From: Methylophaga sp. UBA3192
Lineage (GTDB): Bacteria; Pseudomonadota; Gammaproteobacteria; Nitrosococcales; Methylophagaceae
Length of the DNA: 64,000 bases
Strand: one strand, 5' to 3'
NCBI RefSeq assembly: GCF_002363955.1
Contig: NZ_DEXE01000008.1
The notes under the pieces were generated by a model, which was not told the DNA's origin, did no database searches, and saw nothing but the letters and a program-made list of their open reading frames with translations. The position numbers and the translations under genes are program-made. Below, one piece after another: positions 1 to 64,000 of the stretch (position 1 is the stretch's first letter; every line of letters begins with the position of its first letter).

Positions 1-66
1 GAATGCTCTACTAACACCTAAATAGTCTGCTGCTTGTTGTGAATTTAAAAGTTGTTCATTTGTCAT
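1..66 (-). CDS. First 22 codons of an AlpA/excisionase-type helix-turn-helix protein (gene runs off left edge)
   Basis: Reverse complement of 1-66 reads MTNEQLLNSQQAADYLGVSRAF. GGAG lies 8 nt upstream of the ATG (64-66). The QQAADYLGVS segment is a typical HTH_17/AlpA N-terminus. Absent from the ORF track because it is truncated. Confidence 0.5.
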   Translation of the reverse strand, partial: MTNEQLLNSQQAADYLGVSRAF

Positions 67-232
67 CTGGTTATCTCCGTGTGAATTAAACTGACGGAAA
101 CATCCTCAATCGAAAAACAACTAGATCCAACAGTTATTTTTCAAATCTCTTATAAGGGAATTATTTTTATTTTTGGTTAATTTTTGACCATTTTGAAAAT
201 GTTTTTGCGCAAAATGGGATCTACTAGCACAA

Positions 233-245
233 TGCATAATATGCA
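233..245. promoter_or_regulatory. 13-bp perfect palindrome TGCATAaTATGCA overlapping a CATAAT -10-like hexamer upstream of the GIY-YIG gene
   Basis: Read directly from the sequence. It lies 25 nt upstream of the ATG at 270. A role as operator is inference. Confidence 0.25.
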
Positions 246-269
246 GTAATTCGACACTAGGAAGAAAAT

Positions 270-1157
270 ATGGGTATTGGACGTACTATCAGAATTTATT
301 TGGACGATGGTGCGATCACGGGGATAAAGCATGCTGAGATTGTGAATTGGACAGGACAAGCGATTTCATCTCCTAGAACGCAAATTAAAACGCTTAGTGA
401 GTGGCCTGAATCTAAAAAGCCTGGTGTTTATTTCTTATTCGGTGTGGACGAAGAATCAGGTAGACAGGCTGCATATATTGGAGAAGCTGAAAATGTATAC
501 GACAGGCTACAAAACCATGCGCTTAATAAAGACTTCTGGAACGAAATAGTTTTTTTCACGAGCAAAGATGAAAATCTGACTAAGGCTCATGTGAAATACC
601 TCGAATCAAGGTTGCTTAGTCTTGCGAAATCAGCGAATCGATATGTGCTTCAAAATGGAAACGGCCCACAACTGCCAGTTTTACCTCGTGGTGATAGGGA
701 TTCGATGGAAGAATTTATCGGTAATTTACGAACACTGCTTGGAGTGGTTGGCCACAAAGTCCTCGAAGCTCCCGCAGGACATGAAAATGAAGCTCAGCAA
801 GTTGTTATTCCCAAGCCTGAGCAAGATATTTTGAATTTAAAACTTAGATTGAATGTTTCTGGAATATTAGCTTTCGCAGAAATTAGTGATGAGGGAATTG
901 TTGTCTTAAAAGGGTCGCAGTTATCCAGTAATACTAGAGAAAGTCTTGGTAATGGCTATAAAAAACTTAGAGATGAGCTAGTTTCTTCGGGAATAATTAC
1001 TGAACACGGCGGAAAACTAATTTTTACTTCGAATCAACTTTTTACTAGCCCTTCACAAGCTGCGGCAGTCATTGTTGGCTATTCTATTAATGGTCGAAAT
1101 CACTGGTGTGATGATTCTGGAAGAACACTCAAAAATTTAGAAGAACAAAATGTTTAG
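270..1157 (+). CDS. GIY-YIG nuclease-family protein with DUF4357-like C-terminal half
   Basis: 295-aa ORF with RBS AGGAAG. GIY-YIG core motifs are PGVYFLFG and AAYIGEAENVYDRLQNH, followed by KAHVKYLESRL. The C-terminal segment LVSSGII...FTSPSQAAAVIVGYSINGRNHW matches my recollection of DUF4357. Confidence 0.75.
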   Translation: MGIGRTIRIYLDDGAITGIKHAEIVNWTGQAISSPRTQIKTLSEWPESKKPGVYFLFGVDEESGRQAAYIGEAENVYDRLQNHALNKDFWNEIVFFTSKDENLTKAHVKYLESRLLSLAKSANRYVLQNGNGPQLPVLPRGDRDSMEEFIGNLRTLLGVVGHKVLEAPAGHENEAQQVVIPKPEQDILNLKLRLNVSGILAFAEISDEGIVVLKGSQLSSNTRESLGNGYKKLRDELVSSGIITEHGGKLIFTSNQLFTSPSQAAAVIVGYSINGRNHWCDDSGRTLKNLEEQNV

Positions 1158-1180
1158 GAAAGGATCTTCTAATGAAGGAT

Positions 1181-1609
1181 TCATGATTGTACATTTGTAT
1201 TAGCTTGCTTACTTTCCTGAAGGTTTTTTTGGTATTGTTTTTTTGCTTCATTTACTAATTTGCGTAATTTCCCACCCTTATATGCCGCAGCCATAGCCAT
1301 AAATCCAAAACCAAGAGAGCCAACCATGTTAGCCAAACTAAGCGGAGGGAGTGCTAGATATGCGATGAATGCGAGCATAAAAAACATATCTATGAAGTAG
1401 GATCGCATGGCTGCCAATTGGAGAAGCGTGCCATCAGAAGCAATTTCTTCAATTAGTCGTGTTCTCAATTCCTTTTTAGCAATAAACCTACCTCTGAGCT
1501 TTTTAAATTGGTTACTCAATAGCTTCTCTATAGGCGGGGAAATATATTTAGCCAATACCGAACCAACAATTCCAATTAGAAGTGAGTAAAAAGCAATATC
1601 AAAAGTCAT
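1181..1609 (-). CDS. Small integral membrane protein (about 3 TM segments), unknown function
   Basis: Start chosen at ATG 1609 (MTFDIAFYSLLIG...) because GAGGGA lies 7 nt upstream. The track ORF starts at 1636 with no SD. Hydrophobic segments are FYSLLIGIVGSVLA, FFMLAFIAYLALPPL and GSLGFGFMAMAAA. The start overlaps the integrase stop by 11 nt. Confidence 0.55.
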   Translation of the reverse strand: MTFDIAFYSLLIGIVGSVLAKYISPPIEKLLSNQFKKLRGRFIAKKELRTRLIEEIASDGTLLQLAAMRSYFIDMFFMLAFIAYLALPPLSLANMVGSLGFGFMAMAAAYKGGKLRKLVNEAKKQYQKNLQESKQANTNVQS

Positions 1610-2828
1610 CAGAGATCCCTCTTTTTTGGTTTCCATTCTGGTTATTATTCATGAATGATAAGAGTGAGTCAGTTATTTTTTGCATTGGCTCTCTTAGTCT
1701 ATCAACATTACTGATTATATAGCCTGCTGTAACATCTCTTGGATCTTTATGATTGACTAATCGTTTCAAAGCATAGGCAGGAATATCGATACTTTCTGCA
1801 ATCGTAAGGAACGTTCTTCTAAGGTCGTGAAGTGTAAAGTCTACTCCTGACAATTCAGAAACGCGAAGTAAAGACTTACGCGGATCTTGAATGTAACCAG
1901 TTTTCGAGTCACTTGGAAATACATAATAACCTTGTCTGGATTCGTATCTTCTTCGAAGTAATGCCTCTAAAAAATCAGATAAGGGGAGCGTGTGAGCTTC
2001 TCCATTCTTCGTTTCTTCAATGGTGAATGTCAGGTCTTCAAAATCAATTTGATGCCATTGTAGTTTTGCTGCTTCTGAGCGTCTTAGGCCAGTAAACAAC
2101 AGAAAATGAAGATAATCTCTGGTTGTTTCATAGTTTAGTTGAAGCGTGGCTTGATACCAGGCCGATAGCTGATGAGCTTTAATAAGCGTTTTACGTCTCT
2201 CAACTTTGTACCAGGCTCGAATTTGGCTCAGGCGTTCAACCGGATTAACCAAAATGATCGGGTTACCATTCGCATCTTCAAATTTGTTTTTGGCATGGTT
2301 GATAAAAGCTTTTAAAACTCTCATAGATCCGTCAGCTCTAGCATGGCTTTTTTTGCCTAACTCTCTATGCCGTTTTTCCACCATATCTTTAGTAATTTCA
2401 GCAATGGGTTTTGTCTGCCAATCAGCAAATGATGCATTTATGTGTCGGGTGTAATCATGAATAGTGCTATCACTGAGATCTTTACGAGTGGCTAAGTAAT
2501 CTCGAAAGACTTCTATCAAGGTAATTGAACGAGCATTCTTTTCTCTTTTTTCTGATAGGGGATCTCTGCCTGTGGCGACTTGCCCTAAAATGTTCATCGC
2601 TTGGGTACGTGCTTGTTCAACGGTTAAATTACCGTAGCGACCCAACGTAATGCGTTTAACACGGCCATTAATGCGTTTTTCAATGATGAAGGATTTAGCC
2701 CCATTACTGGTAATTCTCAGAGCAAACCCAGGAATAGAATCGTCTCGATAGAAGCTCTGTGTAGACACTTGACCAGGTTTTGGCGTGGGTGGAAGCGTCT
2801 TGTCTACAAATGATTTTGTGATCCTCAT
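1599..2828 (-). CDS. int: Tyrosine-type site-specific integrase, P4-like with DUF4102 arm-binding N-terminus
   Basis: 409 aa. The N-terminus FYRDDSIPGFALRITSNGAKSFI is DUF4102-like. The catalytic region has LLFTGLRRSE, HDLRRT and the nucleophile Tyr context TAGYI. Confidence 0.9.
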   Translation of the reverse strand: MRITKSFVDKTLPPTPKPGQVSTQSFYRDDSIPGFALRITSNGAKSFIIEKRINGRVKRITLGRYGNLTVEQARTQAMNILGQVATGRDPLSEKREKNARSITLIEVFRDYLATRKDLSDSTIHDYTRHINASFADWQTKPIAEITKDMVEKRHRELGKKSHARADGSMRVLKAFINHAKNKFEDANGNPIILVNPVERLSQIRAWYKVERRKTLIKAHQLSAWYQATLQLNYETTRDYLHFLLFTGLRRSEAAKLQWHQIDFEDLTFTIEETKNGEAHTLPLSDFLEALLRRRYESRQGYYVFPSDSKTGYIQDPRKSLLRVSELSGVDFTLHDLRRTFLTIAESIDIPAYALKRLVNHKDPRDVTAGYIISNVDRLREPMQKITDSLLSFMNNNQNGNQKRGISDDF

Positions 2829-2831
2829 GTG

Positions 2832-2958
2832 TGTCTACATGAGATATTTGTATTTAAAAACAATATGATATGGCTTATGTATGAAGGTTTTTGCACTTGT
2901 TTGAATCCTAGTCTTTGTAAAAAATCCCTTTGGGCCCCATGTAGACACTATGTAGACA
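2832..2958. repeat. Three copies of a 9-bp motif ATGTAGACA: tandem at 2939-2947 and 2950-2958, inverted at 2832-2840. Putative integrase arm-type sites.
   Basis: Exact 9-mers read from the sequence. The tandem pair has an 11-bp period. The inverted copy sits 4 nt upstream of the int start codon. Confidence 0.45.
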
Positions 2959-3077
2959 GTAGCGCTCAAATAATAGCGATTTTATGCAAAAAATGTCAAA
3001 CTCGAATACGTGCGAAAATTAGTTAAGTGAATGATATTAAAAGACTATCAAAGAATTTCAAGTTTAGGCCCATAATT

Positions 3078-3122
3078 CTCATAATCCCTTGGTCCCAGGT
3101 TCGAGTCCTGGTGGGCCCACCA
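3078..3122 (+). tRNA. 3' part only of a CAU-anticodon tRNA (anticodon loop to CCA). Not an intact gene; likely att-site remnant.
   Basis: From 3078: CTCATAA (anticodon loop), TCCCT, TGGTC, CCAGG-TTCGAGT-CCTGG (T arm), TGGGCCC, A, CCA. The required 5' anticodon-stem strand AGGGA and the D arm are absent upstream. Confidence 0.6.
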
Positions 3123-3130
3123 ATTAAATC

Positions 3131-3168
3131 AAAGCCTTAGCGTTAATTTTAGCGCTAAGGCTTTTTTA
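3131..3168. terminator. Rho-independent terminator hairpin
   Basis: AGCCTTAGCG, a 10-nt loop, then CGCTAAGGCT followed by TTTTTT. It directly follows the tRNA CCA end and overlaps the last codons of tpiA on the other strand. Confidence 0.6.
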
Positions 3169-4012
3169 TTGATTGGATGCTAATATGGCCGGGCTGGCAA
3201 GTGTAGGATTGAGTCGCGGCAAAGCAGATTTGAATAAATTGCTCAGCGTCGAGTGAGGCGCCACCGATAAGGCCTCCGTCAACATCTGCTTGGCAGAAGA
3301 TTGCTGCAGCATTATGGGCTTTAACGCTACCACCATAAATAATTCGAACAGTTTCACTGCTGGCTACATCATGTCTGGCAATTCGTTGGCGCATAAAGCT
3401 GTGTACACTCTGAGCCCATTCCGGGGTAGCGGATTTGCCGGAGCCGATAGCCCAGACAGGTTCATAGGCCAGCACAACATTGGCTAATGCTTTTGGACCT
3501 TTATGAGCAATTAAAACATCCAGTAAGCGAGCAATCACTTCTTCTGTTTTGCCTGACTCATAGTCATCTTCGGTTTCGCCAATACAGATAATCGGGGTGA
3601 GATCATTGTTGATTGCCTGGGCATACTTTTCAGCGACGATCTGATCTAAAACATACTGATCGAGTTCCAACTTTTCATACAGGCAACGACGTTCCGAGTG
3701 GCCAATTAAAACGTAGTGACAACCAAAGCCTTTAATCATTGAAGCCGAAATCTCACCGGTATAAGGCCCTTCATCGTAGGCTGAGACATTTTGGGTGCCC
3801 CATTGAAGTCTGGAACCGGACAGGACTTCCTGTGCTTCTCTGAGATACACCGATGGCGGAAACAGAGCGATATCTATTGGTAAAGCGTTCTCACTGCTGG
3901 ACAGGATGCTGTCGAGCATATGGGCGCTGTGTAAAATATTCTGGAGTAATGTTCGCGGGCTTTCGGTTGGATTGTTCATTTTCCAATTTCCGGCCACCAG
4001 TGGTTTACGCAT
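3155..4012 (-). CDS. tpiA: Triosephosphate isomerase
   Basis: Motifs MRKPLVAGNWKMN, IGHSERR, AYEPVWAIGSGKSATP and IIYGGSV. Confidence 0.9.
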   Translation of the reverse strand: MRKPLVAGNWKMNNPTESPRTLLQNILHSAHMLDSILSSSENALPIDIALFPPSVYLREAQEVLSGSRLQWGTQNVSAYDEGPYTGEISASMIKGFGCHYVLIGHSERRCLYEKLELDQYVLDQIVAEKYAQAINNDLTPIICIGETEDDYESGKTEEVIARLLDVLIAHKGPKALANVVLAYEPVWAIGSGKSATPEWAQSVHSFMRQRIARHDVASSETVRIIYGGSVKAHNAAAIFCQADVDGGLIGGASLDAEQFIQICFAATQSYTCQPGHISIQSIKKP

Positions 4013-4056
4013 AATGTTTACACCTTAGATAAAACGATTTTGAACAATGGTTCTGT

Positions 4057-5061
4057 TTACTTTTGCAGATGGTAATCAATCACCCGTTCAACTTCATTTT
4101 TTGAGCCGAGAATGACTGGTACACGTTGATGAATACTCTCAGGCTGAATATCCAGAATACGTTGTCGACCCGTTGAGCAAAGACCTCCGGCCTGCTCAAT
4201 AATAAAGCCAATGGGATTGGCTTCATACATCAACCGCAATTTGCCGCCTTTATCTGGCTCACGCTGATCAAGCGGGTAAAGGAAGATGCCGCCACGGGTC
4301 AGAATTCGATAAGCCTCAGCGACCATGGAAGCGACCCAGCGCATATTAAAATCCTTGCCGCGGGGACCTTGCCGGCCTTGCATGCATTCATCAATGTAAC
4401 GTTGCACAGATGCTTCCCAGAAACGCTGGTTGGACATATTGATGGCAAATTCCTGCGAATCTTCGGGAATGGTCATATTGCGATGGGTCAGCACGAATTC
4501 CCCGATATCCGGATCCAGCGTAAAGCCATTAACGCCATGTCCAGTAGTCAGAATCATCAGGGTTGAAGGACCATATAATACAAAACCCGCACACACCTGC
4601 TGGCTGCCTGATTGGAGAAAATCTTCCAGGCTGGCATTACAGCCTTCGCGACCCTTTAATATTGAAAAGATAGTGCCCACGGTCAGGTTGATATCAATAT
4701 TCGAGGATCCATCCAACGGATCAAACAGAGCAAGATATTTTCCCTTGGGGAAATGCCCGGGTATGGCAATCGGCTCATCGATTTCTTCAGAGACCATGCC
4801 ACTCAGGTGGCCGGTCCACTCCAGCGCATCAACCATGATGTCGTTGGTAATAATGTCCAATTGTTTTTGAGTTTCACCTTGCACATTTTCACTCTCGGCA
4901 CTGCCAAGCTGACCCGTCATTGCACCACGGCTGACGGCATGTGCAATACGCTTGCAAGCACTGGCAATATCACTCAGTAACATGGTGAAATCACCAGATG
5001 CGTTGGGAATGCTGCGTTGTTGCTCAATGATAAATTGGGTCAAGCTGATATGTGGCTTCAT
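4057..5061 (-). CDS. fbp: Fructose-1,6-bisphosphatase class 1
   Basis: 334 aa. Motifs [17 protein letters not shown] and [14 protein letters not shown]. Confidence 0.92.
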
Positions 5062-5141
5062 GGTTGTTATCCTTAAAAAACGGTTACGCCATTTACTGCC
5101 AATGCCAAAGTAAAAAGGCAGAGATTTGTTACCGAGAGAAA

Positions 5142-6212
5142 TCAGATACCTTTTGGGGAAAGCTCTCCGGAGGCATAACGTTTCACCATTTTTTCCAGTG
5201 AAATCACTTTGATTTTGCTGGCATGCCCGGCACTACCGAAAGCTTCATAGCGGGATTGGCAGATAGCCTGCATTGCCGTGGTAGCGGCTTTATAGAATTT
5301 ACGGGGGTCAAAATCGCTGGCATATTCCGGCTGGCCCAGATACTGTCGAATTGCACCAGTGGTGGCCATACGTAAATCGGTATCAATATTGACTTTGCGT
5401 ACGCCAAATTTAATGCCTGAGACGATCTCTTCAACCGGCACACCATAGGTTTGAGCAATATCACCACCATAATTATTAATGATTTGCAGCCAGTCCTGCG
5501 GGACTGAACTGGAACCATGCATGACAAAATGCGTATTTGGCAGGCGTTGTTGAAGCTTTTGCAGATGACTGATGGCTAAAACATCAGCTGTTGGTGGCTT
5601 GCTGAATTTATAGGCACCATGGCTGGTACCGATGGCAACAGCCAGCGCATCGACATGCGTTTGTCTGATGAATTCAACAGCTTCATCCGGATCAGTCAAT
5701 AACTGACTGTGATCCAGTTTGTCATCAGAACCATGGCCATCTTCTTCACCCATCATGCCAGTTTCCAGGGAACCCAGACAGCCAAGTTCGCCTTCCACAG
5801 AAACACCACAGGCATGCGCCATTTCAACCACTCTTCGGGTAACATCGACGTTATAGTCAAAAGACGAAGGTGTTTTCATATCGCTCATCAAAGAGCCATC
5901 CATCATCACTGAGCTAAAGCCGGATTGGATAGAGCGTGCACAGACTGCAGGCTCGGATCCATGATCCTGATGCATCACCACAGGCAGATGTGGATATTGT
6001 TCTATCGCAGCAAGAATCAAATGGCGCAGAAAGGGTTCACCGGCATAGGAGCGGGAACCGGCCGATCCCTGCAGAATAACAGGACTGTCGACAGCGTCAG
6101 CTGCCTGCATAATAGCCTGGACCTGCTCCATATTGCTGACATTAAAAGCCGGAATCGCGAACTGGTGTTCAGCAGCATAATCCAGCAGTTGTCGCATTGA
6201 TATTAACGCCAT
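5142..6212 (-). CDS. fba: Class II fructose-bisphosphate aldolase (CbbA-like long form)
   Basis: 356 aa. Motifs [25 protein letters not shown] and HGSSSVP. Confidence 0.92.
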
Positions 6213-6396
6213 AAGCCTACCTTTTTATTTTGCAAATCAGAGGGTTTTTGAAGCAGGACTCGAGCTGAAACTGATTTTAGCCAGCATCGACCTTGCCTGA
6301 ATATAAACCATAGGCAGTTTAGGCATATTTTTTTGATAAAAAGAAGTTAGATGTTTTTATGAAGCGTATAAGAAAAAGTTATACGAACGAGCAAGG

Positions 6397-6933
6397 CTAA
6401 CGATTGGACAATAGTCGAATACTGTCCTGAGCATTCATTGATTGCGCCAGACTCATTGCTGTCATGCCATCGGCGGACTGTAAATCAGCATTAGCACCAT
6501 GAGAGAGTAATAATTCCATCATTGCTGTTTGATTGAACATAGCTGCAAACATCAGAGATGTTTTTCCATCTGGGGTGGTGGCATTAACATCAGCACCATG
6601 TTCTATCAGTATTCGAGCAATATTTACATATCCTTTAAAAGCGACACCTGCCAGCGGTGTTTGGTGACGTAAATTAGCCAGTTCCGGATCGGCACCGTGT
6701 TGTAGTAAAAGTCGGGTCATCGTTTCATGCCCATTATAGGCGGCCAGCATTAACAGGCTGTTGCCATTTCTGTCACGAATATTGGGAGCCAAGCCCAGTT
6801 CCAGCGGTTTTCTTAATACTTCGACATTACCCTGGCGGGCCAGGTCAAACAGCTGTTGCGCCAGTGCCAGAGTTTCATCATCTAGTGAAGGCTTTTGTGT
6901 TTCTTCAGGTTCATTCACGGGGTAATCCTTCAT
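6397..6933 (-). CDS. Ankyrin-repeat protein
   Basis: Four repeats of the G-x-TPL/SLLM-AA-x-GH-x-x-x-LLL-x-GAD type. Confidence 0.85.
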   Translation of the reverse strand: MKDYPVNEPEETQKPSLDDETLALAQQLFDLARQGNVEVLRKPLELGLAPNIRDRNGNSLLMLAAYNGHETMTRLLLQHGADPELANLRHQTPLAGVAFKGYVNIARILIEHGADVNATTPDGKTSLMFAAMFNQTAMMELLLSHGANADLQSADGMTAMSLAQSMNAQDSIRLLSNR

Positions 6934-7090
6934 TTATTTGTCAGAGACAAATCTGATCACGATAGGTTAAGCAACAGCCAGGTGGGAAGTCGTTTATGCT
7001 TTGATTAAACACAGGTTAAGGTGGATTACTGAAGTGTGTCTATAATTAAACCCAATGGAGTAATCAACAAAGCAAATCAAAGGAAACACA

Positions 7091-7264
7091 ATGGCTTTTA
7101 CCGCGACCGATCCAATCAAAATTCTGTTTGCTATTTTACTTCCGCCTTTAGGGGTATTTCTGGAAGTTGGCTTTAAAGGGCATTTCTGGTTAAGTATCTT
7201 GCTCACACTGCTGGGGTTCATTCCAGGCATTATTCACGCCCTGTACGTTATTCTGAAGCATTAA
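7091..7264 (+). CDS. Pmp3/YqaE-family small membrane proteolipid (57 aa)
   Basis: Translated by eye: MAFTATDPIKILFAILLPPLGVFLEVGFKGHFWLSILLTLLGFIPGIIHALYVILKH. AGGAAA lies upstream. Too short for the ORF track; track ORF 6994..7230(-) is its antisense shadow. Confidence 0.8.
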   Translation: MAFTATDPIKILFAILLPPLGVFLEVGFKGHFWLSILLTLLGFIPGIIHALYVILKH

Positions 7265-7274
7265 TCAGCAATCA

Positions 7275-7316
7275 TAAAAAAAGCCCGGCTAACTTTAAGT
7301 GTCAGCCGGGCTTTAT
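7275..7316. terminator. Bidirectional terminator between convergent small genes
   Basis: AAAAAA, AGCCCGGCT, a 13-nt loop, then AGCCGGGCT and TTT. Confidence 0.55.
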
Positions 7317-7329
7317 CATTATACAAAAC

Positions 7330-7470
7330 CTAGTAGTTTTTATTTTCTCTTGCTGATTCTTCTACTGCACTGCCTGCTGCCTCTACATCTTTACCTGCAC
7401 CTTCGATGGTGTTGCAGGCCGATAAGCCGAAGATAAAAAATAACGATAAAAATGCTGCTGTAATTTTCAT
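7330..7470 (-). CDS. Entericidin A/B-family small lipoprotein (46 aa)
   Basis: Translated by eye: MKITAAFLSLFFIFGLSACNTIEGAGKDVEAAGSAVEESARENKNY. It has lipobox LSAC and the entericidin-like CNT-x-EG-x-GKD pattern. Confidence 0.75.
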   Translation of the reverse strand: MKITAAFLSLFFIFGLSACNTIEGAGKDVEAAGSAVEESARENKNY

Positions 7471-7753
7471 ACATATTTCCTTAATTCAATTGAAATGGAG
7501 TTGAAAAAAGACTGAAGCAAAGTTCAATCTTTAATGTATAGATCGAGCGGTGGGACATCGCTTTCAGTCATTCCCAACGTTATAGCTACATTTGTTTATT
7601 GTATTTTCTTCACCCTGCGTCTATTAATGCCGATCAATTTGGTTGCAGTCAAATCAAAAGAGTTATTTTTTGCTAGATAAGAAGATGCCGCAACATTAAC
7701 AAGTAAATCCAAAGCTAATTTTTGTTGTTAGAATGTGTTCAAATCTTAAAAAA

Positions 7754-7769
7754 TGTGACAGAGTTCACA
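7754..7769. promoter_or_regulatory. Perfect CRP/Vfr-type box TGTGA-N6-TCACA
   Basis: TGTGACAGAGTTCACA, 128 nt upstream of the FecR-domain gene start. Confidence 0.45.
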
Positions 7770-7896
7770 TAGTGTTGGCGATAGCCTTTCGAGCCATAGG
7801 CCGCATACAAGGCTGAGCAATAAAATTAATGGGATTTGTTTCGCCATAAGCTTTAGCTGAAAACTCAAACTGGTTTGACCAATGGATGGTTAAAGA

Positions 7897-8361
7897 ATGA
7901 TGTTGTCAAAAAAAATAGCGTTAACTCTATTTTCATGCTCACTGCTATTTTCGTCGGCATTGCACGCGCAAAGTGTAGGAGTCGTAAAGACATTAGTGGG
8001 AAACGTACAACTGATCCGAGCGGGTGAACCGGTTAAGGTTGTTTTGGGCGATGAAATCCACATTGCTGACAAACTGCAAACAGACAGCGATAGTAGTGTG
8101 GGGATTTTGTTTAGCGACGATACCCGCTTGGGTGCAGGTCCAAATACCCTGTTCTCAATTGATGTTTATCAGTTTGATAACGTCACCCAAAGGGGACTGG
8201 CAGATTTATCTGTAGAAAATGGAACACTCGCATTAGTGGGAGGGAAATTAACGGCAAAAAACCTTGATGCCATTAAAGTGCATACTCCAACCACGATGCT
8301 GGCGGCTTCATGTTCAACATTATCCGTAAAAGTTAATCAACTCATTAAAGAAGCGCCATGA
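7897..8361 (+). CDS. Secreted FecR-domain protein
   Basis: Signal peptide ...LFSSALHA/QS. VGNVQLIRAGEPVKVVLGDEIHIADKLQTDSDSSVGILFSDDTRL resembles the FecR/PupR sensor fold. The stop overlaps the next start (ATGA). Confidence 0.7.
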   Translation: MMLSKKIALTLFSCSLLFSSALHAQSVGVVKTLVGNVQLIRAGEPVKVVLGDEIHIADKLQTDSDSSVGILFSDDTRLGAGPNTLFSIDVYQFDNVTQRGLADLSVENGTLALVGGKLTAKNLDAIKVHTPTTMLAASCSTLSVKVNQLIKEAP

Positions 8362-8924
8362 TGCTGACAAATATATTTCGAACCTTATGTTTACTGTTCA
8401 TTTACGCAATGATTTCAGGGTGTAGCGGATACAGTAGTGCGGTCAATTCATTTGGGCCTGAAACGCCCACCTCTGAAATTCGACAGCAGATTGAAGCGCC
8501 ACTGGAGCTGGCAGAGGGAGAATCACCTTTCTGCGCCAAACCGGTTGAACCAGATCCTGTTATGGCGCCAGCGATGGCGGCCTTACCCGCAGAACCATAT
8601 CGAGCTCGTTTATATTTTATTTTTGATACGAGCACGTTTACCCCGGAATCAGAAAGAGCTGCTCAAAAAGTGTTTGATGAAATAAAATCCCGCCAAATTG
8701 CTGAGGCGATTGTAATCGGACATACTGATACTATGGGCGCTGAAAAATACAATATAGGTTTGTCAGAACGTCGCGCGCAACGAGTTCGGCAAGAGCTTAT
8801 CCGTCGGGGTATACCCGAAAATATTATTACCACTAAAGGCATGGGCGAATCAGAGTTGTTCATTGAAACAGCCGATGAAGTTGCTGAGGCAAGGAATCGA
8901 CGTGTTGAAATCGACGTTCGCTGA
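8358..8924 (+). CDS. OmpA-family lipoprotein
   Basis: Lipobox ISGC. The C-terminal OmpA-like domain has GHTDTMGAEKYNIGLSERRAQRV...NRRVEI. Confidence 0.85.
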   Translation: MMLTNIFRTLCLLFIYAMISGCSGYSSAVNSFGPETPTSEIRQQIEAPLELAEGESPFCAKPVEPDPVMAPAMAALPAEPYRARLYFIFDTSTFTPESERAAQKVFDEIKSRQIAEAIVIGHTDTMGAEKYNIGLSERRAQRVRQELIRRGIPENIITTKGMGESELFIETADEVAEARNRRVEIDVR

Positions 8925-8939
8925 TGGAGTGTTGGATAA

Positions 8940-10286
8940 ATGAACAAAAACTTTAAATTACTGGCGCTTTGTACTTCCTTCATTACCGGCTTGACGGTAT
9001 TTCACGCGCCACTTATGGCACAGACTTTGGTTCAGGCAGTTGAGCAGACGATACAGAGTAATCCGGAAATTCTGGCCGAAGCCAATCGACGACTGAGTGT
9101 TGATAAAACGATTGATCAAGCCCGTGCCGGTTACGCTCCGCAAGTTGACCTGAATTTGGGGTATGGGCGTGAATATACCAAAAATCCTGCTACACGCCCG
9201 GGAAGCGAAACACTGACTCGTGGTGAGGCTGGCATTACAGCCAAGCAAATGTTGTACGATGGGTTTTATACCAAAAGCGAAGTTGACCGTACTACCGCTT
9301 CTGCTGATTCAGCGGGTTTTGCGGTAACCGATATTTCCGAACGAACCAGTTTGCAGGCGATTGGGGCCTATCTGGATGTATTGCGTCGGCAGGATCTATT
9401 GGAACTGACGCAAACCAATCTGCAATCACATGAAACGATTTTTTCACAAATTCAACAGCGTTCCGAGAGTGGTGTAGGCCGTCGGGCAGATGTTGATCAG
9501 GCTCAGGCACGATTGGCTCTGTCAAAGTCCAATCTCGAATCACAGCTTGGTAATATCGAAGATGCCAGAACCAACTTTCAGCGAGTTGTTGGCGTGATGC
9601 CCGAAAATATTACCAATCCGGGTGATGACTGCTGTGACAAAGCACCAGCCACTTTGGATGATGCGGTTAATATTGCTTTTAACCAACATCCTACCTTGCG
9701 GACGGCGCTGGCGAATCATGAGGCTTCTCTGGCACAGGAAAACGCTGCAAAGTCGGCGTTTCATCCGCGAATAGATTTGGACTTGGGTGCCTCTGCAGAC
9801 AATAATCTTGATGGCGTATCTGGCCAGGATAAAGGCCTCTATGCGATGTTCCGGCTGCAATATAATTTGCTGAATGGTGGTGCGGACAAGGCTCGGGTTG
9901 AGCAAATTGAACATTTAAGTGAACAGCAGAAAGAACTGATTAACCGGGCAAAACGGGAAATTGAACTGGATGTTCGTCTTGCATGGAATGCACTTGAAAA
10001 CGCGGAACGCCGGTTACCCGGATTAGAACAGCGTGTTGAAGCTGCAGAAAAAACCCGTGAGGCTTATGCGCTTCAATTTCGCGTAGGACAACGAACCTTA
10101 CTGGATTTATTGGATAGTGAGAATGAATTGCTTAGCGCCGGAATTGACTATACCGAAGTCTATTATGACCGGATTTATGCCTGTTACTGGCTGATGCAAT
10201 CAATGGGAAAACTGCTGGAAACAATGGCTATCGAACAACGTGAAGAAGCGATTACAGTAGCCAATCAGGATGCTGATACAGAATAA
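8940..10286 (+). CDS. TolC-family outer-membrane channel
   Basis: 448 aa with a signal peptide. Two-repeat TolC architecture (LVQAVEQTIQSNPEIL..., QRTLLDLLDSENEL). Confidence 0.85.
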   Translation: MNKNFKLLALCTSFITGLTVFHAPLMAQTLVQAVEQTIQSNPEILAEANRRLSVDKTIDQARAGYAPQVDLNLGYGREYTKNPATRPGSETLTRGEAGITAKQMLYDGFYTKSEVDRTTASADSAGFAVTDISERTSLQAIGAYLDVLRRQDLLELTQTNLQSHETIFSQIQQRSESGVGRRADVDQAQARLALSKSNLESQLGNIEDARTNFQRVVGVMPENITNPGDDCCDKAPATLDDAVNIAFNQHPTLRTALANHEASLAQENAAKSAFHPRIDLDLGASADNNLDGVSGQDKGLYAMFRLQYNLLNGGADKARVEQIEHLSEQQKELINRAKREIELDVRLAWNALENAERRLPGLEQRVEAAEKTREAYALQFRVGQRTLLDLLDSENELLSAGIDYTEVYYDRIYACYWLMQSMGKLLETMAIEQREEAITVANQDADTE

Positions 10287-10319
10287 ATAAAAGCGGATAT
10301 CCTAATCAGGACATCCGCT
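10282..10319 (-). terminator. Terminator for the minus-strand molybdoenzyme gene
   Basis: Minus strand reads AGCGGATGTCCTGATTAGGATATCCGCT followed by TTTTATTTATT. Confidence 0.5.
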
Positions 10320-10337
10320 GAACTTCTAGGGTGAGGT

Positions 10338-12461
10338 TTATCTAATTGCCTCTACCTGCACCAGGTTATCGGTAAAGGTGGGTGCATGCCCCATATCAAC
10401 AAACTCAGCTGAGCTGACGCAGTTTACCGTACCGTTATTTCGTTGCCGCCAGTACCCAAGGGTTGCTACAACAATTCCCGGGCCGACATCTTCAGTGATT
10501 TGTGCCTTGGCATCAAAACCACCCCGGTCGTTAAATACCCGAACAGTATCTCCCTGCTGGATCTGCCGCAGATCGGCATCTACAGCACTTATCATCACAA
10601 ACTGATCGCCTTGTGCTTTGAGTTTATTATCCATATTGGCGTAACAGGAATTCAAGAAGCCATGACTCTTCGGAGAAATGATATTCAGCGGGAAACGTTT
10701 AGCCAGTTCAGGATTAGACTGAGGCGTTTCTCTTGAAGCCACGTAGTCAGGTAGGCTATCCAGCGGTTCACCAGGTTGAAAGCCGTCATACATCTGTCTG
10801 AACGGGCCGGCAACAAAGTTGGTGGCATCATCAATACGGAAATGACATTTGCCGGAAGCTGTTGGAAAATTTCCGGCCTTATGTGGTGCCCGATTGTCTC
10901 TGGTACCCACATTAAGTCGTGCAAAACCATGTTCACGCAGATAGGCTAAATCAATGCCTTCACAGGCTGGAGAGTCCCAGTCCACATAGTTTTCCAGACA
11001 TTCACTATCGTTCCATTTGAAATTTTCTTCTTCATAGCCCATTTTGGCAGCAAGGCGGCGGAAGATTTCATTGTTCGGAATGGCTTCACCGGGCGAATCA
11101 ACACATTTTTCATTGTAGGTGAGATAGAGATGACCCCATGACAACACCATATCTTCCATTTCAGCACCCATTGATGCAGGCAAAACGATATCGGCAAATG
11201 AAGCGGTGTCAGATAGAAAATGTTCCGCCGATACCAGAAATAAATCTTCCCGCATGAGTCCCGCCACGATTTTGTCTGTTTCAGCCGCCTGAGTAACAGG
11301 ATTGGCATTCCAGCACATCATCGATTTGATCGGAATATCAAGATTCATTTCATTGGTTAAGGCCCGGCCAATCTGAATCGCATTAATCACCCGAGTGCCT
11401 TCCGGAATTAAATCGGGACGACAGATAACATCAAATTTATAGGGGTGTTCCCATACTGGGAATTGTAAAGCGCCACCCCCAACATGTCGCCATGCGCCGA
11501 CTAATGCCGGTAAGGAGCTGATAGCCCGAATGGCCTGACCTCCACCATAATTACGTTCCAAGGCAACCCCCAGACGAATGGCTGCAGGTTGAGTGGTGGC
11601 AAATTCGCGAGCAAGCTGTCGAATATCGTGAGCGCTTACTCCGGTAATATCTTCAGCCCATTCTGGTGTTCGTTGTTTAGCGCGTTCAGCCAGTTCGGCA
11701 TATCCAACAGTATAGTTATCTACATAATCCTGATCGACTAATCCTTCCTCAATGATGGTGTGCATCATTGCCATAGCAAGCGCACCATCAGTGCCCGGTT
11801 TGGGGGCAATATGCCAATCGGCTTCTTTGGCTGTTTTGGATTTGTAAGGATCAATAACAATGACTTTGGCACCGCGTTTCTGAGCATCTTTAACGATATG
11901 CCAGTGATGCAGATTAGTGCTGACGGAATTGCAGCCCCAGATAATGATGTATTTAGAATGAATAAAGCTTTCCGGATCCACGCCAGCAGTTGGACCAACG
12001 GTTAACAGCCAGGCGGTACACGAGCCTTCACCACAAAAGGTACGTTCACAAACGGTCGCGCCCATTTTATTAAAGAAAGCATCGCCGCCATTCAGGCCAT
12101 GAACCAGTCCCTGATTACCAAGATAACTATAAGGAATGATGGCCTGAGGCCCATATTCATCAATAATCGCTTTCCAGCGATCGGTGATTTCGGTGAGTGC
12201 TTCATCCCAGCTGATTTGTTCAAACTGGCCACTGCCCTTGGGGCCGGTTCGACGCATGGGATGTAAAACACGTTCGGGATGGTAATGACGTTTTTCGTAG
12301 TCTTTGAGTTTGACGCACAAGCCGCCACGGGTCATTGGATGGTCAGCATTACCCCGGACAGAGATTAACTGACCATTTTCAACTTCATAGACCATCGAAC
12401 AGGTATCAGGGCAATCATGTGGACAACCGCCGTGATGAGTGGTTTTCAATACACTGGCCAT
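10338..12461 (-). CDS. Cytoplasmic molybdopterin oxidoreductase (MopB superfamily) with N-terminal Fe-S Cys motif
   Basis: 707 aa. CPHDCPDTCSM cluster motif, no Tat signal, and typical IIWGCN and VIVIDPY segments. Substrate not inferable. Confidence 0.85.
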   Translation of the reverse strand: MASVLKTTHHGGCPHDCPDTCSMVYEVENGQLISVRGNADHPMTRGGLCVKLKDYEKRHYHPERVLHPMRRTGPKGSGQFEQISWDEALTEITDRWKAIIDEYGPQAIIPYSYLGNQGLVHGLNGGDAFFNKMGATVCERTFCGEGSCTAWLLTVGPTAGVDPESFIHSKYIIIWGCNSVSTNLHHWHIVKDAQKRGAKVIVIDPYKSKTAKEADWHIAPKPGTDGALAMAMMHTIIEEGLVDQDYVDNYTVGYAELAERAKQRTPEWAEDITGVSAHDIRQLAREFATTQPAAIRLGVALERNYGGGQAIRAISSLPALVGAWRHVGGGALQFPVWEHPYKFDVICRPDLIPEGTRVINAIQIGRALTNEMNLDIPIKSMMCWNANPVTQAAETDKIVAGLMREDLFLVSAEHFLSDTASFADIVLPASMGAEMEDMVLSWGHLYLTYNEKCVDSPGEAIPNNEIFRRLAAKMGYEEENFKWNDSECLENYVDWDSPACEGIDLAYLREHGFARLNVGTRDNRAPHKAGNFPTASGKCHFRIDDATNFVAGPFRQMYDGFQPGEPLDSLPDYVASRETPQSNPELAKRFPLNIISPKSHGFLNSCYANMDNKLKAQGDQFVMISAVDADLRQIQQGDTVRVFNDRGGFDAKAQITEDVGPGIVVATLGYWRQRNNGTVNCVSSAEFVDMGHAPTFTDNLVQVEAIR

Positions 12462-12641
12462 AACAATTTGCCTCCCGAAATCATCTGCAACAAGTTTTAT
12501 GACTATACACCAGTCTGGAACGGGAATTTTGCCCGCTATTTAGCCAAAATATAAAAATATATAACACTGTTTATACTCGGTTTTTTGGTCTTTATCCTGT
12601 GTTAATCAATCATTCATAGGAATATGTTAGCTTCACCCGAA

Positions 12642-13071
12642 GGCTTGTTGATCTTTCATAGCCACCACTGCTGGAGGCTATTTTTCCGTCCAACAAGGCG
12701 GAAATGATGCGATGTAGTGTTCTACATAATTCATTTCCAACGCCGTGGGGCGGAAAAAATAGTCCCAGCCCTGTGGGTTGTGGCTGAAAATGCAACACTT
12801 ATGTCCACGGATGGACTGTATGCCGGCGCGCCAGGGAGGCGCGCGCCGGCCTGTGTTGCTCGTCGTTTATTTAGAACGACTACAAAACCGCCGGGACAAG
12901 CAATGTTCCAGACATTGCTTTTGCATATACTCGATCCATGGAGATAAACGTTTTTGAGCGTCAGCCCCGAAGGGGTGAGATACACGGATGTATCTCACAA
13001 ACTACACTCCTCGCGCCTTGATTGGTGCATTTTCAGTCACAACAGAGGCGGTTATGAAAGATCAACAAGCC
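12642..13071. repeat. 430-bp TIR-bounded, hairpin-dense non-coding element (MITE-like element or large structured RNA)
   Basis: 19-bp perfect terminal inverted repeat (12642-12660 / 13053-13071). An 18-bp internal long-range helix and at least 8 local perfect stems. No credible ORF. See findings. Confidence 0.6.
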
Positions 13072-13145
13072 CTAGTTAATTTGACTTCTCTCGGCTTGGG
13101 TGTAGGCTCGCCGATCTGTTTGATAACAAAAAAAGGAGAAACAAC

Positions 13146-13640
13146 ATGGCAACCGTAACTTTGAAAGGCAATCCGTTTGAAACCGTTGGAAATCTGCCAA
13201 AAGTGGGTGACAAGGCTCCCGGCTTTTCAGTGGTAAAAGATGACCTGTCGGATTTGAATTTATCCGATCTGAATGGTCGAATTGTGCTGAATATTTTTCC
13301 ATCGATAGACACAGACACTTGTGCGATGTCAGTGCGTCAATTTAATCAAAAAGCCACAGCGCTTGATAACACCAAAGTTGTTTGTATTTCGAAAGATTTG
13401 CCTTTTGCTCTTGCCCGTTTTTGTGGTGCTGAAGGTCTTGATAATGTGGAGGTTGGCTCAGCATTTCGTTCCAGCTTTGGGGAAGACTATGGTGTGACAG
13501 CCAAAACCGGTCCGCTGAAAGGTTTGTTATCCCGTGCTGTTGTTGTTATCGATGAAAACGGAAAAGTCATCTATACCGAACAGGTTGCAGAAACCGCGGA
13601 TGAACCCGATTATGAAGCCGCCTTAAGTGCTTTAAACTAA
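13146..13640 (+). CDS. tpx: Thiol peroxidase
   Basis: 164 aa. Motifs [17 protein letters not shown] and FCGAEG. RBS AAGGAG. Confidence 0.93.
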
Positions 13641-13663
13641 AAAAAACTGCTTGAAAGCTCCTT

Positions 13664-13694
13664 AAATCCCGGTGGTTTCCATCGGGATTTTTTA
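13664..13694 (+). terminator. Rho-independent terminator after tpx
   Basis: AAATCCCG, an 11-nt loop, then CGGGATTT and a T run. Confidence 0.7.
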
Positions 13695-13772
13695 TATGTA
13701 ATCTGAACATTGTTTGCCATGATTAGTCTCAAAGGATAATGATGACATTAACTCTGACGATGATTGGGTGAT

Positions 13773-14420
13773 ATGGACAAGTTAGATCAACTTTTTGCAT
13801 CCGTGGCGGTTATTGCTGAATTTCATCCGAAGCTCAAGGCTATTCGTTTTTGGCAGGATGGCATAACCCAGCAATATCACTCAGCAGTTATCTTCTATGA
13901 AAGAACATTAGAACCACGCGAAGAGCTTGAGGCTGATATTGCCAATATTGCTACTCAGTTAGCTTCCGCGGCTTTACCTGACTATCACGCATTTTGCGTC
14001 GATCTGGAGCATTTGTTTAATGGTGCCCAGCCATCAGGGCCAATAGCGCATCTGACGGAAGTGGATTGGCGAACCTTTCGTAAGATCGCATCCTATGCAC
14101 AATACTGGAAACAGCGAAACCCTCGAGAAGTGAATAAACTGATTACTTTTGTTATGGCGGTTCCCGTTTTCAGTCGCCTGGCTGGCCAGTTAATTGTACA
14201 AAGTCACAATGCCACAGAAAGCCAGATTTTCGATCAGATTGCTCAGCAGCAGGGTTCTTTTATTATGGGCGGAAAACGTTTTCGTGAATTGTTCCGGCAG
14301 GAAATTGATACTGCCTATAATGAAGCCAAACTTCTGGTTTCAACGTTCCGTGGAACCAAGACAGATGAAGCGGCCCGGATTGTGAATGGGATGGTTGAGT
14401 CGATGGTAAACAAATCTTAA
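13773..14420 (+). CDS. Hypothetical protein (215 aa from ATG; track ORF begins at TTG 13764)
   Basis: Long ORF in an otherwise empty interval. I recognise no motif. Confidence 0.5.
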   Translation: MDKLDQLFASVAVIAEFHPKLKAIRFWQDGITQQYHSAVIFYERTLEPREELEADIANIATQLASAALPDYHAFCVDLEHLFNGAQPSGPIAHLTEVDWRTFRKIASYAQYWKQRNPREVNKLITFVMAVPVFSRLAGQLIVQSHNATESQIFDQIAQQQGSFIMGGKRFRELFRQEIDTAYNEAKLLVSTFRGTKTDEAARIVNGMVESMVNKS

Positions 14421-14560
14421 CGATTAAAATCAGGTGTTTGTTGTCTTTTTTCAGACAGGAAAAAGTCCTTAATCAAACGATAATCTTTAGCTGATAGCGT
14501 TGTCAGTTATAAATGGTCTGCGAAGGACCTCCAGTTTCAGATCACAACAGGAAATTCACC

Positions 14561-15025
14561 ATGAAATTATCGATCAATGGCGCAAGTCATGAAGTCAATT
14601 TGCCTGAAGAAATGCCGATTCTTTGGACTTTACGAGATGTGCTGGGCATGACAGGTACTAAATTCGGTTGCGGCAAAGCATTATGCGGTGCCTGTACAGT
14701 AATGCTGGATGGCCAGCCCATCCGTTCTTGCTCTACACCGATCAGTGCTGCAAAAGACAAACAGATCGTTACCATTGAAGCGGTAAGTGAAGATAAAATC
14801 GGCCGGGCCATTCAACAGGCCTGGGTTGAGCTTGGGGTACCGCAATGTGGTTACTGTCAGTCGGGTCAAGTGGTCTCCGCAACAGCATTACTACAGAACA
14901 ATTCCAACCCCAGTGATGACGATATTGATAATGCGATGAGTGGCAACATCTGTCGTTGTGGCACCTATAACCGAATACGTGATGCCATTAAATTAGCCGC
15001 CACAAAAAGCGGAGGTGCACAATGA
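14561..15025 (+). CDS. (2Fe-2S)-binding small subunit of an IorAB/aldehyde-oxidase-type molybdoenzyme
   Basis: Start moved to MKLSINGASHEV (AGGA upstream). Motifs GCGKALCGACTV and CGYCQSG...CRCGTY. Confidence 0.9.
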   Translation: MKLSINGASHEVNLPEEMPILWTLRDVLGMTGTKFGCGKALCGACTVMLDGQPIRSCSTPISAAKDKQIVTIEAVSEDKIGRAIQQAWVELGVPQCGYCQSGQVVSATALLQNNSNPSDDDIDNAMSGNICRCGTYNRIRDAIKLAATKSGGAQ

Positions 15026-17340
15026 ACAAGCCACTTAAAAACGAAAGTCTGCAAACTGAAATCACCAATATCAGTCGTCGCAATCTGTTAAAAGGATTTG
15101 CCCTGACAGGCTTTGTGCTGGCTGTCGGTATGCCTTTTGCCGGTTTTGCAGAAGATGAAGAAACGCCCAAATATGGTCGTGATGCGATGCCAAATGGCTG
15201 GGTGGATAATCCCTTGGTATTTGTGGCAATTGCGGAGGACGGTACGGTCACGATCGTCTGTCATCGTGCAGAAATGGGGCAGGGCGTGCGGACCAGCTTA
15301 CCTATGGTGGTGGCTGATGAACTGGAAGCCGACTGGGATCGGGTAAAGGTCATCCAGGCGCCCGGTGATGAGGAACGCTATGGTAATCAGGATACGGATG
15401 GCTCCCGCAGCGTCAGACACTTCTTTATGCCGATGCGAAATGTCGGAGCCGCCGCCAGAATGATGCTGGAAGCTGCCGCCGCCGCACATTGGGGGGTTGG
15501 GGTAGATGAAGTATTTGCTGAAAATCATCAGATCAAACATCAATCCTCTGGCAAAACTATCGGTTACGGTGAACTTGCCAAAGCGGCAGCGGCGTTGGAT
15601 GTGCCTGAACGTGAAAAACTGCAGTTAAAACCAGCGGATAAGTTTCGCTATATCGGTAAGCAATCCACCAAGTTGATTGACGGTGAAGATATTGTTACTG
15701 GCAAGGCTATATACGGTATTGATGTTCAGGTTGACGGTATGGTGCATGCGGTGATTGCCCGCCCTCCCGTCTATGGTGGCAAGGTAAAGTCATTTGATGA
15801 CTCTGAGACGATGAAAGTCCCGGGCGTTATTAAGGTAGTGACACTGGAAGGCAGTCCACCGCCAGCAGTTTTTAATCCTCTTGGTGGCATTGCCGTCATT
15901 GCTGCAAATACCTGGGCAGCCATGCAGGGCCGTGAAAAACTGAAAATCGAGTGGGAACATGGCGAAAATGCCAGCTATAACACTGATGAATACCGTCAGC
16001 AGATGCTTAAATCCGCTTCATCTTCCGGCGGCAAAGTGTTGCGCAGCAGTGGTGATGTGAGCAAAGCATTAGAAACCGCTGATAAAACCTTCAAGGCAGA
16101 TTATTACATCCCGCATTTATCGCAGGCACCGATGGAGCCACCGGTTGCCACTGCAAGAATTCAGAATGGAAAATGTGAAGTCTGGGCCCCGACTCAGGCG
16201 CCCCAAGCCAGTAAAGACACAGTCGCTAAATGGCTGGATATATCTTCTGATGATGTCACCGTTCATGTCACATTGCTGGGTGGTGGTTTTGGCCGTAAAT
16301 CCAAGCCCGATTATCTGGTCGAAGCGGCCTTGCTTTCCAAAGCAATGGATGGGCGTGCTGTACAGGTCACCTGGAGTCGCGAAGATGATTTACATAATGG
16401 CTACCTGCACACGGTTTCGATTGAACATCTTGAAGCGGCAGTAAATGCTGATGGTAAAACCACAGGTTGGTTACATCGCACTGTGGCGCCGTCAATTTCT
16501 TCGACTTTTGATGCGTCTTCCGTGCATCAGATGCCCATTGAGCTGGGCATGGGGGTGATGAATATTCCCTTTGCCATTGATAATATTCAACTGGAAAATC
16601 CTGCCGCTAAAGCGCATACCCGTATTGGCTGGTTCCGATCGGTGGCCAATATTCCGCGCGCCTTTGCTATCCAATCGTTTATTGCGGAAATGGCTGATGA
16701 ATTAGGACAAGACCATAAAGCCTTTTTATTGGATCTGATTGGCCCTGCTCGAAAAATTGATCCGGTTGAATTAAAAGATGAGTGGAACTACGGCGAATCA
16801 CCAGAGGAGTATCCGCTGGATACGGGAAGATTACGCCGTGTTGTGGAGGCGGTTTGTGAAAAGGCCAACTGGGGACGTGATTTACCTGCAGGCAGAGGCC
16901 TTGGACTGGCGACCCATTACAGTTTTGTCACCTATACTGCGGCAATTGTTGAAGTAGAAGTCTCTGAGGATGGCGACTTAACCATTCCACGAATCGATAT
17001 TGCTGTAGATTGTGGGCCACAAGTAAATCCGGAGCGAATACGTTCACAAATGGAAGGTGCCTGCATCATGGGTATCAGCCTGGCGATGGTAGGTGAAATC
17101 AGTTTTAAAGATGGTGCGGTTCAGCAAGATAATTTTGATAGTTATCAAGTCTCCAGAATGAATGAGTCGCCTCGCGAAGTTCATGTGCATTTGTTACCGG
17201 CCGAAGATTTCAATACGCCGCTAGGCGGGGTTGGAGAGCCGGGACTGCCGCCAATTGCACCTGCTTTATGTAATGCCATTTTTGCTGCCACCGGTAAGCG
17301 CATCCGCGATTTACCGATCCGTTATCAATTGGAAAGCTGA
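15022..17340 (+). CDS. Molybdopterin-binding large subunit (IorB-like) with Tat signal
   Basis: 772 aa. [13 protein letters not shown] twin-arginine motif and xanthine-dehydrogenase-family segments. Overlaps the small subunit by 4 nt. Confidence 0.9.
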
Positions 17341-17342
17341 GC

Positions 17343-18335
17343 ATGGACAGTGTTGATTTATCGGTTTTTAAAGCAATGCAGAAATGGCTGGAAGCCGATT
17401 TAACTCTATGGCTGGTGACCGTTGTGAAAACCTTCGGTTCCAGTCCACGTCAACCTGGAGCGATGCTGGTTTTACGCGAAGACGGCGTGTTAGTTGGTTC
17501 GGTATCAGGCGGTTGTATTGAAGATGATCTGGTTAGCAAGGCTCAGTCTGGCGAATTACCTCGCAATCAAGCCGAATTAATGGTCTATGGTGTGACCCGG
17601 GAAGAGGCACAGCGATTTAATTTACCCTGTGGCGGTACACTGGAACTGGTTGTTGAACCGGTTACCGACACCCTCTGGGTCGATCAAGTACGCCATGCGA
17701 TAAACAGTCATCGTTTGATTAAACGTGATTTACAGCTTTCTACATTGGTGAGTCATTGTACTGATGCCAATGCGACGGATGTGGTTGTACAAATAAACGA
17801 AAAGCAACTTTCGGTTGTGTATGGACCAAGGTGGCGGCTGTTGATTATTGGTGCCGGACAGACTTCGGCTTACCTGGCCAATATGGCACAGGCGCTGGAT
17901 TATCAGGTCTCCGTTTGTGAGCCGAGAGAAGCCATGTGTGAAAGTTGGGATACTGATGATGTAGTGCTGCTTAATATGATGCCCGATGATGCCGTTTTGG
18001 CAATGCAACCTGATGCGCATACTGCCATTGTGGCGTTAACCCACGATCCGAAGCTTGATGATATGGCCTTACTCGAAGCCCTCAAATCAGCTGCTTTTTA
18101 TGTTGGAGCGCTGGGTAGCAAAAAAAATAATGCCAACCGCCGTAAACGCCTGGCGATGTTTGATTTATCAGCAACAGAAATTGAACGTTTACATGGACCG
18201 GTGGGTTTGCCGATTGGCAGTCGTACACCACCGGAAATTGCCATTGCCATTTTGGCCGAGCTAATAGCGTTGCGACGGAATCATCCTGCTAAGTCCACAG
18301 AGCTTTTGCCGAAAACACAATCAGTTTGCAGTTAA
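17343..18335 (+). CDS. XdhC/CoxI-family molybdoenzyme maturation protein
   Basis: Contains GSSPRQPGAMLV and GSVSGGCIEDDL, plus a Rossmann-like LLIIGAGQTS segment. Confidence 0.85.
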   Translation: MDSVDLSVFKAMQKWLEADLTLWLVTVVKTFGSSPRQPGAMLVLREDGVLVGSVSGGCIEDDLVSKAQSGELPRNQAELMVYGVTREEAQRFNLPCGGTLELVVEPVTDTLWVDQVRHAINSHRLIKRDLQLSTLVSHCTDANATDVVVQINEKQLSVVYGPRWRLLIIGAGQTSAYLANMAQALDYQVSVCEPREAMCESWDTDDVVLLNMMPDDAVLAMQPDAHTAIVALTHDPKLDDMALLEALKSAAFYVGALGSKKNNANRRKRLAMFDLSATEIERLHGPVGLPIGSRTPPEIAIAILAELIALRRNHPAKSTELLPKTQSVCS

Positions 18336-18346
18336 CCGAGCCTTAG

Positions 18347-18964
18347 ATGTCGAAAATCTCAGGAATCCTGTTAGCCGCCGGAAAGTCATCCCGTTTTGGC
18401 CCAGACAAACTGTTATATGAGTTAACCATTGCCGGTATACGACAGCCTTTAATTCAGCACACTTTGTCAGCCTGGATTTCAGCGTTAGATACATTATCAG
18501 TTGTTATCAGAACGGATACACCGTTATTGAGACAAACTATTCAGAACGTTGCTGAATTTCATAATACTGAAATTAACGTGATTGAATGCCAAACCGCGAC
18601 GTTGGGCATGGGGCATAGCCTGAGCGCCGCAATTGCAGCTAATGTAAATGCTGATGGCTGGGTGATTGGTCTGGCAGATATGCCATTAATCCCGAGATCG
18701 GTATTAACGCAGGTTCATCAGAATTTAATATTGGGTGCCGATATTACAGCACCTTATTTTGAGCATAGGCGAGGCCATCCTGTTGGCTTTAAAGCTTGTT
18801 ATAAGGATGAGTTGTTGGCACTGAAGGGAGATTCCGGTGCCAAAAAACTGCTAGAAAGGGATATTGAAAAGATTCACAAAATCAAAACGGATTATCAGGG
18901 TGTGTTAGCTGATATTGATTATGTGAATGATGTGAGTATGATTGAGCGCTTCAGTAAATCTTAA
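18347..18964 (+). CDS. MobA-like nucleotidyltransferase (MocA-type Mo-cofactor cytidylyltransferase)
   Basis: GILLAAGKSSRFG N-terminus and LADMPLI motif. Confidence 0.8.
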   Translation: MSKISGILLAAGKSSRFGPDKLLYELTIAGIRQPLIQHTLSAWISALDTLSVVIRTDTPLLRQTIQNVAEFHNTEINVIECQTATLGMGHSLSAAIAANVNADGWVIGLADMPLIPRSVLTQVHQNLILGADITAPYFEHRRGHPVGFKACYKDELLALKGDSGAKKLLERDIEKIHKIKTDYQGVLADIDYVNDVSMIERFSKS

Positions 18965-19692
18965 TCCTGTCTGGCCCAGTTAGAGTGGCTGTCCAGGTAA
19001 TTTCGGTCAAAACCGGATATTTCAATGAGGCCTTCCAGATCCAGGATTTGAATATTGCCATTATGGGATTCGAGTAAACCTTCATCCCGTAATACTTTAA
19101 ATGTGCGGCTGACATGTACTGATGAAAGACTTAACGTGTCACCGATAACCGTTTGGTTCATTGGCAGTTCAAACTGGTCGGTATCGACATTCAGCCTGAC
19201 TTTCATTTCCACAATAAAATGCGCCAGTCTCTCAACTGCACTGCGACGACCAATATTGATTACCCGTTCAATCAGCATGGATTGTTCACGGGCAAGAATC
19301 AGGAAAAACAGATCGGTTAAACGAGGCGCCTGATCAAAAATTTCGGTTAAACGCTGGCGAGGAAACGGGCAGGCTTTTACTTCGGTTAATGTCCGAAACT
19401 CGGAAAGATTGCGATCAAAACTGATTTCACGCAGGCCAAGGATCTGTCCTGGCAGAAAAATATCCAGAACCTGTCGCTGACCATCTGCAAGTGTTCGTGT
19501 CGCACAGGCCCAGCCTGACTGAAGGGTAAAAAAACGTTCTGCTTTGCCTCCTTCAATTGCCATGGGCTGATCAGCGGTGAACTCCCGAGGATCTTTTTCC
19601 AATGCCATTAATAAGCTGATTTCGTGTTCATTAAGATCTGCAAACTTTTGAAACTGATGAACAATACAACTGCCAGGCAAAGATGAACTCAT
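18961..19692 (-). CDS. Crp/Fnr-family transcriptional regulator
   Basis: 243 aa. cNMP-binding-like fold plus C-terminal HTH (QTVIGDTLSLSSVHVSRTFKVLRDEGL). No FNR-type N-terminal Cys cluster. Confidence 0.85.
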   Translation of the reverse strand: MSSSLPGSCIVHQFQKFADLNEHEISLLMALEKDPREFTADQPMAIEGGKAERFFTLQSGWACATRTLADGQRQVLDIFLPGQILGLREISFDRNLSEFRTLTEVKACPFPRQRLTEIFDQAPRLTDLFFLILAREQSMLIERVINIGRRSAVERLAHFIVEMKVRLNVDTDQFELPMNQTVIGDTLSLSSVHVSRTFKVLRDEGLLESHNGNIQILDLEGLIEISGFDRNYLDSHSNWARQD

Positions 19693-19992
19693 AAGCGTCC
19701 CTTATATCCACTAAGAATTTATGATGGAAGTGAAATATACCCCTGAACCAGCTTAAGTCAATCTATATAGGTTTAAGCATGATTCAAAAAAAAGACACCA
19801 CCCATTAAACGGGCAGTGTCAAAGGAAATCATTTAAATTAATTTGAACGGGACCCGTTTCAAAATAATATTAAATGATTGGGGTGACAGTTATTTCATTT
19901 CAATCTGGTAACAATATACGTGTTAAATTTATAAACAGACCCGAAAAAGTTATTTATGGGTTAGTATTTTTATTTATTCAGATTGAATTATT

Positions 19993-20157
19993 TTAGAGAG
20001 GAGGTCGGCGTCCAGTTATAAAAAATATCAGTGCAAGGACTAACCCAACAACAAATAAAATCCAGGCAATGCTACTTGCTGTACCGGCAACACCCGATAG
20101 TCCTAAAGCACCTGCAATGATTGCAACAATTAGAAATGTTAACGCCCAACTAATCAT
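19993..20157 (-). CDS. UPF0391/DUF1328 (YtjA-like) small membrane protein, 54 aa
   Basis: Translated by eye: [54 protein letters not shown]. Too short for the ORF track. Confidence 0.75.
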
Positions 20158-20372
20158 GGTATGTCCTTGTTTAATGTTGAATGGATTTACACGATAGGAC
20201 GATTATAAAAAAAGCTCCTTAACACAGGTTAAAGCAAAATTTAACTTAAAAAGTTAGCTTGGGAGTACACTAGTCAAAGTGACAAAATATACATTTTTCA
20301 AACGCTGATTAATATTTAACAGCGTTTCCGTAAAATAACATCCATAAACGCTATTAAATGAGGAACATAATT

Positions 20373-20558
20373 ATGTTAAACAATACGGATTCTAATTCTT
20401 TTCGGATTTTAGCTAAAATTTTACTGATGACTTTTGCTCTCTCAAGTGTTGGTTTTATTACGGCTTGTGATAACCAGGGCCCTGCGGAAGAAGCGGGTGA
20501 AGCGATAGATGAGAGTGTTGAAGAAGCAGGTGATGCTATTGAGGATGCAACAGATTAA
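20373..20558 (+). CDS. Small acidic lipoprotein (61 aa)
   Basis: ATG 20373 has GAGGAA 7 nt upstream. Lipobox ITAC. Internal repeat EEAGEAIDE / EEAGDAIED. Confidence 0.45.
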   Translation: MLNNTDSNSFRILAKILLMTFALSSVGFITACDNQGPAEEAGEAIDESVEEAGDAIEDATD

Positions 20559-20646
20559 TCGATTGAAGTAATCAGCTTAACTAAGCTGTCAGATTTGTAA
20601 CTGCCTTCTTTTGTGGCAGATAACTTTATTACAAGGAGATAGTTCA

Positions 20647-20919
20647 ATGGCAACAACTCAAGCTACTAATCAGGAACTTCAGGAACAACTGGATACATTG
20701 CGTAAAGATTTTGCAGAAGTGACAAAAACATTACGAGAAATGACGACGGCTTACGCCAAGGAAAGTCAGGATCGTGTCAAAGTCGCTGCAGGACAGGCGC
20801 AGGATCAAGTAAAAGAGTCTTTTACCAAAGTTCAAGGTGAAGTTGAAAGCCATCCATATAGCAGCATGGCTGTTGCTTTTGGTATTGGTTTGGTTCTTGG
20901 AAAAATTCTGGATCGTTAA
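20647..20919 (+). CDS. DUF883 (ElaB/YqjD/YgaM-type) membrane-anchored stress protein
   Basis: Start at MATTQ (AAGGAG upstream). Coiled N-terminal part and the C-terminal anchor PYSSMAVAFGIGLVLGKIL typical of DUF883. Confidence 0.8.
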   Translation: MATTQATNQELQEQLDTLRKDFAEVTKTLREMTTAYAKESQDRVKVAAGQAQDQVKESFTKVQGEVESHPYSSMAVAFGIGLVLGKILDR

Positions 20920-20962
20920 GCTGGCTTAAAATATATGTGGAAATGAGTAGCAGGAGATAAGC

Positions 20963-21397
20963 ATGAGCTGGCGTTCTAGAGTACAAATTAATACCGTGGC
21001 ATTATCATTGGCAACGCTGTTAGGCATATTTGCGCTCGGGTTCGCAGGCTTTGCAGTTTATCTGGCATTGTTGGTTCACTACCCTCCCAATATCGCTGCA
21101 GTTATCACAGCAGGAGGATATGCCTTGGCAGCTATTTTGGTGATATTAATAGCGAAATTTGCTGTTTATCGAACCAAAATAGCTTCGCCAGCCATACCCA
21201 AAGATAAAACACCGAATGTGGATGATATTGAAAATATTCTGCAAGCCGTAATAACCCCAGCGGTAAGTAAGATGATTCATCAACATCCAGGAAAATCCGT
21301 TATGGCTACTTTACTTGCCGGGCTGTTTGTCGGTTACAATGAAGAGACGCGTAATGCTGCAAAGAACGTTTTTAAACGTTTTTTTGACGAAAAATAA
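20963..21397 (+). CDS. Membrane protein, possibly YqjE/DUF1469-like
   Basis: Two long hydrophobic segments. The position after a DUF883 gene mirrors E. coli yqjD-yqjE. Confidence 0.5.
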   Translation: MSWRSRVQINTVALSLATLLGIFALGFAGFAVYLALLVHYPPNIAAVITAGGYALAAILVILIAKFAVYRTKIASPAIPKDKTPNVDDIENILQAVITPAVSKMIHQHPGKSVMATLLAGLFVGYNEETRNAAKNVFKRFFDEK

Positions 21398-21508
21398 AGC
21401 TTTTTGATATCCAGCATAATAGTTTGTCGTGAATTAACATTCGCTTTCAGTTCGTTGATATCAGGTAGGTGTGCTGTGGGGAAAAAACTGAACCGTACCG
21501 CAGGTAAA

Positions 21509-21832
21509 ATGCGGATAGAAACCTTACAAAATCAACGTAAGGAACGGCTCACAAAAGCAGGGCTATTGCTTGAAAGATGGGGGCAGCAGGAAAGAGTGCC
21601 AGCGCCGTTTGAATTGGAAATAAGCGAAGTTGATCCTGAGTTTATTGAAGATAAAATGACAGCCGAAGTCCTCAGTTCATTAACGATAGATCAAATGCGT
21701 ATCGCGCGACAGCATTGGTCTGAAGGTCATTCTGCTGCTGAAATTGCTGAATTTGAAGAGCAACCGAGAAACGAAATACGGCAGACATTGGGATTTGTTA
21801 TTGAACAAGTTGCCGATAAAGTTTTGAAGTAA
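21509..21832 (+). CDS. Hypothetical soluble protein (start uncertain; track ORF from 21404)
   Basis: ORF only; no motif recognised. Confidence 0.4.
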   Translation: MRIETLQNQRKERLTKAGLLLERWGQQERVPAPFELEISEVDPEFIEDKMTAEVLSSLTIDQMRIARQHWSEGHSAAEIAEFEEQPRNEIRQTLGFVIEQVADKVLK

Positions 21833-21870
21833 GCTGCCGATAACAGTTTTAGTTCACAAGGGAGTCGATT

Positions 21871-22062
21871 ATGGAAACAACGAACGTTGCTGCAATGGCA
21901 ACCCAGTTGTCCGTACAGCAATCTGCCCAGCAACAAATGGTCGCAACGCTTAAATTAAGCAATGATCAGATTGAAGCTCAGGGCCAGGCAGTATTAAAGC
22001 TACTCGATGCTGTTCCGATGCCACAGGGCAACTTGGGTAACATCGTTAATGTAAAAGTTTAA
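21871..22062 (+). CDS. YjfB-family small protein (putative motility protein family)
   Basis: 63 aa. The pattern ...MATQLSVQQSAQQQ...QGQAVLKLLD...GNIVNVKV matches my recollection of the YjfB_motility family. Confidence 0.6.
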   Translation: METTNVAAMATQLSVQQSAQQQMVATLKLSNDQIEAQGQAVLKLLDAVPMPQGNLGNIVNVKV

Positions 22063-22190
22063 TGGCTTAATTAACGCTTTTACGGAAGAATCATTCAAAC
22101 CACTCCAGTCCAATGTGCTCGGGTGGTTTTTTAATGCCTGAAAACCACGTAAGCTTCATTCCAGACCTCACTCAATGGAACAAACTGAAT

Positions 22191-23576
22191 ATGGAAACTT
22201 TGGTTGTAATTGTCTACCTGTTTTTTGTTTTGCTTATTGGTTTATGGGCGGGACGTGGCATAAAAAACATGCGTGATTATGCTCTGGCTGGTAAATCCTT
22301 CGGCACACTGGTGATTTTTGCCACGTTATCAGCCTCATTTATCGGCGGTGGATTTTCAATGGGTAATGCCGAAAAAGTATTTCTGGTCGGTATCAGTAAT
22401 ATTGTGGCCTTATGGGGTTTCAGCGTAAAAGAAATATTGGTTGCAAAATATATTGCGCCACAAATGATGCGTTATCCCAATGCCATTTCGGTCGGTGACA
22501 TTATGGATGAGCATTATGGCAAGGGAGCACGTCTGTTCAGTGGCGTATTTTCTCTGGCCTTATGCGCAGGTATTCTCGGCGCACAAATCGGTGCGATGGG
22601 CTATGTGTTTAATCTGTTTCTCGATGTAGATCGTGTCTGGGGAGTGTTGATTGGCTGCGGTATTGTTATTGCGTATGCAACAGTCGGCGGTATGCGCTCG
22701 GTGGTCTGGACCGATATTATTCAGTTTATTGTGCTTGCCGTCGGCATTCCGATGACACTGTATTTTGGTTTGCAGCATGTCGGTGGCTGGCAGGCCATGC
22801 AAACTAATTTACCCGAAGCGCATCTGACGCTGCCGACGGAGCCATTAGCGATTATCGCGTTATTATCATTATTTATGACGTTTATGCTGGGTGAAACATT
22901 AGTGCCGCCTTACCTGCAGCGTTTATTAATTGGCAAAAGCAGTAAAAATGTTATCCGTGGTTCTTTATTGAGCGGCTTGTTTTCAATTCCATTTTTTGCT
23001 GTTACCGGTTTAATCGGTCTGGTGGCATTAGCCATGCAGCCGACCTTAGATGCTAATTTAGCGATGCCTTATGTCATTCAGCAGGCCGTTCCGCCCATTA
23101 TGCAGGGTATTGTGGCCGCTGCGATTGTCTCGATTATCATGTCTTCTGCAGATTCATTTTTAAACTCAGCTTCGATTGCTTTCAGTAACGATATTGTCAC
23201 GCCTTTGCGTAAAACCCCATTAACAGCCAAAGCAGAATTAATGCTCGCTCGTGTGGTCACATTGCTGGTGGGTATTGCGTCGATGGTTTTTGCCCTGTCG
23301 ATTGATAGCGTGATTGATATTTTGATATACGCCTATAACTTCTGGGCTCCGACGGTTTTGGTACCTCTGATGATGGCGATTCTTGGCTGTTATGTGAGTC
23401 GTAAACGGTTTATTGCCGGTGCAGTAGCAGGTATCGGTTCAGCCATAATCTGGAATGTCATGTTGCAGCAACCGTGGCAAATTGATGCATTAGTGATTGG
23501 TTTTTTTGCTAATCTGATTGCCTTTACCAGTGTTGATAAAGCTGCTGCAAATAGCGCTAAGATCGCTCATAATTAA
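22191..23576 (+). CDS. Sodium:solute symporter family transporter
   Basis: Start moved to METLVVIVYLFF. About 13 TM segments. SSF-like GGMRSVVWTDIIQ motif. Confidence 0.85.
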   Translation: METLVVIVYLFFVLLIGLWAGRGIKNMRDYALAGKSFGTLVIFATLSASFIGGGFSMGNAEKVFLVGISNIVALWGFSVKEILVAKYIAPQMMRYPNAISVGDIMDEHYGKGARLFSGVFSLALCAGILGAQIGAMGYVFNLFLDVDRVWGVLIGCGIVIAYATVGGMRSVVWTDIIQFIVLAVGIPMTLYFGLQHVGGWQAMQTNLPEAHLTLPTEPLAIIALLSLFMTFMLGETLVPPYLQRLLIGKSSKNVIRGSLLSGLFSIPFFAVTGLIGLVALAMQPTLDANLAMPYVIQQAVPPIMQGIVAAAIVSIIMSSADSFLNSASIAFSNDIVTPLRKTPLTAKAELMLARVVTLLVGIASMVFALSIDSVIDILIYAYNFWAPTVLVPLMMAILGCYVSRKRFIAGAVAGIGSAIIWNVMLQQPWQIDALVIGFFANLIAFTSVDKAAANSAKIAHN

Positions 23577-23622
23577 TGGGTGTTTGATTATCTCTCGATA
23601 ATCAATATGTGAGGATAAACCG

Positions 23623-23883
23623 ATGAGAATATTGACACCGCGATTTTATCGACTGCTGCCTTTGCCGATATTCGTTGCATTGACTAGCTGTGCTGCCTAT
23701 AGCGTGGTCAATACTGACCGGTATTCCGGCTCATCCAGTGCGGTACCTGCCGAATATATTCCTTCACCGGGATTTTGTCGCATCTGGTATAAAAACCGTA
23801 CTCCTGAGCAGCAACCTGCTCAGGGTGACTGTGACAGGCTCAAGCAGAATGTACCTGAGAATGCCGTACTGTTAAAAGGCTGA
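23623..23883 (+). CDS. Small lipoprotein, unknown function
   Basis: Signal peptide with lipobox LTSC. Confidence 0.5.
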   Translation: MRILTPRFYRLLPLPIFVALTSCAAYSVVNTDRYSGSSSAVPAEYIPSPGFCRIWYKNRTPEQQPAQGDCDRLKQNVPENAVLLKG

Positions 23884-23956
23884 CTTTTATCATGTTTTTA
23901 AGCTAAGATTTATCGATGACTTTACGACTGCGGTATTTGTTATCATCAATTTATTG

Positions 23957-24223
23957 ATGGTCAGTGGTGTGACTGCGTCTGTCGCTCATCAGCCGGATGA
24001 TCATTATTCAGCGCATTTGAGCATCGTTCATAGTCATGCAGATCATGGACAGCATCACGATAATGTCGATCATGATCATCAGTTGCACCTGCATCTGATT
24101 GCTGATTTAGTCAGTTTCACTATGATTCTTCATACTCTGACAGCGGACGCTGTCAGCCGAACCAGTAGCAGTCAGCTGGTTACCTTGTATTATTCGCCCC
24201 TGTTACCCCCCCCCAACGCTTAA
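23957..24223 (+). CDS. His-rich small protein preceding czcCBA (N-terminus unresolved, possible frameshift)
   Basis: Contains HQPDDHYSAHLSIVHSHADHGQHHDNVDHDHQLHLH. See the finding on the upstream frame. Confidence 0.45.
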   Translation: MVSGVTASVAHQPDDHYSAHLSIVHSHADHGQHHDNVDHDHQLHLHLIADLVSFTMILHTLTADAVSRTSSSQLVTLYYSPLLPPPNA

Positions 24224-24281
24224 TTCCATAACGTTTTAAACAACTTAATGTTTTACTGCCGGCTTCTCAGCGGGTGGTGTT

Positions 24282-25589
24282 ATGGAGTTCATCATGAATT
24301 ATCAATCGAATTTGTTCGCTAACAGGCTATTGATCTGCCCGTTACTGTTAGCTTTGACTTTATGGGCCATGCCCGCACGAGCAGAAAACCAGCCGAGTCT
24401 TAATCTGACAACGGCGATCGAACGCACCTTACTGCAAAGCCCACAACTGCAACAATTTCCCTATCAACAGCGGGCACTGGAAGCGCAGAAACGGCAGGCC
24501 GGCTTGCCGCCTAATCCACAACTGCAGGCTGATTTGGAAAATGTATTGGGTACGGGGCAGAGCCGTGGTCTTTCCGGTGCAGAACTAACGCTATCGTTAA
24601 GTCAGCTGATTGAAATGGGCGATAAACGTTTGAAGCGCGTTGATCTGGTCGACGCCCGGTCCAGTCAGTTGCAACAGGATTTTGAGCGGCAACGTCTGGA
24701 TACTTTGTCTGATGTGGCCGCCAGGTATCTGCAGGCATTACGAGTCGATGCGTTATTAACCTGGAATCAACGGCGTATTCAAATTGAGCAGCAGGCCCTG
24801 GCGGTGATACAACAACGCGCGTCTGCCGGTGCTGTTGGACAGGCTGATGTATTACGGATGCAGCTTTTGCTTGAACGGTCAGAGTCCAGACAGCAGCAGC
24901 TCAATGGAGAACGTAAACTGGCCTACCAGCAATTAGCCGCTAGCTGGGGAGATGAGGTTGATTTTGCTCAGTTGGAAGGGCAATTGCAGCAATTGCCATC
25001 ATTGCCGGAACAGGAAACACTGGAACAGGCCATTCTAAGTTCCCCCGCTTTTTTACAAACTCATTCTTTAATTCGCTTACGTGAAGCGCAATTACGGCTG
25101 AGTGAGGCAAAATCCACAGCTGATTTCAGCTTTGGTGCCGGTATTCGGCGTTTGGAAGGACAAAATGACAACGCTCTGGTGTTCAGTTTTTCGATGCCGT
25201 TGCAGTTATACGATCGCAATCAGGGCAATATCGCTGCAGCCCATGCAGACTATGAAGCTGGAATTCTGCAGCAACAGCTGACTCAGACTGAATTGCGAAT
25301 GGCTTTACTGGAAATCTATCAGGCCATGCTGAATAACCATCAACAAATCGATAGGTTGCAAGAAAAACTTGTTCCGTTGACCCAAGAATTGTTGAAACAG
25401 ACTGAAACCGGTTATCAAACAGGCCAATACAACGTGTTGCAATGGATTGATGCACAGATCGAATCATTCAGCGTAGAGCGCGACCTGATCGAGGCACAAA
25501 CTGCAGTGCATCTCCAGCTACTTGAGTTGGAGCGGTTAACCGGGATGCCCTTGAGTCGTTCAATCTTTACTGCCAGTTATCAGGAATAG
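24282..25589 (+). CDS. czcC: Heavy-metal efflux outer-membrane factor (CzcC/TolC family)
   Basis: 435 aa with a signal peptide and TolC-type repeats. First gene of an RND tripartite operon. Confidence 0.85.
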   Translation: MEFIMNYQSNLFANRLLICPLLLALTLWAMPARAENQPSLNLTTAIERTLLQSPQLQQFPYQQRALEAQKRQAGLPPNPQLQADLENVLGTGQSRGLSGAELTLSLSQLIEMGDKRLKRVDLVDARSSQLQQDFERQRLDTLSDVAARYLQALRVDALLTWNQRRIQIEQQALAVIQQRASAGAVGQADVLRMQLLLERSESRQQQLNGERKLAYQQLAASWGDEVDFAQLEGQLQQLPSLPEQETLEQAILSSPAFLQTHSLIRLREAQLRLSEAKSTADFSFGAGIRRLEGQNDNALVFSFSMPLQLYDRNQGNIAAAHADYEAGILQQQLTQTELRMALLEIYQAMLNNHQQIDRLQEKLVPLTQELLKQTETGYQTGQYNVLQWIDAQIESFSVERDLIEAQTAVHLQLLELERLTGMPLSRSIFTASYQE

Positions 25590-25593
25590 CTTC

Positions 25594-26820
25594 ATGAAAT
25601 TAATCACATTATGTTTTAGCCTGCTGGCACTGATGAGTTCGGTGGTTCTAGCGGCAACTGAGCATGATCACAACGAACAACATGATCATGAAGAACCTAT
25701 CGAAGGGCCACATGGCGGACGGTTATTGGAAAACGACGATTTTGCCTTGGAAATAACCATTTATGAACAAGGCGTGCCGCCAGAAATGCGGGTTTATGCC
25801 TATCAACAGGGAAAGCCGGTCGATCCCGGGCAGATCAATTTAACCGTGACGTTAACTCGTCTGGATGATGAACAGAATCTTATCGACTTTATCGCCGAAG
25901 CAGACTATCTGCTGGGGGATACGGTTATTGAAGAGCCCCATTCGTTTGAAGTGGTTGTGGAAGCAGAATACCAGGGCAATTCACATCACTGGCATTTTGA
26001 CAGTTTTGAAGGTCGCAGCACGATAACGGATCGCATGATAACACTATCAGGAATAGAAACAGAGCTGGCTGGGCCTCATACCTTATCAATAACCAACGCT
26101 CTTTATGGTGTAGTCAGTGTTGCGGAGGATCGCCAGTATCGGGTGCATGCTCCCTATCCCGGCATTATTGAATCAGTGCTGGTCAACACTGGCGACAAGG
26201 TCAAAAAAGACCAGGTGTTAGTGACCGTTCGTAATCAAACCACTTTACAAAGTTATTCTATCCGTAGTCCTGCAAACGGTGAGATAACCGAGCGTATGGC
26301 CAATGTAGGCGATCACAGTGATATGGGCAGTTTGCTGGAAATCAGTGATTTATCACGGGTCTGGATAGAGTTGTCGATGTTTCCAGCGGATATCGAACAG
26401 TTACGTGTCGGTATGCCGGTTGTCGTCAAGGACTTACACCAACATGAATCGGCTGAGGGAAAGATCAGCTATATCTCGCCCAAAATGACAGGCGGACATA
26501 TTGCTCGCGCCCGTGCTGAAATTACTAATGCTGAAGGACATTGGCGGCCCGGCATGCATATCAATGCTGAAGTGACCGTGGAGCAATATCCTGCTGAATT
26601 AGCGGTAAAACGCAATGCCATTCAACTTTATCGTGATATGCCGGTGGTGTTTGTCCGTTATGGAAATACCTTTGAAGTCAGAATGCTTCAACTGGGCAAG
26701 CCGGATAAGGACTATATCGAGGTGCTTTCAGGCCTGAAACCCGGCAGTGAATACGTGACAACAAATAGTTTTCTGCTCAAGGCGGAGGTGCTCAAGTCCG
26801 GCGCCACCCATGATCACTAA
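25594..26820 (+). CDS. czcB: Efflux RND periplasmic adaptor (CzcB-like) with His-rich termini
   Basis: 408 aa. N-terminal EHDHNEQHDHEEPIEGPHGG and C-terminal GATHDH. Biotinyl-lipoyl-like hairpin (GDKVKKDQVLV). Confidence 0.85.
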   Translation: MKLITLCFSLLALMSSVVLAATEHDHNEQHDHEEPIEGPHGGRLLENDDFALEITIYEQGVPPEMRVYAYQQGKPVDPGQINLTVTLTRLDDEQNLIDFIAEADYLLGDTVIEEPHSFEVVVEAEYQGNSHHWHFDSFEGRSTITDRMITLSGIETELAGPHTLSITNALYGVVSVAEDRQYRVHAPYPGIIESVLVNTGDKVKKDQVLVTVRNQTTLQSYSIRSPANGEITERMANVGDHSDMGSLLEISDLSRVWIELSMFPADIEQLRVGMPVVVKDLHQHESAEGKISYISPKMTGGHIARARAEITNAEGHWRPGMHINAEVTVEQYPAELAVKRNAIQLYRDMPVVFVRYGNTFEVRMLQLGKPDKDYIEVLSGLKPGSEYVTTNSFLLKAEVLKSGATHDH

Positions 26821-26837
26821 GACCTTTGGAGCAGAAG

Positions 26838-29800
26838 ATGATTAATTTTATTGTACGATTTTCTGTCGAGCGCCGATGGCTGGTGCTTTTATTAACAGTG
26901 CTTATAGCTGGAGTGGGCGCTTACAATGTTTTTCAGCTTAATATTGATGCCGTACCGGATATTACCAATATCCAGGTGCAGATTAATACCGAGGCAGAGG
27001 GGTATTCACCATTAGAGGTTGAACAACGGATTACCTATAGTGTTGAAAATGCGATGGCTGGGTTACCCAATCTGGACTATACCCGTTCGTTATCGCGATA
27101 TGGTTTATCTCAGGTCACGGTGGTGTTTGAAGAAGATACTGATATATATCTCGCCAGGCAGTTGATAAATGAACGTCTTCAAGGTGTTCGCTCTGAGTTA
27201 CCCGCGAAAATAGAACCCCAGATGGGGCCTATAGCAACCGGTCTTGGAGAAGTGTTTACCTACAGTGTCACTGCCAGAGCGGATGCGTTGAAGGCAGATG
27301 GCAAACCTTATTCGGCAGAAGACTTACGTACCATACAGGACTGGATTATCCGGCCCCAATTGGTGAAAGTACCGGGAGTCACCGAAATTAATAGCATTGG
27401 TGGCTATGAGCGTGAATATCAGGTGGCCCCCGATCCTGCTAAATTACTGGCCTACAAGGTCAGCCTGTCCGAGCTGGGTGAGGCATTAATCCGCAACAAC
27501 CAGAACACGGGTGCTGGTTATATCGAACGCAATGGCGAGCAATGGCTGGTACGTTCTCCCGGACAATTATCCTCACTTGAAGATATTCGTAATGTGGTTA
27601 TTACCAAACGTGATGACACACCGATTCGGGTGGCGGATGTGGCCAAGGTATTTTATGGAAAACAGTTGCGTACTGGCGCAGCCACCCGGGATGGTAAGGA
27701 AACAGTGTTAGGCACGGCTTTTATGTTGATCGGCGAAAACAGTCGAGTGGTCGCGAAAGCGGTTGCCGAGCGATTGGAACAGGTGAACCAGAGTTTGCCC
27801 GAAGGTATCCTGGCTGAAGCGGTTTACGACCGAACCACACTTGTGGAAAGAACCCTTAAAACGGTGCAGAAAAACTTGTTTGAGGGCGCTTTACTGGTTG
27901 TCGTGGTGTTGTTTTTAATGTTGGGCAATATTCGGGCAGCACTGATAACCGCCTTGGTTATACCGTTAAGCATGTTATTTGCCGTTACCGGCATGGTAAG
28001 CAATCGGGTATCGGGAAATTTGATGAGCCTGGGAGCGATTGATTTTGGTCTGATTGTTGATGGTGCCGTCATTGTCGTGGAAAACGCTTTGCGACGACTG
28101 GGTCTTGCGCAACAGCGTCTGGGCCGGATGTTAAGTGTGCAGGAACGTTTGGCAGAGGTAATTGAAAGCACGCGTGAAGTCTTTAATCCGGCGGTATTTG
28201 GCATGTTCATTATCATGCTGGTGTATCTGCCGATTTTTGCACTGAGTGGTGTTGAGGGGAAAATGTTCCACCCCATGGCGTTTACAGTGGTGGCGGCATT
28301 AATCGGTGCTTTGGTGTTTGCCGTGACCTTTGTCCCTGCCGCGGTGGCCATTTTGATTACAGGCAAAGTTGCCGAGCGTGAAAACCTCCTCATGCGAATG
28401 GCTCGCTGGATTTACCGTCCGGTGTTAAGTCTGTCTTTGCGTCTGCCCATTTTAATCGTGGTATTGGCGACGCTGATGGTCAGTATCACGGTTTATTATG
28501 GTTCGCGTTTAGGCAGCGAGTTTCTGCCACAACTTGATGAAGGGGATATTGCGCTGCATGCCTTACGGGTTACCGGCACGGGGCTTGAACAATCGGTGGC
28601 GATGCAAAACCAGCTGGAGTCAGTAATTGCGGAGTTTCCACAGGTTAAGCATGTTTATTCAAAAATTGGTACGCCGGATATTGCTACCGATCCGATGCCA
28701 CCGAGTGTTGCCGATACATTTGTGATTATGCAACCCATCGAGCAATGGCCTGATCCTCAATTGAGCAAAGCGGAATTCCTGTCAAAATTACGCGACAGTG
28801 TTGAAGCGGTGCCGGGAAATCTTTATGAATTTACCCAACCGATTGAAATGCGTTTCAATGAATTGATTGCTGGCGTGCGTGCAGACGTTGCCCTGAGGAT
28901 ATATGGCGATAATCTGGATACGCTTTACCAACTGGGGGAACGAGCTGAGCAACTGTTGTCAGAAGTTGCTGGTGCCACAGATGTCAGAATGGAACAACTT
29001 ACCGGTTTGCCGATGTTGTCGATTGAGCCGCAGCGTGATCATCTTGCGTTATTAGGGTTGGATATAGCCAGTTTGCAACAAAATATTCAGACTGCGATTG
29101 GTGGTACATCTGCCGGGCTGATTTATGAAGGTGATAAACGCTTCCGCATTGTTGTTCGTCTGGACGATGAGATACGTAAAAATCCACAGTTGCTGGCAAA
29201 ATTACCCATTGCTTTGCCGGATAGCGATGATCCGGAACTGTCGTATGTTCCACTGGGTGAAATTGCTGATATTCATGAAATCAGTGGTCCCAATCAGATA
29301 AATCGTGAAAGCGGTAAAAGACATGTGATTGTCAGTGCCAATGTGGTCGACAGAGATTTGGGATCATTTATCGCTGATGTTCAGCAGAACGCACAACAAC
29401 TTGATTTGCCCGCCGGGTATTGGCTGGAATACGGCGGCACATTTGAACAATTGCAGTCAGCCAGTAAGCGTCTGATGGTTGTGGTACCTGTGACGCTATT
29501 ACTGATTCTGCTGTTATTGTTCAGTGTCTTTAATTCACTGCGAGATGCGTTATTGATCTTTACCGGTGTGCCAATGGCCTTAACCGGCGGCTTGATTGCA
29601 TTAATGCTGCGGGATATGCCGTTATCCATATCTGCGGCGGTGGGATTTATTGCTTTATCAGGCATCGCGGTATTAAACGGTGTGGTGATGTTGACGTTTA
29701 TACGACAGTTGCGTGAACAGGGCTTAGCGCTTATGGAATCGGTTTTTCAGGGAGCGATGCAGCGATTACGACCGGTAATGATGACGGCCTTGGTGGCAGG

Positions 29801-29960
29801 TTTAGGTTTTCTGCCGATGGCTTTGAATACGGGGACCGGTGCAGAAGTACAACGACCATTAGCCACGGTGGTGGTTGGCGGCATTGTCTCATCAACGTTA
29901 TTAACGCTATTAGTGTTGCCTGCTTTGTACCTCCTGGCCTATCGGTTCAAAACCAGGTAG
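26838..29960 (+). CDS. czcA: Heavy-metal efflux RND pump (CzcA/CusA family)
   Basis: ATG 26838 follows GGAG. About 1040 aa with 12 TM segments. AIDFGLIVDGAVIVVEN motif typical of the HME-RND family. Confidence 0.93.
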   Translation: MINFIVRFSVERRWLVLLLTVLIAGVGAYNVFQLNIDAVPDITNIQVQINTEAEGYSPLEVEQRITYSVENAMAGLPNLDYTRSLSRYGLSQVTVVFEEDTDIYLARQLINERLQGVRSELPAKIEPQMGPIATGLGEVFTYSVTARADALKADGKPYSAEDLRTIQDWIIRPQLVKVPGVTEINSIGGYEREYQVAPDPAKLLAYKVSLSELGEALIRNNQNTGAGYIERNGEQWLVRSPGQLSSLEDIRNVVITKRDDTPIRVADVAKVFYGKQLRTGAATRDGKETVLGTAFMLIGENSRVVAKAVAERLEQVNQSLPEGILAEAVYDRTTLVERTLKTVQKNLFEGALLVVVVLFLMLGNIRAALITALVIPLSMLFAVTGMVSNRVSGNLMSLGAIDFGLIVDGAVIVVENALRRLGLAQQRLGRMLSVQERLAEVIESTREVFNPAVFGMFIIMLVYLPIFALSGVEGKMFHPMAFTVVAALIGALVFAVTFVPAAVAILITGKVAERENLLMRMARWIYRPVLSLSLRLPILIVVLATLMVSITVYYGSRLGSEFLPQLDEGDIALHALRVTGTGLEQSVAMQNQLESVIAEFPQVKHVYSKIGTPDIATDPMPPSVADTFVIMQPIEQWPDPQLSKAEFLSKLRDSVEAVPGNLYEFTQPIEMRFNELIAGVRADVALRIYGDNLDTLYQLGERAEQLLSEVAGATDVRMEQLTGLPMLSIEPQRDHLALLGLDIASLQQNIQTAIGGTSAGLIYEGDKRFRIVVRLDDEIRKNPQLLAKLPIALPDSDDPELSYVPLGEIADIHEISGPNQINRESGKRHVIVSANVVDRDLGSFIADVQQNAQQLDLPAGYWLEYGGTFEQLQSASKRLMVVVPVTLLLILLLLFSVFNSLRDALLIFTGVPMALTGGLIALMLRDMPLSISAAVGFIALSGIAVLNGVVMLTFIRQLREQGLALMESVFQGAMQRLRPVMMTALVAGLGFLPMALNTGTGAEVQRPLATVVVGGIVSSTLLTLLVLPALYLLAYRFKTR

Positions 29961-29970
29961 AGCAGAAATG

Positions 29971-29996
29971 AAAAAGCCGGGTAACCCCGGCTTTTT
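29971..29996. terminator. Bidirectional terminator between czcA and the DUF4168 gene
   Basis: AAAAA, GCCGGG, a 4-nt loop (TAAC), then CCCGGC and TTTTT. Confidence 0.65.
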
Positions 29997-30021
29997 CACA
30001 ATAGATGACGCTAAAACAACC

Positions 30022-30411
30022 TTAGTTCAGCATGGATTGCACTTTATCACGCAATTCAGGATCGCTTTGAATAGCCAATGCAATATTGCTGTAAGTTTCA
30101 ACATCTAAGCCCGTTTCCTGAACGGTCTGAACCATTTTCTGGCTCGCTTCTTGTTGTAACTGAGCTGCTTGATCTGGATCTTCTGTGCTTTCCAGACGAC
30201 CAGAATATTCGCTGCGGATTCCTTCAAGATCATCCTGTACATCAGCAAATTTTTGCAGATCTGCATCACTGAAATCAGCAGCTGGAGCAGTTTCAGGCAT
30301 AGGCGCTTGAGGTGTAGCCTGCTCCGGTGAGCCGTACCCCTGTTCTGCCATCGCAGAACTACTTAGACCTAATGCCATTAAGATTGAAACTAACGTAGCT
30401 GTTTTTTTCAT
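30022..30411 (-). CDS. Periplasmic DUF4168 protein
   Basis: Signal peptide ...SSSAMA/EQ. DLQKFADVQDDLEGIRSEY...LQQEASQKMVQTVQETGLDVETYSNIALAIQSDPELRDKVQ matches the DUF4168 pattern. Confidence 0.75.
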   Translation of the reverse strand: MKKTATLVSILMALGLSSSAMAEQGYGSPEQATPQAPMPETAPAADFSDADLQKFADVQDDLEGIRSEYSGRLESTEDPDQAAQLQQEASQKMVQTVQETGLDVETYSNIALAIQSDPELRDKVQSMLN

Positions 30412-30451
30412 GGTGTTTTCCTTTATTGGTTGTGAAACACACTGTGACCAC

Positions 30452-30467
30452 TGCGAGTTCTATGCCA
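30452..30467 (-). promoter_or_regulatory. Sigma-54 (-24/-12) promoter for the DUF4168 gene
   Basis: Minus strand reads TGGCATAGAACTCGCA, with GG and GC separated by exactly 10 nt. It lies about 40 nt upstream of the ATG at 30411. A sigma-54-dependent activator is encoded divergently. Confidence 0.5.
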
Positions 30468-30561
30468 GAACGAACTTAAAAATTAAGTGTATGATTTTAA
30501 ATATATTTATTTTTTTTCATAGTGCCTGATGAACAGAGAGTTCTCTTGACCGGTGCCATAA

Positions 30562-30588
30562 CATGTGTCATTTTGGCTCATGTGTCAT
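30562..30588. promoter_or_regulatory. Direct repeat CATGTGTCAT x2 (17-bp period) in the divergent intergenic region; candidate activator site
   Basis: Exact 10-mers at 30562-30571 and 30579-30588. Confidence 0.3.
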
Positions 30589-30615
30589 AAAGCCATCCAT
30601 TGAGAGGCATTAACA

Positions 30616-32073
30616 ATGCGATTTCCCTCAATTTTCAACAACCTGCGTTTAGTGTTGATTATGCAGGTTGCTTTACCAGTACTCATCGTATTGGCCGTTA
30701 TTCTGGTGATAGGTTTATCCATGGTGGGCCAGTTTATTGAAGAACGGATGCAACGGGATTTGCAACAAGTCGCCAGAACAATTCATCTGCCGGTGTCGCA
30801 AGCTTTGGAGCGGCAGGATCTGGATCAGCTTCAAAACAGTATGGCTTCGGTATTTGGAATAACCGAAGTGTATGGTGCGTACCTATTTGATGCTGAAGGA
30901 AAACGCTTAAGCAGCTTTGGTGTGGTGAATCCCACTCAGGAACAGGCTACCGATGCACTTGAACAGATTGTGCAGGGTGAGTTTGCACAGTATGAACGGA
31001 TTCGTGGTCGCCATGTGTATTCCTTTTTTATGCCGTTATTTGATGCCACCGGTCAGCCAAATGGATTGCTGCAAGTGACCCGGCGACGCAGTGATATTGA
31101 TCGCGAATTGACCGAATTAAAATATTGGGCCTGGGGTGGCTTTGGTTTGGTTTCTTTAATTATTTTAGGGGTCATCAGCTATTCGCATCAGCGGGCGATC
31201 GAAACGCCACTGCAACGATTGGTTGAGAGTATGCGACGGGTCAGTCGAGGTGATCGTCATCATCGGGCAGCAGAACGAGGACCTATTGAAATCAGCCAAC
31301 TGGCTAAGGGACTCAATGGAATGCTGGATGCGATTGAACAGGCAGAAAACAGTGAGGCTCAACAGCGATCTGCCCGGGAAAAAATGGCTGAAAGACTGCG
31401 ACAGACTGAAACGATGGCTGCGCTGGGACAATTATCTGCAGGCGTCGCACATGAACTCGGTGCGCCGTTAACCGTAGTCGATGGACGGGCCAATCGTTTA
31501 TTAAGACGTATGGAGAATGAAAAAGACATTGCTGAATTAAATGAAATACGCCAGCAAGCGGCCAGAATGACCTCGATTATTCAGCAATTACTCAGCTTTG
31601 GTCGTTCATCTCGTGCACAAATGCGCGATTTGGATGTGACTTCATTGATCGAAAGATCTGAATCCCTGTTAGCTGACCAGGGTTATCGAATCAGTCTTAT
31701 CAAAGGACCGCAGGCTAAAATTAATGGCGATTCGTTAAGTCTGGAACAAGCCTTAATCAATTTATTACGTAATGCCTGTCAGGCTTGTCCTGAGGGGCCG
31801 GTTGAACTCTCCTGGCAAAAGGATGGACAACTTCATATTCATATTGATGATGCCGGGTCAGGCATAACCGATGATCAGCAGAATCAGGTATTTGAGCCTT
31901 TTGTCACAACTAAAGCTCCGGGGGAAGGCAGCGGTCTGGGCCTGGCAATTGTGCAGAGAATAATGCGTGAGCATCAGGGAGAAGTGAAATTAAGCAACAG
32001 TCCGCTGGGCGGCGCGCGATTCACGCTGATTTTACCCTTAAACCCATCTAACGATTCTGGACCAACAGCATGA
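30616..32073 (+). CDS. Membrane sensor histidine kinase (NtrB/ZraS-like)
   Basis: 485 aa with two TM segments flanking a periplasmic domain. H-box GVAHELGAPL and the DDAGSGI and GSGLGLAIV ATPase motifs. Confidence 0.85.
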   Translation: MRFPSIFNNLRLVLIMQVALPVLIVLAVILVIGLSMVGQFIEERMQRDLQQVARTIHLPVSQALERQDLDQLQNSMASVFGITEVYGAYLFDAEGKRLSSFGVVNPTQEQATDALEQIVQGEFAQYERIRGRHVYSFFMPLFDATGQPNGLLQVTRRRSDIDRELTELKYWAWGGFGLVSLIILGVISYSHQRAIETPLQRLVESMRRVSRGDRHHRAAERGPIEISQLAKGLNGMLDAIEQAENSEAQQRSAREKMAERLRQTETMAALGQLSAGVAHELGAPLTVVDGRANRLLRRMENEKDIAELNEIRQQAARMTSIIQQLLSFGRSSRAQMRDLDVTSLIERSESLLADQGYRISLIKGPQAKINGDSLSLEQALINLLRNACQACPEGPVELSWQKDGQLHIHIDDAGSGITDDQQNQVFEPFVTTKAPGEGSGLGLAIVQRIMREHQGEVKLSNSPLGGARFTLILPLNPSNDSGPTA

Positions 32074-33500
32074 AGATGAAGCAGAACAAAAACTTACCAA
32101 TCCTGTTAATTGAAGATGACCAGGCATTGGCAAGACTGATTAGTGATGAACTGGAAGCGGAAGGTTGGAGTCTGGCAGTTCATCACCAGGTTCAATCCGC
32201 TATTGACTGGCTTAATATCAACCAGCCTGCATTGATTGTCACCGATCTGCGGCTACCTGATGGCGATGGCATGAACGTGGTTGAACAGGTGGTCAGGCAT
32301 TGGCCGGAAGAACAGCGACCAGGACTGATTGTGATTACCGCATTTGGCAGTGTACGCCAGGCAGTTCAGGCGTTGCAGGCGGGGGCGGATGATTTTCTTA
32401 CCAAGCCTTTGGATTTAGAGCATTTTCTGCTGGCGGTTGAACGTGTGGTGGCGACACGTAAATTGCATGATGAATTATTTCAGTTTCGCAAACTTAACCG
32501 TCAACCCAGTTTTCATCAGATGTTTGGTCGCAGCGAAGCGATGCGTAATCTGTTTGAACAGATTAAAGTGATTGGCCGTGCGCAAGGTCCGGTGCTGATT
32601 AACGGCGAAAGTGGAACGGGCAAAGAGCTGGTTGCCAAAGCTCTGCATGCTGAAAGTGATCGTGCCGACGGGCCTTTTTTAGCGGTTAACTGTGCGGGTA
32701 TTCCGCAGGAATTGTTAGAAAGCGAATTTTTTGGCCATTCAGCGGGCTCATTTACCGGCGCCAAGAAATCCCGTAAAGGCCTGTTGCAGGAAGCCAATGG
32801 CGGGAGTTTGTTACTGGACGAAATTGGTGAAATGCCAATGGCATTACAGGCAAAACTGTTGCGGGCTTTGCAGGATGGCTCAATTCGCCCGGTGGGGCAG
32901 GATACTGAGGAGAAAGTGGATGTTCGAATCATCGCCGCAACCCATCGTGATTTAAAACAAAAAGTGGTTGAAGGCAGTTTCCGCGAGGATCTGTTTTATC
33001 GTCTGGAAACCTTTGCTTTGTCGGTTCCACCTCTGCGGGATCGTGAAGAAGACAGGGAAATTCTGGCCCAACAGTTTTTACAGCAATTAGAGGTAACACA
33101 AGGTCGAAACATTAAAGGTTTCAGTGACAAAGCTTTGGAGATCATTCGTCAGTATGCTTTTCCGGGGAATGTCAGAGAATTGCAGAATGTAGTGGAAAGA
33201 GCGTTTGCTTTCTGTACGGAAGACTGGGTGCAGCCACAACATTTACCGGCAAGACTACTGGAAAATCAATCTGCAACTGCGCCGTCAGTGACAAACCCGG
33301 TGGATGATCCGCGAAACGAAACATTATTGTCGGGCGCCGTTTTACCTACTCTGGAACAGCTGCAAAAACGGTATGTCCGCATGGTATTACAAGAAGCCGA
33401 TGGTAATAAACGCCGCGCTGCGGCGTTACTGGGTATTGGCCGCCGTACTTTATATCGTTGGCTGGATGAGGAAAGTGACGAAACGGAAGAGTCAGCTTAA
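32070..33500 (+). CDS. Sigma-54-dependent response regulator (NtrC/ZraR family)
   Basis: REC domain (DLRLPDGDG), AAA+ domain (GESGTGKE, ESEFFGH, GSLLLDEI) and a C-terminal Fis-type HTH (RRAAALLGIGRRTLYRWL). Confidence 0.92.
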   Translation: MKMKQNKNLPILLIEDDQALARLISDELEAEGWSLAVHHQVQSAIDWLNINQPALIVTDLRLPDGDGMNVVEQVVRHWPEEQRPGLIVITAFGSVRQAVQALQAGADDFLTKPLDLEHFLLAVERVVATRKLHDELFQFRKLNRQPSFHQMFGRSEAMRNLFEQIKVIGRAQGPVLINGESGTGKELVAKALHAESDRADGPFLAVNCAGIPQELLESEFFGHSAGSFTGAKKSRKGLLQEANGGSLLLDEIGEMPMALQAKLLRALQDGSIRPVGQDTEEKVDVRIIAATHRDLKQKVVEGSFREDLFYRLETFALSVPPLRDREEDREILAQQFLQQLEVTQGRNIKGFSDKALEIIRQYAFPGNVRELQNVVERAFAFCTEDWVQPQHLPARLLENQSATAPSVTNPVDDPRNETLLSGAVLPTLEQLQKRYVRMVLQEADGNKRRAAALLGIGRRTLYRWLDEESDETEESA

Positions 33501-34636
33501 TCCTTGGAAATATAACCCCATTTGTCGCGGATTTTTATCGCGGCCAAACCCTCATTAAACGGATGGGCGTGCTCAAACTGTGGTTCGATCACGACGTCAC
33601 CCTGCCGGTTGATAAAGCCATATTGTCGGTAGTTATGGGTGATAACGGCCAATCCATTTGAAAATGAATAGGCCCAGACATATTCCGGTGCAATTTCCAT
33701 CTTGCCAGCAGTATTGATATAACCCACCTTGGCGTTTTTTTCCACTCTGGAAAGTCCTTCACTGAAATTCCAGGCATCATCAAAATAGGGTTTAATAACA
33801 ATTTCACCGCTACGATTAATAAAACCGTAAAGTCCATTCTGTTTGATGACCGCAAAACCTTCGCCAAACGCTTTGGCTTCTTCAAACTGTGCGTTTATCA
33901 GCCAGTCTCCGTTTTTATCGATGTAGCCCCATTTCCCGTTGTCCAACACCGCAGCAAACCCTTCACGAAATACTCTGACCTGAGAAAACTGCATATCAAT
34001 CAGCAGCTTGCCTTCATTATCAATATAACCCCATTTTTCATCAATTCTGACAGCGGCACGTTGTTCGCTGAAGATATGAATTTCATCAAATTGTGCCGCA
34101 ATGACCTCTTGCCCCTGGTTATTCAGGTAACCCCATTTCCCATCTTGCTGAAAGGCGGCCAATCCCTCGGAAAATACGCCGACTTTGTCATAATGAGCTG
34201 GAATCATTTCCTCTCCGGCATCATTAAGAAATCCCCATTTACCGTCTTTGATAAAGGCGGCATATCCCTGTTTGAAGGATTGAATTCTGGGATAAGTTGG
34301 CTGCAGAATGATACGTCCATCACGATCAACGACGCCCCACAAGCTATCTTTCCGGTAGGCAGTCACGCCACTGTCTAAATCATTGATTTCATCGGCAGTG
34401 AAAAGAATGTCACCATCAGAATTGATCATGGCAAATTGTGCTCGTCCCTGATTGGCAATCATTACCGCCGCACGGCCATTTTTAAAACTGCCGGCATCAT
34501 CAAATATCAGATCAATCTTCAGATTTTCAACATAAGCCATGGTAGGCTGAAAGGCATAACTGGCAGTGACGCCGGTAAACATCAATGTCAGCGCTGACAG
34601 TATATATCCCAATGTTATATAACGATTTTGGTACAT
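33497..34636 (-). CDS. Secreted WG-repeat (KWG) protein
   Basis: About 9 repeats of the x-GKWGYI/L-D/N-x-x-G type. Start set at ATG 34636 with AGGTGA upstream. Confidence 0.75.
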   Translation of the reverse strand: MYQNRYITLGYILSALTLMFTGVTASYAFQPTMAYVENLKIDLIFDDAGSFKNGRAAVMIANQGRAQFAMINSDGDILFTADEINDLDSGVTAYRKDSLWGVVDRDGRIILQPTYPRIQSFKQGYAAFIKDGKWGFLNDAGEEMIPAHYDKVGVFSEGLAAFQQDGKWGYLNNQGQEVIAAQFDEIHIFSEQRAAVRIDEKWGYIDNEGKLLIDMQFSQVRVFREGFAAVLDNGKWGYIDKNGDWLINAQFEEAKAFGEGFAVIKQNGLYGFINRSGEIVIKPYFDDAWNFSEGLSRVEKNAKVGYINTAGKMEIAPEYVWAYSFSNGLAVITHNYRQYGFINRQGDVVIEPQFEHAHPFNEGLAAIKIRDKWGYISKD

Positions 34637-34785
34637 AACCACAATCACCTTTGACGTGTTAATTCAATCATAAGTCTGTTCCCGCGATGGTGAAAATATC
34701 GTGAAAACTTATTTTGGGAAAAATCGCTCTGGAAGCCGCACAGGAGCTTGGGTAATAGTGAATTAACAATGTTGATGGAGAAACT

Positions 34786-35190
34786 ATGGAAAAGGACGAA
34801 GATACCTATAGTGCGCTGAAAATAATGGCTGAAACCATTGATCTGAGTTCACGCAATGATAACGATGAGATTATTGGTCTTGAATACTATGTTAATTTTA
34901 ATGTGTTGACCGAGGATGAGCTGGGCGAACTGATTCAGCTTTGGGAGCAAAAATTAGTCACCTGTCAAAAAGAAAAACTGGCTTCACAATTTATGGTGGT
35001 TCAGGTGTTTGGCCTAATCAGTCTGGCAATGTTTATAGCCTGGTTGTCCGGAGGCATTGCCGGAGCGATTGCCAGTATCGTCGGTGTGATTGGCATGATC
35101 GCGATGATTGAAGACAAGCGTGTTCAAAAAGCCAAACGGAATCTGAGCGATGCAGAAAAGGTCTGCAATAAACTTCGTTTCCATGCGTAG
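34786..35190 (+). CDS. Hypothetical protein with C-terminal glycine-zipper-like TM segment
   Basis: ORF only. Contains FGLISLAMFIAWLSGGIAGAIASIVGVIGMIAMI. Confidence 0.45.
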   Translation: MEKDEDTYSALKIMAETIDLSSRNDNDEIIGLEYYVNFNVLTEDELGELIQLWEQKLVTCQKEKLASQFMVVQVFGLISLAMFIAWLSGGIAGAIASIVGVIGMIAMIEDKRVQKAKRNLSDAEKVCNKLRFHA

Positions 35191-35259
35191 CGATCCGATT
35201 AAAGGAACCTCTGACGGGCTGATTCAGTCTGGATAGGCGGTTAACTTCAGGAATAGTGT

Positions 35260-36123
35260 GTGCTTCGCCAATTTACTAAAACCTTATTAGGTAGTCTGTC
35301 AGCACTCTCATTCAGCGCCTGTGCACCGGTGACGATGTTAAATGCAATGGTGCCAGAGTCAGGTTATCAACATCAGGCTGATATCATTTATGGCGATCAT
35401 GAACGGCTCAAACTGGATATTTATCAGCCAGTCGGCTTGATGGATACTCAAAACCCCGCTACGGTCGTTTTCTTTTATGGAGGTGGCTGGGAGGCCGGGG
35501 AAAAAGCAGACTATAAATTTGTGGCAGAAGCGCTCACATCGCAGGGCATTATCGTGGTTATTCCAGATTATCGGGTCTTCCCTGAAGTGCTGTTTCCGGT
35601 ATTTATTGAGGATGCTGCCAAGGCTGTCGCCTGGACTATAAAGCATATTGCTGAGTTTGGAGGAGATCCCGACCAGCTGTTTATCGGCGGGCATTCGGCA
35701 GGGGCACATATTGCGGCGATGTTATCCGTTAATCCAGAATATTTACAGCAAGTTGGTCTTCAGCCCCGGCAACTACGTGGCATGTTTGGTCTGGCCGGCC
35801 CCTATGATTTTTTACCGTTAAAAAGTAATACGTTAAAGCAGATCTTTGGTGATGATGCCAGTCAATGGCAAAGTCAGCCGGTCAATTTCATCCGCGAAGA
35901 TCATCCACCGACATTACTGCTGGTGGGCAAAAATGATCGTACGGTGCTGCCACGTAACAGTTATCGGCTGGCTGAGAAGCTGAAAAAACATGGCAATTCA
36001 GTCGAATTGGTCGAGTTTAACAATTACGGTCATGTCGCGATGGTTGCCAAACTGGCAAAACCGTTGCGTGGCGATGGGGCGCTACTTAGGCCTATCGTCA
36101 ACTTTGTTGAGAAGCATCGGTGA
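35260..36123 (+). CDS. Alpha/beta hydrolase (Abhydrolase_3-type esterase), probable lipoprotein
   Basis: FFYGGGW oxyanion motif, GGHSAGAH nucleophile elbow, lipobox FSAC and a GTG start. Confidence 0.8.
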   Translation: MLRQFTKTLLGSLSALSFSACAPVTMLNAMVPESGYQHQADIIYGDHERLKLDIYQPVGLMDTQNPATVVFFYGGGWEAGEKADYKFVAEALTSQGIIVVIPDYRVFPEVLFPVFIEDAAKAVAWTIKHIAEFGGDPDQLFIGGHSAGAHIAAMLSVNPEYLQQVGLQPRQLRGMFGLAGPYDFLPLKSNTLKQIFGDDASQWQSQPVNFIREDHPPTLLLVGKNDRTVLPRNSYRLAEKLKKHGNSVELVEFNNYGHVAMVAKLAKPLRGDGALLRPIVNFVEKHR

Positions 36124-36181
36124 CAGCGTTGTTAATTTTCCACCTTCACAACGGAGGGCGGCTATGAAAGAGCAACAGAAA

Positions 36182-37168
36182 CTAAATTAATCGTGGAATA
36201 AGCTTTTCTGCCAAAGCATCTGCACTGCTGAAAGCTGCTTCAACACGACCCTGAATACACCAGTCACCGCAAGCCGCCAGTTTTAATTGGGTGTCAAGGT
36301 AGGCCGGTTGACCGGTTTGGGGGGGAAGGTTAGCGTAGACCCAGCGCTTCAAGTCCACATGGCTGGCTTCGGCAGTATTGATACCACTGACACGCTGAAC
36401 CTCTGCGAGCATCAATTGCTGAATAATTTCATTTGCCTGTTGCAGATGTTTTTCGGCCCAAGCATTATTTGCCTGAATCACCATGGAGAATCCTTCAGGA
36501 CGCGATGGCTTGCTGCTATTCACCGACATCCAGCTGATGATGGCATCACTGACCAGGGCGGCTTGCCAATTGAGTTCTGGCGCGTCATCAAATCCCAGCA
36601 TCAGCGCGTAACACGCCTGCATCTGTGTTTGCTGAATGACATTAAGATTCTGAAAATTGTCTGGTAGCATATCTGCGGTTTGTTTAGCCGGAAGGCAGCA
36701 GATCACCCAGTCTAAATTCTCTGCAACAAGTTGATCGTCACTGAATAGCTGCCATTTCTCATTGTATTGTTCAAGACGAGTAACCTTGCAGTTAAACTGA
36801 ATATTTAAGCTTGCTGCAAGAGTCTGTCCGATCGCCTGCATATCGGAGCTACCCACATAGTGTGGATAATCTGCATTCCATGTGCGTCGGGAAATCTGTT
36901 TGCTACCGGAGAACTCCACAAAATTGGCATCCCAGCGTTGTATCACCCGCTGTTTGATTAACGGCTGAATAAAGTCAGCAAAACGCCCGGTTTTAACAGT
37001 GAAAAATTGAGCCCCGGAATCAAAACTAAATTGGTCAACTGAACGGGAGGCTAATCTGCCACCAGCATGTCCAGCTTTATCGAATAGTTGGATCTCGGCA
37101 AATGGCTGCAGCTGGTGGGCCAGAGTCAGGCCGGCTAATCCGCTGCCAATGATGGCGATTTTGCTCAT
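36182..37168 (-). CDS. NAD(P)/FAD-dependent oxidoreductase (renalase-like)
   Basis: IAIIGSGLAGL dinucleotide fold followed by GGRLASR. Confidence 0.8.
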   Translation of the reverse strand: MSKIAIIGSGLAGLTLAHQLQPFAEIQLFDKAGHAGGRLASRSVDQFSFDSGAQFFTVKTGRFADFIQPLIKQRVIQRWDANFVEFSGSKQISRRTWNADYPHYVGSSDMQAIGQTLAASLNIQFNCKVTRLEQYNEKWQLFSDDQLVAENLDWVICCLPAKQTADMLPDNFQNLNVIQQTQMQACYALMLGFDDAPELNWQAALVSDAIISWMSVNSSKPSRPEGFSMVIQANNAWAEKHLQQANEIIQQLMLAEVQRVSGINTAEASHVDLKRWVYANLPPQTGQPAYLDTQLKLAACGDWCIQGRVEAAFSSADALAEKLIPRLI

Positions 37169-37231
37169 GGTGATCCGCTGTGAAATGAATTTGGCAATCT
37201 GACCAATGTGATGAGGCGGGGTTTCCTGCAG

Positions 37232-37264
37232 GCAAAAAAAAGCCCCAATCCGAAGATTGAGGCT
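37232..37264 (-). terminator. Rho-independent terminator directly after pqqA
   Basis: Minus strand reads AGCCTCAATC-TTCG-GATTGGGGCT followed by TTTTTTTT. Confidence 0.65.
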
Positions 37265-37285
37265 TTTTGTTTTAGCTACTGCGTA

Positions 37286-37357
37286 TTAACGGTTGCAGAT
37301 GTACATTGTTACTTCGAAACCGAAACGCATGTCTGAATATTCTGGTTTAGTCCACAT
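37286..37357 (-). CDS. pqqA: PQQ precursor peptide PqqA (23 aa), orphan copy
   Basis: Translated by eye: [23 protein letters not shown]. It has the conserved W-x-K-P and E-x-x-x-Y (EVTMY) motifs. AGGAGA lies 7 nt upstream. Not in the ORF track. Confidence 0.85.
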
Positions 37358-37468
37358 AATATTTCTCCTCTTATTTAGTATCAGCGTTTGCTGACTTAGG
37401 TGTAGATTATCGCTATCAGACAACTAAAACATCAGTGAAACACCCGATAGCACTCAGGATTTTCCTGA

Positions 37469-38824
37469 TTAATCGCTGACCGGCGTACGCATGGTGACAA
37501 ACTCTTCAGCAGCCGTCGGGTGTATGCCGATGGTGGCGTCAAAGTCAGCCTTGGTGGCACCACATTTAATTGCAATCGCAATGCCCTGCATGATCTCTCC
37601 GGCTGACTCGCCAACCATATGCGCGCCCAAAACCTTATCGTTATCACCATTCACTAATATCTTCATTAAAGTACGTTCCTGCGAACCGCCTAATGTATTT
37701 TTCATCGCGCGAAAGTTTGAGCGGAATTTCAACACATTTGAATATTCCTTGCGTGCCTGCTCTTCGGTCATACCAACGGTGCCAATATTCGGCTGGCAAA
37801 ATACGGTCGTGGCAATATTGCTGTAATCCATTTTGCATGGCTGTTCATCAAACAGATAACCTGCTAATGCCATACCTTCTGCCAACGCCACCGGTGTTAA
37901 TTCCATGCCACCCGTTACATCGCCCAGAGCATAAATACTCGGTTCAGAGGTCTGGAAAGTCTCATTCACTTCAATATGACCACTTTTAGCAATATTAACC
38001 TTAACATTTTCCAGCCCCAAACCTTCAAGATGAGGCTTCCTGCCCGTGGCAAACAATACCGCATCAACCGTGAGATGCTGACCATCACTCATAGTTAAAT
38101 ACAGGCTGCCATCCGATTGTTTTTCAATGGCTGTGACTTCGGTGTTAAAACGGATATGCACACCATTTTGCTGTATTTGCTCGGCCGCAAACTCTGCGAT
38201 TTCCTTGTCAAATCCATTTAATAACCCGCCACCACGGACGATCTGTGTGACCTGTGAGCCAAGGCCATGAAAAATACCGGCAAATTCCACGGCAATATAA
38301 CCACCACCTACTACAGCCAACCGGTTTGGAAACTCAGCTAAATCAAAGATGCCGTTTGAATCCACCGCATGTTCTTTACCCGGAATCTCCGGAACATACG
38401 GCCAGCCACCGGTCGCAATTAAAATGCGTTCAGTGGTAAATTTTTTACCATCGACTTCAACCGTGTGAGCCTCCAGGATTTTACCTCTGCCATCAATGAT
38501 TTCGACGCCGGCTCGATCCAGAATGCCTTCATAGACACCATTTAAACGACTGATTTCCTGAGTTTTGTTATCCCGTAGAGTTGACCAGTCAAAAGCCGGT
38601 TTACCGTTCTGCCAGCCAAAGCCTTTGGCATCAGTAAAGTGAGCTGAGTATTCAGAGGCATATACATAGAGTTTTTTAGGCACGCAGCCTACATTGACAC
38701 AGGTGCCACCCAGATAACGATCTTCGCACACAGCGACTTTTGCACCATAAGATGCCGCCATTCGGCTGGCTCTGACACCACCGGAGCCGGCACCAATAAC
38801 AAATAAATCGTAATCATATTGCAT
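37469..38824 (-). CDS. gor: Glutathione-disulfide reductase
   Basis: 451 aa. Motifs GAGSGG and GGTCVNVGCVPKK (redox disulfide), plus the C-terminal HPTAAEE. Confidence 0.92.
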   Translation of the reverse strand: MQYDYDLFVIGAGSGGVRASRMAASYGAKVAVCEDRYLGGTCVNVGCVPKKLYVYASEYSAHFTDAKGFGWQNGKPAFDWSTLRDNKTQEISRLNGVYEGILDRAGVEIIDGRGKILEAHTVEVDGKKFTTERILIATGGWPYVPEIPGKEHAVDSNGIFDLAEFPNRLAVVGGGYIAVEFAGIFHGLGSQVTQIVRGGGLLNGFDKEIAEFAAEQIQQNGVHIRFNTEVTAIEKQSDGSLYLTMSDGQHLTVDAVLFATGRKPHLEGLGLENVKVNIAKSGHIEVNETFQTSEPSIYALGDVTGGMELTPVALAEGMALAGYLFDEQPCKMDYSNIATTVFCQPNIGTVGMTEEQARKEYSNVLKFRSNFRAMKNTLGGSQERTLMKILVNGDNDKVLGAHMVGESAGEIMQGIAIAIKCGATKADFDATIGIHPTAAEEFVTMRTPVSD

Positions 38825-38856
38825 CTTGAAAAACTCCTGTTCGTCACTGAATGTCG

Positions 38857-38894
38857 CAAAAAAACACCGGACCTGAATGGCTGCAGGTCCGGTG
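38857..38894 (-). terminator. Rho-independent terminator after the peroxiredoxin gene
   Basis: Minus strand reads CACCGGACCTG, an 8-nt loop, then CAGGTCCGGTG followed by TTTTTTT. Confidence 0.7.
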
Positions 38895-38915
38895 AAGCAT
38901 GGCTGACGTATTCAA

Positions 38916-39440
38916 TTACTGTTTGTTCAAATATTCCAGCATGGTATCCACACCGCTGACTTCAAACGGATCATCAGGACAATTATCCATCTGACCTGGC
39001 TCAGCAAAAAGTTGTTTGATTTCACCGTCTACCACATGCATGGAATAACGCCATGAACGCTCACCAAAGCCCAGATTTTCCTTTTTCACCAACATGTTCA
39101 TGCCGCGGGTAAATTCACCGTTACCATCCGGAAGCAATTTGACCTTGTTTACTTCCTGACGTTTTCCCCATTGGAACATGGTGAACGCATCGTTGACCGA
39201 CAGGCAGTAAACTTCATCAATGCCTTTGGCTTTCAGTTCATCGTAGTGTTCTTCGTAGCCTGGCAAGTGAGTGCTTGAACAGGTGGGTGTGAAAGCGCCG
39301 GGCAGTGCAAAAACGATGACGCTTTTCCCTTTAAAAATGTCATCAGTAGTGACATCCTGCCAGCGGAACGGATTATCACCGCCAATGCTTTCATCACGGA
39401 CACGGGTTTTAAATACAACATTAGGGACACGTTGAGTCAT
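38916..39440 (-). CDS. Prx5-type (glutathione/glutaredoxin-dependent type) peroxiredoxin
   Basis: 174 aa. Contains FALPGAFTPTCS with the peroxidatic Cys and VYCLSVND. Confidence 0.9.
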   Translation of the reverse strand: MTQRVPNVVFKTRVRDESIGGDNPFRWQDVTTDDIFKGKSVIVFALPGAFTPTCSSTHLPGYEEHYDELKAKGIDEVYCLSVNDAFTMFQWGKRQEVNKVKLLPDGNGEFTRGMNMLVKKENLGFGERSWRYSMHVVDGEIKQLFAEPGQMDNCPDDPFEVSGVDTMLEYLNKQ

Positions 39441-39564
39441 ATTGTTAATCTCCTTTGAAGGGTTAATGTGACCTGAACAATAATTCAGTTGCGAGCAGTG
39501 TAACGAAATGAAATTGATTAATAAAACAACTTGTTTAGATTGTTTTAATCGTAAAAAACGATTA

Positions 39565-41760
39565 TTAAGATGGCTGGCTATTAATATTAATGGCCATATT
39601 CAACTGTTGTCCGTTACGTTTGTTACTGTAGAGCGCTTCGTCAGCAAGCGTGTATAGCTGCTGCAGATCATAGTCACTTAACGATTTTGTCGTGGTAATA
39701 CCGAAACTATAGAGTAAATCAATATCGCTAGGTATCGATTCATTGTAAGTCGCCACAGTGCTGGAAAGCCGCTGCAGAATCACCGATTGATCGGTGTCAT
39801 TCTGATTGACCATTAAGACGACAAACTCATCACCACCAATTCGGCCAATTAAATCGGAATCGCGAAAAGTACTGCTTAACAATTGCGAAAACTGCAGCAG
39901 TGCATTATCACCAGCCTGATGACCATGGAGATCATTGATCTGTTTGAAATTATCCAGATCAAAATATATCAATGAGGCTTCATAATTCTGAGAACGACAC
40001 ATTTGCAAAATATGGCTTGCCCGAAACTCGAAGCCTTTCCGATTAAGTAACCCGGTTAAATGATCCTCACAAAGTAACTGGTTGGTGGCGATCTCATCTT
40101 CAATCATTTTGGCCAGTTCCCGTAACAGGCGGGAATCCCGTTCACTCATATAACGCGGTTTCTGGTCGATCAAACAAATAGCGCCAAGCCTTTCGCCACT
40201 GGGGGCTTTGAAAGGATAACCCGCATAGAATTGGATATTCGGGGGATCTGTGACCAGTGGATTATCAGAAAATCGTGGGTCAATCGTCGCATCGTTCACA
40301 ATAAAACTATTTTCTTGTTCGATGGTGTAATTACAAAAGGCATACTCTCGGGGTGTTTCACTGACGTCCAAACCTATTTTTGATTTGAACCACTGTCTCT
40401 CATCATCCAGAAAGGTAATCAGTGCAACCGGCACATCAAACATGCGTTTTGCCAGGCGTGTTATCCGATCAAAACGTTGTTCGGCCGGGGTATCCATAAT
40501 GTTAATAGACTCAAGCGCTTTTAAGCGTTGTTGCTCCAAAGCCAGTTTGCGTTGCTGTAGCCATTGATCAATCTGATCCGCCGGAAGCGGTCTGCCTATG
40601 AAATAACCCTGCGCTTTATCACATCCCTGCTGTTGCAGATACTGTAACGTGGCGTAGTCTTCGATGCCTTCAGCAATCACTTTCATATCCAGGCTATGTG
40701 CTAATTCAATGATGGCCTGAATGACCAGCCTTGATTCACGTGACTGCTGTGCCGTCATCACAAAGGATTTATCCACTTTTACTTCGGAAAATGGCATGCG
40801 CACCAGCTGCAACATGGATGAAAATCCCGTACCAAAATCATCGATGGAAAGTTGAAAGCCCTTCATCCGCAATCTGGTCAGGATATCCAGTGAAGCGACC
40901 GGATCATCCATGGCACCGGTTTCGGTGAGCTCAAGCATGATGCTGTGAAGTTTCACATTATGTAAATGACACAATTCCTCAATCTGGTTGAACAAATTGA
41001 TATTGGGTAACGATAAGGCAGAAATATTGATGGAACAAAGTAATTGACTGGTTTGGGCAGTCACTGGGTTCTGTCGCTGTTGCAGGCAAAACTGATTAAA
41101 CCAGGGGAGAGCTTGCTCGAAAACCAAAAGAGTTAAGTCATCAATCAGGTTTTTCTGTTCGGCAATCGCAATAAATACGTCGGGAGCAATAAAACCGTAT
41201 TCTGCATGATGCCAGCGAGCCAATACCTCAAATCCCATTAAAGCGCCGCTGGTACAACTGACTTTAGGTTGGTAAGCCAGCGTGATTTCCCGGTTTTTAA
41301 TGGCCTGAGATACATCATCGGATGTAATGGCCGGTTCGTTGGATCTGGCTTGCAATTGTTGCCCATCGAGTAAATCCATGAGGTTTGGTGGAGGCAAATC
41401 GATCAGTTCACGGAACGCTTTGGGGTTAAACGGTTTGGGTAAAATTCCGACTATATTTAATCCATGCGCTGCAGCAGAGCGAGCAGCAGCTTGTAAAACC
41501 TGATGCCCGACACCGCTGGTAATAATGATTTTGGCAGTGATCTGCTGTTCACCTAATGCGCCCAGGACTTCTACACCATCCATATCAGGCATGATTAAAT
41601 CAAGCGCAATGTGAGAGGGTTGCCACGCTTGCAGTGAAACAAAAAAATCCTTGGCCGTGGTCGTTACCTGAACCGACATACCTGCATATTCGGCGACATT
41701 GCGGATGGTTTCTCCAGTCAGCTCATCATCATCCAGTATCAGCAGTTTATGCTCGGACAT
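39565..41760 (-). CDS. Response regulator with REC-EAL-GAF-GGDEF architecture
   Basis: REC (LDLIMPDMDG); EAL domain (EVLAR, ELTE, DDFGTG, EGIE); GAF; GGDEF (RIGGDEFVV). Confidence 0.88.
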   Translation of the reverse strand: MSEHKLLILDDDELTGETIRNVAEYAGMSVQVTTTAKDFFVSLQAWQPSHIALDLIMPDMDGVEVLGALGEQQITAKIIITSGVGHQVLQAAARSAAAHGLNIVGILPKPFNPKAFRELIDLPPPNLMDLLDGQQLQARSNEPAITSDDVSQAIKNREITLAYQPKVSCTSGALMGFEVLARWHHAEYGFIAPDVFIAIAEQKNLIDDLTLLVFEQALPWFNQFCLQQRQNPVTAQTSQLLCSINISALSLPNINLFNQIEELCHLHNVKLHSIMLELTETGAMDDPVASLDILTRLRMKGFQLSIDDFGTGFSSMLQLVRMPFSEVKVDKSFVMTAQQSRESRLVIQAIIELAHSLDMKVIAEGIEDYATLQYLQQQGCDKAQGYFIGRPLPADQIDQWLQQRKLALEQQRLKALESINIMDTPAEQRFDRITRLAKRMFDVPVALITFLDDERQWFKSKIGLDVSETPREYAFCNYTIEQENSFIVNDATIDPRFSDNPLVTDPPNIQFYAGYPFKAPSGERLGAICLIDQKPRYMSERDSRLLRELAKMIEDEIATNQLLCEDHLTGLLNRKGFEFRASHILQMCRSQNYEASLIYFDLDNFKQINDLHGHQAGDNALLQFSQLLSSTFRDSDLIGRIGGDEFVVLMVNQNDTDQSVILQRLSSTVATYNESIPSDIDLLYSFGITTTKSLSDYDLQQLYTLADEALYSNKRNGQQLNMAININSQPS

Positions 41761-41778
41761 GTATCTTTCTCTCAGGTT

Positions 41779-44742
41779 TTATTTAACCAGCATCTGCGCG
41801 ACTCGGTTTAATAGCGCAGCTCGATGATAAGGTTTGTTCAAAATAGCAATGCTGCCATTTTGTCTTTGTTCTTCAGTTAATACTTTTTCAGTGTATCCCG
41901 AGGTAAATAAAACGGGCAGATTATTGCGGAGTTGTTTGGCTTTTTGAGCGAGTTCGTAACCAGTAAGTCCGCCTGGCATAAGCACGTCTGTGAACAGTAA
42001 ATCAATTTGCTGTACTGACGCAAGCCAGTTTAATGCCTGATTGCCATCTGCAGCAGCCAGAACCTGATAGCCGGCATCCCGAAGCTGAGAGAGTGCATAT
42101 TGCCTGACCAAATCATTGTCCTCGACAACCAGTATTGTCTGTTGGCCGTTCTCCACCTGGACAGGCGTTTCAATATCATGGAGAACCGGTGCGGGAGATA
42201 GCATGTCAGTATGCGGAATAAAAAGCTGGAATCTCGTGCCCTGACCCACTTCGGACTGTACCTGAATGTTCCCGCCAGATTGTTTGATAAAACCAAAAAC
42301 CATGCTTAATCCCAAGCCGCTGCCTTTACCGGCCGGTTTCGTGGTAAAAAATGGTTCAAATACTTTATCCAGCAGATCCTGTGATATGCCATCCCCCGTA
42401 TCCAGAACATCTATTTTTACGTATTCTCCGGCGTTCAGATCATTCGCTGATGTTTTTTGCTGCTTCAGTAATACAAACCGTTCAGTACTGATCGTCAGTG
42501 TGCCCCCATCAGCCATCGCATCACGCGCATTAAGCGTCAGGTTTAATAAGCTGCTTTCAAGTTGAACCGGATCAATCATTACTGGCCAGAGATCACTGCT
42601 GAGGCTCAGCTCCAGCTGGTATTTCTGGCCTAATGAACTTCGCAGCAACGCTTCCATATTGCGTATCAGCATATTGATATTAACGGCTTCAGGGGACAAT
42701 GGTTGACGTCGTGCAAAGGCCAGAAGATTACGGGTTAACCCTGCACCACGCTCAGCCGCGCTGCTGATCAGTCTGACAAGCGGTTGCAAAGATGGTTTAT
42801 CGTTCAGTTCATCAATTAACAAGTCGCTATTTCCAGTGATAACCGTCAACAGGTTATTAAAATCGTGAGCAATTCCGCCTGTCAGCTGACCGATCGCCTC
42901 CATGCGCTGAGCCAGTTGCAGTTGTTTTTGCAGTTGTCTTTCTTCGGTAATATCACGTTCTACAGAAACCCAATGGGTATACCAGCCAGCCGTTAAACCA
43001 ATTGGCACGCTATTCAGTTCCAGCACGATCTCCCGCCCGCTTTTATGGTATTGCGTCAGCTGAGCTCGAATGGGCTGCCAGGTTTTATAGGCTGCTTCAA
43101 TTTTTCTCAGTTCATTTTTTTCAGTTTTTGGGCCATGTAATACTTTCAGGGTTTTACCGATTACTTCCTGACGGTTGTAGCCCGTTATGCGTTCAAACGC
43201 ACTGTTTACAAAAACGATATTGGGTTTTTCACCGGGGTTCCTGGGTGCTTCAGTAATAATCACCACATCATTAAGCTGTGAAACAGCACTGCGTAATAAC
43301 TTAAGCTCTTCAGATTCCCGGCGATGCCGGGATATATCCCGCAGATAGACGGTTAAACCGCTGGTGGAAGGATAGATCCTGACATCCAGCCATAGTTTTT
43401 TTGCATCATAAAAATGTTCAAACGACATGACCTGTTGTTGCAGCAATGCGGATGACAATTTTTTAACCAGTGAGCCGGTAGGATCAATATCGGTATTTTC
43501 GATGCCTTTATGATCCAATAACCGGGAGCGTGTCATGTTAAATAAAGCTGTTGCCTGGTTATTGAGATAACTAAAACGCAGATCAGTACTTAATGTGAAA
43601 AAAGCATCGGTGATGCTATCCAGTGTGTTTTGCAGTTGTTGTGATAATGCTTCACTTTGTTGTTGGAGAATTTTGATTTGATGGATATTAGTGCTCCAGC
43701 CATACCATTTGGCGATTTGATTCTGCTCATCTCTGATGGCATTGGCTTGCGCCAGAAACCACATATATTCATCATCAAAACGACGCAGACGAAACTCATC
43801 AGAATAAGCATCTCCGGTTTTCATTGAGTGAAGCCATCGTTCATGCACTCTTAGTTTATCGTCCGGATGAACCAATTCAAGCCAGTTATTTAAAACATAC
43901 GTTTCGGACTTACCGAAATATTCAAGTGTGAAGGGGGAAACAGAGTCGAGAATACCTTCTGCAGTAACCGTCCACATAAACTGCAATGTGTTTTCAGCCA
44001 TATAATGCGAACGAAGCTGTTCTTCATGCAGACTCGCTTCAACCAATTTACTGTCATGCACATCCTGAATGACACCTTGAATTTGTTTTGGTAACTGCTC
44101 GTTGTGACAAGAAAATATTCTTATCCGATGTGGCCCACTCTGTCCGATCAAAGAGAATTCGCCATCCATAGAACTCTGTTGATTTAACATGTCATTCAGA
44201 GCCTGATGTAAGGTATTTTGCTGTTTGTCGACAAATAAGGAGACGAATTGCGACTGAGAAATTGTGCTGCGATTATGCTGATTAAGTATTTGAGCGGCTT
44301 CGGGACTTAAATGTAACTGTCCGGACTTCCCTAGTTGCCAATAACCCAGCTTTGCAATGTCGGCAGCCAGCTTGAGCTGATGCTGGTGTCTGGATTGCTG
44401 TTGCTGTGAGCGAATAGTAAAACTGCTGATCAAATAAATGGTCATCAAGGCCAGGGTGGCCAGCACCCGGTTAGCGATAAACTGGGTCTGTAAAATAGCT
44501 TCAAGACTAGCGGGTATTATTACTATCCCGGACCAAACAAATAATAAACTGCTGATGAAAGTAATTGTCAGACGACGAATGCTGGCACCAACACTCGCCA
44601 GCATTAGAATGGGGGCATACAAAATACCGTGGGCAAACCCCGGAACAGTGTAGCGGTCAGCCAGTAACACCAGAAACAACAATAAAAAAATCAGCCCATC
44701 AAATAACGGGCTGCTTGATAAACGGCTTATGGTCTGATTCAT
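41779..44742 (-). CDS. Hybrid sensor histidine kinase (membrane N-terminus, multiple PAS, HisKA-HATPase, C-terminal REC)
   Basis: 987 aa. H-box GGIAHDFNNLL, plus DTGDGI, GSGLGLSMV and a REC domain (DVLMPGGLTG). Confidence 0.88.
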   Translation of the reverse strand: MNQTISRLSSSPLFDGLIFLLLFLVLLADRYTVPGFAHGILYAPILMLASVGASIRRLTITFISSLLFVWSGIVIIPASLEAILQTQFIANRVLATLALMTIYLISSFTIRSQQQQSRHQHQLKLAADIAKLGYWQLGKSGQLHLSPEAAQILNQHNRSTISQSQFVSLFVDKQQNTLHQALNDMLNQQSSMDGEFSLIGQSGPHRIRIFSCHNEQLPKQIQGVIQDVHDSKLVEASLHEEQLRSHYMAENTLQFMWTVTAEGILDSVSPFTLEYFGKSETYVLNNWLELVHPDDKLRVHERWLHSMKTGDAYSDEFRLRRFDDEYMWFLAQANAIRDEQNQIAKWYGWSTNIHQIKILQQQSEALSQQLQNTLDSITDAFFTLSTDLRFSYLNNQATALFNMTRSRLLDHKGIENTDIDPTGSLVKKLSSALLQQQVMSFEHFYDAKKLWLDVRIYPSTSGLTVYLRDISRHRRESEELKLLRSAVSQLNDVVIITEAPRNPGEKPNIVFVNSAFERITGYNRQEVIGKTLKVLHGPKTEKNELRKIEAAYKTWQPIRAQLTQYHKSGREIVLELNSVPIGLTAGWYTHWVSVERDITEERQLQKQLQLAQRMEAIGQLTGGIAHDFNNLLTVITGNSDLLIDELNDKPSLQPLVRLISSAAERGAGLTRNLLAFARRQPLSPEAVNINMLIRNMEALLRSSLGQKYQLELSLSSDLWPVMIDPVQLESSLLNLTLNARDAMADGGTLTISTERFVLLKQQKTSANDLNAGEYVKIDVLDTGDGISQDLLDKVFEPFFTTKPAGKGSGLGLSMVFGFIKQSGGNIQVQSEVGQGTRFQLFIPHTDMLSPAPVLHDIETPVQVENGQQTILVVEDNDLVRQYALSQLRDAGYQVLAAADGNQALNWLASVQQIDLLFTDVLMPGGLTGYELAQKAKQLRNNLPVLFTSGYTEKVLTEEQRQNGSIAILNKPYHRAALLNRVAQMLVK

Positions 44743-44800
44743 ATCTATAGATGACTCCAGTCATCCGGCACTGGCATTGATAATGTCACAAAAGGAGATG

Positions 44801-45361
44801 TTAAGAATAGATGTTTTCTTCTGTAACAATAATATCCATGGGGATATCATGTGGCTGCGGCTGTATGGTTTCAAGTAACATCCATTCAAAGCCGATACCA
44901 ATGCTTAACGGTTTTGCCGAAACGTCCAGCGTACGATCATAAAATCCTCCACCGTTGCCTAAACGATGTAAATTTGCATCAAACCCCACTAGTGGAATAA
45001 GTAGCACGTCCGGTTGAATAACCTGCGTGTTTTGTGGCACAGGGATATCCCATACCTCAGCCTGCATGATAGATTCCGGACCCCATTGGCGGAATTGCAA
45101 GGCTTGTTGCGGGTCAATAATTTTTGGTAAAGCCGCTTGCCAACCCTGTTTGATAAGTCCGTATATAAAATCACGACAATCAATTTCGCCACGCACCGGC
45201 CAGTAAAAGCCAATGACGCCTTTAGGGAGAGTATCAATAACGCTTTGTAACTTTTTAAATAAGGCAACCTGATGTAAAACACGCAGCTCATTGGCAAACT
45301 CAAGCCGTTGCTCCGTCAAGCGTAACCTTTGTTCTATGCGCCATTGCTGCCAGGTATTCAT
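44801..45361 (-). CDS. 5-formyltetrahydrofolate cyclo-ligase
   Basis: 186 aa. Contains LIPLVGFDANLHRLGNGGGFYDR, typical of MTHFS. The start overlaps the upstream stop (ATGA). Confidence 0.85.
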   Translation of the reverse strand: MNTWQQWRIEQRLRLTEQRLEFANELRVLHQVALFKKLQSVIDTLPKGVIGFYWPVRGEIDCRDFIYGLIKQGWQAALPKIIDPQQALQFRQWGPESIMQAEVWDIPVPQNTQVIQPDVLLIPLVGFDANLHRLGNGGGFYDRTLDVSAKPLSIGIGFEWMLLETIQPQPHDIPMDIIVTEENIYS

Positions 45362-45798
45362 GCGGATTCCGGTATTTCAAGCAATTCCTGTAAGCGATCT
45401 TTATTGAAGATTACGTCAGCCAGGGTGTAATCATCCAACACCTTTAAAAAAGCAGCCTGAGCTTTATGCAGAGCATTTCGCAGTATGCATGCAGGCTGGA
45501 TAGGACAGGCGATTTCATCACCGAAACAAGGAAGTAATTGCAGATTTTCGGTTTTACGGACCAGTTTTCCTATGCCGATATCACTTACCGGTAAAGCCAG
45601 TTTTAAGCCACCTCCACGACCTCGATGGCTGACAATATAACCATGTTGCACAAGCGTTTGTGCCACTTTAGCAAGATGATTGGATGAAATGCCAAAGCGT
45701 GTCGCTGCATCCTGAATGGTCGCAGCCTGCTTACCATGGTGTATTGCCAGATATACCAGCAATCTAAGCGCATAGTCAGTATGCGTGGTCAGTTGCAT
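45358..45798 (-). CDS. Rrf2-family regulator, NsrR/IscR-like with three-Cys cluster site
   Basis: Start moved to MQLTTHTDYALRLLVYLA. HTH segment IQDAATRFGISSNHLAKVAQTL. Cys ligand pattern C-x7-C-x5-C (LPCFGDEIACPIQPAC). Confidence 0.85.
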   Translation of the reverse strand: MQLTTHTDYALRLLVYLAIHHGKQAATIQDAATRFGISSNHLAKVAQTLVQHGYIVSHRGRGGGLKLALPVSDIGIGKLVRKTENLQLLPCFGDEIACPIQPACILRNALHKAQAAFLKVLDDYTLADVIFNKDRLQELLEIPESA

Positions 45799-45831
45799 TA
45801 TTAATTGACTCCTAAAAGATGGACCAATACT

Positions 45832-45851
45832 ATGCGTTTTTAAATAGGCAT
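45832..45851. promoter_or_regulatory. Imperfect AT-rich palindrome ATGCGTTTTT/AAATAGGCAT, candidate Rrf2/NsrR operator
   Basis: It lies 34 nt upstream of the regulator start. The half-sites resemble the ATGCATTT-type NsrR half-site as I remember it. Confidence 0.3.
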
Positions 45852-46218
45852 GTAAAATGCCTGTTTGTATAACAGTGTTTGGCAATAATGCCTGAAATTC
45901 TCAATATTATCCGTCAAACGGTGTTTTATGGATTTATAGAGCGTCATGTTGAGCTATTAAAAGACTGTTTATATAAAAATACGTTCCGTAATCAACCGGG
46001 AAGTAAACGTTTTATTCCTTCTCATCAGCAAACCGGTCCCCTGCAAACTATACGGCAACTTTCATTTGCACACCGTGATGTTGTGTTTATTGGGAGATTC
46101 AATCTGATTGTTACCCAGCATTGAAATAACGGTTATCACCGTTGTGTGATATTGCCGTTGGAGTCATTGAGGTGCGTACAGATCTTTACAGGATTTATGG
46201 TGAGTATTCTTAATTTAT

Positions 46219-46245
46219 AGAGGCGATGAAAAATAAACAAGCCCT
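46219..46245. repeat. Lone, diverged copy of the right terminal sequence of the 12642-13071 element
   Basis: AGAGGCG + ATGAAAAATAAACAAGCCCT compared with AGAGGCG(gtt)ATGAAAGATCAACAAGCCCT at 13044-13073. Identity is 7/7 plus 18/20, with a 3-nt gap. Confidence 0.45.
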
Positions 46246-46343
46246 GGGGATAATGCTTTTACTCGGGAATTCTCTGGCCGGCGTTAGCCAGATAACGAGG
46301 ATGATAGTTTGCGTCTTTCTCTGCGAGTAAATTTCTTTTGCAT

Positions 46344-46382
46344 CCGCTTATTATGCAACGAGGCAGATAAGCGGTTTTTATT
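46344..46382 (+). terminator. Intrinsic terminator-like hairpin 28 nt upstream of the HPP gene start (terminator or attenuator)
   Basis: CCGCTTAT, a 15-nt loop, then ATAAGCGG followed by TTTTTATT. Confidence 0.6.
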
Positions 46383-46409
46383 AACCAAAAACGTAAATCT
46401 GAATCAGCA

Positions 46410-47135
46410 ATGAAGCTATCTAAGAGTCTGCAAAAAGAGCAGCAACGATTATTGTCAAACCATCCAAAATTAAGAGAGAAATTAAGTGCCAGCCTGGGTG
46501 CCTTTATGGCTATTTGGGTGCTGATGATGGCTATTAACCAGTTGCAGTTGACCACTGAAATGCAAGTGTTGGTTCTCGCTTCCATGGGAGCTTCAACATT
46601 TTTATTGTTTGTCGTTCCACACAGCCCAATGGCCCAGCCCTGGCCGTTAATGGCTGGACATTTAATTGCCGCTATTGTCGGTGTGAATTGTCATTACTGG
46701 ATGACGGATCCCATTTTGGCAACAGCAACTGCAGTTGGCTTATCAGTATTTTTCATGCATCTGTTTCATGCACTGCATCCGCCTGCTGCGGCAACAGCGA
46801 TGATCGCTGTAATCGCTTTCCCGGAACAAAATATAATTTTCTGGCATTTTGTCTATGCCATAGTGATTATTAATGCAGGAAGTCTGCTGATTTTATCGTT
46901 GCTGATCAATAATCTGCTGCCTGGACGCCAATATCCACAACGAGATAACCATCATAAACATCATGATCAATTTGTTCGTAAAACGGATAAGGCATTGCTA
47001 TTAAAAGAAGAGGATTTTAATTGGGCACTTTCTCAAATTGAGGCCATCATAGATGTTTCGGAAACAGACTTGGTGGATTTATATGAGTTTGCTGCTGAAC
47101 ACGCAGAGCGACGAAATTTAAATCAAAAAAAATAA
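46410..47135 (+). CDS. HPP-family membrane protein
   Basis: Contains ASMGASTFLLFVVPHSPMAQPW and the signature HALHPPAAATAMI. Confidence 0.85.
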   Translation: MKLSKSLQKEQQRLLSNHPKLREKLSASLGAFMAIWVLMMAINQLQLTTEMQVLVLASMGASTFLLFVVPHSPMAQPWPLMAGHLIAAIVGVNCHYWMTDPILATATAVGLSVFFMHLFHALHPPAAATAMIAVIAFPEQNIIFWHFVYAIVIINAGSLLILSLLINNLLPGRQYPQRDNHHKHHDQFVRKTDKALLLKEEDFNWALSQIEAIIDVSETDLVDLYEFAAEHAERRNLNQKK

Positions 47136-47145
47136 AAGATAACTC

Positions 47146-47162
47146 TATTCAGTTTGATTTAA
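47146..47162. promoter_or_regulatory. 17-bp motif TATTCAGTTTGATTTAA, copy 1, upstream of PepSY gene 1
   Basis: Identical 17-mer at 47615-47631. It ends 49 nt before the ATG. Followed by a GTTTTGATTT tandem-like repeat. Confidence 0.4.
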
Positions 47163-47210
47163 GTTTTGATTTGTAAAGTGGGCACACCTTAATCGGAAAG
47201 GAGTACCAAA

Positions 47211-47528
47211 ATGAAAACATTTAACAAAATGACACTAGCAACACTTCTGGCTTCAGCATTAACTTTCTCAACAGCAGCAGTCATGGCAGATGATGATGTC
47301 GCTACGATGCAGATGAAAGCTGAACAGTTCGGTTTGATCAGCATGGAAGAAGCCAAAAACATTGCTTTACAGGAAAAACCTGGCGTGGTTACCGATATTG
47401 AATTGGATGGTATTGATAACGGAAATGGCTGGGAGTACGAAGTTGAAGTTGTACAGGAAGATGGCACTGAATGGGATATCGATATTCATGCTAAAACTGG
47501 TGAACTTCGTAAAGTAGAACGTGATTGA
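47211..47528 (+). CDS. Periplasmic PepSY-domain protein
   Basis: Signal peptide. EAKNIALQEKPGVVTDIELD...WEYEVEVVQEDGTEWDIDIHAKTGEL is a typical PepSY pattern. Confidence 0.8.
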   Translation: MKTFNKMTLATLLASALTFSTAAVMADDDVATMQMKAEQFGLISMEEAKNIALQEKPGVVTDIELDGIDNGNGWEYEVEVVQEDGTEWDIDIHAKTGELRKVERD

Positions 47529-47558
47529 TAGGTAATTCTATCCTGGCGTAAAAAGCAG

Positions 47559-47587
47559 CGGCCCGTCTTTGACGGGCCGTTTTTTTA
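47559..47587 (+). terminator. Rho-independent terminator
   Basis: CGGCCCGTC-TTT-GACGGGCCG followed by TTTTTTT. Confidence 0.8.
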
Positions 47588-47614
47588 TGTATAAATGCTA
47601 AAAAATAATTTTAA

Positions 47615-47631
47615 TATTCAGTTTGATTTAA
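47615..47631. promoter_or_regulatory. 17-bp motif TATTCAGTTTGATTTAA, copy 2, upstream of PepSY gene 2
   Basis: Identical to 47146-47162. It ends 47 nt before the ATG at 47678. Confidence 0.4.
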
Positions 47632-47677
47632 TTTTACTTTTATATCGTTGCCTATCATAGATAATAAGAGGCGTGAT

Positions 47678-47986
47678 ATGAAAAAATTATTAATATTTTC
47701 TGTAGTTGGTACTGTATTAAGCTTTCCAGCTTTTGCAGATGATATTCATGAAATAAAAGCGAAAAGTGAACAACTGGGTCTTATCAGTGTTGATGAAGCA
47801 AAATCAATCGCTTTGGAGGCCAGGCCGGGCATCATTGATGATATTGATCTGGAAAACCGTTCATTTTTTGGTGGCTGGGATTATGAAATCGAAGTACTTG
47901 GTAAAGATGGTAAGGAGTGGGATGTTTATATTAATGCTGAGACTGGTGAAGTGAGAAAAGTCAGCAGAGATTGGGATTTATTCTGA
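47678..47986 (+). CDS. Periplasmic PepSY-domain protein (paralog)
   Basis: Start moved to MKKLLIFSVV. Contains EAKSIALEARPGIIDDIDLE...WDYEIEVLGKDGKEWDVYINAETGEV. Confidence 0.8.
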   Translation: MKKLLIFSVVGTVLSFPAFADDIHEIKAKSEQLGLISVDEAKSIALEARPGIIDDIDLENRSFFGGWDYEIEVLGKDGKEWDVYINAETGEVRKVSRDWDLF

Positions 47987-47998
47987 ATAAGCATTGGG

Positions 47999-48022
47999 AA
48001 ACCCGCCTTATGGCGGGTTTTC
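47999..48022. terminator. Bidirectional terminator hairpin
   Basis: AAACCCGCC-TTAT-GGCGGGTTT followed by T. Confidence 0.6.
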
Positions 48023-49347
48023 TATACGATTAACGGTAACCTGACTTCCACTTTCAATCCGCCCATTGACGAGCGACTGAACAGCATTTCACCACTGTAA
48101 CTTTCTACGATATCAGCGACAATTGCTAATCCAAGCCCGCTTCCGGCAACGGATTCGTCAGCTCTGTATCCGCGTTGGGCGAGTTGTGACAATTCGCCAT
48201 CGTCACAGCCAGCACCATCATCCTCGACGACAAAACAGCAATAATGGTTTTGATAAACTTGGATATTGACTCTTTTGCGGCACCATTTACACGCATTATC
48301 CAGCAAATTACCCAGCATCTCGAGAAGGTCTTCCCGATCACCGATAAACAGCAGTCCGGGTTCAATTTCCCAATCAATGATTGGGGATTTATCGCGATAA
48401 AGTAATTGTAATGTGCGGCTTAATTCAGTGACTTCCTGTTCAAGTTCAACTTTTTGACCCGGCATAGGTGAACCTAATAATCGGGCGCGTTTCAATTCCC
48501 TTTCGATAATCTGTCCCATATCCTTGCTCACCTGATTTAATGAATTTTGTATTTCCGGTAAGTCTTTTAAAGTTTCACGTTCGGCCGTCTGGTTGAGTAA
48601 CGATAACCGGGTTTTGAGAGCATGAGCCAGATTGCCCAGAGCAACACGTGAACGCTGCGTTTTTCGAGTCATTGTGTTGAGCAGGCGGTTCAGCTCTTCA
48701 ATCATGGGCTGAATTTCTGCTGGGCCCTGCGCATCAATTTTTGCCGTTTCACCCTGGCGCAATCGGGAGAGTTGCTGCTGTATTTGCTGCAGAGGTTGTA
48801 AAGCTTTGCCGACAATTAACCATTGAATGAAGAGCAATAAAGCCAGACCAATCGCAGAGACCAGAGAATAAAGCATCTGAAACTGAAAGATATCTTCATC
48901 CAACGCACTGATATTTTGAGCAACCGTGATGGTGAGGCTGTGACCTTGCTTGTAATAACCACGTTGTAAGGTAAACAGGCGTTCATCATTGGGCCCATCG
49001 ATAGATGACTGGGATTTTTGGCCACTTGGAAGTCGTTCGATATCTAATGACTCATCCCATAAAGACCGCGATTGCTTGCAGGATTGTTCTGTACAGACAA
49101 CATAATAGTGGCCGGAAAATGGCCGTTGATACAAGCTGCTAAGTCGAAGGGAATTAAGTTCGAAAGTCCCGTCCGGACTGATTTCGATACTGGCCAATAA
49201 CCCTTCACTCTCACTTTCCAGGCGCTCCAGTAACTGGGTTTCGGTAACACGTTCAATCACCAGTGTGATCAGGGCCCATTGCAGAAAAATCAATAGACTT
49301 AAGGTTAACGTCAGACCCAGAGACAGTCGGCGTTTAAGGGAAATCAT
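48022..49347 (-). CDS. Sensor histidine kinase (EnvZ/PhoQ-like topology)
   Basis: 441 aa with two TM segments. H-box GNLAHALKTRL, plus DDGAGC and GSGLGLAIV. Confidence 0.88.
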   Translation of the reverse strand: MISLKRRLSLGLTLTLSLLIFLQWALITLVIERVTETQLLERLESESEGLLASIEISPDGTFELNSLRLSSLYQRPFSGHYYVVCTEQSCKQSRSLWDESLDIERLPSGQKSQSSIDGPNDERLFTLQRGYYKQGHSLTITVAQNISALDEDIFQFQMLYSLVSAIGLALLLFIQWLIVGKALQPLQQIQQQLSRLRQGETAKIDAQGPAEIQPMIEELNRLLNTMTRKTQRSRVALGNLAHALKTRLSLLNQTAERETLKDLPEIQNSLNQVSKDMGQIIERELKRARLLGSPMPGQKVELEQEVTELSRTLQLLYRDKSPIIDWEIEPGLLFIGDREDLLEMLGNLLDNACKWCRKRVNIQVYQNHYCCFVVEDDGAGCDDGELSQLAQRGYRADESVAGSGLGLAIVADIVESYSGEMLFSRSSMGGLKVEVRLPLIV

Positions 49348-50006
49348 GCAGAGCCGAAAATATAACCCTGCCCACGGCGGGTCTGAATTAAGTCAGTACC
49401 CACTTTATGACGCAGCCGATTAACATACACTTCGATGACATTACTGTCTTTATCGCTATCATATTCATATACGTGTTCGGTCAAACGACTTTTCGAGATA
49501 ACCTGACCGGGATGCAGCATAAAGTAGCGTAATAAACGAAACTCGGTTCCAGTCAGGGTAAAAAGACTGCCATTACTCAATGTCACAGACTGTGCGTCTT
49601 CATCAAGCAGTAATCCAGCGACCTGTAATGGGCCACCACTGGTGCCTGAACTGCGTTTCAGTACCGCACTGATTCGCGCTAGCAACTCTTCTGTCTGAAA
49701 TGGTTTGGCGACGTAATCGTCTGCGCCTGCTTTAAAGCCATGGACTTTTTCTTCCCAGCTGCCCCTGGCTGTCAGAATAACTACAGGTACATGGTTATTC
49801 CGGCTCCGCCAGTTTTGCAGTACTTCCATACCTGAGCGTTTGGGTAAACCGAGATCCAGAACAATTAAATCATAGGGCTCGATATCACCAAGTGCCTCTG
49901 CATCTATCCCGTCTACCGAAAGGTCGACAGCATAACCTGCATTGGAAAGCGCATTTTGCAGGGCTGGACCCATTTGCACGTCATCTTCAACCAGAAGCAA
50001 TCGCAT
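49344..50006 (-). CDS. OmpR/PhoB-family response regulator
   Basis: MRLLLVEDD, DLGLPKRSG and a winged-helix C-terminus (VYVNRLRHKV...RRGQGY). Confidence 0.92.
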   Translation of the reverse strand: MRLLLVEDDVQMGPALQNALSNAGYAVDLSVDGIDAEALGDIEPYDLIVLDLGLPKRSGMEVLQNWRSRNNHVPVVILTARGSWEEKVHGFKAGADDYVAKPFQTEELLARISAVLKRSSGTSGGPLQVAGLLLDEDAQSVTLSNGSLFTLTGTEFRLLRYFMLHPGQVISKSRLTEHVYEYDSDKDSNVIEVYVNRLRHKVGTDLIQTRRGQGYIFGSA

Positions 50007-50008
50007 GT

Positions 50009-50329
50009 TTAGTCGTCCAGCTCAAGTTCGAGTAAGTCACCATTGGTTGCGTCAAATTCAAGTTCCCATACACGTCCCTGCTCATCAAGAATTTCAATTT
50101 CGTAGACCAGCATACCGTCATCCCGTTCAAGTTCGGTATCAATAACTTCACCTTTACGGTAAGCCTTGGCTTTTTCAATAATGGTTTCCAACGGCAGGAT
50201 TTTTCCTGATTCACGTAACATTCGTGCTTCAGAATGGCTGACATCATCTGCCACGACGGGGCCAGAGATGAAGGCCGTCATCATCAATAAGCCGAGGCCT
50301 TGTAATATTGCATTCAATGGCTTTTTCAT
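50009..50329 (-). CDS. Periplasmic PepSY-domain protein, first gene of the two-component operon
   Basis: Start moved to MKKPLNAILQGLG (AGGA upstream). Contains ...GEVIDTELERDDGMLVYEIEILDEQGRVWELEFDATNGDL. Confidence 0.75.
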   Translation of the reverse strand: MKKPLNAILQGLGLLMMTAFISGPVVADDVSHSEARMLRESGKILPLETIIEKAKAYRKGEVIDTELERDDGMLVYEIEILDEQGRVWELEFDATNGDLLELELDD

Positions 50330-50427
50330 CGTCATTCCTAATCTAAAAATCAATATCACTTACAATTACACAGGATATTAACTGTCCAGGCTTAATTTAA
50401 GCTGAACTGACTTAAGATGGACAAAGC

Positions 50428-52008
50428 TTATCCTTGTTGAAAACGTTTAATCATATCGCTCATGTGATGTGATTGAGTCGAAAGACCATTGGCGGCGTTA
50501 TCCGCTATCTCAGCACCATGTGTTACCTGAGCCGCGCTTTCATTCACCTGTACGATATTTCGGTTTATATCTTCACTGACACTGCTTTGCTGCTCAACAG
50601 CAGTAGCAATTTGCGTGTTCAGCTCATTCATACTGCTGACTTCATGGGCGATGGTTTCCAATGCCTGAATAGACGCTTTGACATGAAGTTCACTGGTTTC
50701 ACTGGTTTGCTGGCTTTGTTCCATGACTTTTACAGCTTCTTTGACGGCGTTATTCAGCTCACCAATCAAGTTTTGAATCTGCTGAGTTGATAATTGCGTT
50801 TTACTGGCCAAGGAGCGAACTTCCTCAGCAACAACGGCAAATCCACGACCATGTTCTCCGGCACGGGCAGCTTCAATCGCAGCATTCAGCGCCAGCAAGT
50901 TTGTTTGATCGGCGATACTGGTAATGACATCAATGATCTGGCCAATGTTGCGGGTATCTTTATCCAGCTGAACAACAACATTTGAAATATTGCCAATGGC
51001 TGTACTGAGATCACTTAGCGAATTGACGGCTTTGGATGCACTGGAAACCCCGTTTTTGGAAAGTTCATCGGTTTCCCGAGCTTTGGTGGCCGCATAGGCC
51101 GCATTATTGGCGACCTCCTGAATGCTGGCAGTCATTTCAGTCATTGCGGTCGCAACCTCTTCCATTCGCATGGCTTGTTCACGAATAGCGGATTGAATTT
51201 CGGCAACAGAATGTGCACTGTTATCCGCTTCTGTTTCGATGCTGGCAGCAGAGTCGCGTATCCGACCCAGAGTCGTCCCCAGTCGTCCTTTCAAAAACTC
51301 TGTCGCCAGCAGTATCTGACCAACTTCGTCACAGCGGCCGGTATAAATTAATGCCATTAGCGGGTTATTGATTTCCTTCCGAGCATTTTCAGCCGCTTTC
51401 TTTAATGGTGAAAATGCCCAGGTGGCGAGCCCCAGAAAAACCAAAACAGCTATCACGGCGATAATAGCGGATTTGTAGGGGGGGATTTCTAACAGTGAGC
51501 TGGCAATCATCAGCGATATAAATAATGCCACTAACTGGGCGACTAAAAAACGGTATTTGAGATTCAGGCGAAATAGCCAGCTTCCATCAATTGCAGATTG
51601 GCCATTATTAATTCGTTGATAAACTCGTTCAGCTCTTTCAACCCGCTCCCGGCTGGGCTTGCTGCGAACAGATTCATATCCGGTAACTTCACCGTTATCA
51701 ATCATTGGGCTGACATAACCGTCCACCCAGTAATGGTCACCATTTTTAACCCGATTTTTAATGATACCCATCCAATGATGATTGGATTTCATTGTCTTCC
51801 ATAAGTCTTCGAACGCTACCGGAGGCATTTCGGGGTGGCGGATGACATTGTGGTTTTTATTCATTAATTCTTCAGCATCAAAGCCGCTGATTTTCTGGAA
51901 GGTGTCATTAAAGCTGGTAATAATGCCTTTCAGGCTGGTGGTTGAAATGATCTCTTCGCCTTCGGGGAAAGGCACTTCTTTATGAGTTATTGGAAGATTT
52001 TTTTTCAT
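50428..52008 (-). CDS. Methyl-accepting chemotaxis protein with N-terminal PAS domain (Aer-like)
   Basis: PAS ([18 protein letters not shown]...RHPEMP), a TM hairpin and the conserved MCP signalling hairpin ([34 protein letters not shown]). Confidence 0.9.
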
Positions 52009-52282
52009 GATGCTGCCCCTTGATTTCTTATTTTTATCGATGGTATTTGTAAAAATCCTACCGATCTGGCTGAGAATAATTTGAGATACATATCGGCATA
52101 TTCATCACAGACTTTAAGCCAACACTCGATAAATGATTAATTTGCATAATTTATATGAACAATACGCTTAATTGGCAGAAGCCTGAAGGATCAAAAAAAC
52201 AGGAATTCCCTTATACAAATCATCAGATTTTTCAGCTATGGTAAGACTGTAAATCTGAAAGAATAGAGGAGAAATACCATCT

Positions 52283-53470
52283 ATGACTGATTCAACATCA
52301 AAAGCAGCCCATGTTCATTTGAGTGAAGAACGGCAAAGTCAAACGAAAACGGTTTCTCCACCCACTATACTTCGGGATGCCGCTCATCTGGCGGGCGTCA
52401 GTTTTAATGGCGATCAGCCATGGGATATTCAGGTGTTTGATTCCAGAGTCTATCGCCGGATTTTGACTCATGGCTCATTAGGCTTTGGTGAAAGCTACAT
52501 GGATAACATGTGGGAATGTCATGAACTGGATGAGTTGTTTCATCGATTATTAAAGGTTGATATCGAAAAGCATTTGGGGAGTGTCGCGAAATTCCGCCTG
52601 TATTTCGAAATCATCCGACAAAACCTGTTCAATCGCCAAACCAGTAAACGGGCTTATGAAGTAGGTAAAAAACACTACGATACCGGTAATGACATTTTCC
52701 AGGCAATGCTGGATCCGACAATGAGTTACTCTTGTGGCTATTGGGCGAACGCCGACACACTGGCCCAGGCGCAAATTGGCAAGTTGGATTTAATCTGTAG
52801 AAAACTGATGCTTCAACCCGGCGAACGGGTACTGGAAATTGGTTGTGGCTGGGGGAGCTTTGCTCAGTACGCTGCCCAGAATTATGGCGTGGAAGTCTAT
52901 GGTATTACCATCTCCAAAGAGCAGCAAATACTGGCTCAAGAGCGTTGTGCTGGATTACCGGTAACAATCGAGTTAATGGATTACCGTGATCTTGAAGGCC
53001 AGTTTGACAAAATAGTATCCATTGGCATGTTTGAACATGTTGGGCCAAAAAACTATCCGGTTTATTTTGACAGTGCTATGAAGCTGTTAAAGCCTGAGGG
53101 TTTGTTTTTATTACATACCATCGGCATTCATGCCACCTCGTTGAAAGTTGATCCGTGGATTGACAAATATATCTTCCGTAATGGCAAATTACCTTCCGCC
53201 GAAGAACTGGCCTCAGTTATCAATGGACGTTTTGTCATAGAAGACTGGCACAATTTCGGCACGGATTACGATAAAACGCTTATGGCCTGGTGGGAAAATT
53301 TCGATAAAGCCTGGCCTGAATTATCAACCCATTATGACGAACGTTTTTATCGTATGTGGAAGTATTATTTGCATAGTTGTGCCGGTTTTTTCCGATCCAA
53401 GCAAGGGCAATTGTGGCAGCTGGTGCTAAGTAAACATGGCCGGGATGGGGAATATCGCTCTTTACGCTGA
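52283..53470 (+). CDS. cfa: Cyclopropane-fatty-acyl-phospholipid synthase
   Basis: 395 aa. Contains HYDTGNDIFQAMLDPTMSYSCGYW and the SAM motif VLEIGCGWG. Confidence 0.92.
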   Translation: MTDSTSKAAHVHLSEERQSQTKTVSPPTILRDAAHLAGVSFNGDQPWDIQVFDSRVYRRILTHGSLGFGESYMDNMWECHELDELFHRLLKVDIEKHLGSVAKFRLYFEIIRQNLFNRQTSKRAYEVGKKHYDTGNDIFQAMLDPTMSYSCGYWANADTLAQAQIGKLDLICRKLMLQPGERVLEIGCGWGSFAQYAAQNYGVEVYGITISKEQQILAQERCAGLPVTIELMDYRDLEGQFDKIVSIGMFEHVGPKNYPVYFDSAMKLLKPEGLFLLHTIGIHATSLKVDPWIDKYIFRNGKLPSAEELASVINGRFVIEDWHNFGTDYDKTLMAWWENFDKAWPELSTHYDERFYRMWKYYLHSCAGFFRSKQGQLWQLVLSKHGRDGEYRSLR

Positions 53471-53607
53471 AAAGTTTAAAAATATATGAATCGGAACAAG
53501 CGATTAATTTAATAGAAATTATTTGTTTTACCAATGCTCCGGTTTAGCCTATAGTGATTTTAAAGCTCACGGAGATGAGTTTTTATCGCCTATTAAGGAG
53601 GCCGAGC

Positions 53608-55065
53608 ATGGCAGACAAACAAAAACTCACCACAATCGGTGGTGCACCGGTTGTAGATAATCAGAACAGTATGACGGCAGGTCCTCGTGGTCCGTTGCTT
53701 ATGCAGGATGTCTGGTTTCTGGAAAAAATGGCTCACTTTGATCGTGAAGTTATTCCAGAACGACGAATGCATGCCAAAGGTTCTGGAGCTTTTGGTACAT
53801 TCACTGTTACTAACGATATTTCACACTATACCCGCGCTAAGATTTTCTCCGCAGTTGGAAAGAAAACCGAGCTATTTGCCCGTTTTTCAACCGTTGCCGG
53901 CGAGAGAGGAGCGGCGGATGCCGAACGTGATATCCGTGGTTTTGCCGTCAAGTTCTATACCGAAGAAGGTAACTGGGATATGGTCGGCAATAATACTCCG
54001 GTATTCTTTCTACGAGATCCATTGAAGTTTCCGGATCTGAATCATGCTGTTAAACGTGATCCCAGGACCAACATGCGTAGTGCCCAGAATAATTGGGATT
54101 TCTGGACTTTGCTTCCAGAAGCATTACATCAGGTCACGATTGTGATGAGTGATCGCGGCTTACCGAAAAGCTATCGACATATGCACGGCTTTGGCAGTCA
54201 TACCTATAGTTTTATTAATGCCAATAACGAACGTTTCTGGGTGAAATTTCATTTTAAATGTTTGCAAGGAATTGAGAACCTGACCGACGAAGAAGCCGCA
54301 AAAGTAGTCGGTGACGATCGTGAAAGTCATCAGAAGGATCTGTTTGAAGCGATTGAGCGTACAGACTATCCACGCTGGGAACTGAAAGTCCAGGTTATGC
54401 CGGAGAAAGATGCGGATACTTACCATATCCATCCTTTTGATTTAACCAAGGTCTGGCCACATAAAGACTATCCATTGATTGATGTTGGTGTGATGGAGCT
54501 TAATCGTAACCCGGAAAACTATCATGCAGATGTTGAGCAATCAGCATTTAGCCCAGCAAATGTGGTGCCGGGAATCAGCTTTTCACCCGATAAAATGCTT
54601 CATGGACGGTTGTTTTCCTATGGTGATGCCCATAGATACAGATTAGGGGTGAATCATCATCAGATTCCGGTGAATGCTGCACGTTGTCCGGTAAACAGTT
54701 TTCATCGTGATGGCGCAATGCGTGTGGATGGAAACTATGGTGCAACCAAAGGTTACGAGCCTAACAGCTATGGTGACTGGCAGGAGCAACCGGATTTCAG
54801 TGAGCCGCCTTTAGCCATTAACGGTGCGGCAGATCACTGGAACTTTAGAGAAGATGATGATGACTACTATTCACAGCCCGGTAATCTGTTCCGTTTGATG
54901 ACACCTGAAAAGCAGCAAGTATTGTTTGAGAATACGGCTCGGGCAATTGATGGGGCAGATATGGAAGTAAAAAAACGTCATATTCGCAATTGTCTGAAAG
55001 CTGATCCCGCTTATGGTAAGGGTGTTGCTGATGCCATCGGTATTTCGCTGAATGATTTGAACTAA
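53608..55065 (+). CDS. katA: Monofunctional haem catalase (small-subunit type)
   Basis: Start moved to MADKQKLTT (AAGGAGG upstream). Contains [30 protein letters not shown] and [14 protein letters not shown]. Confidence 0.95.
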
Positions 55066-55129
55066 ACACAGATGGATTATGGTCGCCGTGTTTTACGGCC
55101 GACGTCGAATTTTATCAGGAGGTAAATGT

Positions 55130-55600
55130 ATGAGTTCTATTGATATTGGAATTAATAAAAAAGACAGAGAAAAGGTAGCGGAAGGCCTGAAGAAGCTGCT
55201 TGCCGACACCTACACTTTGTACCTGCAGACCCACAACTTCCATTGGAACGTAACAGGGCCACGCTTTCGTGAACTGCATTTGATGTTTGAAGAGCATTAC
55301 ATTGAACTGGCAACCGCCGTTGATGATATTGCGGAACGAATCAGAACACTGGGGGTCTCAGCTCCTGGTACTTATAAAGCATTTGCTGAATTGAGTTCTA
55401 TCAAAGAAAAAGACGGCGTGCCTGATGCGAAGGAAATGACAGAAATTCTGACGCATAACCACGAATTAGTGGTCAAAACCTGCCGTGAAGTCTTGAAACT
55501 GGCAGAAGCAGCAGATGATGAATCTTCATTGGCTCTGGTTTCAGACCGTATGCGAATTCATGAAAAGACGGCCTGGATGTTACGAGCGATGTCTCAATAA
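55130..55600 (+). CDS. dps: Dps-family DNA-protection/ferritin-like protein
   Basis: Start moved to MSSIDIG (AGGAGG upstream). Contains [35 protein letters not shown]. Confidence 0.92.
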
Positions 55601-55625
55601 TAAGTACTTCTCTCTCCCTCTTTTA

Positions 55626-55651
55626 AGACCGCCTTATGGCGGTCTTTTTTT
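55626..55651. terminator. Bidirectional terminator between dps and the aldehyde dehydrogenase gene
   Basis: AGACCGCC-TTAT-GGCGGTCT followed by TTTTTT. Confidence 0.75.
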
Positions 55652-55674
55652 GTCTGACATTTTTGCTATAAAAT

Positions 55675-57126
55675 TTACGGAATGCTTTTTGATGTCAGCA
55701 CAATCATCTTGTCTATCTGCATATCCTCCATGCTATAAGCAATGCCACCTGTGCCATGGCCCGAATGTTTCAAGCCTGAAAATGGCATCCAGTCAACACG
55801 GAATGCCGTGTGTTCATTAATCATCACCGCAGACGCATCCAGCCGCTCTGCGACATACATTGCATTATCAATATTCTGGCTGTAGACCGCAGCCTGGAAG
55901 GCAAAATCCAGACTATTGGCATCGGCGATAGCCTGATCAACTTCCTGATAAGGATAGATACAGACCACAGGCCCGAAAATTTCATTTTTCGATACTTTGA
56001 CATCTGCTGGTGGATCAAACAGTACGGTTGTGGCATAACAGTTATTATCCAGCGCTTCACCTCCCGATAATAATTCTGCGCCTTGGTTAACCGCTTCCTG
56101 TACCCACTCGTGCACCCGGGACACCTCATTTTTACGAATGAGTGGACCAATTTCCGTTTGATCGGATAACGGATCACCAATCTGCATCTTATTGCCTGCG
56201 GCCGCTAATTTTTCGGCTAAATCACGGGCAATAGAGTGATGAGCAAAAATACGTTGTACTGAGACACATACCTGACCAGCATGATAGAAACTGCCTTTGG
56301 CCAGGCCAGGAATAGCCGCATCAAGGTCAGCTTTTTCATCGACAATCACCGGCGCAACGCCCCCATGCTCCAAGGCACAACGTGTTCCAGCCGCCAGTTT
56401 TGAACGTAAATACCAGCCCACTTTGGCACTGCCGATAAAACTCAAGAAGGCAACCCGGTTATCAGTGGCTAATTGTTCTGCCACCTGATGATTCTCTGTT
56501 AATAAAGCCTGACACCATTCTGCAGGCAAACCTGCCTGATGGAATATATCCACCAGACGGAAACAGGATAGTGGTGTGTTTTCAGCTGGCTTGACGATAA
56601 CCGGGCATCCTGCGGCAATTGCGGGCCCCACCTGATGGGCAATCAGGTTTAACGGATGGTTAAAGGCGCTGATGGCAACGACTACACCTATCGGTTCTTT
56701 ATGCAACATGGTTAAACGATGCTGTGAAGCCGCATTTATGCCCATGGGAACAGGATGAGACGTCTGATGGCGCAGTGTATCCATGCAATGTCGAATACTG
56801 TCGATACAGCGCACCATTTCAACTTTGGAGTCGATCAAGGGTTTGCCGCCTTCTTCAGCAGCACCTCTGGCCAGCGCATCTGCCTGCTGCTGCATTAATC
56901 CGAGGGATTTTTCCAGAATAGCCAGACGCTCAGGGACTGAAAGCCATTTGGTTCTGTCAGTGAATAAATTATGTGCTGTTTGCAGAGCCGTTTCGACGGC
57001 ATCGCTGTCTGCGACATCAGCCGTGGCAATAAGCTGATCATTATAGGGGTTGGTCACATCAATCTGTGCCCATTGCCTGGTTTTTACTCCGGGTAAGCTC
57101 AGGGCGAAATGAGGTGCGGTAGACAT
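55675..57126 (-). CDS. NAD(P)-dependent aldehyde dehydrogenase family protein
   Basis: 483 aa. Contains the catalytic ALEHGG (Glu) and FYHAGQVCVS (Cys) motifs. Confidence 0.9.
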   Translation of the reverse strand: MSTAPHFALSLPGVKTRQWAQIDVTNPYNDQLIATADVADSDAVETALQTAHNLFTDRTKWLSVPERLAILEKSLGLMQQQADALARGAAEEGGKPLIDSKVEMVRCIDSIRHCMDTLRHQTSHPVPMGINAASQHRLTMLHKEPIGVVVAISAFNHPLNLIAHQVGPAIAAGCPVIVKPAENTPLSCFRLVDIFHQAGLPAEWCQALLTENHQVAEQLATDNRVAFLSFIGSAKVGWYLRSKLAAGTRCALEHGGVAPVIVDEKADLDAAIPGLAKGSFYHAGQVCVSVQRIFAHHSIARDLAEKLAAAGNKMQIGDPLSDQTEIGPLIRKNEVSRVHEWVQEAVNQGAELLSGGEALDNNCYATTVLFDPPADVKVSKNEIFGPVVCIYPYQEVDQAIADANSLDFAFQAAVYSQNIDNAMYVAERLDASAVMINEHTAFRVDWMPFSGLKHSGHGTGGIAYSMEDMQIDKMIVLTSKSIP

Positions 57127-57135
57127 AAAGCTTCC

Positions 57136-58776
57136 TTATAAAATACAGATTTTTTGTTTCAAACCTTCATTGAGAATTGAGTGATTGAGCGAATAATCGA
57201 TGGCCACATCGATCAGGTGCACGCCGGGAGTGTTAATTGCTTCACGCAGCATCTTATCGAATTCAATATAGCTGGAGGGCCGATGACCAATGGCGCCATA
57301 ACTGTCAGCATATTTAACAAAGTCAGGATTATTAAAATTTAAACCAAAGTCTTTAAACCCCATGCCCTGTTGTTTCCACTTGATCATGCCATAGGCATTA
57401 TCGTTCAGAATTATCACAACCAGATCCAGCTTAAGACGAACCGCAGTTTCCATTTCCTGTGAATTCATCATAAAGCCGCCATCACCACAGACCGCAACGA
57501 CTTTACGTTCCGGATGCAGTAATTTGGCTAGCATTGCTGTGGGTAATCCGGCGCCCATGGTGGCCAATGCGTTATCAAGTAAAAGTGTATTGTTCTCATA
57601 ACATTGATAATTACGGGCAAACCAGATTTTATAAAGCCCGTTATCCAGCGCCAGAATATCTTTCTCGCCAAGCGCCGCACGAATTGTAGTCACAGCGCTT
57701 TGTGGCAATATCGGAAAGCGATCATCATCGCTATACAAACCAAGACGTTGCTGGACTTCTTGTTTGACGCGATAGAAATAAGAAAAATCCCAGTTAGACT
57801 GCGGTGACAAAGCATCTGATATACGGTTGATGGAAGTCGCGATGTCACCCACCACATCCAGTTGTGGAAAATAGACCGGATCGACTTCTGCAGGGAGAAA
57901 ATTAATGTGAATCACCAGTGCACCACCGTCTTTCATGAAAAAAGGCGGTTTTTCCACTTCATCATGACCGACATTGATAATCAAATCAGCCCGATCTATT
58001 GCACAGTGCAGATAATCTGATTCAGATAATGCTGCTGTACCAAGATAACTGTCATGACGTTCGTCAATAACACCTTTACCCAGTTGTGTATTAAAAAACG
58101 GAATACCGGTTTTTTCGACAAAACGAGTCAGGGCTTTGCTTGCCCGTTTGCGATTTGCCCCGGCACCAATCAGTAACAATGGCATATTGGCTTTACGGAT
58201 CATCTCCAATGCATCTTTAATCGCGGTGTTATCGGCATCAGGGCGACGAATATTTTCCAGTGCATAAATACGGTCCTGCACTTCTTCTGCAGCGATATCT
58301 TCTGGTAGTTCTATATGCACCGCACCAGGTCTTTCCTGTACTGCAATACGGCAGGCTTCACGAACCACAGCACCAATTGTGTTGCCATGCACCACCTGTT
58401 TGGTGAACTTGGTAATGGGTCGCATCATATTGACGATATCAACAATCTGAAATAATGCCTGTTTACTGGCCTTAATCGGTTTTTGTCCGGTGATGATCAG
58501 CATAGGCATACCACCTAACTGAGCATAGGCGGCGGGGGTAATCAGATTTGTCGCCCCTGGTCCCAGGGTCGATAAACAAACACCGGGCTTACCCGTCAAC
58601 CTGCCATAGTTGGCAGCCATGAATCCTGCACCCTGTTCATGTCGGGTAATGATCAGTTTTATTGAAGAATGTTGCAGTGAATCAAGGAAATCGAGGTTTT
58701 CTTCACCGGGGATACCGAAAATGTATTCTACCCCTTCGTTTTCTAATGCTTTAACCATCAGATCAGATGTTTTCAT
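57136..58776 (-). CDS. Thiamine-diphosphate enzyme of the acetolactate synthase (AlsS-like) family
   Basis: Start moved to MKTSDLMVKALENEGVEYIFGIPG. Contains RHEQGAGFMA and the TPP motif GDGGFMMNSQE...NDN. Confidence 0.88.
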   Translation of the reverse strand: MKTSDLMVKALENEGVEYIFGIPGEENLDFLDSLQHSSIKLIITRHEQGAGFMAANYGRLTGKPGVCLSTLGPGATNLITPAAYAQLGGMPMLIITGQKPIKASKQALFQIVDIVNMMRPITKFTKQVVHGNTIGAVVREACRIAVQERPGAVHIELPEDIAAEEVQDRIYALENIRRPDADNTAIKDALEMIRKANMPLLLIGAGANRKRASKALTRFVEKTGIPFFNTQLGKGVIDERHDSYLGTAALSESDYLHCAIDRADLIINVGHDEVEKPPFFMKDGGALVIHINFLPAEVDPVYFPQLDVVGDIATSINRISDALSPQSNWDFSYFYRVKQEVQQRLGLYSDDDRFPILPQSAVTTIRAALGEKDILALDNGLYKIWFARNYQCYENNTLLLDNALATMGAGLPTAMLAKLLHPERKVVAVCGDGGFMMNSQEMETAVRLKLDLVVIILNDNAYGMIKWKQQGMGFKDFGLNFNNPDFVKYADSYGAIGHRPSSYIEFDKMLREAINTPGVHLIDVAIDYSLNHSILNEGLKQKICIL

Positions 58777-58821
58777 GGAGGTCCTCTGAGTTGGCGTAAA
58801 AATCATCGCGCCTTTGCAAGA

Positions 58822-58876
58822 GCTTGTTATCTTTCAGCTTGCAACAGAGTTGGAGATGAAAGACAGACAAGCCTAG
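58822..58876. repeat. Mini-version (about 55 bp) of the 12642-13071 element: both terminal repeats around a 20-nt loop
   Basis: Left arm GCTTGTTATCTTTCA matches 15/16 positions against 12643-12658. Right side CAACAGAGTTGGAGATGAAAGACAGACAAGCCTAGTT matches 30/38 against 13040-13077. The arms pair as 6 bp + 7 bp. Confidence 0.5.
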
Positions 58877-58909
58877 TTTGTACCATAAATAATCGGGGCA
58901 TCACAGCCC

Positions 58910-59791
58910 TTATTGAGTGAGGACAGCTATTTCCACCCTTCGGTTGCGTGCTCGACCGGAATCAGTGTCATTTTCTGTAATTGGACGTGTGTCAGCATAA
59001 CCTTCAACACGGAATCGGTCAGCTTGATATTCGGGATAACGCAATAATTCATGTACGACGGAAGTTGCTCTGGAGCCAGATAATTCCCAGTTGGATCGGT
59101 ACTGTTGTGTACTCAATGGACGATTATCAGTATGGCCGGAAACGACTAAAGGATCGTCAATATGGGATAATGCCTCGGCAATAGCCTTTAATACGGGCAT
59201 AAAAGCGGGCTTTATGGTGGCCAGACCGGATGGAAAAGAGGCTTGTTCATCAATCGTAATGACCACTCGGTCTTCACGCGTTTCAACCTGTAGAATACCT
59301 TCATCAAGCTGCTCACGAAGCGCTTGCTTAATCTGCATGAGTTGACGCTGTTGTTTAGCGTGTAAATATAAATTCAGATCGTTGGTGTCGATAATGGGGT
59401 TATTGGGATCAGCCGTTTGCCTGACTTCCTCAATGACAGTGACATCAGAAGGATTGGGTGAAAAAGTCTGCTTGATTATCGACGTACCCATGGGGACAGG
59501 TTCAGGAATCTCTGGAGGCTCAACACCAAAAGCGTTATGCATTGATTGCGTTATCATTTTTAGACGAATAACATCAAGCTCTGACATCGATAATAACAAC
59601 ACAAAGAAACACAACAGCAAAGTCATCAAGTCTGCAAAGATCGCAATATAAGCTGGAAGCGCTTTACGTTTTAACATTCGAATTGAAGAACCCGGATTCA
59701 AATTTTGGTTTATCAATGCTCCGTCTCCCAGTTCATTAACAATTTCTGAATGAATAGGCGGAAATGAGCCAGTGTTTATACGGGGTTTCAT
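58910..59791 (-). CDS. MotB-like / OmpA-family protein without adjacent MotA (start uncertain: 59791 or 59677)
   Basis: N-terminal MotB-type anchor AYIAIFADLMTLLLCFFVLLLSMS. C-terminal OmpA-like SGHTDNRPL...NWELSGSRA...NRRVEI. Confidence 0.8.
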   Translation of the reverse strand: MKPRINTGSFPPIHSEIVNELGDGALINQNLNPGSSIRMLKRKALPAYIAIFADLMTLLLCFFVLLLSMSELDVIRLKMITQSMHNAFGVEPPEIPEPVPMGTSIIKQTFSPNPSDVTVIEEVRQTADPNNPIIDTNDLNLYLHAKQQRQLMQIKQALREQLDEGILQVETREDRVVITIDEQASFPSGLATIKPAFMPVLKAIAEALSHIDDPLVVSGHTDNRPLSTQQYRSNWELSGSRATSVVHELLRYPEYQADRFRVEGYADTRPITENDTDSGRARNRRVEIAVLTQ

Positions 59792-59989
59792 TGTTACCGT
59801 AACTCTCTGATAAATCAAGATTTGAGGAACTAAAGCTGTTTAATGCTAGCCTGAAGAAGATGCTGATGGATGTGACAGGTAACACAGTGTTAAACAATTT
59901 GTTCTTATAGCCTGTAAATACTGTAATAATTTCGATCCGACCAACCAACTTCAATCTGTTGCTGTGCACTGGTCATCCATGGATTTTAA

Positions 59990-62953
59990 ATGCGACATTT
60001 AATAGCGACTAAACTGGTTTTTAATAGCATGATCGCCATCATCGCTCTGCTCATCTTTTCAGCAGCGATTTATATTGACTATGTTATTCAGGATAGATAC
60101 AGCAATGCTTTACAGGCAAAGACCCAGCAGAAGCTAAGTCAATATCACAATAATCTGGTGACAAACTTACAAAACCACATTCAAATTATCCGGGGGCTGC
60201 CGGGTTTATTTGCCGTTAATCCGGAGTTGACTCAGGAACAGTTCGAAGTCGCCATGAGCCATCTGATTGGCGAACATACTCAGTTACGCAATATCGCTGC
60301 CGCTCCGGATATGGTGATTCGCTACATGTATCCAGTGGCAGGAAATGAACAGGCTATAGGACTGGATTACCGTCAGGAACCTACCCAAGCTGCGGCAGCC
60401 GAACGCGCCAGGGTGAGCCGGAATTTAGTGCTTGCGGGTCCGCTTGAACTTAAACAAGGCGGCACAGGATTGATCACCCGGATACCCGTGTATCTGCTTG
60501 ATGATCAACAGCAAGAATATTTTTGGGGCATTATTTCGGCCGTTATTGACGTTGATGCTTTTTTTGAAGCGTCTGGATTAAATGCGGCAGATTTACCGAT
60601 TGAGATGGCCATTCGGGGTAAAGATGGGTTGGGTGAGCAAGGTGAGGTGTTTTTCGGTGAAGAAGCTTTATTTGATAATGCAAGGTTAACGATGCCACTT
60701 GCCTTGCCAGAGGGGCACTGGGTCTTGGTCGGACAGCCAAAGGGAGGTTGGAAAGGTGGCCTGGGTGACGTGAAGCAATCCCGAATCCTGCTATTTTGTA
60801 TTGCCATAGCTATTTTCGCGTTATTGACAGCCTTTGTGCGATTTATGTTTTCAGCATCAATGGCAAATCTAAAATTCAGACAGGTAATTGAATCTTCACC
60901 CATCCCCTACATTTTGGTGGGAAAAGAGCGGAAAGTCAGTTTTATCAACCCGGCGTTTACTGAGCTTTATGGCTATACGCTGGATGATTTACCCACGCTG
61001 GCTTTGTGGTGGGAGAAAACGAATGTCAGTAAGGACTATTTAAAAACGGTAAATGAATGGTGGTCTGCCAATCCAGAGCATAAGTTGTTACCCGATTCCT
61101 CATTGGAAGTGAGCATTTACTGCCTGGATGGCAGTGAGCGTGTTGCATTGCTTTCAGTTTCACCATTACATGATGCGGTAAATAATGAATTACTGCTTGT
61201 TTTCTACGATATAACCACACGTAAACAGGCTGAGCAGAAAATTCATTTTTCAGAGCAGATTTTCAGGCAGGCACATGAAGGAATTGTGGTCACCGATACA
61301 AAAAGTCGGATTTTAGAAGTGAATCCGGCCTTTACCGAAATAACCGGTTATACCATGCAAGAGGCGTTGCAAGGCACCCCGGCAATGTTGAAATCAGGTA
61401 AACATAACGATGATTTTTTTCAGCAAATGTGGCACAGCCTGGAAAATCAGGGGTACTGGCAGGGAGAAGTCTGGAATCGCCATAAAGAAGGACATTTGTA
61501 TGCGCTGCTTCTGACCATTACAGCGATGACCAATCCTCAGGGGGATAAACAATTTTATGTAGGTTTGTTTTCGGATATTACCCAATCTAAAACCCAGCAG
61601 GAAAAGCTGGAATTAATGGCACATTATGATGTGCTCACGCATTTACCCAATCGGGTATTGTTTGCTGACAGGTACAGTCAGGCTGTGGCCCATAGTCAGC
61701 GCTTAGGCACATGGGTTGGGGTTTGTTTTCTGGATTTGGATGATTTCAAGCCGGTGAATGATACTCACGGCCATAACATTGGTGATTTATTACTGATTGA
61801 CGTGGCAGACCGATTGCGGGCAAGTGTCAGGGAAGAAGACACCATTTCCCGCTTTGGTGGGGACGAGTTTGCTATTTTGTTCAGAGATATCAGTTCCTAC
61901 GAGCAATGTGAGCAATTACTGACCAGATTACATCAGACGTTGGCTGAGCCGTATTGGATAGATAATCAACGCATCGTTATCAGTGCCTCCAGCGGCATTG
62001 CTTTATATCCTATGGATAATGTTGATTTAGACACACTGTTGCGTCATGCAGATCAGGCAATGTATCAGGCTAAAATCACCGGACGCAATACATTCAGACT
62101 GTTTAACCCTGAATTAAATCAACAGGTTATGCAGAAGCATCATGTTGTTCATCGTTTACGTGAAGCCCTGTTAAATAATGAGTTTGTATTACATTATCAA
62201 CCGGAAATAAATATGAAAACCGGCGAAATCATCGCGGTTGAAGCATTGATTCGCTGGCAGCATCCTGAAAGTGGTTTGCTTTACCCTAACGAGTTTCTGT
62301 CTGTCGTGGAAGGCAGTGATCTGGAATTTGATTTGGGTCTGTGGGTCGTTGAGTCGGCGCTGAGTCAGTTGCAGCAATGGCAGCAGGCGGGATTAAATCT
62401 TGTGGTGAGTGTCAATATTGCAGCCAACCATCTGCATGCGATAAATTTTATTCAATCCTTACAGCAGATCTTAAGTCGTTATCCGGATATCAAGCCCTCG
62501 TCTTTGCAACTGGAAATTCTGGAAAGCAGTACATTGGGAGATGTGCATACGCTGAGCCGTATTATCGATGAATGCCGGCATCAGGTGGGGGTACAGATAG
62601 CATTGGATGATTTTGGTACCGGTTATTCTTCGTTGACCCATCTGCGGCATCTGGCAGCAAACTCGGTCAAAATTGACCAGAGTTTTGTTCGTGATATGTT
62701 AGAGGATCCCAGTGATTACAATATTGTCGATGGTGTGATCAGTCTGGCTAAAGCCTTTAATCGCCAGGTTATCGCGGAAGGGGTGGAAACCATTGAACAT
62801 GGACTGATGTTGCTGTCTATGGGCTGTGAGTTGGCACAAGGCTATCAGATAGCCCGCCCCATGCCGGCCGAAGATATTTTAGTATGGTGCCAGGAGTTTC
62901 AATTGGAGCCAGTCTGGCAAAAACAGGTATCAAAAACTGACCCTTTTCCCTGA
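59990..62953 (+). CDS. CHASE-PAS-PAS-GGDEF-EAL signalling protein
   Basis: 987 aa. Periplasmic CHASE-like domain between two TM segments, two PAS domains, GGDEF (RFGGDEFAI) and EAL (EALIRW, EILES, DDFGTGYSS). Confidence 0.9.
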   Translation: MRHLIATKLVFNSMIAIIALLIFSAAIYIDYVIQDRYSNALQAKTQQKLSQYHNNLVTNLQNHIQIIRGLPGLFAVNPELTQEQFEVAMSHLIGEHTQLRNIAAAPDMVIRYMYPVAGNEQAIGLDYRQEPTQAAAAERARVSRNLVLAGPLELKQGGTGLITRIPVYLLDDQQQEYFWGIISAVIDVDAFFEASGLNAADLPIEMAIRGKDGLGEQGEVFFGEEALFDNARLTMPLALPEGHWVLVGQPKGGWKGGLGDVKQSRILLFCIAIAIFALLTAFVRFMFSASMANLKFRQVIESSPIPYILVGKERKVSFINPAFTELYGYTLDDLPTLALWWEKTNVSKDYLKTVNEWWSANPEHKLLPDSSLEVSIYCLDGSERVALLSVSPLHDAVNNELLLVFYDITTRKQAEQKIHFSEQIFRQAHEGIVVTDTKSRILEVNPAFTEITGYTMQEALQGTPAMLKSGKHNDDFFQQMWHSLENQGYWQGEVWNRHKEGHLYALLLTITAMTNPQGDKQFYVGLFSDITQSKTQQEKLELMAHYDVLTHLPNRVLFADRYSQAVAHSQRLGTWVGVCFLDLDDFKPVNDTHGHNIGDLLLIDVADRLRASVREEDTISRFGGDEFAILFRDISSYEQCEQLLTRLHQTLAEPYWIDNQRIVISASSGIALYPMDNVDLDTLLRHADQAMYQAKITGRNTFRLFNPELNQQVMQKHHVVHRLREALLNNEFVLHYQPEINMKTGEIIAVEALIRWQHPESGLLYPNEFLSVVEGSDLEFDLGLWVVESALSQLQQWQQAGLNLVVSVNIAANHLHAINFIQSLQQILSRYPDIKPSSLQLEILESSTLGDVHTLSRIIDECRHQVGVQIALDDFGTGYSSLTHLRHLAANSVKIDQSFVRDMLEDPSDYNIVDGVISLAKAFNRQVIAEGVETIEHGLMLLSMGCELAQGYQIARPMPAEDILVWCQEFQLEPVWQKQVSKTDPFP

Positions 62954-63015
62954 TGAGATGCTGATCAGCCACCCAAAAATAACCTCATAACATTACTTTG
63001 AATCTGGAGCTTTCC

Positions 63016-63504
63016 ATGTTTCGTTATCCTGTCAGCGGCCTTTTCGCTATTTTGATTCTGGTGACATTTGTTTATGGCTGTGCTTCACGATCCCAGAGCA
63101 ATTATTTTCGTGATGAAGTGGGGGAAGTCATGGCCGTTGAAGATGTCTGGATTGTCTCATCCCGTATGGTCAAAATTGAAGGGCTCGGAGAAAACCGACC
63201 CGGCTGGGGAGCGGCGGTCGGAGCAACTGTGGCCGGTTCAACTGCATACGGTATTACCCAGGCGGATAACCCTGCCGGCGTGGCGATTACCATCATTGCA
63301 CTGGTCGGTGGTGCATTGGCGGGTCAGTTTATTGATGAGAAGATAAAATCCCAGCTGGGCGTGGAGTATATTCTGGATAAACCCAGTGGTGCCAAGTTTG
63401 CCGTGGTCCAGGCGGTAAAAAGTACTGATGAAATGTTACCTGCGAATACCCCCGCTTTATTGATGCGTGGTAAAAACGGCTACTATCGAATTATTCCCCA
63501 ATAG
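63016..63504 (+). CDS. Lipoprotein with glycine-zipper segment (SlyB-like)
   Basis: Start moved to MFRYPVSG. Lipobox VYGC. Contains GWGAAVGATVAGSTAYG...LVGGALAG. Confidence 0.65.
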   Translation: MFRYPVSGLFAILILVTFVYGCASRSQSNYFRDEVGEVMAVEDVWIVSSRMVKIEGLGENRPGWGAAVGATVAGSTAYGITQADNPAGVAITIIALVGGALAGQFIDEKIKSQLGVEYILDKPSGAKFAVVQAVKSTDEMLPANTPALLMRGKNGYYRIIPQ

Positions 63505-63681
63505 CCATCTCAAAATTTAAATTAATTATTCCACTTGTCAGTTATTTCAAAAACTTTTAATCAGGCTCATCCGCCTTCATAAATATGAATTATTGAGATT
63601 AACCTGGGTCAATTTCTCTGGAATGTTGCTGTGATAGTCTTTGTTCGAACTTAATCTTCGGCTGGGAGTGCGCCCCAATTT

Positions 63682-64000
63682 ATGGATGATAAGAAAATTA
63701 TTCGCGTTGGTGAAAACTGCTGGCGTTCCCGTAATGCCAATAGAGCAGCGCTACTGGTTGATGGCGAAAATTATTTTGGTGCCCTGCATACAGCAATTAT
63801 GCAGGCTCAATATGCCGTTTATATTCTTGCCTGGGATATTGATAGTCGACTGAGGCTGGTTCGCGGTGAAAAACAAACCGATGCTCCCGCCGAGTTAGGC
63901 GATTTGATTAATGCCGTTTTAGAGCAAAAGCCAGAATTAAATTTCTATATCCTGAACTGGGATTGGGCGATGCTGTATACCTTGGAAAGAGAATGGCTGC
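63682..64000 (+). CDS. Phospholipase D-family protein, N-terminal 106 codons (runs off right edge)
   Basis: Translated by eye: MDDKKIIRVGENCWRSRNANRAALLVDGENYFGALHTAIMQAQYAVYILAWDIDSRLRL... with no stop up to 64000. The pattern is typical of PLD/cardiolipin-synthase-like N-termini. Track ORF 63641..63853 is in a different frame. Confidence 0.75.
   Translation, partial: MDDKKIIRVGENCWRSRNANRAALLVDGENYFGALHTAIMQAQYAVYILAWDIDSRLRLVRGEKQTDAPAELGDLINAVLEQKPELNFYILNWDWAMLYTLEREWL

Follow-up and report, generated by a model that had tools for sequence, protein, structure and literature searches.

The hairpin-dense, non-coding element of 430 bp at 12642-13071 of the window, which is the whole 64,000-nt stretch of Methylophaga DNA that was analysed, is very probably (about 85%) a now decayed member of a non-autonomous MITE family, dispersed in Methylophaga and with ISSpu10-like ends of the IS5 family. 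It represents an ordinary kind of genomic parasite and no new class of RNA or mobile element; what is unusual in the family is the size and the layered palindromic interior. The first-pass annotation of this DNA had offered two readings, a large structured RNA and a mobile element. The mobile-element reading holds, as the terminal inverted repeat (TIR) bounds a multi-copy family that is dispersed, TA-flanked and present at sites both filled and empty, and is the TIR of ISSpu10. The RNA reading is not supported, given the lack of an Rfam match, weak covariation, no consistent strand bias, and divergence that is faster than in the surroundings.

The stretches 12642-12660 and 13053-13071 are exact reverse complements and form the 19-bp perfect TIR that had been claimed. 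The 19-mer occurs twice in the window, exactly at the TIR positions, against a chance expectation of 0.02. The imperfect pairing that had been noticed past the TIR is also real, and extends the helix to 32 nt at 88% (12642-12673 with 13040-13071). The second long helix, described earlier as 12777-12794 with 13026-13043, is confirmed at a greater length of 21 nt at 90%. This helix B has its 5' arm at 12777-12797 and its 3' arm at 13023-13043 (both annotated on the + strand), with 96.8% of its cells paired across the family, and the only mismatch in its 18-nt core is G-T on the + strand. Three of the local stems reported in the first pass (12822-12850, 12898-12920, and 12975-12998) came out of the inverted-repeat search as perfect repeats of 9-10 bp, and the remaining ones are visible in the MFE fold. 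The same fold contains an extra long helix, absent from the earlier list, at about 12799-12826 with 12923-12951 (helix C). The ORF list agrees with the statement that only short, mutually overlapping ORFs are present in the element and that no gene is among them.

Family comparison places the true ends at 12641 and 13072, one base further out on each side. The copy thus delimited (12641..13072, 432 bp) is placed on the + strand with the 'CCACCACTGCTGG' end on the left, and it aligns end to end with 41 other copies. The left TIR, (A)GGCTTGTTGATCTTTCATA, occupies 12641..12660 on the + strand, where the family consensus is GGGCTTGTT[G/T]ATCTTTCAT, and 17 nt of it are identical to the left end of ISSpu10. 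The right TIR, which reads TATGAAAGATCAACAAGCCC on the + strand, occupies 13053..13072 on the - strand, as located by the inverted-repeat search and the family comparison. A flanking TA inside CTAG follows at 13073..13074 and is TG in the haplotype of contigs L002 and L009. On the left, the flank is degenerate, with GA at 12639..12640 in place of the family TA (CGAA before GGC, compared with CTAG before GGC in the family) and with A for G at 12641, which suggests an old and probably immobile copy. The 64-kb window holds this one copy and one vestige. The vestige, TAGAGGCG-ATGAAAAATAAACAAGCCCTGG at 46218..46246 on the + strand, is the right end of a second family copy; it matches the TIR 19-mer at 16/19 positions (46225-46243), and no left partner was found for it.

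Scanning of metagenomes with GGCTTGTTKATCTTTCATA as the TIR returned at least 119 stretches. Pairing of the metagenome matches gave at least 70 TIR-bounded elements and at least 60 distinct complete copies, of 53-654 bp. Among the copies listed, the lengths have modes at 56, 80, 131, ~162, ~201, and 262/263 bp (~20 copies), and are then scattered up to 636-654 bp. BLAST of the window element against the loci of the TIR scan shows family matches in most of them (dozens), at 70-98% identity. The assembly Ga0207878 has at least 12 family loci, and one 1.16-Mb contig has four among the matches listed. Essentially all of the listed copies are intergenic, with many sites in Methylophaga-like contigs, and the IncP plasmid of Methylophaga frappieri carries a truncated family copy. 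Indels of 72, 53, 47, and 52 nt within the family do not preserve a reading frame. Among viral contigs, neither the TIR nor a conserved internal 16-mer gave more than chance matches.

Every listed copy ends as ..Y-TA-GGGCTTGTT[G/T]ATCTTTCAT ... ATGAAAGAT[C/A]AACAAGCCC-TA-R... The flanks of the listed copies follow the pattern YTA, then GGGCTTG...CAAGCCC, then TAR, with TA at both ends of nearly all copies; where a flank deviates, only the outer base of the TA is affected. The outer bases occur in all four combinations (TTAG..CTAA, CTAG..CTAG, CTAG..CTAA, and TTAG..CTAG), and the flank is therefore a 2-bp TA in YTAR context and not a 4-bp direct repeat. Canonical sites fit equally a duplication of TA and an element with ends A...T inserted at YT^AR, and cannot distinguish the two. 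One clean non-canonical empty site (L196 compared with L147) reads ACC followed by AAT, without TA, which counts against the TA-duplication model; ends A...T without duplication fit this site one mutation better than TA duplication does, and are slightly favoured. TIRs, a non-coding interior, multiple dispersed copies, TA at the ends, and insertion polymorphism, the features by which a MITE is recognised, were each looked for and found. Many TA-flanked copies, the outcome that the first-pass annotation had named as pointing away from its RNA reading and to a MITE, are what the family survey revealed. That annotation had also set the element apart from the typical MITE palindrome; the element is indeed not one simple whole-length palindrome, but the survey identifies it as a MITE nevertheless.

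Sites occupied in certain strains or species but vacant in others show that the family is mobile. A 56-bp copy in two contigs (L196 and L220) corresponds to an uninterrupted site in three others (L147, L121, and L118), with flank identity of 94%. The insertion site that follows the molybdoenzyme stop codon is occupied in Methylophaga sp. EAC20 (L011), L211, and L127, and is an empty, intact CTAG target at 10326..10329 of the window, just downstream of the molybdoenzyme gene. EAC20 carries there, directly past the stop codon, a 78%-identical copy of the 5' part of the element, and its spacer between tpx and the molybdoenzyme gene is without the element. Two further contigs (L172 and L200) have copies at places that are empty in the window. 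Two subfamilies stand in tandem in L147 with one TA in common, and L196 and L121 each have one of them, while L126 and L148 carry copies at the same site in opposite orientation. Such repeated use of the same insertion sites fits the rarity of CTAG, which was observed 31 times in the window against 244 expected. For the window's own insertion, no clean empty counterpart was found, the nearest species without the element (EAC20) being too diverged in that spacer.

The parent type was recognised from the ends. When a 54-nt terminal probe of the element was run against plasmids, CTAGGGCTTGTTGATCTTTC (the terminal bases with the flank) matched 20/20 at the left end of ISSpu10 on 11 plasmid records from Vibrio, Salmonella, Shewanella, Citrobacter, and Leclercia. 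Inspection of two of these records placed the match ~90 bp upstream of a gene that carries the annotation 'IS5-like element ISSpu10 family transposase'. ISSpu10 is 879 bp long, with a CTAG flank on both sides and the ends GGGCTTGTTGATCTTTCG... and ...CAAAGATCAACAGGCCC. The product of its single ORF, of 253 aa, has DUF4096 and DDE_Tnp_1 domains, and the transposase family comprises 2531 proteins at E <= 1e-40, the named matches being mostly from aquatic gammaproteobacteria. ISSpu10 itself also occurs on IncC resistance plasmids. Three relatives with proteins 66-77% identical and elements of 872-926 bp have the TIR GGG[C/T][C/T]TGTTGA[T/A]CTTT and the flanks cTA/tTA ... TAa/TAg, with mixed outer bases in the same pattern as the MITE copies. 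The MITE resembles ISSpu10 and its relatives in the identical terminal 17 nt (GGGCTTGTTGATCTTTC) and in the TA flank within YTAR/CTAG, and the TIR variants GGGCCTG.. and GGGTCTG.. of the relatives occur in MITE copies too. The MITE thus has TIR, target, and flank in common with the ISSpu10-type IS clade. In contrast to these insertion sequences, the MITE copies have no transposase and are only 53-654 bp long, and their interior is unrelated. Similarity to ISSpu10 ends after ~17 nt at either end, and the interior is not a deletion derivative of this IS, which counts against the preferred model. An IS630/Tc1-mariner-type assignment, taken from the TA flanks, was dropped because the TIR matched the IS5-family ISSpu10 exactly.

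A search for a source of transposase near the copies was negative. Across the ~1.9 Mb of loci fetched, of which ~0.9 Mb are Methylophaga-like contigs, tblastn with the ISSpu10 transposase found nothing, which counts against the MITE model, and none of the best 120 transposase homologues, most of them without a name, is labelled Methylophaga. Between TIR pairs 0.7-3 kb apart and beside 40 unpaired TIRs, where a transposase was also sought and not found, the genes are housekeeping genes and one unrelated IS3-like ORF.

The interior was compared in alignments of 17 and 42 oriented family copies. The stems are parts of family-specific modules that are cleanly present or absent as blocks between copies. 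They include helix C with its G+C hairpin, the 3' hairpins, a 72-nt block in hairpin A, two mutually pairing blocks of 53 and 52 nt, and M4, which has 47 nt. Module A of the window copy (12676..12766, + strand) is a two-tier hairpin whose stem has subfamily-specific double changes, and other copies have the 72-nt block (M1) inserted in its 3' half. The helix C block (12799..12951, + strand) encloses the G+C hairpin at 12822-12850 and the hairpins at 12862-12880 and 12898-12920, and the alignments show that the whole block is missing from the common 262-bp form. The two 3'-side hairpins at 12964-12976 and 12975-12998 (12964..12998, + strand) constitute a module found in some copies only. The longest copies (636-654 bp) have every block and a near rod-like fold, which in one full-length form (L206) reaches -311.4 kcal/mol (z = -13.6); the window copy is an intermediate form. 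Some block junctions, as read from the alignments, carry the short direct repeats ACAA and ACAAAA, as expected for slippage across hairpins. A 56-bp copy (L138) and a 198-bp copy (L150) occupy the same site in the same orientation and have a private TIR mutation in common (..GATCAGCAAGCC), which indicates that content was lost in place.

The window copy is located between a molybdopterin oxidoreductase gene (707 aa, 10338-12461, - strand), from whose start it is 180 bp away, and tpx (13146-13640, + strand). Its right end is 9 bp upstream of the -35-like TTGACT of tpx (13081-13086). The closest named genome by Tpx is Methylophaga sp. EAC20 (93% identical), other close matches are also Methylophaga, and the contigs that encode an identical Tpx come from marine metagenomes. 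All contigs of the same species that reach across the site (L001, L002, and L009) carry the element. Another seven contigs stop at 40-198 bp before tpx, six of these within the element, and L001 has an N-gap inside it, a behaviour expected of a repeat or palindrome. The element explains in this way the assembly breaks and N-gaps just upstream of tpx in metagenomes of the window's Methylophaga species, and a 56-aa gene called at the element in public assemblies is probably spurious. TTGACT and its downstream DNA are also conserved in EAC20, where the element is missing; the insertion therefore spared the likely core promoter of tpx. Two haplotypes of the window species differ at 9 positions in 430 bp inside the element and at 18 in 6065 bp outside it (Fisher p = 4e-5), that is, by 2.1% and 0.3%, a ~7-fold difference; the adjacent non-coding DNA has 1 difference in 254 bp (p = 0.10). 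Some of the haplotype differences weaken stems in the window relative to the other haplotype. The window copy is most likely an old, now immobile, and largely neutral spacer.

Against this reading of the copy as a decayed MITE, the fold raises the question of a large non-coding RNA in which the nested helices would be under selection and the terminal stem would close the molecule. The whole element folds on the + strand at -214.5 kcal/mol, an extreme value relative to shuffles (-133.5 +/- 6.3, z = -12.85), and the interior alone (12798-13022, DNA parameters) at z = -6.05; however, folding of the - strand is just as strong (z = -12.55). In helix B, the G-T pair, which is legal on the + strand only, had been taken to point to a + strand RNA. 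The mismatch exists, but the family has no consistent strand bias, since the ratios of G-T to A-C variant types are 55:40 and 44:37, with reference structures that already favour G-U. Of 40 copies, 27 fold better on the + strand (mean advantage 2.5 kcal/mol), which is a weak signal, and the orientation relative to neighbouring genes has no significant bias (10 co-oriented and 17 anti-oriented). For the interior, the RNAalifold consensus of the 42 aligned copies, which contain many gaps, was uninformative, and pairs were instead counted on the window's own MFE structure. Across the 42 copies, 88.0% of cells are paired compared with 87.0% in shuffles, so that the maintenance of pairing is mostly a matter of sequence similarity. 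Both partners have changed in 17 pairs (13.8 +/- 2.0 in shuffles), a number that 36 of 500 shuffles reached and that is not significant. Doubly changed cells number 48 against 25, with an excess that comes from a few subfamily-founding events, one of them a coordinated change in both TIRs that a shared transposase also explains. Some double changes do preserve pairs (columns 73/102, CG to GC in 7 copies, and columns 235/641, AU to UA in 5 copies), and these few subfamily-specific changes that keep stems paired may reflect some constraint on the hairpins. Most copies nevertheless dispense with whole helices, the element diverges faster than its flanks, and it appears to lie upstream of the conserved -35/-10 region of tpx. 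The report of no known RNA signature agrees with Rfam, the check proposed in the first pass: the whole window has no match at gathering score, so that a hit to a known RNA family is absent; matches around the element at E <= 10 are scattered, sub-threshold, and all far below gathering scores; and the 644-nt full-length form has nothing at E <= 1. Judged from sequence comparison, none of the evidence supports a selected RNA structure, and such an RNA is very unlikely.

The layered architecture, with helices B and C within the outer TIR, might also be read as a nest of independent small MITEs in which each long-range helix is the TIR pair of a separate insertion. This agrees with the central core (M4 and its neighbours), which matches, at 89-93% identity, the core of a MITE from Pseudoalteromonas whose TIRs are different. 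That MITE, of ~130 bp (L228 1476-1613), resembles the Methylophaga family in ~75 nt of the central core at ~93% identity and in its TA/CTAG flanks, and differs in having its own TIR (TAGGGGCGATAA...) and in being much shorter; the inspected copy is interrupted by an ISAs1 element. The core is, however, the exception. Inner arms and modules are otherwise confined to the vicinity of family TIRs in the Methylophaga-like loci covered (~0.9 Mb), with near and away counts of 58:1 (helix B arm), 21:0 (helix C), and 44:0 and 21:0 (hairpins). Moreover, the module boundaries are without TA flanks, some of them having instead the ACAA/ACAAAA repeats typical of slippage deletions, and the order of TIR, module A, and helix B is kept in the EAC20 copy at 78% identity, which together make a nest improbable. 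The same core in common with the Pseudoalteromonas MITE hints at exchange of cargo modules. The interior would then be a selected structure, either hairpin or cruciform DNA or RNA that aids mobilisation or survival, or a cargo module swapped between MITE families, and this is unlikely as well; if true, MITE interiors would be a vehicle that spreads a structured nucleic-acid module across marine gammaproteobacteria. The location of the element close to the tpx -35-like hexamer and to the start of the molybdoenzyme gene, and its presence in all same-species contigs across the site, could indicate exaptation as a regulatory element that insulates or regulates the two divergent promoters. In contrast, the gene pair and its core promoter sequence exist without the element in the related species EAC20, a promoter consensus scan of the element found no promoter-like site, and a terminator scan found one terminator-like site, no excess over shuffles. 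With the faster divergence of the element within the species added to this, a regulatory role is highly improbable.

For the preferred reading, a decayed copy of a non-autonomous MITE, the following course is proposed. The TIRs of ~18 bp, being those of ISSpu10-like IS5-family insertion sequences, would be bound at both ends by a DDE transposase of the ISSpu10 type supplied in trans, and insertion would then target the TA in YTAR, typically in CTAG, so that a TA stands on either side of the element. The interior contains no gene and consists of quasi-palindromic family modules that stack into a near rod-like form in members of ~640-650 bp. Loss of whole modules, most simply by deletions across hairpins, would explain why sizes range from 53 to 654 bp. 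The window copy, as an intermediate form, would have landed between the divergent genes just upstream of the tpx core promoter, and would then have decayed, as suggested by its degenerate left flank, several mismatched stems, and quick divergence. The family provides a clear natural series of palindrome-by-palindrome decay, from ~650 bp to ~55 bp, and a case of insertion-site reuse in a genome where CTAG is ~8-fold under-represented. A literature search found no paper on Methylophaga MITEs or on the TIR of the element, and the papers that mention ISSpu10 only list it in resistance plasmids; an IS5/ISSpu10-type MITE family of marine methylotrophs is apparently undescribed.

Several known systems resemble the family in part. 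BIMEs/REP, which are mobilised by RAYT tyrosine transposases, likewise combine short palindromic units into mosaics between genes, whereas the Methylophaga family has true TIRs and TA flanks, its units were not found alone, and no RAYT association was seen. In ERIC and Correia elements, size variants are caused by internal blocks, as in the Methylophaga family. Correia/NEMIS of Neisseria, RUP of S. pneumoniae, and ERIC of enterobacteria are, like the present family, non-coding, intergenic, and multi-copy, with TIRs, TA at both ends, and predicted long stem-loops (PMC2229807). RUP is tied to IS630-Spn1, whereas the Methylophaga family is tied to an IS5-family element. The size of bacterial MITEs is given as under 200 bp (PMC2229807); the long Methylophaga forms of 430-654 bp exceed this, which counts against the MITE reading, and they are several times larger than Correia, RUP, and ERIC. 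Moreover, the fold in the Methylophaga family is multi-layer and nested, in contrast to the single stem-loop of those elements.

Three sites in the window are empty where related Methylophaga contigs carry a copy of the ISSpu10-type MITE family. The CTAG at 10326-10329, just downstream of the molybdoenzyme gene, is filled at the corresponding site in Methylophaga sp. EAC20 and in loci L211 and L127; the site at ~44774-44801 is filled in L200 and L172, and that at ~47990 is filled in L172. CTAG occurs 31 times in the whole window against 244 occurrences expected from base composition, an approximately 8-fold under-representation that leaves fewer targets for the family.

Besides the copy upstream of tpx, the window contains a right-end-like sequence of the family at 46218-46246 (TAGAGGCGATGAAAAATAAACAAGCCCTGG), which agrees with the family right end, across a 3-nt gap, at ~26 of 29 positions. 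A partnering left end was not found, and the sequence looks like the vestige of a second copy. At the right end of the copy upstream of tpx, public assemblies call a 56-aa ORF (12988-13158, + strand) that starts within the MITE, overlaps the tpx start codon, and reads in frame through the outward-reading ATGAAAGATCAACAAGCCC of the right terminal inverted repeat (TIR). This ORF has no Pfam match and is probably a spurious gene call.

In L200 (1763-2700) and L172 (11487-11640), a truncated family copy adjoins an ORF whose product ('..VRYAFIKANSLLWPVRRLCLLLDVHPSGYYQWLKAP..') is similar to IS3-family transposases; the MITE may thus have received an insertion of a second IS type, either within it or next to it. 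Another truncated copy is located on the conjugative IncP plasmid NC_017858.1 of Methylophaga frappieri (L227, 2501-2740), where it breaks off after ~240 bp and G+C-rich foreign DNA begins; carriage of the copy on this plasmid is a possible route of spread between hosts. ISSpu10 itself is present on the Vibrio cholerae IncC plasmid NZ_OW443149.1 (L229, 3003-3881), where genes for macrolide resistance flank it, msr(E)/mph(E) on one side and mph(A) on the other, and thus the IS type that has the ends of the marine MITE also circulates on clinical resistance plasmids.

A TA/CTAG-flanked MITE of ~130 bp is found on the Pseudoalteromonas sp. CuT4-3 replicon NZ_CP142031.1 (L228, 247-1613), interrupted by an ISAs1 element with a GGGGCGATAA direct repeat on its flanks. 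Its TIR (TAGGGGCGATAA..) differs from that of the Methylophaga family; a core of ~75 nt is common to both and ~93% identical. This hints that MITE families from different genera have interiors in common or have swapped them.
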